A stretch of 38,506 nt of DNA from an uncultured Eubacteriales bacterium. Its GTDB lineage: Bacteria; Bacillota; Clostridia; Oscillospirales; Acutalibacteraceae. Below are positions 1-38,506 of the stretch, piece after piece. Where the stretch lies: assembly GCA_934476025.1 (NCBI GenBank), contig CAKSNI010000001.1, forward strand, positions 1-38,506, given 5' to 3'. The notes under the pieces are model-generated. The model worked only from the letters and a program-made list of their open reading frames with translations, was not told where the DNA came from and searched no databases. The first letter of the stretch is position 1, and each line of letters begins with the position of its first letter. The position numbers and the translations under genes are program-made.

Positions 1-363
1 AACGAAATCCGGGTGGGTGACAATGACACCCTTTCGGCCCTTTCGGCCGTTGCTTCCCGGGCGGATCTGCTGGTGCTGCTGTCGGATATTGACGGTCTTT
101 TTGATCAGGATCCACACCAAAATCCCGATGCCCAGCTGATCTCCCGGGTGGAAAAGCTGGACGACTCCGTTTTTGCTCTGGCCGGGGCGGCCGGAACGCA
201 GCTCGGAACCGGCGGAATGGTCACCAAACTGCACGCCGCCGCCATTTGCATGAACGCCGGCATCGATATGGTGATTACCAACGGGAGCCGCCCGGAAGAT
301 CTGTATGATATTTTTGCCGGAAAATCGGTGGGTACCTATTTTTGTGCGGGAGGAAAGTTATGA
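1..363 (+). CDS. proB: glutamate 5-kinase, C-terminal portion (5' end lies outside the window)
   Basis: The frame is open from nt 1 (NEIRVGDNDTLSALSA...GTGGMVTKL...ITNG), which are typical ProB/amino-acid-kinase motifs. The protein ends GGKL* without a PUA domain. Its stop overlaps the next start (ATGA at 360-363). Confidence 0.9.
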   Translation, partial: NEIRVGDNDTLSALSAVASRADLLVLLSDIDGLFDQDPHQNPDAQLISRVEKLDDSVFALAGAAGTQLGTGGMVTKLHAAAICMNAGIDMVITNGSRPEDLYDIFAGKSVGTYFCAGGKL

Positions 364-1616
364 CAACCAAAGAAGTTTTGCTTCGTGCCAAAGCGGCCTG
401 TGAAAAGGCCTATTTGCTGAGCAGTGACGATAAAAACCGGGCTTTGTCCCTGTTGGCTGATTCGCTGCTGAACCGGCAGGCGGAAATTCTCGCCGCCAAC
501 GAGCAGGATTTGGCGGCGGCCGAGAAAACCGTTTCCCCCGTAATGCTCGACCGTCTGCGGCTGAACGAAGAAAGAATCGCCGCCATGGCCGACGGCATCC
601 GTCAGGTGATTGCCCTGCCGGACCCCTGCGGCCGGGTTCTTTCCCGGGTTTCCCGGGAGAACGGGCTGGTAATTGAAAAGCTCTCTGTGCCCATCGGGGT
701 GGTTGCCATGATTTACGAAAGCCGCCCCAATGTAACGGCCGACGCGGCGGCCCTGCTGCTGAAAAGCGGCAATGTCTGTGTATTGCGCGGCGGAAAAGAG
801 GCATCAAGAACCGGGCTGGCCATGGTATCGGCCATGAAATCCGCCCTGCTTCAGAATGGGTTTGATCCGGATCTGATCGGCTGGATTGAAGATTCCTCCC
901 GCGCGAGTGCCGCCGAATTGATGACTGCCCGGGATACGGTGGATCTGCTGATCCCCCGGGGCGGCAAAGGATTGATTGATGCCTGTGTGCAAAACGCCAC
1001 CGTTCCCTGTATTCAAACCGGAACCGGCATCTGTCATGTGTATGTAGACCGGCTTGCCGATCTTTCAAAAGCCGTTCGGATCATTGAAAACGCCAAAATG
1101 AGCCGGCCGAGCGTGTGCAACGCCGAAGAAGTCTGCTTAGTGCATCAGGATGTGGCCGAATCGTTTCTGCCGATGCTCTACCACCGGTTGGTGGAGGAAC
1201 GCAAAGCCCAGGGAAAACCGGTTTGCGAACTGCGCCTTTGTGAAAAGGCCGCCCGGATCATTCCGGGAAAGGCCGCCGGCGAAGCGGATTTTGATACCGA
1301 ATTTCTCGATTACATTCTGGCGGTTCGGGTGGTGGAAAACCTGGAGGAAGCCATTCGGCACATTGCCCGGCATTCCACCCATCACAGCGATGCCATTCTC
1401 ACCGAAGATACCCGGGCGGCCCGGCGGTTTTGCGCGGCGGTGGACAGCGCGGCGGTTTATGTCAACGCTTCCACCCGGTTTACTGACGGCGGCGAATTCG
1501 GTTTCGGCTGCGAAATCGGCATTTCCACCCAAAAGCTCCACGCCCGTGGGCCGATGGGGCTGAATGAACTGACCACTTATAAATACCTCGTCCGCGGAAA
1601 CGGGCAAATTCGCTGA
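360..1616 (+). CDS. proA: gamma-glutamyl phosphate reductase
   Basis: Full-length ALDH-fold protein with ProA-like blocks (IYESRPNVT, SVCNAEE catalytic-Cys region, HSDAI, NASTRFTDGGEFG). ATG at 360 is preferred over the ORF-track start at 342 because of the ATGA overlap with proB. Confidence 0.95.
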   Translation: MTTKEVLLRAKAACEKAYLLSSDDKNRALSLLADSLLNRQAEILAANEQDLAAAEKTVSPVMLDRLRLNEERIAAMADGIRQVIALPDPCGRVLSRVSRENGLVIEKLSVPIGVVAMIYESRPNVTADAAALLLKSGNVCVLRGGKEASRTGLAMVSAMKSALLQNGFDPDLIGWIEDSSRASAAELMTARDTVDLLIPRGGKGLIDACVQNATVPCIQTGTGICHVYVDRLADLSKAVRIIENAKMSRPSVCNAEEVCLVHQDVAESFLPMLYHRLVEERKAQGKPVCELRLCEKAARIIPGKAAGEADFDTEFLDYILAVRVVENLEEAIRHIARHSTHHSDAILTEDTRAARRFCAAVDSAAVYVNASTRFTDGGEFGFGCEIGISTQKLHARGPMGLNELTTYKYLVRGNGQIR

Positions 1617-1635
1617 AAAAGGAGTGCCTTATTCT

Positions 1636-2436
1636 ATGGGAATTCAATACGGTTTTATCGGCTGCGGAAACATGGGCTCCGCCTTAATCCGGGCGGCGGC
1701 TCAGGGGGTTTCCAAAGAAGCCATCGGGGTGTATGATGTTCACGAAGCCAAGGCGCAGGTTCTTCGGGAATCCTGCGGCGTTTCGGTGTGTTCGCCCGAA
1801 CAGCTCTGCCGGGAAGCGGAAATTCTGTTCCTCGGGGTGAAACCGCAGGGGTTTGCCGAGTTGTTTGAAACCCTGCGTCCTCTGATCGCAGCCCGGAAGG
1901 ATCTGACCCTGTGCAGCATGGCCGCCGGGGTTTCCATTCAGGCGGTTCGGGATTTTGCCGGGCAGGATTTCCCCGTCATCCGCATCATGCCGAATCTGCC
2001 GGTCGCCTGCAAAGAAGGAATGATTCTTTGCTGTTATGACCGGGTCAGCTCCCCGGTTCGCAAGGCCTTTGCGGTCTTGATGGAAAAAGCCGGACGAATG
2101 GATGAAATCGACGAATCGAAAATCGATGCCGCCGCCGCGCTGAGCGGATGCGGCCCGGCCTATGTTTGCCTGCTGATTGAATCGCTGGCCGACGGGGCGG
2201 TTGCCTGCGGCATTTCCCGCAGCCAGGCCACCCTGTATGCCATCCAGACCGTTCTCGGAACGGCGGAATTCCTTCGGCAGACCGAATCCTCCCCCGCCGC
2301 CCTCAAGGATGCCGTGTGCAGCCCGGGCGGAACCACCATTGCCGGGGTTCTGGCGCTGGAGGAAAACCGCTTCCGTTCTGCCGGGGCGCAGGCGGTGATT
2401 CAGGCCTATCGACGCACGCTGGAGATGAAAAAGTAA
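1636..2436 (+). CDS. proC: pyrroline-5-carboxylate reductase
   Basis: N-terminal GFIGCGNMG dinucleotide fold and a C-terminal P5CR dimerisation block (SPGGTT). ATG 1636 lies 11 nt after AAGGAG (1619-1624). The GTG at 1624 is the alternative start. Confidence 0.9.
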   Translation: MGIQYGFIGCGNMGSALIRAAAQGVSKEAIGVYDVHEAKAQVLRESCGVSVCSPEQLCREAEILFLGVKPQGFAELFETLRPLIAARKDLTLCSMAAGVSIQAVRDFAGQDFPVIRIMPNLPVACKEGMILCCYDRVSSPVRKAFAVLMEKAGRMDEIDESKIDAAAALSGCGPAYVCLLIESLADGAVACGISRSQATLYAIQTVLGTAEFLRQTESSPAALKDAVCSPGGTTIAGVLALEENRFRSAGAQAVIQAYRRTLEMKK

Positions 2437-3383
2437 TGGAAATTCTGCGATTTTTTGAACAGTTCCGCTGCCCGGCGCTGGATGCCGTTTTTTCGGTTCT
2501 TACCTGTTTCGGTGAAGAAACGGTCTTTATGATTCTGGCTCTGGCGGTTTTCCTCTGCCGGGATAAATACGACGGGTATTATCTTCTGCTGACCGGCTTT
2601 TTCGGAACCCTGGCCAGCCAGTTTCTCAAAATGCTCTGCCGGATTCCCCGTCCGTGGGTAAGAGACCCTTCTTTTTCGGCGGTGGAATCGGCCAAAGCCG
2701 GGGCCGGGGGATATTCCTTCCCCAGCGGACACAGCCAAACGGCCGTCGGGCTGTTCGGCGGCGCGGCCTTGCTTTCCGAAAAGCGCCCGGTTCGCATTCT
2801 GCTGATTGCCCTTTGCCTGCTGGTTCCGATCTCCCGGATGTATCTCGGGGTGCATACCCCCTGGGATGTTTTGGTCGGGGCTTTGCTCGGGCTGCTTCCG
2901 GCGCTGGCTCTGCGGCCGGTTTTTCAAAAGGCCCGTACCCATTCCGGGGTTTTGGCCGCCGTTATGATCGGTGCCACCGCGCTGTGTGTGCTGTATTTGG
3001 TTTTTGTGACCTGTTTTCCGTGGAAGGAAGAGGTGCTCTCCCCGGAAAATATCGACAATCTTCTGCACGCCAAAAAGAACGGCTTTACCCTGACCGGATG
3101 TATTTTCGGGTTGGATCTTACCTGTTTTCTCGATGAAAAATTCCTGCATTTTGAAACCAAAACCACCCCGGGAATGGCCATATTAAAATTGCTTGGCGGC
3201 CTTTTGCTGCTGGTGGTATGCAAAGTCGGGCTGAGCGAACCGATGCTGCTCCTTTTCAAAGGAGAATATGCCGCCCGCTGTGTCCGGTATTTTCTGACGG
3301 TTTTCTGCGTCACCCTTGTGTGGCCCCTCTTTTTCCGGGAATGCATTCAGAAACCGCTCACCCGAAAGAAGGAAACCGCATGA
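2436..3383 (+). CDS. PAP2-family integral membrane phosphatase (lipid-phosphate/undecaprenyl-PP phosphatase-like)
   Basis: Three PAP2 signature motifs (KMLCRIPRP, PSGHS, SRMYLGVHTPWD) plus several hydrophobic helices. ATG 2436 overlaps the proC stop (TAATG). Confidence 0.8.
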   Translation: MEILRFFEQFRCPALDAVFSVLTCFGEETVFMILALAVFLCRDKYDGYYLLLTGFFGTLASQFLKMLCRIPRPWVRDPSFSAVESAKAGAGGYSFPSGHSQTAVGLFGGAALLSEKRPVRILLIALCLLVPISRMYLGVHTPWDVLVGALLGLLPALALRPVFQKARTHSGVLAAVMIGATALCVLYLVFVTCFPWKEEVLSPENIDNLLHAKKNGFTLTGCIFGLDLTCFLDEKFLHFETKTTPGMAILKLLGGLLLLVVCKVGLSEPMLLLFKGEYAARCVRYFLTVFCVTLVWPLFFRECIQKPLTRKKETA

Positions 3384-4342
3384 AAAACATCTGTGTAATC
3401 GGCTGCGGCCGCTGGGGTTCTCTGATTGCCTGGTATCTGGACCGGCTTCACCACCGTGTCACCCTGTACGGGCGGCCCGGTTCGGCCCATATGCAGCAGT
3501 TTCTCACTACCCGTTCCAACGGGCTGCTGACCCTGCCGGAAAGCGTCGTCCTTTCTACCGATATCCAATCGGCCAAAGAAGCGGAAATTCTGGTTATTTC
3601 GGTCAATTCTCAGGGGCTTCGGGCCCTGATGCGACAGCTGGCCGATCTGCCGCTGCAAAACCCGACGGTGGTTCTTTGCATGAAGGGGTTAGAAATCGAC
3701 ACCGGCAAACGGCTTTCCGAAATTGCCGAAGAATATCTTCCCACCGCGAAAATCGCCGTATGGCTCGGTCCGGGCCATGTGCAGGAATTCACCCGGGGCA
3801 TTCCGAACTGTATGGTGATTGACAGCCGGGATCCCGACACCAAACGGGAACTGGTGGAACAGTTCAAGGGGCCGCTCATCCGGTTCTATCTCGGAGAGGA
3901 TCTGATCGGCAACGAAATCGGCGCGGCCGCCAAAAATGTCATCGGTATTGCGGCCGGAATGCTGGACGGGCTGAATCTTTCCACCCTGAAGGGGGCGCTC
4001 ATGGCCCGCGGCACCCGGGAGATTGCCCGGCTGATTGCCAAAATGGGCGGCAACGAACTTTCGGCCTACGGACTTTGCCATCTCGGCGATTACGAAGCCA
4101 CCGTTTTTTCCAAATACAGCCACAACCGGCAGTTCGGCGAAAATTTTGTGAAGGGCGAACCCTATCGGGATCTGGCCGAGGGGTATTATACCGTCCGGGC
4201 CATTCTGCAACTGGCCGACCGTCACGGGGTGGAACTCCCCATTTGTTCCACGGTCTATGAAATCCTGTATCATCACAAGGATACCCGCAAAGCCTTTGAC
4301 GATCTGTTCGCCCGTTCGATTAAATCGGAATTTCTTCCGTAA
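3380..4342 (+). CDS. gpsA: NAD(P)H-dependent glycerol-3-phosphate dehydrogenase
   Basis: MKNICVIGCGRWGS Rossmann start, and GpsA-like blocks WLGPGHVQE and AAKNVIGIAAGMLDG. ATG 3380 overlaps the PAP2 stop (ATGA). Confidence 0.9.
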   Translation: MKNICVIGCGRWGSLIAWYLDRLHHRVTLYGRPGSAHMQQFLTTRSNGLLTLPESVVLSTDIQSAKEAEILVISVNSQGLRALMRQLADLPLQNPTVVLCMKGLEIDTGKRLSEIAEEYLPTAKIAVWLGPGHVQEFTRGIPNCMVIDSRDPDTKRELVEQFKGPLIRFYLGEDLIGNEIGAAAKNVIGIAAGMLDGLNLSTLKGALMARGTREIARLIAKMGGNELSAYGLCHLGDYEATVFSKYSHNRQFGENFVKGEPYRDLAEGYYTVRAILQLADRHGVELPICSTVYEILYHHKDTRKAFDDLFARSIKSEFLP

Positions 4343-4345
4343 CGA

Positions 4346-4374
4346 TTGACAAATCCGGCCGGGTGTGCTACAAT
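4346..4374 (+). promoter_or_regulatory. consensus sigma-A type promoter P1 (TTGACA-17 nt-TACAAT)
   Basis: TTGACA at 4346-4351, an exact 17-nt spacer, and TACAAT at 4369-4374. It sits directly after the gpsA stop. Confidence 0.55.
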
Positions 4375-4397
4375 ATTTTCTCGTGAGCAACGGCGTT

Positions 4398-4438
4398 CAT
4401 AAAGGCGGGGTACCGTCTTTATGGGCGTCTTAATTTTT
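4398..4438 (+). other. stem-loop (10-11 bp, GGUA loop) followed 11 nt later by a U5 run; possible attenuator or end of a short P1 transcript
   Basis: cATAAAGGCGG-ggta-CCGTCTTTATg spans 4398-4423 and TTTTT spans 4434-4438. The U-run is not adjacent to the stem, so this is not a canonical terminator. Confidence 0.3.
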
Positions 4439-4483
4439 GGGTTTCCGGCAAATTTTTCGTGGCATTTTTGTGCAGAAAAGCGG

Positions 4484-4512
4484 TGGAATTTTTTTAAAAA
4501 ATATGCTATAAT
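4484..4512 (+). promoter_or_regulatory. extended -10 promoter P2 (TGcTATAAT) with an A/T-rich upstream tract
   Basis: TGC TATAAT at 4504-4512, a weak -35 TGGAAT at 4484-4489, and an A/T run at 4488-4503. It lies about 75 nt upstream of the GS-like start. Confidence 0.45.
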
Positions 4513-4586
4513 CGTAGCCGAACCATCCGGAAAACGGGACCGCTTTCCGAAGGAGAAAACCGACCCAACCCAAACGGGAAAGAGAG

Positions 4587-5696
4587 ATGCGTATGCAGTT
4601 TTCAAAAGAAGAAGTCGCCCAATACATTGCGGAGGAAGATGTCAAGTTTATCCGGCTTGCCTTCTGCGATCTCTACGGCAACCAAAAGAACCTTTCGGTT
4701 ATGCCCTATGGGATTCCCTCCATTCTGGAACGGGGAATCACCACCGACAGTGGCCAGCTTCCCGGCTTTGTGCCGAACAGCCCGATGGTGCTGCTGCCGG
4801 ATCCCGCCACGCTGACGGTTTTGCCCTGGCGGCCGGAGCACGGCCGGGTGGTGCGGATGTTCTGCTCGCTTGCGAATGAGTCGGGAGAAATCCTGCCGGC
4901 CGATCTTCGCAGCCGCTTAAAGCAAACCGCCGAAAAGGCGGCGCAGGCCGGGTATACCTTTACCTTTGCCGTTCGCAGCAAGTTTTATCTTTACAAAACC
5001 GATGAAACCGGCGAAGCCACCCACGAACCGTACGACCGGGCCGGCTATATGGATATTGCCCCGCTGGATAAGGGGGAAAATGTGCGCCGGGAAATCTGTT
5101 TAACGCTGGAGCAAATGGGCATTCAGCCGGAAGGTTCCCATCACGAAAGCGAACCGGGGCAAAACGAAATCGATTTTGCCCCGGCCGATCCCCTCAAAGC
5201 GGCCGATGATGCCGTGACCTTCTGCTCGGTGGTCCACACCCTGGCCGCCCGCAACGGGCTGGCCGCGGATTTTTCCGGTGATTTCGGGGGCAACGCGGCC
5301 GACAACCGCGCCCAGGTGCGTTTTCGGGTAACGGATGCCGCCGGGAAAGACCGCACCGAAGAAATTTTTGCCCGGGTAGCCGGTTTTCTGCCTGAAATGG
5401 CGGTCTTTTTCTCGGCCGGGGAAAAATCCTTCCGCCGTTTGTTCTCCGAAAGCGCCGCGGCCCCGTCGGGGTTTTGTTCCAATGTCAAAGGGGAACTCAC
5501 CGCCCGGGTAAACTGCGATCCGCGCTGCAATCCCTATCTGCTGATTTTGCTGATTCTTCAGGCGGCACTCCGGCCGGAAGGCCAAAAAGCAGCCGATTTT
5601 CCGAAGGACTACGATGAAGCCTGCCGCCTTTCCGATTCCGGCCGGCTGGTTTCCGAGGTACTGGGGAATCTTTCCGGGCTGCTCGAAAGCCGGTAG
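4587..5696 (+). CDS. glutamine synthetase-like protein, shortened and with substituted active-site ligands (probably non-catalytic)
   Basis: It has a GS beta-grasp start (EEDVKFIRLAFCDLYG) and SHHESEPGQNEIDF. However, GPEPEFF is replaced by AVRSKFY, GSGMH by ADNRA, and the E-x-R near NPYL is lost. It is 369 aa against about 444 aa for type I GS. Confidence 0.8.
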   Translation: MRMQFSKEEVAQYIAEEDVKFIRLAFCDLYGNQKNLSVMPYGIPSILERGITTDSGQLPGFVPNSPMVLLPDPATLTVLPWRPEHGRVVRMFCSLANESGEILPADLRSRLKQTAEKAAQAGYTFTFAVRSKFYLYKTDETGEATHEPYDRAGYMDIAPLDKGENVRREICLTLEQMGIQPEGSHHESEPGQNEIDFAPADPLKAADDAVTFCSVVHTLAARNGLAADFSGDFGGNAADNRAQVRFRVTDAAGKDRTEEIFARVAGFLPEMAVFFSAGEKSFRRLFSESAAAPSGFCSNVKGELTARVNCDPRCNPYLLILLILQAALRPEGQKAADFPKDYDEACRLSDSGRLVSEVLGNLSGLLESR

Positions 5697-5729
5697 GCCG
5701 GCTCCAAGAAAAAGAAAAGGGGGAAATCC

Positions 5730-6317
5730 ATGGATTTAATGGATCAGAGCAAGAGCCTTTTGCTGGTTTCTTCTTCGGAAAAGTTCAATGCCTCGGTTTC
5801 GCCCCTGTTTCGCCAGACCGCCTTTTCTCCGGTTGTTACCGCCGGCGATGTGGGAAGCGCCCGGCGGATTCTGTGTGAAAAAAGTTTTGATGCCGTGGTG
5901 ATCAACTCGCCGCTTCCCGATGAATTCGGCACGCGGCTGGCCATGGATCTGTGTTCCTCTTCCTGCGGCATTCTGCTGCTTTTAAAGGCGGAACATTTTC
6001 CGGAGGTTTGCCAGAAAACCTCTCCTCTTGGAATTTTAACGGTTTCAAAGCCCACCTCCTCGGCCCTGCTGGTTCAGGCACTGTGGCTGTTGCGCGCCAC
6101 CCGGGAGCGTCTTTTGAAAATGGAACGGAAAACCGCCACCATGGAAGAAAAGATGGCCGAAATCCGCACCGTAAACCGGGCAAAATGGGTTCTCATCGAT
6201 CAAATGAAAATGACCGAACAGGAAGCCCATCGATATATTGAAAAGCAGGCGATGGATCGCTGCGTCACCAAACAGACCGTGGCGGAACAGATCCTTCTGA
6301 CTTACCGAGAATCGTAA
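5730..6317 (+). CDS. ANTAR-domain RNA-binding antiterminator with a degenerate (pseudo) receiver domain
   Basis: C-terminal ANTAR block: RAKWVLIDQMKMTEQEAHRYIEKQAMDRCVTKQTVAEQIL. The N-terminal CheY-like fold has SS in place of the acidic pair and Asn (VVINSPLPD) at the phospho-acceptor position. Confidence 0.85.
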   Translation: MDLMDQSKSLLLVSSSEKFNASVSPLFRQTAFSPVVTAGDVGSARRILCEKSFDAVVINSPLPDEFGTRLAMDLCSSSCGILLLLKAEHFPEVCQKTSPLGILTVSKPTSSALLVQALWLLRATRERLLKMERKTATMEEKMAEIRTVNRAKWVLIDQMKMTEQEAHRYIEKQAMDRCVTKQTVAEQILLTYRES

Positions 6318-6329
6318 AGGAGAATCAGG

Positions 6330-7924
6330 ATGACAAAGTATATTTTTGTAACAGGCGGCGTGGTTTCCGGTCTGGGAAAAGGCATTACGGCTGCCTCGCT
6401 CGGCCGGCTGCTCAAGTCGCGCGGGCTGAAGGTGGCTGCGCAGAAGCTCGACCCGTATATCAATGTGGACCCGGGCACCATGAGTCCCTATCAGCACGGG
6501 GAAGTGTATGTCACCGACGACGGGGCCGAAACCGATCTGGACCTCGGGCATTACGAACGGTTTATTGACGAAAATCTGAATAAATATTCCAACCTGACCA
6601 CCGGAAAGGTATATTGGAATGTATTGAACAAAGAGCGCCGCGGCGAATATCTCGGCCGCATATCACCAACGAAATCAAGGATTTCGTTTATCGGGTAGGC
6701 AAACAGACCGATGCCGATGTGGTGATCACCGAAATCGGCGGTACCATCGGGGATATTGAATCCCAACCGTTTTTGGAGGCGGTCCGTCAGATTTCTCTGG
6801 AAGTCGGCCGGGAAAACAGCCTGTTCATCCATGTAACCCTGGTTCCTTTTTTAAGCGGTTCCGACGAACACAAGTCCAAACCCACCCAGCACTCCGTGAA
6901 GGAACTGCGCGGCATGGGCATCAACCCCAACATCATCGTTCTGCGGTGTGATGAACCGCTGGAAGAATCCATTTTCAAAAAGATTTCCCTGTTTTGTAAT
7001 GTCAAACCCGATTGCGTGATCGAAAATATCACTCTGCCCTGCCTGTACGAAGCGCCGCTGATGCTGGAAAAATCCCATTTTTCCGAAATCGTCTGCCGGG
7101 AACTGGGTATCGGAGGGGTTCAGCCGGATCTCACCGAATGGACCGAAATGGTCGAACGCATCAAATCCCGTGAAAAGGAAGTTCATATCGGCCTGGTGGG
7201 AAAATATGTCCAGCTGCATGACGCCTACCTGTCGGTGGCCGAAGCCATGCGGCACGCCGGGTACACCCTGAACACCCATATCCGGATTCACTGGATTGAT
7301 TCCGAACCCCTGAACGAAGCCAATTACCAGAAATTGCTCGCCGGGCTGGACGGCATCATTGTGCCAGGCGGTTTCGGCAGCCGCGGAATCGAAGGCATGA
7401 TTCTGGCGGCCCGCTATGCCCGGGAAAACGATATTCCCTACTTCGGCATCTGCCTGGGTATGCAGATCATGGTCATTGAATACGCCCGGAATGTGGCCGG
7501 AATCCGGGGCGCCCACTCGGGAGAATTCGACGAACTGTGCAAAGACAAGGTCATCGATTTCATGCCGGGGCAAAGCGACGATATCGACAAGGGCGGCACC
7601 CTGCGTCTGGGCGCCTATCCCTGCGAAATCAAACCGGGTACGGTAATGGAGCGCTGCTATCAGGCCTCCGAAATTTCCGAACGGCATCGGCATCGGTATG
7701 AATTCAACAACGAATACCGCCAGGTGCTCACCGACGCCGGGCTGACCCTTTCGGGCCTTTCCCCCGACGGCCGGCTGGTGGAAACCGTGGAACTTTCCGA
7801 CCGGGATTTCCATGTCGGGGTTCAGTTCCATCCGGAATTCAAGTCCCGTCCCAATAAAGCGCATCCCCTGTTTCGTGGCTTTATCGCCGCCGCTTTGAAA
7901 AAAGCCTCTTTAAAAAATGATTGA
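6330..7924 (+). pseudogene. pyrG: CTP synthase interrupted by a frameshift (ORF-track pieces 6330-6698 and 6614-7924)
   Basis: [18 protein letters not shown]...ERRGEYLG runs in frame 0, then PHITNEIK...GICLGMQ...HRHRYE runs in the -1 frame. The conserved xTVQVI segment between YLG and PHIT is absent. The Gly codon 6654-6656 and Pro codon 6656-6658 share one base. Confidence 0.9.
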
Positions 7925-7931
7925 TCTTCCG

Positions 7932-7963
7932 GCCGCCGGGAATTTTCCCGGCGGCTTTCTTTT
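7932..7963 (+). terminator. rho-independent terminator downstream of pyrG
   Basis: GCCGCCGGG-aatttt-CCCGGCGGC followed by TTTCTTTT. Confidence 0.8.
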
Positions 7964-8100
7964 AAACCGGCAAACCCTGCCCCGGGAAAAGATCCGGTGT
8001 TTTTTGACTGCCGGCAACCCGAACCTCCCCGCCCGGCGCCCCCTTGCGCACCGCCGCGCAAAAGCCAAACGAAACGGTGGATAAACCGTCCGGAAACACA

Positions 8101-8122
8101 AAAAAAGCGGCGTTACCGCCGC
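8101..8122 (-). terminator. rho-independent terminator (minus strand) downstream of the SGNH gene
   Basis: The minus strand reads GCGGCG-GTAA-CGCCGC-TTTTTT. Confidence 0.6.
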
Positions 8123-8156
8123 GACACAACCTGATGTATCGTTTGTCTGCAGACTG

Positions 8157-8187
8157 AAGCTCCCTCTGTTTACAGAGGGAGCTTTTT
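8157..8187 (+). terminator. 12-bp hairpin AAGCTCCCTCTG/CAGAGGGAGCTT followed by a T run; member of the GAGGGAGC hairpin family
   Basis: Perfect 12-bp stem, TTTA loop and TTTTT tail on the plus strand. It lies in the convergent intergenic region. Confidence 0.5.
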
Positions 8188-8235
8188 ACGGTTGATTGTT
8201 TTTCCCGGGCCTCGGCCGGCCCGTGCGTTTTTAAA

Positions 8236-9297
8236 TCAAAGAATCTCCGGCAGGCCGAGCATCCCGGCCAGAACATTGCCGATCCCGCGAGCCATGCGGT
8301 AAAACCCGAGATCGTTCGGGTGACACCCATCGACCGTGCAGCTTTGTTTGAGCGGCCCGTCCAGCAAACGGGAGCCGTCAACAAAGGCCACATTCCGATC
8401 CCCCGCGGCGACGGCTTTTTCATAACTTTCCTCAATAATCCGACGGCGGGCACGAAATGCTTCGGTTAAAACCGGTACCGGGGCTGTTACCATGAGAATC
8501 GGCACCTGCGGATGGGCCTTTCGTACCGTTTCGTAAAACGGAAAATGGGTAGCCTTCAAATGCTCGGGGCTGGGGGTATTATGATCATAATCCAACACAA
8601 AAGCCAGCATATCCTGCCGGGCAATGTATTCCGCCATCACCGGTTCCCCTTTGGCATTGCCGGAAAAGCCGAAATTGAGGCGGTTCACCCCCAGACGCTG
8701 ACAAATGATCGCGTCATACGCATTGCCGGGGCGGGAAGCCGCCGCGCCGTGGGTAATCGACGAGCCGTAAAAAACCACCGGTTTTTCCCCCATCCGGTAG
8801 GGGGTTCCCTTTGAAAGGGAGGAAAGACCGCTGATCCCGATTTTACAATCGAGAACCGGCATAAAGACCGGCAGATACAGCACATATTCCCGGTTTTCCT
8901 TCGGAAGACTCAGGCAGCCCTCATATTCCCCGTAAGCGGATTCCACCGTCGGCAGACGGAAGGTATTGACAAAGGTTTCGGTCTGATCGGCTTCCACCCG
9001 ATAAAGATCGATGCCCGAAACCCCGCAGGGGCTCATAATCGTAGGAAAACAATCCGGTTTCAGCCGGGCATGGATCGCAATATAAGGAGAATCGGTGGCA
9101 AACCGGATGCGGCCGCCGGTGCATTCTTCCCCAAAGCCCGAAAGAATCGGAAAATCCTCCGGCAGTCGGCGGAAAGAATGAGCCGGGTCGCACAGACCGT
9201 ACACGGTAAAAGGAGCCTGTTTGGCATCGTACCACACCAGATCTTCCTTTTCCACCTTGCCCGGAACAATCATATTCTGATCAACAATTTTCCCCAT
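8236..9297 (-). CDS. SGNH/GDSL-family hydrolase (carbohydrate esterase-like) with an N-terminal beta-rich domain; no signal peptide
   Basis: Block I is VVFYGSSITHG, with NFGFSGNAKGE and the C-terminal catalytic D-x-x-H (DGCHPND). The start lies 12 nt after the dut stop. Confidence 0.8.
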   Translation of the reverse strand: MGKIVDQNMIVPGKVEKEDLVWYDAKQAPFTVYGLCDPAHSFRRLPEDFPILSGFGEECTGGRIRFATDSPYIAIHARLKPDCFPTIMSPCGVSGIDLYRVEADQTETFVNTFRLPTVESAYGEYEGCLSLPKENREYVLYLPVFMPVLDCKIGISGLSSLSKGTPYRMGEKPVVFYGSSITHGAAASRPGNAYDAIICQRLGVNRLNFGFSGNAKGEPVMAEYIARQDMLAFVLDYDHNTPSPEHLKATHFPFYETVRKAHPQVPILMVTAPVPVLTEAFRARRRIIEESYEKAVAAGDRNVAFVDGSRLLDGPLKQSCTVDGCHPNDLGFYRMARGIGNVLAGMLGLPEIL

Positions 9298-9309
9298 GCT
9301 GTTTCCTCC

Positions 9310-9747
9310 TCACCGGCCGGTAGAACCAAACCCTCCGTCGCCCCGCAGGGTTTCGTCCAGTTGATCCACTTCACAGAATTCCGCAGGCAAAAAAGGCAGA
9401 ATGACCAATTGGGCAATGCGTTCCCCGTTGGCAATTTCCCGTTCGGTATCGGTATCGTTGTGCAGCGCCACCATATATTCGCCGCGATAATCGCTGTCGG
9501 CTACCCCGACACAGTTTGCCGGGCGCAGCCCCTGTTTGGCCGCCAGACCGCTCCGGGCAAAAATGGCCCCGAAATAACCGTCCGGCACCGCAATGGCCAG
9601 CCCGGTTCCCACCTTGGCGGTGGCATGAGGGGCAATTTCCAGCGTGGGGGTTTCCAGGCAGGCGTACAGATCATAGCCGGCCGCTTTTTCGCTTCCCCGG
9701 GTGGGGATCACCGCCCCATCCCGCAATTTCTGAATTTCAATTTTCAT
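9310..9747 (-). CDS. dut: dUTP diphosphatase
   Basis: All trimeric dUTPase motifs are present: AAGYDLY, ARSGLA, GVADSDYRGE, GERIAQL, GGFGSTG. Confidence 0.95.
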   Translation of the reverse strand: MKIEIQKLRDGAVIPTRGSEKAAGYDLYACLETPTLEIAPHATAKVGTGLAIAVPDGYFGAIFARSGLAAKQGLRPANCVGVADSDYRGEYMVALHNDTDTEREIANGERIAQLVILPFLPAEFCEVDQLDETLRGDGGFGSTGR

Positions 9748-9750
9748 GCC

Positions 9751-10272
9751 TTACTCCTGCACCGTGATCACGGTGCCTTCCTTTCTGGTTGCATTCATAT
9801 CAATCAGCCGTTGATTTTCGCTTCCGCGGAATTTCAGCCGCAGATTTTTCTTTTCCTTTTCATACCGCCCGTCCACCAATACATCGATATAGGAAAGCAT
9901 TTCCTCGGTAACGGGGGTGTGGGGATAACTGCCCGGAGTCAGTAGCTGTTCCAGTACAAAACCGGTGTAACACCAAATGTCTTTTTGGGGAAGCTGGCGG
10001 CGGATACAGCTGAGCAGCGCCGTCAGGGTCGGCTGATTGGCCGGTTCAAACGGTTCCCCCCCGAGAAGGGAAAACCCCCGTACAAAATCCGGCCGAAGCA
10101 GAGAGAGGATTTCCTGTTGGGTTTGCGCGGTAAAGGGCTGACCGTAATGAAAATCCCAGGTTACTTTGTTAAAACAGTCCTCACAGGCATTGGTACAGCC
10201 GGACACAAACAGCGCCACCCGTACACCGGGACCGTTGGCAATATCCCGACGCTTAATTTCTCCGTAATACAT
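9751..10272 (-). CDS. nrdG: anaerobic ribonucleoside-triphosphate reductase activating protein (radical SAM)
   Basis: CTNACEDC (CxxxCxxC) sits near the N-terminus and the size is NrdG-like. ATG 10272 lies 4 nt after the nrdD stop. The longer ORF-track start at 10368 overlaps nrdD and is rejected. Confidence 0.9.
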   Translation of the reverse strand: MYYGEIKRRDIANGPGVRVALFVSGCTNACEDCFNKVTWDFHYGQPFTAQTQQEILSLLRPDFVRGFSLLGGEPFEPANQPTLTALLSCIRRQLPQKDIWCYTGFVLEQLLTPGSYPHTPVTEEMLSYIDVLVDGRYEKEKKNLRLKFRGSENQRLIDMNATRKEGTVITVQE

Positions 10273-10276
10273 AGGC

Positions 10277-12454
10277 TTACAGATGCAATACCCTTTCTTT
10301 GATTTCCTGCGTTCTGCCCTGGTTCCAGAACTGGGTGCCGATGTATCCGCAGGTACGGCGGGCCACATTCATTTTCGACTGATCGGTATTGCCGCAATTC
10401 GGGCATTTCCAGATCAGTTTTCCGCTTTCGTCCTCTACAATTTCAATTTCGCCGTCATATCCGCACACCTGGCAATAGTCACTCTTGGTGTTCAGTTCGG
10501 CGTACATGATGTGATTGTAGATATACTTCATCACTTCCAGCACCGCTTCGATGTTGTTCTGCATATTCGGAACCTCCACATAGGAAATCGCTCCGCCGGG
10601 AGAAAGCGCCTGGAATTTGGCTTCCAGCTCCAGTTTTTCGAACGCGTCAATCGGTTCGGTAACATGAACATGATAACTGTTGGTGATATAGGAACGATCG
10701 GTAACCCCTTTGATGATGCCGAAGCGCTTTTGCAGGCATTTGGCAAACTTGTAGGTGGTGCTTTCCAGCGGCGTTCCGTACAGCGAATAATCGATATTTT
10801 CCGCCGCCTTCCATTTAGCGGTGTATTCGTTGAGTTTCCGCATGATGGCCAGCCCGAGTTCCTCCCCGGCCGGTTCGGTCAGCTTTTTGCCGGTCAGCGC
10901 ATACACACACTCCCACAGCCCGGCATACCCCAGCGAAAGGGTGGAATAGCCGCCGTGCAGCAGCTTGTCAATGGTTTCGCCCTTGTTCAAACGGGCCAGC
11001 GCTCCATGCTGCCACAGAATCGGAGCCGCATCCGACAGCGTGCCGGTGAGGCGTTCGTGACGGCATTGCAGCGCCCGGTGGCAAAGTTCCATGCGCTCAT
11101 CAAAGACCTTCCAGAATTCCTCCAGACTGCCGTTGGCGCTCAACCCGATATCCACCAGGTTCACGGTAACAACCCCCTGGTTAAAGCGGCCGTAATACTT
11201 CGGCTGGCCGTTTTCATCCACATACGGGGTCAAAAAGCTGCGGCAGCCCATGCAGGTATAGCAATGGCCTTCGCCGTTTTTGTCAATTTTGTTCTGCAGC
11301 ATGATTTTTTCGGAAATATAATCCGGCACCATGCGTTTGGCCGTGCATTTGGCCGCCAGTTCGGTCAAATACCAGTATTTGGATCCTTCGGAAATGTTGT
11401 CCTCTTCCAACACATAAATCAGCTTCGGGAAGGCCGGAGTAATCCAGACGCCCTTTTCGTTTTTCACGCCCTGATAACGCTGTTTGAGAACTTCTTCGAT
11501 AATGAGCGCCAAATCGTGTTTGGTTTGCGGATCCTTGGCTTCGTTCAGATACATGAACACCGTTACAAAGGGAGCCTGGCCATTGGTGGTCATCAGCGTA
11601 ACCACCTGATACTGAATCATCTGAACCCCGCGGCGGATTTCTTCCAGCAGGCGTTTTTCGGCGATTTTTTCCACCTTATCCCGGGTCACAATGTCCCCGA
11701 TATCGGAAAGTTCTTCCGCCACTTCCCGGCGGATTTTTTCACGGCTGACCTGTACAAACGGTGCCAAATGGGTCAGACTGATGCTCTGACCGCCGTACTG
11801 ACAGGAGGCCACCTGGGCAATGATCTGCGTTGCGATATTGCAGGCCGTGGAAAAACTGTGCGGCTTTTCAATGAGGGTGCCGGAAATAACCGTGCCGTTC
11901 TGCAGCATATCCTCCAGATTCACCAGATCGCAGTTGTGCATATGCTGAGCAAAATAGTCGGCATCGTGGAAATGCAGAATCCCCTGTTCGTGCGCCTCGA
12001 CCACATCTCTGGGCAGCAGAATCCGACGGGTGATATCCTTGCTGACCTCGCCGGCCATATAGTCCCGCTGAACCGAGTTGACCGTCGGGTTTTTATTGGA
12101 ATTTTCCTGTTTGACCTCTTCGTTGTTGCATTCAATCAACGACATGATCTGTTCGTCGGTAGTGTTCGATTTCCGTACCAGCGCCCGGGTATACCGATAG
12201 GTAATGTAGTTTCTGGCAACACTGAAGGCGCGCTGATTCATGATCTGGTCTTCCACCATATCCTGAATTTCTTCCACGCTCAGAGAACGGTTGATGTTGC
12301 TGCAGGCCATTTCCACATCTTCGGCAATCCGCTTGATCTGAATCGGCGTCATGCGTTCACTGGCCACAACGCTTTCGTTGGCTTTTGCGACCGCGCGAAC
12401 GATTTTCTGTGCGTCAAAATCGGTTTCCCGCCCGCTTCGTTTGATGATTTTCAT
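10277..12454 (-). CDS. nrdD: anaerobic (class III) ribonucleoside-triphosphate reductase
   Basis: N-terminal ATP-cone (KIIKRSGRETDFDAQKI), a C-terminal Zn ribbon (CQVCGY...CPNCG) and a glycyl-radical motif (RRTCGYIG). ATG 12454 is preceded by GGAGG. Confidence 0.95.
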   Translation of the reverse strand: MKIIKRSGRETDFDAQKIVRAVAKANESVVASERMTPIQIKRIAEDVEMACSNINRSLSVEEIQDMVEDQIMNQRAFSVARNYITYRYTRALVRKSNTTDEQIMSLIECNNEEVKQENSNKNPTVNSVQRDYMAGEVSKDITRRILLPRDVVEAHEQGILHFHDADYFAQHMHNCDLVNLEDMLQNGTVISGTLIEKPHSFSTACNIATQIIAQVASCQYGGQSISLTHLAPFVQVSREKIRREVAEELSDIGDIVTRDKVEKIAEKRLLEEIRRGVQMIQYQVVTLMTTNGQAPFVTVFMYLNEAKDPQTKHDLALIIEEVLKQRYQGVKNEKGVWITPAFPKLIYVLEEDNISEGSKYWYLTELAAKCTAKRMVPDYISEKIMLQNKIDKNGEGHCYTCMGCRSFLTPYVDENGQPKYYGRFNQGVVTVNLVDIGLSANGSLEEFWKVFDERMELCHRALQCRHERLTGTLSDAAPILWQHGALARLNKGETIDKLLHGGYSTLSLGYAGLWECVYALTGKKLTEPAGEELGLAIMRKLNEYTAKWKAAENIDYSLYGTPLESTTYKFAKCLQKRFGIIKGVTDRSYITNSYHVHVTEPIDAFEKLELEAKFQALSPGGAISYVEVPNMQNNIEAVLEVMKYIYNHIMYAELNTKSDYCQVCGYDGEIEIVEDESGKLIWKCPNCGNTDQSKMNVARRTCGYIGTQFWNQGRTQEIKERVLHL

Positions 12455-12476
12455 AAAGACACCTCCACTGTTGAAA

Positions 12477-12492
12477 CCACAATATATTGTGG
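12477..12492 (-). promoter_or_regulatory. perfect 16-bp palindrome CCACAATATATTGTGG, NrdR-box-like operator in the nrdD leader
   Basis: The sequence is an exact inverted repeat and matches the general NrdR box pattern (CAC-w-AT-rich-w-GTG). It lies between the predicted -10 and the RBS. Confidence 0.6.
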
Positions 12493-12537
12493 ATATGGAA
12501 AAAATAAATCGCAACTTATAAGCATTTGAGCCTTATT

Positions 12538-12565
12538 ATTATAACACACAAAATCACAAATGCAA
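12538..12565 (-). promoter_or_regulatory. candidate nrdD promoter (TTGCAT-16 nt-TATAAT on the minus strand)
   Basis: Reverse complement: TTGCAT at 12565-12560 and TATAAT at 12543-12538. Confidence 0.5.
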
Positions 12566-12576
12566 GCGAAAAAGGG

Positions 12577-12595
12577 GACAAAAATATAATTTGTG
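12577..12595 (-). promoter_or_regulatory. imperfect second NrdR-like box (CACAAATTATATTTTTGTC)
   Basis: An ACAAA...TTTGT inverted repeat around an AT-rich core, just upstream of the -35. The match is much weaker than for the first box. Confidence 0.3.
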
Positions 12596-12661
12596 AAAAT
12601 CACCAAATTTTCTCCGCTTTTTTTGTCGGCGGCACCAGTCTTTTTCAAATCTCCCGTTTTT

Positions 12662-12685
12662 AAAAAGCCGACCAAAAGAGTCGGC
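12662..12685 (-). terminator. hairpin GCCGAC/GTCGGC followed by T5 (minus strand)
   Basis: The minus strand reads GCCGAC-TCTTTTG-GTCGGC-TTTTTAAAAA. This is the second of two tandem terminators before the nrdD promoter. Confidence 0.5.
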
Positions 12686-12794
12686 AGGAGGGACTCAAAG
12701 GAACCGATCGAAAGATACGGCGAAAGGCCCCGCAAAAACAATCGGCGAAAGCAGGAAGCACAACCGGAAAAGAACGCCGACATATCCGGGCAGC

Positions 12795-12821
12795 AAAAAG
12801 CCGCCCCCGATTGGGGGCGGC
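12795..12821 (-). terminator. rho-independent terminator of the anchored cohesin-like gene
   Basis: The minus strand reads GCCGCCCCC-AATC-GGGGGCGGC-TTTTTGCTG. Confidence 0.8.
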
Positions 12822-12855
12822 CGTTTATTTGCTCAAAATCTCTGGTTCAACGAAA

Positions 12856-14484
12856 TCAGCGAGCCAATTTCTTTTTGGTGATAACCAGGGCAGCAGCCAG
12901 AGCCATCATCGCCAGGCCGGCAAAGAGAACTACATCAACAGCATCAGCCGTTCCGGCTTTGGCCGGGATTTCGTCAGCGCCGAGGATATAATTGGCGGTC
13001 AGATCTGCCGTGAAGATCAGCTTGCCGTTTTCGAATTTGGAATCGATCTTGACGAACTGATCGTTATCACGAGAAGTATAAACCGCAAAGTTTTCGTACT
13101 TCTTGGTCAGGTCTTCGCCCTTGTCGCCGGCGTTGGTCAGGTCGATGGTTACTTCGCCATTGTGTTCGCCTTCGAGGAGGTCTACATACAGAGAATCAAA
13201 GAAGAAACCGGCAAGATTGGCCTTGCTTTCGGTCTTGATTTCTTCTTCAGGCTGGTATTCAACGAACTGCAAATCGCCCGGCAGCACCGGATCCGCATTC
13301 TTAACAGAAATGTTATCAGCAGCCTTGACTTCTTTTTCAAGTTTGTATTCTTCCTTGAATTCTTCGTACTTGCAGCCTTCATGGATGCAATAAAGACGAA
13401 TTTTACCGTTCTTTTCAGCGGTTGCTTTTTCGACGATTTCAACAACCAAACTGTGGCCGAGAGCCGCTACTTCATCCCGTTTCTGAACATCCTGGCAACG
13501 GGAGCATTCATAGTTGGTGTAGCCAGCTTCCGTACAGGTCGGCTCAACCGTATTCTTTTTCACATAATCGTGGCCGAGTTTATTCACCTTTTTGTCGGTG
13601 GTTTCATCGCAGCGAGAGCATTTGTAAACATCCATCCCGTCTTCGGTGCAGGTCGGAGCCACGCACTGATCGTCCAGCTTCACGGTGAAGTCATGGCCGA
13701 GGGCCTTGCCCTTTTCGGTTTTGGTTGCATCGCAGCGTTTGCACTTATAATTGGTGGTGCCGGGTTCGGTGCAGGTAGCGGTCGAAGTTCCGACAATTTC
13801 CCAATCATGATCCAAAGCCGGAATGGTTTCGGAACTCAGTTTCAGGCCGCATTTTTCGCAGACAACGGCCTTTTCACCGGTGGTTTCGCAGCCGGCTTCT
13901 TTGGTGATGACTTCCTTTTTGGTGTGGTCCGCATTCTGGAGGTAGAACCCGGTGTTCAGGGCTTCTACATTCAGTTTTTTGTTTTCTTCAAAACGGCAGC
14001 CGTCCATCCAATTAAAGGTAAAGGTATATTCCCCGTCTGCTGCCGGTTTTGCAAAGTATACATCCATCAGATGGCCGGTAGCCTTTACGCCACCTTTGGT
14101 AGGATTGGCATCCAGCACGCACTGGAACCCGGTTTTCTCGGTTCCCTCCGGGCTCGTACCGACAGTCCCGCCAAGGGTAACTTCAATATCCTTGATCGCA
14201 CCTTTGATGATGCTTCTGAACCCACTATCGACTTCTTCACTATCTGCAATAGCCAACAGATTATCATCGCTCAAAATCTGAAACCGAATAACAAATAAAT
14301 CAGCATCATCGGCCAAATAGTCCACATATACCGGGACCTTCAGATATCCGTTGGCCTCCACCACTTCGCCGATACGGAATTTGACATCCACAGCGGTTTC
14401 ATCCGCATGGGCAGCCATCATCGGAACAAGCAGAGAGGCAATCATTACGACAGAAATCAAAAGAGCCAAGACTTTCTTTTTCAT
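12856..14484 (-). CDS. secreted, C-terminally membrane-anchored protein: cohesin-like N-terminal module plus five ~39-aa Cys3His repeats; no dockerin
   Basis: Signal peptide MKKKVLALLISVVMIASLLVPMMAAHA. A cohesin-like beta module (LKVPVYVDYL...FVIRFQILSDD). Repeats of the form H-x(10-12)-C-x3-G-x5-6-C-x2-C. The C-terminal hydrophobic helix is followed by KKKLAR. ATG 14484 has an AAGG RBS; the GTG at 14493 is the alternative start. Confidence 0.75.
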   Translation of the reverse strand: MKKKVLALLISVVMIASLLVPMMAAHADETAVDVKFRIGEVVEANGYLKVPVYVDYLADDADLFVIRFQILSDDNLLAIADSEEVDSGFRSIIKGAIKDIEVTLGGTVGTSPEGTEKTGFQCVLDANPTKGGVKATGHLMDVYFAKPAADGEYTFTFNWMDGCRFEENKKLNVEALNTGFYLQNADHTKKEVITKEAGCETTGEKAVVCEKCGLKLSSETIPALDHDWEIVGTSTATCTEPGTTNYKCKRCDATKTEKGKALGHDFTVKLDDQCVAPTCTEDGMDVYKCSRCDETTDKKVNKLGHDYVKKNTVEPTCTEAGYTNYECSRCQDVQKRDEVAALGHSLVVEIVEKATAEKNGKIRLYCIHEGCKYEEFKEEYKLEKEVKAADNISVKNADPVLPGDLQFVEYQPEEEIKTESKANLAGFFFDSLYVDLLEGEHNGEVTIDLTNAGDKGEDLTKKYENFAVYTSRDNDQFVKIDSKFENGKLIFTADLTANYILGADEIPAKAGTADAVDVVLFAGLAMMALAAALVITKKKLAR

Positions 14485-14555
14485 AAGATTCACCTTTTCC
14501 TTTTTACAGTTTTTTCGTTTCTAAGTTTGCCCGGCAGGGACTTCACTTTAGTTTA

Positions 14556-14583
14556 ATTATACACAAAAACAAGCACTTGTCAA
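14556..14583 (-). promoter_or_regulatory. near-consensus promoter (TTGACA-16 nt-TATAAT, minus strand) for the 12856-14484 gene
   Basis: Reverse complement: TTGACA at 14583-14578 and TATAAT at 14561-14556. Confidence 0.6.
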
Positions 14584-14723
14584 TAGCAATTTTCAAATTG
14601 ATTGCCAATTTTTCCGGCAAAAAATGGCTTTTTCCGTCCCCTTTTGGCAAAAACGCCTCGCTTTTTTGTATTTCCGCGAAATCCGGCGGCCTGCCGACCG
14701 ATTCAAAGCGGCAGCGGCCGGAA

Positions 14724-15329
14724 TTATTCCAGCCCGGCCAGCCACTTCTTTAACAAGGAAAGATCCCTGGTATCAATGGTGCCGTCCCGGCTTAAATCGG
14801 CATAATCCTCCCGAAAATCCGTCACCGGCAGATTGGCCAGCCGTTTTTTCAGCACCGAAAGATCGGTGGTGTCAATGACCCCATCCCCGTTGATATCGCC
14901 CACCGTCGGAGCCGTTACCGTTACGCTTACCGCGGCATCCGGGAGGGATTCTTCCACCTCCCCGTCGGAATAGCAGCCATCGGTCATTTGAATGGAATAG
15001 GTTCCGGCCTGCCGGGCATAAAATGAAAAGGTCGCGGTGTAGGCGCCGTCGGTGGCGACAACCACCCGGAAGGCTTCCCCCTGACGGGTCACGCCGTTCG
15101 GCAGAGCAGTTGCCTCCAACGATCCCGGCACCTTTAAGGTATAGGAAAGCGCGTACATGGAATCTGCTTCCACCTGCACCGTGAGCGTGAAGGCTTCCCG
15201 AACCGCCACTTCCGAATTGGAAACCGTCAGTTCCGCTCCGGAAGCCGACGGACAAACCGCCGCCCCCAGCAGCCAAAGCAGCCCGATCAGAAAGCCGCCG
15301 ATTTTGCGGGCCCGTTTTCGTAAATTCAT
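14724..15329 (-). CDS. small secreted cohesin-like + type I dockerin protein
   Basis: Signal peptide (GGFLIGLLWLLGAAVCPSASG), a ~110-aa beta module, and a dockerin with two Ca-loop repeats (DINGDGVIDTTDLSVLKK, DLSRDGTIDTRDLSLLKK). Confidence 0.8.
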   Translation of the reverse strand: MNLRKRARKIGGFLIGLLWLLGAAVCPSASGAELTVSNSEVAVREAFTLTVQVEADSMYALSYTLKVPGSLEATALPNGVTRQGEAFRVVVATDGAYTATFSFYARQAGTYSIQMTDGCYSDGEVEESLPDAAVSVTVTAPTVGDINGDGVIDTTDLSVLKKRLANLPVTDFREDYADLSRDGTIDTRDLSLLKKWLAGLE

Positions 15330-15399
15330 AGTTATCCTTTCTGCTTTTCCGGGAAAACCCGGGCCTGATGGCTTTTGATGCGTTTTGATTTCGTTTAAT

Positions 15400-15432
15400 A
15401 AAGGACAGCAAGGCTCCCCTTTCCGGGGAGCC
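15400..15432 (-). terminator. hairpin GGCTCCCC/GGGGAGCC with a weak T-rich tail (minus strand)
   Basis: The minus strand reads GGCTCCCC-GGAAA-GGGGAGCC-TTGCTGTCCTTTATT. It lies downstream of the 15462-16118 gene. Confidence 0.45.
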
Positions 15433-15461
15433 GCAGTTTGTCATGATACTGAAAGGAACGC

Positions 15462-16118
15462 TCAGTGGGTTGTGGCCAGCAATTTCCGCAGAATCGCCAA
15501 ATCCGCAACATCCACATGACCGTTGGAATCCAGGTCCGGACCGTAAGCCGGATATTGCTCCGAAGAAACAATGTGATGTTTGAGCAAAATCAAATCGAGA
15601 ACATCCACTTTCCCGTCGTTATCGATATCGCCTCTTTTGAAGGAAGCCACCGTAATCAGGCAGGTCGAACCGAGCAGTGCCACTTCGTCGGCCCCGGTGT
15701 AGGCTTTTACCTTCAGAACAACCTGAGCATTGCCGACGATTTTTCCTTCAAAGTTCAGGTAAGCAACGCAGTCGTCGGTATCGGCGTTGGTGTTATAGTT
15801 CACCGTAACCGTATTGCCGTTAAGGACGGCCGTTCCGCGAACCCCGTTCAGCACTTCGGTGAGCGCAACCCCCTCGGCGGCTTCCACCGTGATTTCCAGC
15901 CTGGTAACGCCGGGGTTATCCCGAATCATCAGCGGAACCAAAGTTGAGGACCCCAAAGCAACGGTCGCATCTTCAAAATAGACAGCGCCGGTTCCGAAAA
16001 GATCGCCGGCACCGATATGCCCGTCATCGGTATTAACGGTATAGGCCGCGGCGCTCAGAGAAAAGGCCGAAAAAACCAGCAGTACGGCCAGGAAAATCGA
16101 AAGGATTTTTTTCATCAT
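15462..16118 (-). CDS. small secreted cohesin-like + type I dockerin protein
   Basis: Signal peptide MMKKILSIFLAVLLVFSAFSLSAAA, a cohesin-like block (LVPLMIRDNPGVTRLEITVEAAEG) and a dockerin (DIDNDGKVDVLDLILLK, DLDSNGHVDVADLAILRK). ATG 16118 has a GAGG RBS; the ORF-track start at 16124 is TTG. Confidence 0.8.
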   Translation of the reverse strand: MMKKILSIFLAVLLVFSAFSLSAAAYTVNTDDGHIGAGDLFGTGAVYFEDATVALGSSTLVPLMIRDNPGVTRLEITVEAAEGVALTEVLNGVRGTAVLNGNTVTVNYNTNADTDDCVAYLNFEGKIVGNAQVVLKVKAYTGADEVALLGSTCLITVASFKRGDIDNDGKVDVLDLILLKHHIVSSEQYPAYGPDLDSNGHVDVADLAILRKLLATTH

Positions 16119-16166
16119 GCACAACCTCGTTTCAGTATTGTCCTTCCTTTTTGGTCTGCTTTCCTC

Positions 16167-16195
16167 AGTTTAGCATAATCAGCGCATTTTGTCAA
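16167..16195 (-). promoter_or_regulatory. candidate promoter (TTGACA-17 nt-TAAACT, minus strand)
   Basis: Reverse complement: TTGACA at 16195-16190 and TAAACT at 16172-16167. Confidence 0.45.
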
Positions 16196-16307
16196 TTCTA
16201 TTTTTGCCGCTTTTCCCCAAAAAACAGTTGCTTTCCGGGCAAAAACTTGATAAAATAACACTTGGAAAATTTTTTCATACAAATTGACAAAAAGCGGAGG
16301 AATCCGA

Positions 16308-17246
16308 ATGTGGCTCGGTTTGGATATCGGCGGCACCAAATGTGCCGTTCTCGCCGGAAAACTTACCTCCTCCGGCATGGTTGTTTGTGAAAAAAAGGTT
16401 TTTGCCACGGCAGAGGCTCCCGATCCGCGGCAAATGCTGCCGCTGCTCATTCGGGCCGGAAAAGAAATTTGTCCAAATCCGAAGGCCGTCGGGGTTTCCT
16501 GCGGCGGTCCGCTGGATGCCGAACGGGGAGTGATTCTTTCTCCGCCGAATCTGCCGGGGTGGGATGAAGTTCCGATTTGCCGGATGCTTCGGGAGGCTTT
16601 TGACTGCCCGGCGGTGCTTTGCAACGATGCCGATGCCTGTGCGCTGGCCGAATGGAAATTCGGAGCCGGAGCCGGCTGCCGCAACCTGGTATTTCTGACC
16701 TTTGGAACCGGGCTGGGGGCCGGCCTGATTCTCAACGGGGCTCTGTACCCCGGGAGCTGCGGCATGGCCGGAGAAATCGGCCATGTCCGACTGAGAAAAA
16801 CCGGCCCGATCGGCTACGGAAAGCCCGGCAGTGCCGAAGGCTTTTGCAGCGGAGGGGGCATTGCCCAACAGCTTCACGCCGCCGGAATCCGTGACCGGTT
16901 TCCCACCGCGGCGGCGGCCGCGGCCGCCGCCCGGGCCGGAGAACCCGTGGCGCAGGCTGTTTTTTATAAGTGCGGTGAGCATCTCGGGGAAATCTGTTCC
17001 CTTCTGATTGATTTGCTCAACCCCGAAAAAATCGTCATCGGCAGCATTTTTGCCCGGTGCGAAGATTTGCTGCGTGAGCCCATGCAGCAGATCATTGACC
17101 GGGAGGCTCTCTCTCGGTCCGCCCGGGCCTGTTCGGTGGTTCCGGCCGCTTTGGGAGAAACTCTCGGGGATGTGGCCGCACTGGCCGTCGCCGCCGATCC
17201 GGCCGCGCGGCAGAATTTTTCGATGTCAAGGAGGAAGGAAAAATGA
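16308..17246 (+). CDS. ROK-family sugar kinase
   Basis: MWLGLDIGGTKCAV phosphate-1 motif, with CNDADACALAE and TFGTGLGAGLI. A GGAGG RBS precedes ATG 16308. Confidence 0.85.
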   Translation: MWLGLDIGGTKCAVLAGKLTSSGMVVCEKKVFATAEAPDPRQMLPLLIRAGKEICPNPKAVGVSCGGPLDAERGVILSPPNLPGWDEVPICRMLREAFDCPAVLCNDADACALAEWKFGAGAGCRNLVFLTFGTGLGAGLILNGALYPGSCGMAGEIGHVRLRKTGPIGYGKPGSAEGFCSGGGIAQQLHAAGIRDRFPTAAAAAAAARAGEPVAQAVFYKCGEHLGEICSLLIDLLNPEKIVIGSIFARCEDLLREPMQQIIDREALSRSARACSVVPAALGETLGDVAALAVAADPAARQNFSMSRRKEK

Positions 17247-18754
17247 TCACACAGGCCGGTTTATTACAGCGGTTTCCCGATTTGGATCCATCGGTTCTGA
17301 CCGCCGCCAAAAGCCTGCTGATTGAAACCTTCGGGCAGGGCGGAAAGCTGCTCATCGCCGGCAACGGCGGCAGCAGCGCCGACGGGGAACACATCGCCGG
17401 AGAACTGATGAAGGGATTTCTTCTTCGCCGTACCCCGGAGGAATCTCTGCTTCGTGCCGTTTGTGATGCCGGTCTTCCGCGGGAAAAGGCCGAAAAACTG
17501 CAGAAAGGGCTTCCCTGTCTGCCTCTTGCCGCTTTTTCCTCCCTTTGTACCGCCGTATCCAACGACAGGGATCCTGCCCTGATTTTTGCCCAGGCCGTCC
17601 TGGCACTCGGACGAAAAGGGGACTGCCTGCTGGCCCTGAGCACCTCCGGCAATTCGGAAAATGTAGTGGCAGCCGCTCAGGTGGCCCGCGCCCTCGGGCT
17701 GCGGGTGCTTTCTCTGACCGGGAAAACCGGCGGCCGCCTAAAGGCTCTTTCGGACTGCTGTCTGTGTGTCGGCGAAACCGAAACCTATCGGGTTCAGGAG
17801 ATGCATCTGCCGGTTTACCACTGGCTTTGCGCCGAAATCGAACAGCATTTTTACGGACAGGAAAGCGCTTCCCCGTTTTCGGAATCAACCCAAAAACGCG
17901 AAACGCCGCCCGTCGGGGTCAGTACCTGTTTGTGCAAAAAAACGGGGGAGGAATTCTTCCGGCAATGCCGGGAGGCCGGTGTTACCCATCTGGAGCTTTC
18001 CTTTTCCACCTATGAAAAATCCATGGCCATCGATTTTGCCCGGTATCGGGATTGGGCCGATCGCTACGGGCTGACTTTATGGTCGATGCATCTGCCCTTC
18101 CTGCCCTTTTCCACCCTGAATCCGGCCAGCGACGACGAAACCGTTCGCCGGTTTACCGTCGGCTTTTTTGAACAGCTGATGAAGGAAGCGCACGAACAGG
18201 CCGGCATTTCCCGGTTTGTTCTGCACCCGAGCGGCGAGCCGATTCACGAACGCGACCGGGAAATGATGATGAAACAGGCGGTTATATCGCTGCGGGAACT
18301 GTGCGATATCGCCCGGGGGTTGGGCTGCGTGATTGCGGTGGAGAACCTTCCGCGAACCTGCCTTGGCCGGGATGCCGACGATATGGCCGAATTGCTGGCC
18401 GCCGATCCCGATTTACGATTTTGTCTTGACAACAACCATCTTGCCGGGCAGCCCTACGGGGAATTTCTCCGGCGGTTCGCCCATCGTCTGGAAACGGTGC
18501 ATCTTTCCGATTATTACGGAAAAGACGAATGCCATTTGCTCCCCGGAGAGGGAACGGTGGATTTTTCCGGGCTGCTTTCCGAGCTGGTCCGTATCGGATA
18601 TACCGGTCCGTTTTTATATGAAGTTTCCCCCGGGAAACCGGAAAACGGACAATTTGCCGCGATTTCTCCGTTGGGCACCCGTCTTTTAACCCGAAAAGCC
18701 CAGCTGACCCCAAAGGATATCCGGGATGCATTCGACCGGTTTTTTGCCGGATAA
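17243..18754 (+). CDS. fusion protein: GmhA-like SIS sugar-phosphate isomerase domain + xylose-isomerase-like TIM-barrel (sugar phosphate isomerase/epimerase) domain
   Basis: The N-terminal half has GNGGSSADGEHIAGEL, STSGNSENV and QEMHLPVYHWLC (GmhA pattern). The C-terminal half has HLELSF, WSMHLPF, VLHPSGEP, VENLPR and HLSDY. The start overlaps the ROK stop (ATGA). Confidence 0.8.
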   Translation: MITQAGLLQRFPDLDPSVLTAAKSLLIETFGQGGKLLIAGNGGSSADGEHIAGELMKGFLLRRTPEESLLRAVCDAGLPREKAEKLQKGLPCLPLAAFSSLCTAVSNDRDPALIFAQAVLALGRKGDCLLALSTSGNSENVVAAAQVARALGLRVLSLTGKTGGRLKALSDCCLCVGETETYRVQEMHLPVYHWLCAEIEQHFYGQESASPFSESTQKRETPPVGVSTCLCKKTGEEFFRQCREAGVTHLELSFSTYEKSMAIDFARYRDWADRYGLTLWSMHLPFLPFSTLNPASDDETVRRFTVGFFEQLMKEAHEQAGISRFVLHPSGEPIHERDREMMMKQAVISLRELCDIARGLGCVIAVENLPRTCLGRDADDMAELLAADPDLRFCLDNNHLAGQPYGEFLRRFAHRLETVHLSDYYGKDECHLLPGEGTVDFSGLLSELVRIGYTGPFLYEVSPGKPENGQFAAISPLGTRLLTRKAQLTPKDIRDAFDRFFAG

Positions 18755-18785
18755 AAATAAACATAATTTTCAGGAGGAAAATACG

Positions 18786-19625
18786 ATGTTAGTCAATTTG
18801 AATGATGTTTTGCCGCAGGCCCAAAAGGAACACTACGGGGTCGGCCTTTTCAACACCATCAACCTGGAAATGGCCCAGGGGGTTCTTGCCGCCGCGCAGG
18901 AAACCGGTTCCCCGGTCATTATCGGAACCGCCGAAGTGCTGCTGAACTGCTCTTCCCTTTTCGAACTTTCGGGAATGCTGCTGCCGCTGGCCAAAAAAGC
19001 CGAGGTTCCGGTGGTTCTGCACTTTGATCACGGTCTGACCGAAGAAAAGGTCAAAGAAGCCATCGACTGCGGATTCACCTCGGTTATGTATGACTGTTCC
19101 ACCCTCTCTTTTGAGGAAAACATCGCCGCCGTGGCCAAAATGGTGGAATATGCCCATGCCCGGGGCGTTACCGTAGAGGGAGAACTCGGCCATGTCGGTT
19201 CCAACGCCAACGCCGCGGACGAAAGCATTTATACCGATCCGGACAAGGCCGCCGAATTTGCCCGCCGCACCGGAGTGGATGCCCTGGCCGTTGCCATCGG
19301 CACGGCCCACGGAACCTATCATTCCAAACCGAAACTCGCTTTGGATGTGCTGGAAAAAATTGCCGCTGCCGTGGAGGTTCCGCTGGTTCTGCATGGCGGA
19401 AGCGGTCTGAGCGACGAAGATTTTAAGGCCTGCATTGCCAGAGGCATTGCGAAGGTCAACATCTTCACCGATTTGAATATCGCCGCCGAAAAGGCTGCTT
19501 ATGACGGCTACCGGGAGGGTCTCGGCTACAGCAAGGTGATGCCGTCCGTTACGGCGGCGGTTCATGATGCCGCCCTAAAAAAAATGACCGTCTTTGAAAG
19601 CGGCCGCTATAAGGAGATTCTCTGA
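18786..19625 (+). CDS. class II ketose-bisphosphate aldolase (FBA/tagatose-bisphosphate aldolase family)
   Basis: Motifs HFDHG, GFTSVMYD, EGELGHVG, AIGTAHGTY and LVLHGGSG. A GGAGGA RBS precedes ATG 18786. Confidence 0.9.
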   Translation: MLVNLNDVLPQAQKEHYGVGLFNTINLEMAQGVLAAAQETGSPVIIGTAEVLLNCSSLFELSGMLLPLAKKAEVPVVLHFDHGLTEEKVKEAIDCGFTSVMYDCSTLSFEENIAAVAKMVEYAHARGVTVEGELGHVGSNANAADESIYTDPDKAAEFARRTGVDALAVAIGTAHGTYHSKPKLALDVLEKIAAAVEVPLVLHGGSGLSDEDFKACIARGIAKVNIFTDLNIAAEKAAYDGYREGLGYSKVMPSVTAAVHDAALKKMTVFESGRYKEIL

Positions 19626-20410
19626 TGCCGTACTCGTGGATTCAGATTCTGTGGTTTTTTCTGATTTATGCCTTTCTCGGATGGTGTTCCGAAGTGGTCT
19701 TTGCCGCCGTACACCGGGGCGTGTTTGTCAACCGCGGTTTTTTAAACGGCCCGGTTTGCCCGATTTACGGATTCGGTGTCACCGGCATTGCGGTAGCCTT
19801 GTACCCCATTGCCTCCAATACCGCCCTGTTGTTTCTCGGTTCGGTGCTGCTGACCAGCTTTATCGAATGGCTGACGGGGTTTGTTCTTGAAAAAATTTTT
19901 CATCAAAAATGGTGGGATTATTCCGAACGCCCTTTCAATGTGAAAGGCTATATCTGTCTGGAATTCTCCCTGCTTTGGGGCTTGGCCGGGGTATTTGTCA
20001 TCCGGGTGGTTCATGCCCCGATTGCCGCTCTGACCCAGAAACTTCCCTTCCGCCTTTCGGTGATTCTGCTCTGTGTGCTGTATGCCATTTTCCTTGCGGA
20101 CTTTTTGCTGACCCTGATCGAATTGCTGAAGCTGCCGAAAAAGATCCGTGCCATGCAGGAAACCGAAAAGCAGCTCAATGCCCTTTCAGAAAAAATCGGC
20201 GGAAAATTGTCTGATACCGCCATTCGGCTCAAGGAAAAGAGCGGCGAAGTCCGGGAAAAATGGGATCAGTCGGAAACCAAAGAGGAACTGGAAAAGAAAA
20301 AACAACGGTTGGAGGAAAAATACCGGGCGCTTTCCGAAAAGAAGAGTTTTACCCATCGCCGTATTTTGAAAGCCTTCCCGAATCTTACCGATCGGCTGCG
20401 TAAAAAATAA
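19625..20410 (+). CDS. polytopic membrane protein of the 'putative ABC-transporter type IV' (CmpB/DUF1113-like) family with a charged coiled-coil tail
   Basis: FLIYAFLGWCSEVVF...GPVCPIYGFG signature, several TM helices and a Lys/Glu-rich C-terminus. The start overlaps the aldolase stop (TGATG). Confidence 0.7.
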   Translation: MPYSWIQILWFFLIYAFLGWCSEVVFAAVHRGVFVNRGFLNGPVCPIYGFGVTGIAVALYPIASNTALLFLGSVLLTSFIEWLTGFVLEKIFHQKWWDYSERPFNVKGYICLEFSLLWGLAGVFVIRVVHAPIAALTQKLPFRLSVILLCVLYAIFLADFLLTLIELLKLPKKIRAMQETEKQLNALSEKIGGKLSDTAIRLKEKSGEVREKWDQSETKEELEKKKQRLEEKYRALSEKKSFTHRRILKAFPNLTDRLRKK

Positions 20411-20443
20411 TCCGCCCGACGGATGGTTTGCAAAGTCCCCGGC

Positions 20444-20483
20444 TCCCTCTGACGAGGGAGCCGGGGACTTTTTGAATTTTCCG
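20444..20483 (+). terminator. strong rho-independent terminator (16-bp stem) ending the sugar operon
   Basis: AGTCCCCGGCTCCCTC-tgac-GAGGGAGCCGGGGACT-TTTT. Confidence 0.85.
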
Positions 20484-20540
20484 ACCTGTACACGCCAAAT
20501 CAAAAACGGGCAAAGCGAGGGGCGGAAACGAAGGTTTTTG

Positions 20541-20700
20541 CGAAGGGAGAGAAAAGAAAAAAGCCTTGATGCAGCCGATTATTTTATTGCCATACCGGCC
20601 CCATTTCGCCCAAATTGCGGAGTGCTTTTTTGCGGTTTGCACGCTTCAAACGCCCTCCCTCAGTCGGCTGCGCTGACATCCCTTTCAGAGGGAGGCGGGG
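20541..20700. repeat. intergenic repeat, copy A (~160 nt)
   Basis: It shares the 5' module CGAAGGGAGAGAAAAGAAAAAGCCTTG and the 3' module GCTGCGCTGACATCCCTTTCAGAGGGAG-CGGGG with 34698-34855. The middle is alignable but diverged. Confidence 0.8.
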
Positions 20701-21292
20701 CCTTTTTTGAATTTTCCGGCCGGAACAGGCTATAACAATAGCCGTTTTCAAAAAAAGTCCGGCATTCCCCGGCAAGATCGGCCGGGCAGACGGCGTGAAA
20801 ATCCGTTATTCCGGTTCCCACGGCTTTAAAATAGGCTTCTTTGGCGGTCCACCCGGCAAAAAAGCGGCGCAGCCATTCCTCGTCGTAAACCATTTCTCCC
20901 GGTGCGGCCTCCAGGGGGGGCCAGCCGGCCCGTTCCCTTTCGGAAAACACCCGATCAAACAGCCGCCGACGCACCGGGCGGATGCGTTCCACATCGGCCC
21001 CCACCGGGACATCGCTGACCGCGCAGAACGCCCGATCGGCACTGTGGGAAAGGCTGACAAACAGCGGCGAATCCGCAAGGAAAGGCTGCCCGGAGGGGCG
21101 TTTTTGAATCTGCCGCATTTCGCAGCCGGCCAGTTCGGCACAAAGTTTCCTTGCCAACAGGCTGCGCTCTTGGGCGTCGGGCCCTTTTCGGGCCAGTATT
21201 TCCGCCTGTTGAGTCGGGGACAGTTTTCCAAAAAGGTTTTCGTAATCCTGCCGGGAAAGTTCCCGGATAGACTGTGACAAAAATTGCAGCAT
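20660..21292 (-). CDS. 4'-phosphopantetheinyl transferase (Sfp type)
   Basis: Motifs VSLSHS, GADVE and WTAKEAYFKAVG. ATG 21292 lies directly after the uvrB stop. The last ~19 codons lie inside repeat copy A. Confidence 0.85.
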   Translation of the reverse strand: MLQFLSQSIRELSRQDYENLFGKLSPTQQAEILARKGPDAQERSLLARKLCAELAGCEMRQIQKRPSGQPFLADSPLFVSLSHSADRAFCAVSDVPVGADVERIRPVRRRLFDRVFSERERAGWPPLEAAPGEMVYDEEWLRRFFAGWTAKEAYFKAVGTGITDFHAVCPADLAGECRTFFENGYCYSLFRPENSKKAPPPSERDVSAAD

Positions 21293-21295
21293 CAA

Positions 21296-23254
21296 TTATT
21301 TTTCCTTTTGCAAACGCTGAATTTGATCCCGTAGTTTGGCGGCATATTCGAATTCCAGCATCCGGGCCGCTTCCTGCATCTGACGGGTAAGCGAACGGAT
21401 CTGGGCTTCCCGCATTTCCTTGGTAAGGTGTTCCTTCTTTCTTCCGGGAACTTTGGAGGAAGAAATTTCCAGAACATCCCGCACCTCTTTAACCACCGTT
21501 TTGGGGGTGATGCCGTGCCGGGCGTTATATTCCTGCTGAATTTCCCGACGGCGCTGCGTTTCCACAATGGCCCGTTCCATGGAATCGGTTACGGTATCGG
21601 CATACATAATCACGGTTCCGCCGGCATTTCGCGCCGCCCGTCCGATGGTCTGAATCAGGGAGGTTTCACTTCGCAAAAATCCCTCTTTGTCGGCATCCAG
21701 AATGGCCACCAGCGAAACTTCCGGAATATCCAGCCCCTCCCGAAGGAGGTTGATGCCGACCAGCACATCAAATTCGCCGTTACGCAGATCCCGGATGATT
21801 TCCATGCGTTCCACCGTATCGATATCGTGATGCATATAGCGAACCCGAATGCCGGCATCGGTCAGAAATTCCGTAAGATCCTCTGCCATTTTTTTGGTAA
21901 GGGTAGTCACCAGCACCCGTTCTTTGCGTTCGCATCGCAGATGGATTTCCCCGATGAGATCGTCCATCTGCCCTTCGCTTTCCCGAACCGAAATTTCCGG
22001 ATCCAAAAGCCCGGTCGGGCGAATGACCTGTTCCACGATTTGAGCGGCTTTTTGCTTTTCAAATTCGCCGGGGGTGGCCGAAACAAAGACAGCCTGATGA
22101 ATATGCCGGTAAAATTCCTCAAAATTCAGCGGGCGGTTGTCATAGGCGCTTTCCAGGCGGAAACCGTATTGCACCAGATTTTCCTTTCGGGCCCGGTCCC
22201 CTCCGTACATTCCCCGGACCTGCGGCAGGGTGACATGGGATTCATCCACAAAAAGCAGAAAATCATCGGGGAAATAATCCAGCAGAGTACAGGGAGTGCT
22301 GCCCCGTTTGCGCCCGGCCAGAACCCCCGAATAGTTTTCGATGCCCTTGCAGGTACCGACTTCCCGGAGCATTTCCATATCGTATTCGGTGCGCTGGCGG
22401 ATGCGCTGCGCCTCAATCAGCTTGCCGTTTTCGGTGAAGTAGCGCACCCGATCTTCCATTTCCTCCAAAATCCGCGCAATCCCCTGCTCCTGTTTTTCGG
22501 GCGGAATGATATAGTGAGAAGCCGGATAGATGGCGACATGGCTGAGGGTGTTTTTGACCTCTCCGGTCAGCACATTGATTTCGGAAATCCGGTCGATTTC
22601 GTCCCCGAAAAATTCCACCCGAATGGCGTTTTCATAGGAATAAGCCGGGTAAATATCCACCGTATCGCCCCGAACCCGGAATTTGTTGCGTACAAAATTG
22701 ATATCGTTTCGTTCATACTGCAGCGCCACCAATTTTCGAACCAGTTCATCCCGTTCTTTCTGCATTCCCCGGCGCAGGGAAATCACCATTTTCCGGTAAT
22801 CAATCGGGTCGCCGAGGGTATAAATGCAGGAAACGCTGGCCACGATGATGACATCCCGGCGCTCCGAAAGGGCGCAGGTCGCACTGTGCCGCAATTTGTC
22901 GATTTCATCGTTGATGGCGGAATCCTTTTCGATATAGGTATCCGTGCCGGGAATATAGGCTTCCGGCTGATAATAATCGTAATACGATACAAAATACTCC
23001 ACCGCATTCTCCGGGAAAAATTCTCTGAACTCACTGCAAAGTTGTGCGGCAAGGGTTTTATTATGAGCCAAAACCAGTGTGGGGCGGTTGACATTGGCAA
23101 TCACATTGGCCATTGTGAAGGTCTTTCCCGAACCGGTGACGCCCAGCAAAACCTGCTCTTTCATGCCCTGATTGATTCCGTCGGTCAGCTTTTCTATCGC
23201 CTGGGGCTGATCGCCGGTCGGCTGATAGGGAGAAACCAATTGAAAATGATCCAT
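21296..23254 (-). CDS. uvrB: excinuclease ABC subunit B
   Basis: Walker [16 protein letters not shown] helicase motif II, and a C-terminal UVR domain ([16 protein letters not shown]). 652 aa. Confidence 0.97.
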
Positions 23255-23471
23255 GCATATCCTCTTTCTTTCCGATTCTCACGCTTTTTCTCTTTGGGCC
23301 AAAGCCGGCCCGGGCAGCCTTATTTCGGCAAAAATTCCGCCGGTTTTCCCCGGGTGGCCGCTTCAAAAGCACCCTCTCAGATTCCGAAAGCGGAATCTGC
23401 CCCTTTTCCCGGGGCCTTTTGCCCGTCTGTTTTTTACTATAACACACCCAAAGGAAAATAACAAGAAAACC

Positions 23472-23508
23472 GAAAAATTTCCGCCGCCGGGAACCCCCGA
23501 CGGCGGAA
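23472..23508 (-). terminator. rho-independent terminator downstream of the esterase gene
   Basis: The minus strand reads TTCCGCCG...CGGCGGAA followed by ATTTTTCGGTTTTC. Confidence 0.7.
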
Positions 23509-23522
23509 AAAGAATGAATTTC

Positions 23523-26500
23523 TCAGTGCATCCGGCACACCAGATTCAGCGAATTCACATTCTGCTCATTCAAAGCAGTCCAGTTGATTTCGCCGTATTC
23601 GCTGACATAGCTGTCCCCCGATTCCGGATGGCTTCCGTCGGTATAAACATCAATATACAGCGTCTTGGTTTCCACATCGATACGCAGCGTAAAGTCATAG
23701 GTGCTGGAAGCGTCTTCACAGCGAATCTGCAAAAATTGCGTGTCGATCCTTCCGCTGTTCTTCAGCAGGTATTCGCCCTTGCCGTTGACATCGAATTTCA
23801 CCAGCAGTTCTCCGTTGGCATTGCGAACGGCCACGCCGTCGAAGGTAGACGAAGAGGTGAGAATCTTATAGAAGTTTTCGGCCGCTTCGGCACCCATTTC
23901 GTTGTAGCGGATCTGGGTATAGTGCATATTCGAATACATATAGTTGCAGCCCTTGAAGGAAGGAACCAGGTTATAGTTGGCCCCGTTCCACTCTTCCGGT
24001 GTCTGCGGAAGGGTATTTGCAAAGCTGGCATAACTGTCGCAGGATTCCGTCAGCCAGGAAACGGTGAACAAATCGTCGCGTTTGGCGCTCAAACGATACT
24101 GCGCCCGGCGGGCCATGGTCGAAGAAGCGCTCAGAACCTTGTTCAGCGAATTCGACACCCCACGGCAGGAGCGGACGGCAATAATGGTGCCGTACTGCAG
24201 CTGCGGGCAGTCCGCCATCAGATCGTTATGCATCTTTTCGTAGTACTGCGCGTACAGCTTGTCGTTATAAATGGTGTAGCGATTCGAATCAAAATTTGTT
24301 TCGTTGCTTTCTCCCTGGTTCCAGGCATAGAAAGTCGTGGCGATTTCGTAATTCTTCGAAAGAGCCGAATAGGTTTCGTTGAAGGCGTTGACGGCGCGCT
24401 TATACAGATAATAGCCGTCCCACGTATTCCAGCCTCGATCTTCGGAATTGTATTTCAATTCCTTATAATTGCCCTGCTCGTTGGCGTCCTTTTCCCACTG
24501 AGCCAATGAGGTCGAGCCAACGCCCAATTGCAGAACCACAACCTTTTCGCCACTGAGCTCATACCAGCGGGCCGCATAGGCCGGGGCAAAGCCGCCCTGT
24601 TTGGTACGGTAATTTGTGGAATATTCAAAAGCGGGAGAAAGCGAAGTCACCGCGCCGGAGGTGGACATATACACCGCCCCGTAGGGAGCTGCCGTCGGTT
24701 CCTCGCTGAGTTGCCACTTTCCGCCCGACTGTCTGACAATGCCCATTTCTTCCGCAAATCCGGCCCCTTCGGAGTTGCTCTGCCCGATCACCAGCATAAT
24801 AGCGATCCGTTCTTTTTTGTCGGGTTCGGAGTTGATCGCATCGGTTTTGGCCTGAACATCCGCCACACTGTAGGTAACGGTATCGGTATAGCAAACCGAT
24901 CCGTCCTCCAAAATCACATATCCGCGGAAGGAAATAGACCGGGTATCCTCTTTTTCAAGGCCGCTGACATACATACTGAATACCGTTTCGCCGGTTTCCT
25001 CGTTTCGGCTCCAACAGCTGTTCAGATCGTCCCCGATTTTCGAAATGCCCATGATGCCGTTTTTGCCAACCTGGCTGAGTTCCAGCGTTCCGCGGTTTTC
25101 AGTGGATTTGAGCAGGATGCCGCGCTGGACAACCCGGTAATCGATTCCGCTGACCGTAACGGCGCCATCGGCATTTTGCTTATAGGTGTAGAATACCCGC
25201 ATTGCCTGCGACCCGGCGGTTTCGGCTGCCTCGTCGGTCAGGATGCTGACACCCGAGAAATCCAAAAAGTCATAGGTAACCTTTTCCACCGAAATGCTGC
25301 TGATTTCAAAGTAGCTGAGCGGCATATTTTTCGCGTCATATCCATCCAGACATTTGTCACAGGTGGTATAAATTCCCACAAAGGGGATCGTGCCGCTTCC
25401 GAGATCTGCCGCCGTGAACTGCCAGGTCATGGTTTGTTCTTCGGTAGCGGCTTCGGTATACATTTTCCCTTCATTTCTGGAAAGAAGCGACTTGTTGGTA
25501 ATATCCTGATAGTCGGCCTTGTCCATACCGTAGCCGATGTACAGGAACATATTCTTGTGCTGCAGCTGCGGCAGGGTATATTTTACCGTCACCCGATAGG
25601 TGGTTCCGCTGCTCAGCCGGAGCAGTTCGCCGGTTTGCTGGTCATTGAAAAGATAGCTGCCGTTCTGAACCCAGGTTTGGTTGTTGCCCATCCGCAGTTT
25701 TCCGTCTACGGCACCCATGTTGTTCCAACCGTTGTTGGCATATTCCGTGCGGATAGTATCGCCGTCCATATACCAGGTCTTGCCGGTGCGTACCTGACCT
25801 GTAAAGGCGTTGTTGACCGAAAAGGAATCGGCCGCCCGGGTAAACTTGCCGTACAGCGTCAAATCTTCCATTTTGCAATAGGCCGAAGCATAGGGAGTGG
25901 TAAGATCCCGGTCGGTATACCAACCGGCAAATACGCCGACTTCCGTATCGCTGCCATCCCACAGCAGGGAGTTCGGAGCTACATCCTGCGCCCGGAGGGT
26001 TTGTTCCCCATTCATATAGGTAACCCGGATTTTTGTATTTTCATCTATATACCGGACATACAGCGTCAGCTCACGGCCGCTGACCGTGGTGGCGGAATAG
26101 TGGTTCAAAAACAGCGGATCGGTATACCAGCCGTTGAAAATATAGCCTTGCTTGGCCGGAGCCTGCATCAGTTCGGCCCCTTCATCCGTTATTTCCTGCT
26201 TCAGCAGCGTTTCGCCGTCATAATAGGAAACCCGGACAGGACAGGTGTCGGAATATACTTCCATGCTGTCAATATAGATCACGCTCGGAGAGGTCTTGGT
26301 TTCCCCGTTTTCGGTATAGCTGACATTGGCTGCCGAGAAGAAGATCCCGAGGTAATTGTCCAGCGCAACCGTACCGGATCCGTCGGCCTTTTTATACGCG
26401 AAAACATCACTGTCCCCGTTTTTGGCCGTGGTAAACCGAAGGGTTTGTTCATAATACTGCATTCCGCTGCGAGAAATATCAAAATCGGTATAATACCGGC

Positions 26501-26756
26501 CTTTTCCGCCATTTTCGTTGTAGAAAGAACTGCCCTGCCGGTATTTCGGATACCGGGAATCGGATTCCTTAACGGCTCCGTTCTGAAAGCTGTTGCTTAC
26601 CGTAAATTTACTGGGAAAACCCGGCTGATCCGACGCATAGTTGCCGGCACCGAAAAACATCTGCGACCATCTGCCGCAGGCCTGTACCCACGCTTTCTCC
26701 TTAACGGTATAAGCGGTTTCTTCCCGGAAAACACAGGGCTTCCCGTTCTGATCCAC
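23523..26756 (-). CDS. large SASA/DUF303-type carbohydrate O-acetylesterase with two InlB-type B-repeats and beta-sandwich (CBM-like) modules; body of a gene split by an in-frame TAG
   Basis: GYIFNGWYTD and GVFAGWYTD repeats, and esterase blocks IMLVIGQSNSEG and YAWNQGESN. This piece has no signal peptide. The frame is open upstream to the TAG at 26844-26846. Confidence 0.8.
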   Translation of the reverse strand: MDQNGKPCVFREETAYTVKEKAWVQACGRWSQMFFGAGNYASDQPGFPSKFTVSNSFQNGAVKESDSRYPKYRQGSSFYNENGGKGRYYTDFDISRSGMQYYEQTLRFTTAKNGDSDVFAYKKADGSGTVALDNYLGIFFSAANVSYTENGETKTSPSVIYIDSMEVYSDTCPVRVSYYDGETLLKQEITDEGAELMQAPAKQGYIFNGWYTDPLFLNHYSATTVSGRELTLYVRYIDENTKIRVTYMNGEQTLRAQDVAPNSLLWDGSDTEVGVFAGWYTDRDLTTPYASAYCKMEDLTLYGKFTRAADSFSVNNAFTGQVRTGKTWYMDGDTIRTEYANNGWNNMGAVDGKLRMGNNQTWVQNGSYLFNDQQTGELLRLSSGTTYRVTVKYTLPQLQHKNMFLYIGYGMDKADYQDITNKSLLSRNEGKMYTEAATEEQTMTWQFTAADLGSGTIPFVGIYTTCDKCLDGYDAKNMPLSYFEISSISVEKVTYDFLDFSGVSILTDEAAETAGSQAMRVFYTYKQNADGAVTVSGIDYRVVQRGILLKSTENRGTLELSQVGKNGIMGISKIGDDLNSCWSRNEETGETVFSMYVSGLEKEDTRSISFRGYVILEDGSVCYTDTVTYSVADVQAKTDAINSEPDKKERIAIMLVIGQSNSEGAGFAEEMGIVRQSGGKWQLSEEPTAAPYGAVYMSTSGAVTSLSPAFEYSTNYRTKQGGFAPAYAARWYELSGEKVVVLQLGVGSTSLAQWEKDANEQGNYKELKYNSEDRGWNTWDGYYLYKRAVNAFNETYSALSKNYEIATTFYAWNQGESNETNFDSNRYTIYNDKLYAQYYEKMHNDLMADCPQLQYGTIIAVRSCRGVSNSLNKVLSASSTMARRAQYRLSAKRDDLFTVSWLTESCDSYASFANTLPQTPEEWNGANYNLVPSFKGCNYMYSNMHYTQIRYNEMGAEAAENFYKILTSSSTFDGVAVRNANGELLVKFDVNGKGEYLLKNSGRIDTQFLQIRCEDASSTYDFTLRIDVETKTLYIDVYTDGSHPESGDSYVSEYGEINWTALNEQNVNSLNLVCRMH

Positions 26757-26843
26757 CGGAATAATCCGGCTATCGCTGTTGGCCGTTACCTTCAGTGCCG
26801 AAACGGTCTGCGGACCGTTCGGGGTGTTGACCGTGATATTTCC

Positions 26844-27083
26844 CTAACTGACCTGCGTCGTTTGGGCGTTGGCAGCCGAAACCGGGTAGAATGCCCGCCC
26901 GGCGGCATCGGTCAATTGGGTTTGCCCGGCTGCGATAGCCGGAACTTCCCCCTCGCCGAAATCAAACTTTACATAGTCATAAACCGCTTCATCGGCCGAT
27001 GCCTGCAAAGAAAAGGTTCCGGCGGAGAAGATCCCGGTCAGGAACAAGGCCGTAACGCAGATCAGGGAAATCATGTGCTTCAT
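26844..27083 (-). CDS. signal-peptide-bearing N-terminal fragment of the esterase gene (79 codons, ends at an in-frame TAG)
   Basis: MKHMISLICVTALFLTGIFSAGTFSLQASA signal peptide. It is in the same reading frame as 23523-26756. Confidence 0.7.
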   Translation of the reverse strand: MKHMISLICVTALFLTGIFSAGTFSLQASADEAVYDYVKFDFGEGEVPAIAAGQTQLTDAAGRAFYPVSAANAQTTQVS

Positions 27084-27132
27084 CGATCTTTCTCGCTCTT
27101 TTTTGGTTTATCCTCAACGGGAAACCCGTTGT

Positions 27133-29049
27133 TCAGCGCTGATCGGCTGCCGGCCGATGGGCCAGCATTTTGCGTAATGCGGCCAAATCCACCGCATTCA
27201 AAGAATTGTTGTGGTCAAAATCCACTCCGGCCGGAGAACGCCGCGGCGTTCCCTCTCCGAAACGCTCCGGGTCCACCCCCACCGGTGAACGCTGCGGCAG
27301 ACCGTTTAAGAAGTTCTTCAGACAAATCAGATCCAGTACATCAATCACGCCGTCGCCGTTGGCATCGCCGTTGAGATTTTCACTGAAGGTATAGGTACGC
27401 CCGGCCAAATGACCGAAGAAAAGGTAGTTGCCGTCGGCATCCGAAAAGACCGTTTCGGGGAAGCCCTGAATATCTACCCGGCCGTTGGTCGGATTTTCCG
27501 TCACCGTAAAGGTCAGATAGAACAGCACCCCGTCCTCCGAAATCGTGCCGTCTTTTTTCTCGGCGACAACGCAAATCTGCCCGGCAGTCGGACAGCCGGC
27601 GGTCAGATCATCCGCCAATCCGGCTTCCGCCTTGTCAAAAATCAGCGACTGCGGATCGTAGGAAACGGTCAGCTGCGCTGCCGAGAAGGTCGAAGCCGAT
27701 TCGATTCTCACCGGAATCCGCATGACCTCGCCGATCATCGCCGTAGCATCCGCCAATTCAATCCGGGCCGAAGAAACCGGAATCGTTTGTTTCGCCGTGC
27801 TTTCGCCGCAAACCGTGCAGAAGGTTTCCCCCTGCCCCTCGGTAGAGGCCGTCGGAGCCTTCAGCACCCGATAGGCCGTTTTCGCGTGGGGCGTTTTGGG
27901 CTGCGTTTTGGATTCCATAACCGCCGAACAGTCACGGCAGTAGGTAATTTCCGAACCTTCCCGAGAGCAGGTGGCTTCGGTAATTACCGTTTCACCCGCA
28001 TGGTGACCGGAGGCCGGAATTTCCTTGCTTTCATCATACCGGCCACAGTTCAGGCAGACATAGGCCTGCAGGCCCGGTTTGGTACAGGTGGGATATTCCA
28101 CCGTCGCCCACCCGTAAACATGACCGGTTCCCTCAAACTGCTTGGTTTCCAGCGAGGCGTGACAAATCGTGCAAAGACGGGAGGACACCCCACCGGTGGT
28201 GCAATCGGACGGAGTAGTGACCGTCCACACCCCCTTGTCATGGCCGTGGGGCGCAACCGTCCGGCGGCCGACATAGCCGCAGACCTTGCAGGTACGCGCA
28301 TCATAGCCCGGGGTGGTACAGCCGGGATCCACCTCCCGGGTATATTCGCCGTAGACATGGCCGAGCGAAGAAATTTTTTCGGTTTTCAGCACCTTTTGGC
28401 ACACCCCGCACAACAAAGACCGAACCCCTTCGTGTTCGCAGTCGGGCTGTTCGGTAATCACCCAGGCGCCCTCCACATGGTCGGCCCGGCCGGTGCCGGT
28501 GGTTTTTTCCTCTCCGCAAATCGAACATTGATAATAAATGCCGCCGGCCTGTTCACAGGTCGGATCTTTCCTGCCGACATAACGGTACCGATGCTGGCAG
28601 GACACCGTTACGGTGAATTCCCGCACGCCGAGTGAAACCGCTTTGCCCTCTTCGTTGGCTACCGCCCCGGGCGTTACCGACGGGGTAAAGGAAAAGGTAC
28701 CCGAACCGATGGGCGAGAAAGAAAGCTGCGCCAGACTTTCCCCGGTCTGATTGCCGGAAAGATGCATCAGCGCAATTTGGGCGTAACCGTCATGAACCGT
28801 ATAGTCCGTTTCAAACAACGAAGACGATACTCCGGTCAGCGCCAGTTTTTCCGTCGGGTAATTCAGCCGCAGCGAAACCACGGCGACCCCGGGATTGTTT
28901 TCCATTTTCAGGGTCACTTTAAAAGGACTTCCGGCTGTAGCCGAAACACTTTCTGCCGTTAAAACAGGGGTGGCCGCCGAGAAGGCCGGAACCGCCGCAC
29001 AGGTAAGCAGCACACACAGTACAAGCCAGACGGAAAGCAATTTTTTCAT
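27133..29049 (-). CDS. secreted cohesin-like / 7x Cys3His repeat / cohesin-like / dockerin protein
   Basis: Signal peptide MKKLLSVWLVLCVLLTCAAVPAFSA. Cohesin-like blocks (FKVTLKMENNPGVAVVSLRLNYP; VMRIPVRIESASTFSAAQLTVSYDP). Seven ~39-aa Cys repeats. Dockerin loops DANGDGVIDVLD and DFDHNNSLNAVD. ATG 29049 has an AGAGG RBS. Confidence 0.8.
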   Translation of the reverse strand: MKKLLSVWLVLCVLLTCAAVPAFSAATPVLTAESVSATAGSPFKVTLKMENNPGVAVVSLRLNYPTEKLALTGVSSSLFETDYTVHDGYAQIALMHLSGNQTGESLAQLSFSPIGSGTFSFTPSVTPGAVANEEGKAVSLGVREFTVTVSCQHRYRYVGRKDPTCEQAGGIYYQCSICGEEKTTGTGRADHVEGAWVITEQPDCEHEGVRSLLCGVCQKVLKTEKISSLGHVYGEYTREVDPGCTTPGYDARTCKVCGYVGRRTVAPHGHDKGVWTVTTPSDCTTGGVSSRLCTICHASLETKQFEGTGHVYGWATVEYPTCTKPGLQAYVCLNCGRYDESKEIPASGHHAGETVITEATCSREGSEITYCRDCSAVMESKTQPKTPHAKTAYRVLKAPTASTEGQGETFCTVCGESTAKQTIPVSSARIELADATAMIGEVMRIPVRIESASTFSAAQLTVSYDPQSLIFDKAEAGLADDLTAGCPTAGQICVVAEKKDGTISEDGVLFYLTFTVTENPTNGRVDIQGFPETVFSDADGNYLFFGHLAGRTYTFSENLNGDANGDGVIDVLDLICLKNFLNGLPQRSPVGVDPERFGEGTPRRSPAGVDFDHNNSLNAVDLAALRKMLAHRPAADQR

Positions 29050-29080
29050 AGTCGGTACCTCTTTCTTTTGATACAGACTT

Positions 29081-29109
29081 ATTTTATCATATCTTTTTTT
29101 AAAAGTCAA
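29081..29109 (-). promoter_or_regulatory. candidate promoter (TTGACT-17 nt-TAAAAT, minus strand)
   Basis: Reverse complement: TTGACT at 29109-29104 and TAAAAT at 29086-29081. Confidence 0.55.
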
Positions 29110-29110
29110 C

Positions 29111-29138
29111 AAAAAACAGACCTGCTTTTGCAGATCTG
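29111..29138 (-). terminator. rho-independent terminator after the 29204-29956 gene
   Basis: The minus strand reads CAGATCTGC-AAAA-GCAGGTCTG-TTTTTTG. Confidence 0.75.
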
Positions 29139-29203
29139 TTGGACAATTTCTACCACAAGCCAAAAGGGCTTCTCCTCCCCAAAAGGCAGGGGTGCGGCAG
29201 GGG

Positions 29204-29956
29204 TTATCGGGTGGCAGTTTCCCGGTTAGCCGGGCGCAGTTCCTCCCACGGGATCATCGGATCGGAAGAATTTCCGATCGGAATTTCCGAAACCGGAAAA
29301 CTCACGGTGTCCCTCCGGCTTTTCGGAAAAACCGAATCGGCCAGGCCGGTTTGAAGGCCGCCCACCAGGCCGAAATGATGCACCGCCCGGTCAAAGCTGT
29401 AATTGCCCGAAAAAAGATCCCGGGTATCCCGAAAACGGACGGCCGCTGCCGACGCGCCGACCGACAGCACCCCGAAAAGCGCCGCCAGAAAAACCGGGGT
29501 CCACTTCGCCGGTTTGCGGATATCCCCACGGGAAACCAACAGCCAGACCCCCGGCAGCAAAAAGGCCGCCGTCAGAACCGCATCTGCCGGTTTCCAGGCA
29601 AAAATTGCCCGGTTTTCCCGCCACAAAGCAAGCAATTGATGCGGAGTCGGAAAAAAGCCGCAATGACGGTGAAAAAAAGCGGTCGCCGAAAACAAAGCGG
29701 CTGCCGAAAAGCCGATCAACCCCGAAACCGCCTTTTGAACCCGGGGAAGAGGAATCAATGCCATCAAAAAGCCGATCAGGCAAAGGTTCGCCAGACAGCA
29801 AAGCAACAGCAGCCCGATACTCCCGAAGGAAACTTCGGCCGGAAAACAGCCCTGCAGCAGAATTTCGTTCCATAAAAGCCAAAAAACCAGCACCGCAAAG
29901 GCCGGAGCTTTTCGCAGGATGCCCCAAAGGCGGAACGATGGTTTTTTCGGCTGCAT
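29204..29956 (-). CDS. polytopic membrane protein of unknown function (possibly the N-terminal membrane module of an LtaS/sulfatase-type enzyme without its catalytic domain)
   Basis: About five hydrophobic helices followed by a short soluble tail, with no recognisable catalytic motif. ATG 29956 (MQPKK) or 29980. Confidence 0.5.
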   Translation of the reverse strand: MQPKKPSFRLWGILRKAPAFAVLVFWLLWNEILLQGCFPAEVSFGSIGLLLLCCLANLCLIGFLMALIPLPRVQKAVSGLIGFSAAALFSATAFFHRHCGFFPTPHQLLALWRENRAIFAWKPADAVLTAAFLLPGVWLLVSRGDIRKPAKWTPVFLAALFGVLSVGASAAAVRFRDTRDLFSGNYSFDRAVHHFGLVGGLQTGLADSVFPKSRRDTVSFPVSEIPIGNSSDPMIPWEELRPANRETATR

Positions 29957-30223
29957 GGCGGATTCCTCCCTTCGGTGCATTCAAAAGCGTGCCGGCAAAA
30001 CCGCCGGTTTTCCTTTTATTATAACGGGCAATGCCGCTTTTTGCAACCCCGAAGTGCCCGGACGGGCAAAACCGGCAAAGAAAGTTCTTTTGCTGCAAAG
30101 ATTTCCTCTTTGCGCCGGATGGTCCCGGGATGTCTGTCATAAAGGAACCGTTTTTTTCATAGGATGAAGCAAAAGAAACCGGTAAAAAATTTTCGGCACT
30201 CAAAAAAAGAAGGGTTGATCAGA

Positions 30224-31141
30224 ATGAAAGAATTTTTCCCCGAAGGCACCCATTTTTCCCGGGCGGAAGGAGCCCGGGAAATTCCCCACGCCACGCTGCT
30301 CCAGGCGATGGAAACCGGCGCGATTTTGCAGGCTCCGGTACTTTCCTGCAACGAGAACCACGATTTAACGGTGGATCTCGGCTGCATGAAGGGCATCATT
30401 CCCCGAACAGAGGGGGCCATCGGCATACGGGAAGGCACCGTTCGGGATATCGCCGTGATTTCCTGCGTGGGAAAGCCGGTTTGTTTTTGCGTCACCGGAT
30501 TCGGCACCGACCCTGCCGGACGGCCGCTCGCCCAGCTCTCCCGTCGGGCGGCACAGGAAAAATACCGAGCCTTTTTTAGGGAAACAGTTCGCCCCGGCGA
30601 TGTTCTGCCGGCCCGGGTGACCCATCTTGAAAGTTTTGGGGCTTTTTGCGATATCGGCTGCGGTCTGATCGCCCTGATGCCGATTGACGCTATTTCGGTT
30701 TCCCGGATTTCTTCCCCAAAAGACCGCTTTTGCGTGGGGCAGGAAATCCGGGTGGTGGTGCGCCAAATTGCCGAGGACGGAAAAATCACCGTTTCGCAAA
30801 AAGAACTGCTGGGCACCTGGGAGGAAAATGCCGCCCTGTTTTCACCCCGGCAAACCGTTTCCGGCATCATCCGCTCGGTGGAGGAATACGGCGTTTTTGT
30901 GGAACTCACCCCCAATCTTGCCGGGTTGGCGGAGCCCAAAGAGGGGGTCCGGGTCGGTCAGGTGGCCGGCGTATACATCAAAAGTATTCTGCCGGAAAAA
31001 ATGAAAATCAAACTCATTATCATCGACAGCTTTTTCGGCGATTACCGGCCGGATCTCACCTATTTTTTCACCGGCAATCATCTGGATCGCTTTGATTATT
31101 CCCCGGCACAGTGCCCCCGAAAAATTTCCACTGTTTTTTAA
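30224..31141 (+). CDS. S1 RNA-binding domain protein (tandem S1/OB folds)
   Basis: S1-like blocks PGDVLPARVTHLESFGAFCDIGCGLIALMP and QTVSGIIRSVEEYGVFVELTPNLAGL. The start is uncertain (30164 or 30224). Confidence 0.75.
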   Translation: MKEFFPEGTHFSRAEGAREIPHATLLQAMETGAILQAPVLSCNENHDLTVDLGCMKGIIPRTEGAIGIREGTVRDIAVISCVGKPVCFCVTGFGTDPAGRPLAQLSRRAAQEKYRAFFRETVRPGDVLPARVTHLESFGAFCDIGCGLIALMPIDAISVSRISSPKDRFCVGQEIRVVVRQIAEDGKITVSQKELLGTWEENAALFSPRQTVSGIIRSVEEYGVFVELTPNLAGLAEPKEGVRVGQVAGVYIKSILPEKMKIKLIIIDSFFGDYRPDLTYFFTGNHLDRFDYSPAQCPRKISTVF

Positions 31142-31330
31142 CACGGCCGCTCTTTTCAATTCCCCCCGGCTTCAATGTGCCGGGGGGATTCGGTCGACAC
31201 GCTCTCTGCAGGAATGCCGCCGGCCGTCTTTTCTGGCAACACCCGTCGGCTGTCAGGCTCCGTAAAAACTGCCCCGGCGGCCCGAAAGGCCGCCGATAAG
31301 TGTTCCCGTTTTTTTCGAAGAAGGGCCTGC

Positions 31331-31359
31331 AAAAGCAAAAAATGCGGCGTTTCCGCCGC
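31331..31359 (-). terminator. rho-independent terminator (minus strand)
   Basis: The minus strand reads GCGGCG-GAAA-CGCCGC-ATTTTTTGCTTTTGC. Confidence 0.75.
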
Positions 31360-31380
31360 AAATACCCATTTTGGGTTCCT

Positions 31381-31417
31381 AAACAGACACCCCGACACAA
31401 CTGTGCCGGGGTGTCTG
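31381..31417 (-). terminator. 11-bp hairpin directly after the 1009-aa gene (minus strand), with a short T tail
   Basis: CAGACACCCCG...CGGGGTGTCTG followed by TTT. Confidence 0.55.
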
Positions 31418-31440
31418 CATGAAAGGAGTAACCGAATCAA

Positions 31441-34400
31441 TTAGTTTTTCGGGCCAAGAATCGTTTCGGGGATACCGGCCAGGTATTTTTTGAGAATCGC
31501 CAGGTCATCGGTATCAATATTTCCGTTGCCGTTGCAATCCGCGCCCGGATGAACTTCATCTTTGCCAACCAGACCGGCCAGCCGTTTTTTGAGCAGCGCC
31601 AGGTCGGTGGAATCGATGATGGTATCGCCGTTGACATCGCCATACGTAAAGGCGGTGACATCCAGCTCGCCGCCGACTACTTCACAATCGGTGATGCTGA
31701 CCATATCAATATCGCCGGCATCCACAAATTTCAGGGTGAACTGTTTCTTGCCGCTGACGGTGCCCGGATTGAAGTAAGCAGTTCCGACAATGCCGGAAAG
31801 CGTAACGCCTGCGCTCTTGTCAACAGAATCCAACAGGACCTGCAGCCCTTTCTGGTCGCCCTTCAGAACATCCTGAGTCAGAACGAACAGATTTTCAAAT
31901 GCCTTATCCAGTACAAAGCTGTCGGCTTCCAGGCCGTCAGCGCTGAGGATCTGGAAACGGAGGCCTGCCACATTGCCGCCTTCGCTGATATCCAGACGAA
32001 TCGGAACGGCAATCTTTCCGCCGGGTACCGGCTGATTCGGCCCGGTAACCTTCAGGGAAATGGTGGTTTTTTCGACAATTTTTACGGTAAAGGTATCGGT
32101 CAGTTTGCCGACGGTTACCGTAATGGTCTTTTCACCGGCCGAAGAAGAATCGAAGCCGGTGATGGCATCTCTGTAATCGGCCAGATCTTTGACTTCACGC
32201 GTATCGTTGTCATAGGTCAGGGTGACGCTGCCGCCGGTCAGATCCAGATCGCCGCCGATGGCATAGGCTTTCTTCTGCGGAGCCGTAACGGTAATTCCGG
32301 TCAGTTTCTTGGCACGGATGGTTACGGTGTATTCCGCGGTAAAGCCTTCGTACGATACGGTCAGCTTCTGTTCGCCCGGAAGGGTGTTGTTAAAGCCGGT
32401 CACCATTTCGTTGGTCAGTGCCACGGTGGTGGTATCGCCGTCGTTATAGGTAACGGTGAGTTCGCCGCCTTCTGTGTTCAGGGTATCTTTGCCTTCCAGA
32501 TATTCCTTCACGGTCGGTTCGGTGGTAAGTTCCACCTTGGTAATCTTTTTCTCTTCGATCGAAATATCAAAGGTTCCTTCGTAGGAGCCGTATTTCACGG
32601 TCAGAGTCTGTTTTTCGGTTGCTTTAGAAGAATCGAATCCGGAAATCATATCTTCCGTCATAGCGATTTCGTCTTGGGGATCGTCAGCATAGTTGACAAT
32701 CAGCTTTCCGCCGGTGAGATCCAGTTCCTGACCCACCACATACTGGGTTTTGGTCGGATTCGAGCCGAGGCTGATGCCGGTGATTTCCTTCACCGTAACA
32801 TCATCGAACCAGATGTTGATTTCTTTGCCTTCGGTGCCCTGGAAGTTGGTTTGCAGATTGGAAAGGAGAGAGAGGTACTTGGCGTTATCCTTCAGTTCCC
32901 CGGTGGTAATATCCACTTCGGCATAGGTCCAGTCAGGGTTGGATTCCGAAACCGTGACGGCCGAATCATTATACCGTACGAAGGTATCGGGGAACCACAT
33001 ATTGGTACCCATGGTAACCGGGGTGATGGCAACCTCACCGTCCATCTGGCCGGTTTTGTACCAGAAGCCGATGCGATAGGTCTTATTGCTTTCCACCTGT
33101 TCAATCGGCAGGGTGAAATCTTGCATGCCAACCCGGCCGTCTTCCACGGCATCCGCGCTCGTCCAGGTAAACTTCATGGATTTGCTGCCGGTTTTGGCGG
33201 TGGTGTTATCCAGCGTATACTTCGGGCAGAAGAAGAACTTTGTCGAGTCCAGGGTGCATCCGCCGTCGCCGTCGAACATCGGGTAAGCGTAATTTTCAAA
33301 GGAAGTTCCTTTTTTCCATTTGGCGTAATAGGTGCCGCCCTGTTCAATGCCTTCGGCTTTGGTTGTCAATTCAGGGTCGGTATACAGGCCTTCCAGATCA
33401 TAGCCAACACGGTAAACCGGCAGATTGCCGATTTCGCTGGCCCGAATCGATACTCTCTGTGGTGCATCGGTTCCGGCAAAGGGAACCTTTTTCACGGTAG
33501 AACCGCCGTTCGGGTAAAGCGTAAAGGAAACATACTGGCCAAGGTACTGAACCGCAACCGATTTTACCAATACTTTGCTGTACTCGGCAAATTCGCCATT
33601 TTCATCCAGTTTGGCCCCGCCACAATAGGTGAAAACACCAATCACCGGTTCCGCACCGTTCAGATCAATGGCATCCACCGTGCAGGTATAGGTCTGATCG
33701 GTAGCATAGGTGGTTCCACCCGCGATATTCTTGGAACTGGCTTTCACAAAGTTATTTCCGGCCGGGTCCAATATCTCCCCGGCATTGCGTTTCACGCCAA
33801 CCCCGGCGCTTACCATAACGCCGCTGAAATTTTCCGGAACCTGATAAACAACCGAGATTTTGTACCGGCCGTTTTCACGAACACGAACCACCGCGCCATC
33901 ATCGTCTTTCAGCAGCAAAACCCCGGAAGCCGCCCAGGTGCTGGTTTTTTCGGCATTGCGGCCGTTGGACAGGAAGAGCGCGCCGTTTTCGTCAGTGCCC
34001 TGATAGCTCCACCCGTTGCTGTATGCAGCTGAGAAGTACGCATCCGCATCCCCATAGGCGTAGGGAGCAAGCCCGCCGGTCAGCTGCGTGCCGGAGCGGG
34101 TGAGAGAATCCGCCACACCGATATCCTGATATTTGGCATACAAATCGGCATTGTCAGTAAAGGTCAGGCTGCCGTTGTTGCCCCAGTACAGATTTTTGCA
34201 TCCCGGATCGCTGAACCAACCGACAAAATACTTACCTTCCGGTACTACTTCCGGCATCGGCGGAACAGCCGATTTCACCTGTTTGGTGGTAGCGTTGCTT
34301 TCGCCGTAATGCAGGGTAAGAACCGGCACATTATCTTCGGCGGTAATGGCATACTTCTTTCCCAGTGTGGGCTGCCAGCTGTTTTCGCCTTCGGCCGATA

Positions 34401-34470
34401 CCGACATCGGTACGATCATCGCCGTCAAAACGAGAGCAACCGCCAGCACAATGCTTAACAGTTTTTTCAT
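31441..34470 (-). CDS. 1009-aa secreted multi-module protein: B-repeats, CBM-like beta-sandwiches, 3x Big_3-like Ig repeats, cohesin-like module, type I dockerin
   Basis: Signal peptide MKKLLSIVLAVALVLTAMIVPMSVSA. B-repeats GKYFVGWFSDP and VGYDLEGLYTDP. Three ~80-aa repeats (G-x-LDLTGG-x-L...ITGFDSS...TLTV). Cohesin-like KIAVPIRLDISEGGNVAGLRFQILS. Dockerin DVNGDTIIDSTD / DCNGNGNIDTDD. GGAG RBS before ATG 34470. Confidence 0.85.
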   Translation of the reverse strand: MKKLLSIVLAVALVLTAMIVPMSVSAEGENSWQPTLGKKYAITAEDNVPVLTLHYGESNATTKQVKSAVPPMPEVVPEGKYFVGWFSDPGCKNLYWGNNGSLTFTDNADLYAKYQDIGVADSLTRSGTQLTGGLAPYAYGDADAYFSAAYSNGWSYQGTDENGALFLSNGRNAEKTSTWAASGVLLLKDDDGAVVRVRENGRYKISVVYQVPENFSGVMVSAGVGVKRNAGEILDPAGNNFVKASSKNIAGGTTYATDQTYTCTVDAIDLNGAEPVIGVFTYCGGAKLDENGEFAEYSKVLVKSVAVQYLGQYVSFTLYPNGGSTVKKVPFAGTDAPQRVSIRASEIGNLPVYRVGYDLEGLYTDPELTTKAEGIEQGGTYYAKWKKGTSFENYAYPMFDGDGGCTLDSTKFFFCPKYTLDNTTAKTGSKSMKFTWTSADAVEDGRVGMQDFTLPIEQVESNKTYRIGFWYKTGQMDGEVAITPVTMGTNMWFPDTFVRYNDSAVTVSESNPDWTYAEVDITTGELKDNAKYLSLLSNLQTNFQGTEGKEINIWFDDVTVKEITGISLGSNPTKTQYVVGQELDLTGGKLIVNYADDPQDEIAMTEDMISGFDSSKATEKQTLTVKYGSYEGTFDISIEEKKITKVELTTEPTVKEYLEGKDTLNTEGGELTVTYNDGDTTTVALTNEMVTGFNNTLPGEQKLTVSYEGFTAEYTVTIRAKKLTGITVTAPQKKAYAIGGDLDLTGGSVTLTYDNDTREVKDLADYRDAITGFDSSSAGEKTITVTVGKLTDTFTVKIVEKTTISLKVTGPNQPVPGGKIAVPIRLDISEGGNVAGLRFQILSADGLEADSFVLDKAFENLFVLTQDVLKGDQKGLQVLLDSVDKSAGVTLSGIVGTAYFNPGTVSGKKQFTLKFVDAGDIDMVSITDCEVVGGELDVTAFTYGDVNGDTIIDSTDLALLKKRLAGLVGKDEVHPGADCNGNGNIDTDDLAILKKYLAGIPETILGPKN

Positions 34471-34501
34471 GTTTGAAGATCTCCTTTCAAGATTTACCTT
34501 T

Positions 34502-34530
34502 AGTTTAGCACACGATTGTACAAAAATCAA
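34502..34530 (-). promoter_or_regulatory. candidate promoter (TTGATT-17 nt-TAAACT, minus strand) for the 1009-aa gene
   Basis: Reverse complement: TTGATT at 34530-34525 and TAAACT at 34507-34502. The spacer contains a TTGTACAA palindrome. Confidence 0.5.
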
Positions 34531-34625
34531 TAGAAAATTAACGATCATATACAAATTTTATTTCGTTTTTCACAAAGAAATTCTATTTTGTACAAATTCC
34601 CGGCATAGTTTTTGGCGATTTTATC

Positions 34626-34670
34626 AAAAACCGGCTTTTTCGGCCGGAGTTTGATCCGGCTTTTTTATTT
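34626..34670. terminator. bidirectional terminator (two overlapping hairpins sharing GCCGG)
   Basis: Plus strand: GCCGGA-gtttga-TCCGGC-TTTTTTATTT. Minus strand: CCGGC-cgaaaaa-GCCGG-TTTTTGAT. Confidence 0.55.
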
Positions 34671-34697
34671 GCACAAACCCAAGCCTTCCTCTGATGA

Positions 34698-34855
34698 CGA
34701 AGGGAGAGAAAAGAAAAAGCCTTGCAGAAGTCTGCTGTTTTGCTGAAATATAGCCCCGTTGACTCAAAGCGGCAGGCTGCATTTTTGTAGTCTGTACGGT
34801 TCAAAATCTCTCCCTCTGTCCGCTGCGCTGACATCCCTTTCAGAGGGAGCCGGGG
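34698..34855. repeat. intergenic repeat, copy B (~158 nt)
   Basis: See copy A. In addition, the 5' module ACGAAGGGAGAGAAA recurs at 34881-34895. Confidence 0.8.
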
Positions 34856-34910
34856 CTGTGCTTACTTTTCGGCTTGCATAACGAAGGGAGAGAAAGGAGA
34901 GCGCCGGGTT

Positions 34911-34949
34911 TGAGCAACAAACAACCCCCGGCGCAGGTTGCGCGGGGGG
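34911..34949 (-). terminator. GC-rich hairpin with a T-rich tail directly after the carboxyltransferase gene
   Basis: The minus strand reads CCCCCCGCGC-AACCT-GCGCCGGGGG (one mismatch) followed by TTGTTTGTTG. Confidence 0.55.
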
Positions 34950-34958
34950 TGTAAGCAT

Positions 34959-36371
34959 TCAGGACCGATCTTCCACCATCAGGATCCGTGCGCCGTTTGC
35001 ATCGGTCGGCGCGGCCTTGGCTTTTTCGGTCGGGTGATATTTTTCCTTCAGGAATTTTTCGGCCACCTGGGGGAAGAGGGCGTAGCTGAGAACATCTTCG
35101 TCGCTCTTGGCCAGATCTCCGGCTTCCTTACGGTATTTTTCGATTTCCGGTTCCAGCAGGTCGGCCGGGCGGCAGGTAATCACCTTTGCGTCGCCGATGG
35201 CCTTTTTCCGGACTTCTTCATTTACCGGGGCCGGCAATTGCCCGTATTCGCCGCGGAGCAGTGCCTTGGATTCCTTGGGGATCATTTTATAGCGTTCCCC
35301 GGAAATCACATTCATTACCGCCTGGGTTCCGACAATCTGGCTGGTCGGGGTAACCAGCGGCGGGTAGCCAAAGTCTTTCCGTACCTTCGGCACTTCGGCC
35401 AGCACGTCGTAATACCGGTCCTCTTTTCCGGCCTGTTTCAGCTGAGAAAGCATATTGGAAAGCATTCCGCCCGGCACCTGATAAATCAGGGTTTTGGTAT
35501 CCACATTGAGCACCTTCGGGTCAAGGATGCCTTCGGCTTTCATTTTATCCGCCACTTTGCGGAAGTGGGCCGCCACTTCGGAAAGTTTGGACAGGTCCAA
35601 TCCGGTATCGCGTTCGGTTCCCTGCAGGGTCGCCACCAGGGCTTCGGTCGAGGGCTGTGAAGTTCCGTTGGCGAAGGGGGACAGCGCGGTATCCACAATA
35701 TCCACCCCGGCCTGAGCCGCCATGAGATAGGTCATATCTCCGGTTCCGGTGGTATTATGGGTATGCAGGTGAATCGGGCAGCTGACCGATTCTTTGAGCT
35801 TTTTCACCAGCGAATAGGCCTGATAGGGCAGCAGCAGGTTGGCCATATCCTTAATACAGATAACATCGGCGCCCATTTCTTCCAGCCGTTTGGCCATAGC
35901 CACGAAATATTCCTCATTATGAACCGGGCTGACGGTATAGCTCATGGCCGCTTCGCAGGTTCCGCCGTATTTTTTACAGGCCTTCATGGCGGTTTCCATA
36001 TTCCGGGTATCGTTCAGGGCATCGAAAATCCGGATGACATCGATTCCGTTTTCGATGGATTTTTTCACAAAAGCGTCTACCACATCATCGGCATAATGTT
36101 TATACCCGAGGATATTCTGCCCGCGCAGCAGCATCTGCAGCCGGGTATTCGGCATGGCCTTACGAATGGTACGCAGCCGTTCCCACGGATCTTCATTCAG
36201 ATACCGCATACAAACATCAAAGGTCGCGCCGCCCCAGCACTCCACCGACCAATAGCCGATTTTATCCAGTTTATCGAGTACCGGCAGCATATCGGAAAGC
36301 CGCATCCGGGTGGCGGCCTGAGATTGATGGGCGTCACGCAGGATGGTATCCGTAATCTGTAATTTCGTCAT
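34959..36371 (-). CDS. oadA: oxaloacetate decarboxylase alpha / pyruvate-carboxylase-5S-type carboxyltransferase subunit, lacking a biotinyl domain
   Basis: ITDTILRDAHQS...ECWGGATFD...HLHTHNTTG (HMGL-like TIM barrel), followed by the PYC/OADA association domain. It ends at 470 aa with no AMKM motif. Confidence 0.85.
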   Translation of the reverse strand: MTKLQITDTILRDAHQSQAATRMRLSDMLPVLDKLDKIGYWSVECWGGATFDVCMRYLNEDPWERLRTIRKAMPNTRLQMLLRGQNILGYKHYADDVVDAFVKKSIENGIDVIRIFDALNDTRNMETAMKACKKYGGTCEAAMSYTVSPVHNEEYFVAMAKRLEEMGADVICIKDMANLLLPYQAYSLVKKLKESVSCPIHLHTHNTTGTGDMTYLMAAQAGVDIVDTALSPFANGTSQPSTEALVATLQGTERDTGLDLSKLSEVAAHFRKVADKMKAEGILDPKVLNVDTKTLIYQVPGGMLSNMLSQLKQAGKEDRYYDVLAEVPKVRKDFGYPPLVTPTSQIVGTQAVMNVISGERYKMIPKESKALLRGEYGQLPAPVNEEVRKKAIGDAKVITCRPADLLEPEIEKYRKEAGDLAKSDEDVLSYALFPQVAEKFLKEKYHPTEKAKAAPTDANGARILMVEDRS

Positions 36372-36386
36372 TTGCTTATCCTCCCG

Positions 36387-38108
36387 TTAACCGAACAACG
36401 CCAGCAGCACTCCGGCGGCAATGGCCGAGCCGATAACGCCGGCTACATTCGGACCCATGGCGTGCATGAGCAGGAAGTTCTTCGGATTTTCTTTCTGACC
36501 GACCATCTGAGAAACCCGGGCCGCCATCGGAACGGCGGAAACCCCGGCAGAGCCGATCAACGGATTGATCTTATTCTTTCTGGTGAACAGGTTCATGATC
36601 TTGGCCAGAATCACGCCGGCTGCGGTGCCCAGCGCGAACGCGCACACACCCATGACCATGATTTTGATGGTTTTGAGCGACAGGAAGGTCGAAGCCGTTG
36701 CCGTTGCGCCCACCGTAGTCCCCAGGAAAATGGTAACAATGTTCATCAGTTCGTTCTGAGCGGTTTTGGAAAGACGATCCGCGACGCCGCATTCTTTAAA
36801 GAGGTTGCCGAGCATCAGGCAGCCGATCAGCGGAGCGGCCGACGGAACCAGCAGCGCCACAAACACCGTAACCAGAATCGGGAAAATGATTTTTTCCTTT
36901 TTGGAAACGGCACGCAGCGGTTTCATCACAATCGCGCGTTCTTTTTTGGTGGTGAGCAGTTTCATAATCGGCGGCTGAATCACCGGAACCAGGGCCATAT
37001 AGGAATAGGCGGCCACCGCAATCGGCCCGAGCAGTTCCGGAGCCAGGCGGGAGGTTACGAAAATGGCCGTCGGGCCGTCGGCCCCGCCGATAATTCCGAT
37101 GGAGGAAGCCTGTTGGGAGGTAAAGCCCATCAGGGTTGCCCCGATATAGGTTGCGAAAATACCGAACTGAGCCGCCGCCCCGAGCAGCAGGCTCTTCGGA
37201 TTGGCAATCAGCGGACCGAAGTCGGTCATCGCACCGACGCCCATGAAAATCAGGCAGGGATAAATTCCGAGTTTTACCCCAAGGTACAGATAGTCGAGCA
37301 GGCCGGCCGTCGAGCCGAACAGATCCCAATGAACATGACCACCCGCAAACAGCACCTCATGGAACATTCCGGCGCCGGGCAGGTTGGTCAGCAGCATTCC
37401 GAAGGCAATCGGAAGCAGCAGCAGCGGTTCAAACCCTTTGGCAATGGCCAAATACATCAGCACAAAGGAAATAATCAGCATAATCCGGCTGCCGTAATTG
37501 GCAACGAAGTTTTCAAAAGCGCTGTCGCTTTCCCCCTTCACTCCGTCGCCCAGTTTGCCGAACAGAGCCGTGAATCCGGTGTCTTTCAAAAAGTTTTTCA
37601 CCACATCCATCGGGGTATTGATTTCGGGATTCAGCACATCGGCCTGATCAAACCCGTACATCGTTTCATCGTTCGGGAAAAGCAGCCCGTCGGCCGAAGC
37701 CTTCCGATAGGTCACCGAAAGATCCAATGCCGGTGCCTCGCCGGCCGGGTAGGAAAGAGCCACCGTATCCGGCAGGTCCACCACAACCGTTACGCTGTTG
37801 GCGGCGGCTACCATGCCGATCTGCAGATCTTTCTCGGGCAGGCTCAGCCCTTCCCCCTTTTGAAGGTTCACCGCCACTTCGGTGGCATCGGTATCAAAGC
37901 TGGCATTTTTAAAGGTAAGACGCAGGATAATATTGGAATCGTTGCCGCTCTCGGTGGTCAAAGCCGTTTCCACCGAAAGGATGGCCGATTCATCCGTTTT
38001 GACCGCGGTTTCCGCCTGTGCCGGAGCAGCCAGGGCCGTCAGCGAACCGACGACGCACAGCACCGCAAGGATCCCAGCGAAAACAGCAATCCGTAATTTC
38101 TTTTTCAT
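36387..38108 (-). CDS. oadB: Na+-translocating decarboxylase beta subunit with a ~195-aa N-terminal signal-anchor + beta-rich extension
   Basis: From about aa 200 it is near-collinear with OadB/GcdB/MmdB ([65 protein letters not shown]). The N-terminal part, [32 protein letters not shown] plus about 165 aa, has no OadB counterpart. Confidence 0.9.
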
Positions 38109-38134
38109 GTTCTTTCTCCTTGCCGGTTTCGCTC

Positions 38135-38506
38135 TTATTCAATCACGCAAAGAACCGCGCCGGTTTCTACCGCGGCGCCCTGCTGAACATTGACCGAAAC
38201 CACCTTGCCGTCAACCCCGGCAAAAATTTCGTTTTCCATTTTCATGGCTTCCAGAATCATGACAACCTGATCCGCTTTTACGGTATCGCCAACCTTGACA
38301 TTCACCGAAAGAATGTTGCCGGGCATCGGGCTGGTAACGGTTTCCCCACCGGCCGGAGCAGCGGCCGGAGCGGCAGCCGGAGCAGCCGGGGCGATCGGGG
38401 CAGCCGGGGCAGCGGCTTTTGCGGCCGGAGCAGCCGGAGCAGCCGGAGCGGAAACTTCCGCAGCGTCGATAACCTCCAGCGCGATTTCATAATCGGTTCC
38501 GTTGAC
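38135..38506 (-). CDS. biotin carboxyl carrier subunit (5' end outside the window)
   Basis: The frame is open to the window edge: [14 protein letters not shown], an Ala/Pro linker, then a biotinyl domain with EAMKME. The ORF-track Met at 38326 is internal. Confidence 0.85.

Follow-up and report, generated by a model that had tools for sequence, protein, structure and literature searches.

The locus studied here raises the question of what a glutamine synthetase (GS)-like gene can still do after losing catalytic residues, when it lies directly upstream of an ANTAR antiterminator gene. It was found in a stretch of 38,506 nucleotides from an uncultured Eubacteriales bacterium, hereafter called the window. 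The source species belongs to cohesin/dockerin-bearing Clostridia and was sampled in the human gut. The locus is best explained as a nitrogen-responsive attenuation operon of the glnA-nitR type known from clostridia, in which a promoter and a leader terminator precede the GS-like gene, the ANTAR gene and pyrG (Table 1). The reading that we favour, with a probability of roughly 45%, is that the pseudoenzyme may persist as the partner that senses a ligand, probably 2-oxoglutarate (2-OG), for a NitR-type antiterminator.

Table 1. Positions of the operon features in the window
Feature	Position	Strand	Description	Basis
Sigma-70-type promoter	4346..4374	+	TTGACA-17-TACAAT plus TG, 11/12 matches	sequence
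Conserved 17-mer	4384..4400	+	TGAGCAACGGCGTTCAT, candidate ANTAR-binding antiterminator hairpin	
Intrinsic leader terminator	4392..4439	+	17-bp stem 4392-4429, then TTAATTTTTG	
Possible second promoter	4504..4512	+	extended -10 TGCTATAAT, between terminator and GS-like gene	weak, read from sequence
GS-like pseudoenzyme	4587..5696	+	369 aa (367 aa if the start is Met3)	profiles, alignments, AF2
ANTAR antiterminator	5730..6317	+	195 aa, pseudo-receiver	Pfam, HMMER, Foldseek
pyrG (CTP synthase)	6330..7924	+	last gene of the operon	
Strong intrinsic terminator	7931..7966	+	ends the operon; 11-bp stem, 9 GC pairs, T-rich tail	

Both reading frames of the preliminary description were recovered with the ends and lengths that it gave. 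The first one encodes a derivative of GS type I-alpha. In Pfam, it matched Gln-synt_N and only positions 3-137 of the 344 positions of Gln-synt_C. With the GlnA model TIGR00653, whose cut-off is 429.15 bits, it scored 147.6 bits and covered only model positions 1-249, and the model thus does not class it as a functional GlnA. We aligned the ORF to B. subtilis GlnA and to 199 family members (B. subtilis numbering from Met1) and compared the six metal ligands, namely E134, E189 and E196 for n1 and E132, H245 and E333 for n2. Four of them are lost (E132R, E134K, H245 and E333), and E189 and E196 alone are retained. The HHE and NEIDF motifs are retained as well. In addition, the NRSxLIRIP block with its two Arg (R316 and R321) is deleted, R335 is replaced, and the flap Glu is Lys, as it is across the whole compact family of about 402 aa.

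These losses had been claimed from alignment by eye, and the profile score far below the cut-off and the unconserved Glu and His ligands now bear the claim out. The change of GPEPEF to AVRSKF, with both Glu turned into Arg and Lys, and that of NGSGMH to AADNRA(Q), with loss of the His ligand, hold in the B. subtilis and the 199-member alignments; H245 is replaced by A or Q, depending on the alignment. The change of the Glu in E-x-R before NPYL is less uniform. The motif is intact in no alignment, and the ungapped one gives E to A and R to V, but MAFFT sets a different Glu there, outside the E-x-R context. Meanwhile, the figure of about 75 missing residues holds when Bacillus is the reference (444 vs 369 aa), but about 42 of these are absent family-wide and only about 33, the difference from the family length, are specific to this lineage. 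Family-wide conserved residues are also lacking in the window protein. Judged by its residues, the GS-like protein is certainly catalytically dead.

A dead gene might be no more than a decaying relic. Under this alternative, GS function was lost, for instance because GSIII or GDH elsewhere suffices, the ORF is on its way to deletion without any role, and the ANTAR protein is constitutive or under other control (another GS, PII or a small molecule). The two parts of the protein bear on it in opposite ways. Of 42 conserved positions, residues 231-369 keep just 12, and they have two deletions particular to this lineage, as a relic would, whereas residues 1-230 keep 87 of 97 (90%), with the two catalytic Glu among the losses. 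The polymorphism is divided likewise. Independent gut metagenomes yielded eleven distinct alleles, each an uninterrupted frame of 367-369 aa with no stop or frameshift, and these differ by five non-synonymous and seven synonymous changes (pN/pS 0.23, P = 0.012 against neutrality, although the counts are small). Codons 1-230 have 0N:2S and codons 231-369 have 5N:5S. The C-terminal 139 residues evolve fast, and with a pN/pS of 0.34 they show no significant departure below 1 (P = 0.085). They also hold every one of the five amino-acid polymorphisms, as decay would predict. However, in simulations of neutral drift to such divergence, the C-terminal part stayed free of stops in just 1-2.5% of the runs.

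The divergence itself is large. In a fit of GS identity against ANTAR identity, the window had a residual of -17.8 with an sd of 2.8, an outlier by more than 6 sd, and the GS-like protein is far more diverged than its own ANTAR protein. Scrambling of the C-terminal part by frameshifts was considered and ruled out: tblastn with four intact homologs gave one in-frame HSP spanning homolog residues 1-329, and nothing significant in the other frames. Every deletion is in frame, which also speaks against a relic. In its favour, the degenerate form was found in one species only, with the next relative 53% identical, and a GSIII gene adjoins the locus in relative L004, so other GS types exist in the group. 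Against it, ligand-deficient copies have outlasted speciation in a clade of two other species (L064 and L067). Weighing these points, we consider a relic unlikely, and the dead GS-like ORF is apparently kept by selection.

The question is then which property has been kept. The GS fold is retained in the AF2 model (pLDDT 86, pTM 0.89), which was built on an alignment of intact homologs; the high confidence in the C-terminal part may stem from that alignment. Foldseek gave query-normalised TM scores of 0.83-0.89 to GS I-alpha structures, with up to 0.89 to M. mazei GS. In M. mazei GlnA1, the 2-OG pocket consists of F24, R26, R87, R172, R173 and S189 with the small A40 (PMC11957540, PMC10799026). 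The equivalents in the window protein are all kept (F21, R23, R82, R167, R168, S184 and S37), and these positions are 99-100% conserved in the 199 family members. Such conservation could merely reflect a structural constraint on the fold. Furthermore, the glutamine-feedback Arg is missing. Glutamine or ammonium had been suggested as the ligand; because the 2-OG pocket is kept while the feedback Arg and the catalytic pocket are gone, 2-OG is the more likely one.

The same residues could serve a second alternative, in which the protein serves another GS as a subunit without catalysis or as a modulator, or has a new ligand or enzymatic role, so that its N-terminal half co-assembles or titrates independently of ANTAR. 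The conserved part consists of the beta-grasp and inter-subunit pocket residues, which build the GS oligomer interfaces, the model keeps its likeness to M. mazei GS, and the oligomer state of GS is regulatory in M. mazei (PMC11957540, PMC10651883). However, neither the window nor the sequence known for roughly 20 kb around the locus showed a second GSI gene, the degenerate C-terminal part showed no new conserved motif, and the absolute linkage to a pseudo-receiver ANTAR protein would be left unexplained. We regard this alternative as rather improbable.

The linkage to ANTAR is indeed strict. In all 75 genomes with enough sequence, ANTAR lies directly 3′ of GS on the same strand, with a gap of about 30-250 nt, and in all 29 metagenome loci GS lies directly 5′ of ANTAR. 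These counts support GS and ANTAR as an obligate gene pair. The ANTAR protein consists of a receiver, a coiled-coil helix linker and a three-helix ANTAR domain. The last scored 57.9 bits against PF03861 (cut-off 27.3), and the receiver stayed below its Pfam threshold (21.2 bits, cut-off 30.2). Rv1626, AmiR, EutV and NasR were matched in sequence, and Rv1626, EutV and AmiR in Foldseek. A receiver without a phospho-acceptor had been reported, and HMMER alignments to Rv1626 and TorR agree: N59 aligns to the phospho-Asp and S14-S15 to the acidic pair. From sequence, then, the protein certainly lacks a phospho-acceptor. Since it is not phosphorylatable, its switching must depend on a protein partner; no kinase gene was found in the neighbourhood of the locus. 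Its invariant upstream neighbour, the compact GS type I-alpha, is most likely this partner.

The pseudo-receiver is by no means confined to this locus. Asn stands at the phospho-Asp position in 120 of the 121 ANTAR homologs, normally beside a GS of about 402 aa with intact ligands. Thus, any sensor-regulator pair would be a property of the whole family, and the window is the lineage in which only the non-catalytic part of GS survived. Loss of ligands has also occurred elsewhere: about 10 of 199 other family members lack one to three of them. The two species with L064 and L067, 73% identical to each other, share E134Q, E333Q and the loss of R321, and both keep ANTAR. In this comparison of residues, the window copy appears as the extreme case of a recurrent ligand loss. 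Repeated independent loss with ANTAR always retained fits a regulatory role of GS apart from its enzymatic one and points the same way.

The operon's own leader offers a candidate target for the ANTAR protein. Its 17-mer can form a 4-bp hairpin, with GAGC (4385-4388) pairing with GTTC (4395-4398) around the hexaloop AACGGC (4389-4394), whose first base is A and whose fourth is G. An A1/G4 hexaloop hairpin overlapping the 5′ arm of a terminator is what defines ANTAR-type targets (Ramesh et al. 2012; PMC3369931), and the window leader has this arrangement. The 5′ arm of the terminator (GGCGTTCAT...) overlaps the small hairpin in its loop and 3′ arm, which makes the two structures mutually exclusive. 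The terminator folds with an MFE of -27.3 kcal/mol. About 30 of 33 unique homologous leaders adopt the same fold with unrelated upper-stem sequences. The 5′ arm varies only among GAGC, GAAC, GGGC and GGAC, and each of these can pair with GTTC. The 17-mer occurs at 46 places in the fetched loci, and its consensus form in at least 120 metagenome stretches; among 116 metagenome occurrences, 49 are 5′ of GOGAT, 25 of GS and 18 of pyrG. Thus, the promoter, the TGAGCAAAGGCGTTCAT hairpin and the overlapping terminator (4346-4439) form a conserved leader of the compact GS clade of about 402 aa that is present in the window.

In characterised ANTAR targets, two hexaloop hairpins, P1 and P2, stand in tandem (PMC3369931), and the preliminary description had suggested a search for such a dual motif. 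A scan of the window found no pair of A..G.. hexaloop hairpins ahead of a T-run, but the single conserved hairpin of the leader stands as a candidate. It begins about 10 nt past the -10 box, which leaves no space for an upstream P1. A loose 14-mer scan of the window (three mismatches) gave 10 matches against 8.1 expected and was thus uninformative; only the exact copy at 4387 carries weight. In Rfam, the window had no match at gathering thresholds and the leader had none even at E ≤ 10.

The remaining parts of the operon are compact. Distant genomes have the same TTGACA/TGnTAtAAT arrangement 5′ of the conserved leader, and relative L004 has TGGTATAAT at a place similar to that of the possible second promoter. 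Each of the two gaps between the genes contains an SD-like sequence. The 12-nt distance from ANTAR to pyrG noted before is correct, but in the window pyrG is frameshifted by a 19-bp deletion after 6655, which splits it into ORFs at 6330-6698 and 6614-7924. An intact pyrG of 537 aa is present in the otherwise identical L012 and in L014 and L015, and in L010 pyrG was called as 531 aa up to the contig end. The only remaining cargo gene is therefore broken in the window assembly. The least probable alternative, that the ORF stays open only in cis, its translation averting polarity or coupling the expression of ANTAR and pyrG while the protein is irrelevant, would fit the close packing of three genes (gaps of 33 and 12 nt) under one promoter/leader and one terminator and an open yet degenerate C-terminal part, but it cannot account for the amino-acid conservation in residues 1-230 (all 2-OG pocket residues included), and an SD sequence of its own, AAGGGGGA, serves the ANTAR gene.

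We return to the sensor reading. That a GS-derived sensor gates the antiterminator had been proposed before, and the dead GS, the pseudo-receiver, the obligate pair, the leader target and the signs of selection speak for it, but it would be a family-wide trait, and the ligand has to be revised. Against it count the fast-evolving C-terminal part, the restriction of the degenerate form to one species, the single hexaloop hairpin and the broken pyrG of this assembly. In this species, catalysis and a part of the C-terminal half of the GS are gone, whereas the beta-grasp, the catalytic domain up to its middle and the inter-subunit 2-OG pocket are kept. Its oligomer may report the nitrogen status, probably through 2-OG occupancy, and may hold or free an ANTAR dimer accordingly. 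A freed ANTAR protein could then bind the hexaloop hairpin on the 5′ side of the nascent leader, and the bound hairpin would block the overlapping terminator and allow read-through into the operon, including the glutamine-consuming pyrG; the direction of this switch is likewise only proposed. These results suggest that the dead enzyme may now be only a nitrogen sensor for the ANTAR regulator.

A wider version of this reading is more tentative. The compact GS I-alpha of Clostridia in general may be the nitrogen sensor of NitR-type ANTAR proteins, with an archaeal-type 2-OG pocket, holding or freeing ANTAR and acting through single-hexaloop leaders on GOGAT, GS and pyrG; the window species would have discarded catalysis and kept the sensor. 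A dead GS under apparent selection beside a pseudo-receiver ANTAR protein is a natural experiment that separates the regulatory from the enzymatic role of GS. In addition, GOGAT, GS and pyrG make up a compact regulon found widely among Clostridia of the gut and rumen. Should the sensor reading be wrong, the locus is merely a decaying glnA beside a known type of regulator.

The closest known system is glnA-nitR of C. saccharobutylicum, in which a GS type I gene adjoins the response-regulator-like gene of the ANTAR antiterminator NitR, as here (PMC6316151, PMC4676874, PMC9888227). This clostridial linkage, named in the preliminary description, is indeed already known (PMC6316151), and C. thermocellum has an equivalent cluster of Clo1313_2030 (ANTAR), Clo1313_2031 (type I-alpha GS) and GOGAT. 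In relatives (L001), the pair is likewise linked to GOGAT genes, and NitR is thought to antiterminate leaders of nitrogen-assimilation genes (PMC6316151, PMC4676874, PMC9888227). However, the GS of the window is dead and shortened, GOGAT lies outside the locus, and pyrG is the sole cargo. For NitR next to glnA, a review described the nitrogen-sensing mechanism as "not fully understood" (PMC6316151).

In AmiC-AmiR and NasS-NasT, a ligand-binding partner sequesters a pseudo-receiver ANTAR protein (PMC3369936, PMC3795266). The window shares with them the non-phosphorylatable receiver-like domain, a putative sensor gene adjoining in the operon and a leader terminator with a hexaloop hairpin. In contrast, the putative partner here adopts a GS fold, probably as a large oligomer, instead of a periplasmic-binding-protein fold, its proposed pairing shows in gene adjacency and the pseudo-receiver, and the leader has one hexaloop hairpin and not two.

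The best sequence and structure matches are the 2-OG-activated archaeal GS I-alpha enzymes, M. mazei GlnA1 and M. thermolithotrophicus GS. As in the latter, the glutamine-feedback Arg is missing (PMC10799026, PMC11957540). However, the archaeal proteins are active enzymes whose catalysis is switched on by 2-OG, whereas the window protein has none, and in the family of about 402 aa the flap Glu is Lys and the final 30-40 residues or so are missing.

Finally, the GS of B. subtilis is a "trigger enzyme" that controls TnrA and GlnR (PMC6316151). GS-TnrA and GS-GlnR-peptide structures were among the matches of the GS-like protein. The Bacillus GS is active, its signal is glutamine feedback inhibition through R62, which is absent here, and its regulators are DNA-binding proteins of the MerR type and not RNA-binding ANTAR proteins. 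Nevertheless, in both cases a GS type I-alpha informs a gene regulator of the nitrogen state by protein-protein contact, as established in Bacillus (PMC6316151) and as proposed for the window.

We propose that the operon is controlled by leader attenuation, in which the ANTAR protein would be switched by the co-operonic glutamine synthetase (GS), here reduced to a non-catalytic core. We give this reading a probability of roughly 45%. Both ORFs of the preliminary description, one for a GS-like protein and one for an ANTAR protein, are real, and all that it observed in them is borne out. They are separated by 33 nt carrying AAGGGGGA, and pyrG (CTP synthase) follows the ANTAR gene after 12 nt carrying AGGAG. 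In Pfam, the GS-like ORF matched Gln-synt_N, and Gln-synt_C was covered only at profile positions 3-137 of 344; its GlnA equivalog score was 147.6 bits against a cut-off of 429. We aligned the protein with solved GS structures and with B. subtilis GlnA, whose residues are numbered from Met1. AVRSKF was found where GPEPEF is expected (the two Glu replaced by R and K), and AADNRA(Q) where NGSGMH is expected (the His gone), which agrees with the earlier claim of lost Glu and His ligands. The E-x-R motif preceding NPYL, also described as defective, was intact in no alignment, and the NRSxLIRIP block with its two Arg is deleted; HHE and NEIDF are retained. Of the six metal ligands, four are lost, as are three catalytic Arg, and the protein therefore cannot work as a GS. 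About 75 residues are missing overall, as had been estimated, but about 42 of them are absent family-wide and about 33 are lineage-specific.

Coordinates of features in the window
Feature	Position	Strand	Remark
Near-consensus promoter	4346-4374		upstream of GS-like gene
Conserved 17-mer	4384-4400		from comparison with relatives
Terminator hairpin, 17-bp, T-rich tail	4392-4439		3' of promoter
GS-like ORF	4587-5696	+	369 aa
ANTAR ORF	5730-6317	+	195 aa
SASA-esterase protein	23523-26756	-	
Cohesin + dockerin protein	27133-29163	-	
Big_3 + dockerin protein	31441-34554	-	

A search of 5.8 billion proteins with the GS-like protein returned one 99% cluster and, beyond it, thousands of ~402-aa proteins at roughly 50% identity. 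These are compact GS type I-alpha with every ligand motif intact (GSEMEFYLF, SHHEEGPGQNEIDF, GNGMH, NRSQLIRIP, AELRSPD), and among solved structures they are closest to the M. mazei and Bacillus-group GS. The gene order in the relatives' genomes is GS, a 194-aa ANTAR protein and often pyrG, and GOGAT genes or a GSIII gene may occur upstream of GS. The ANTAR gene directly follows compact GS in 75 of 75 loci with enough downstream sequence (80 species-level genomes). Furthermore, among 120 metagenome loci gathered independently via the leader motif, compact GS lies directly upstream of the ANTAR gene in 29 of 29 cases. The glnA-ANTAR synteny claimed for clostridia matches the known glnA-nitR arrangement and the C. 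thermocellum Clo1313_2030/2031 cluster, the counterparts of this pair (PMC6316151, PMC4676874, PMC9888227).

The ANTAR domain of the ANTAR ORF is clear in Pfam (57.9 bits), and the receiver is sub-threshold. HMMER alignments to Rv1626 and TorR place Asn59 at their phospho-Asp and Ser-Ser at the acidic pair, exactly as previously read. The former position is Asn in 120 of 121 ANTAR homologs, and the acidic pair is S-[A/S]. The pseudo-receiver is therefore shared across the family of these ANTAR homologs; thus, the peculiarity of the window is the state of its GS.

Ligand losses, one to three per protein, were found in about ten others among the 199 aligned compact GS members: E132K (P0002, L037), E132A (L036), E134K (P0018), E189K (P0108, L059), E189A (L095), E189V with E196K (L074), and E134Q and E333Q with loss of R321 (L064, 4001-5200; L067, 1933-3108). 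Some of the single changes may be errors. The L064 and L067 proteins share 73% identity with each other and no more than 62% with any intact member, and therefore the damaged state has outlasted speciation with the ANTAR gene retained. The recurrence of such losses suggests that the family has a role without need for catalysis. Both L064 and L067, from two species, encode full-length GS with GSALH for GNGMH and ISIR/VFSY for IRIP, and a pseudo-receiver ANTAR gene lies downstream. In addition, a conserved Lys takes the place of the catalytic flap Glu throughout the family (G-x-x-KAP, against PGYEAP in B. subtilis and M. mazei; residues ~286-292 of the window protein; P0002-P0120, L017-L096), and the family lacks the glutamine-feedback Arg and the final ~30-40 residues. 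Compact GS may not be ordinary GS enzymes. The GS homolog P0063 (384 aa) is family-like to about residue 290 and unrelated after it, probably a frameshifted gene or a contig assembly error. Three contigs with a Clostridia-type GS-ANTAR locus (L027, L040, L089) are filed as Alloprevotella, Bacteroidaceae and Treponema MAGs, probably through binning contamination.

A frameshift artefact as the origin of the degenerate GS was ruled out: alignments to intact homologs stay in a single frame over residues 1-329, and no homolog matches were found in the other frames of the region. Independent human-gut metagenomes contribute 11 distinct protein variants to the 90% cluster, every one 367-369 aa, and the ten fetched loci of the GS-like cluster all share >99% DNA identity. 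Polymorphism in the GS-like gene comprises 5 non-synonymous and 7 synonymous changes (pN/pS 0.23, P=0.012 against neutrality), with 0N:2S in codons 1-230 and 5N:5S in codons 231-369 (pN/pS 0.34, P=0.085); the neighbouring gpsA has 1N:7S. Positions at least 95% conserved in the compact family are retained at 87 of 97 in residues 1-230, the two catalytic Glu being among the ten losses, and at only 12 of 42 in residues 231-369. The protein lies 17.8 identity points under the family trend at equal ANTAR divergence (sd 2.8). Neutral point-substitution simulations to the observed divergence, with indels left out, kept the C-terminal part stop-free in only 1-2.5% of runs. The AF2 model retains the GS fold (pLDDT 86, pTM 0.89, TM <=0.89 to M. 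mazei GS), with a confidence that may be inflated by the alignment of intact homologs. Because the counts are small, these results are good evidence, not proof, that the N-terminal 230 residues are under constraint and that the C-terminal part is a relaxed, still translated tail.

A decaying relic would show a relaxed tail as seen here; we consider it unlikely, as the pN/pS of the gene and its retained N-terminal positions argue against decay. A different role for the protein, as a non-catalytic subunit or modulator, would suit the retained fold, and is improbable beside the invariant pairing with the ANTAR gene. That the ORF is held open only for translational coupling would fit the short gap to the ANTAR gene and is very improbable for a protein with a constrained N-terminal part.

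If the GS-like protein is instead the partner that switches the ANTAR protein, its signal can be considered. M. mazei GlnA1 has an inter-subunit 2-oxoglutarate (2-OG) pocket (F24, R26, R87, R172, R173, S189 and a small residue at 40), and M. thermolithotrophicus GS has an equivalent one (PMC11957540, PMC10799026). The pocket positions are 99-100% conserved across the 199 compact GS members and complete in the window protein (F21, R23, R82, R167, R168, S184, S37), whereas three of them differ in the 2-OG-insensitive B. subtilis GS. At the position of the glutamine-feedback Arg (Mm R66, Bs R62), the compact family carries Gly or Asp, and the window protein has a deletion. Since the 2-OG pocket is kept, this Arg is absent and the glutamate/glutamine pocket is destroyed, 2-OG seems, by sequence, a better candidate signal than the glutamine or ammonium first suggested.

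The conserved 17-mer of the leader (TGAGCAACGGCGTTCAT in the window, consensus TGAGCAAAGGCGTTCAT) lies ~10 nt past the -10 box in the leaders compared. It is predicted to form a 4-bp hairpin (GAGC/GTTC) with A at position 1 and G at position 4 of the hexaloop, both required by ANTAR proteins (PMC3369931), and its 5' arm shows only A/G variation, opposite U. The loop and 3' arm double as the terminator 5' arm, and thus the two structures are mutually exclusive. Of 33 unique leaders, about 30 have the overlapping terminator as their MFE fold, with unrelated upper-stem sequences. The 17-mer hairpin is a putative binding site of the adjacent ANTAR protein. No Rfam family matched the leader or window.

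In metagenomes, exact copies of the consensus 17-mer were found in at least 120 stretches (L097-L216), and the 116 with enough sequence have GOGAT (49), compact GS (25) or pyrG (18) downstream. A separate leader copy precedes pyrG in some genomes, which places CTP synthase in one attenuation regulon with GS and GOGAT. These copies (L019 5881, L031 7146, L053 6011, L055 6030, L078 5842, L079 6030) read TGAACAAAG[G/A]CGTTCA, a variant whose GAAC/GTTC stem pairs perfectly. Meanwhile, 23 of the 116 copies lack GOGAT, GS and pyrG within 1.6 kb downstream; several precede ORFs of no identified type (e.g. L109, L190, L207), which may be additional regulon members. Between terminator and GS-like start (4440-4586), TGCTATAAT at 4504-4512 may be a second promoter, and the interval also contains the hairpin CGGAAAACGGGACCGCTTTCCG and, at ~4550, a strong SD-like GAAGGAG with no start codon behind; L004 has TGGTATAAT ~60-70 nt ahead of GS.

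The window pyrG (6330-7924) lacks, at 6655-6656, 19 bp (CTCCACCGTTCAGGTGATT) present in strain L006, which divides it into ORFs 6330-6698 and 6614-7924. Locus L012 matches the window exactly in gpsA, the GS-like gene and ANTAR, and its pyrG is intact (537 aa); thus, the lesion is either a defect of the strain or the assembly, or an inactivation of very recent date. With its cohesin and dockerin proteins, the organism looks like a cellulosome-type, Ruminococcus-like fibre degrader of human gut samples such as Hadza. A 544-aa ORF (12856-14493, minus strand) between nrdD and the dockerin genes had no Pfam match at E<=1e-5.

In the proposed mechanism, transcription would by default halt at the leader terminator, and a free ANTAR dimer would stabilise the small 5' hairpin, so that RNA polymerase reads into the GS-like gene, the ANTAR gene and pyrG. 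Because the phospho-acceptor is absent and no kinase gene lies in the neighbourhood, ANTAR activity would have to be set by a partner, putatively the invariant co-operonic GS, cut down in this species to a non-catalytic core. The glnA-ANTAR (NitR) linkage, sequestration control of pseudo-receiver ANTAR proteins and GS as a regulator were already known. In the searchable literature, we found no description of a GS-derived pseudoenzyme in a glnA-ANTAR pair, of a family-wide pseudo-receiver with an archaeal-type 2-OG pocket, or of a single-hairpin leader regulon. If the general model is true, compact GS would be the 2-OG sensor of NitR-type antiterminators, and the interest of the locus rises. 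Characterised ANTAR targets differ from the window leader, which has no second hexaloop hairpin and only a single one, at the extreme 5' end of the transcript. For partner control of an ANTAR protein, the analogues are AmiC-AmiR and NasS-NasT, and for a GS that controls a regulator, Bacillus GS with TnrA and GlnR.
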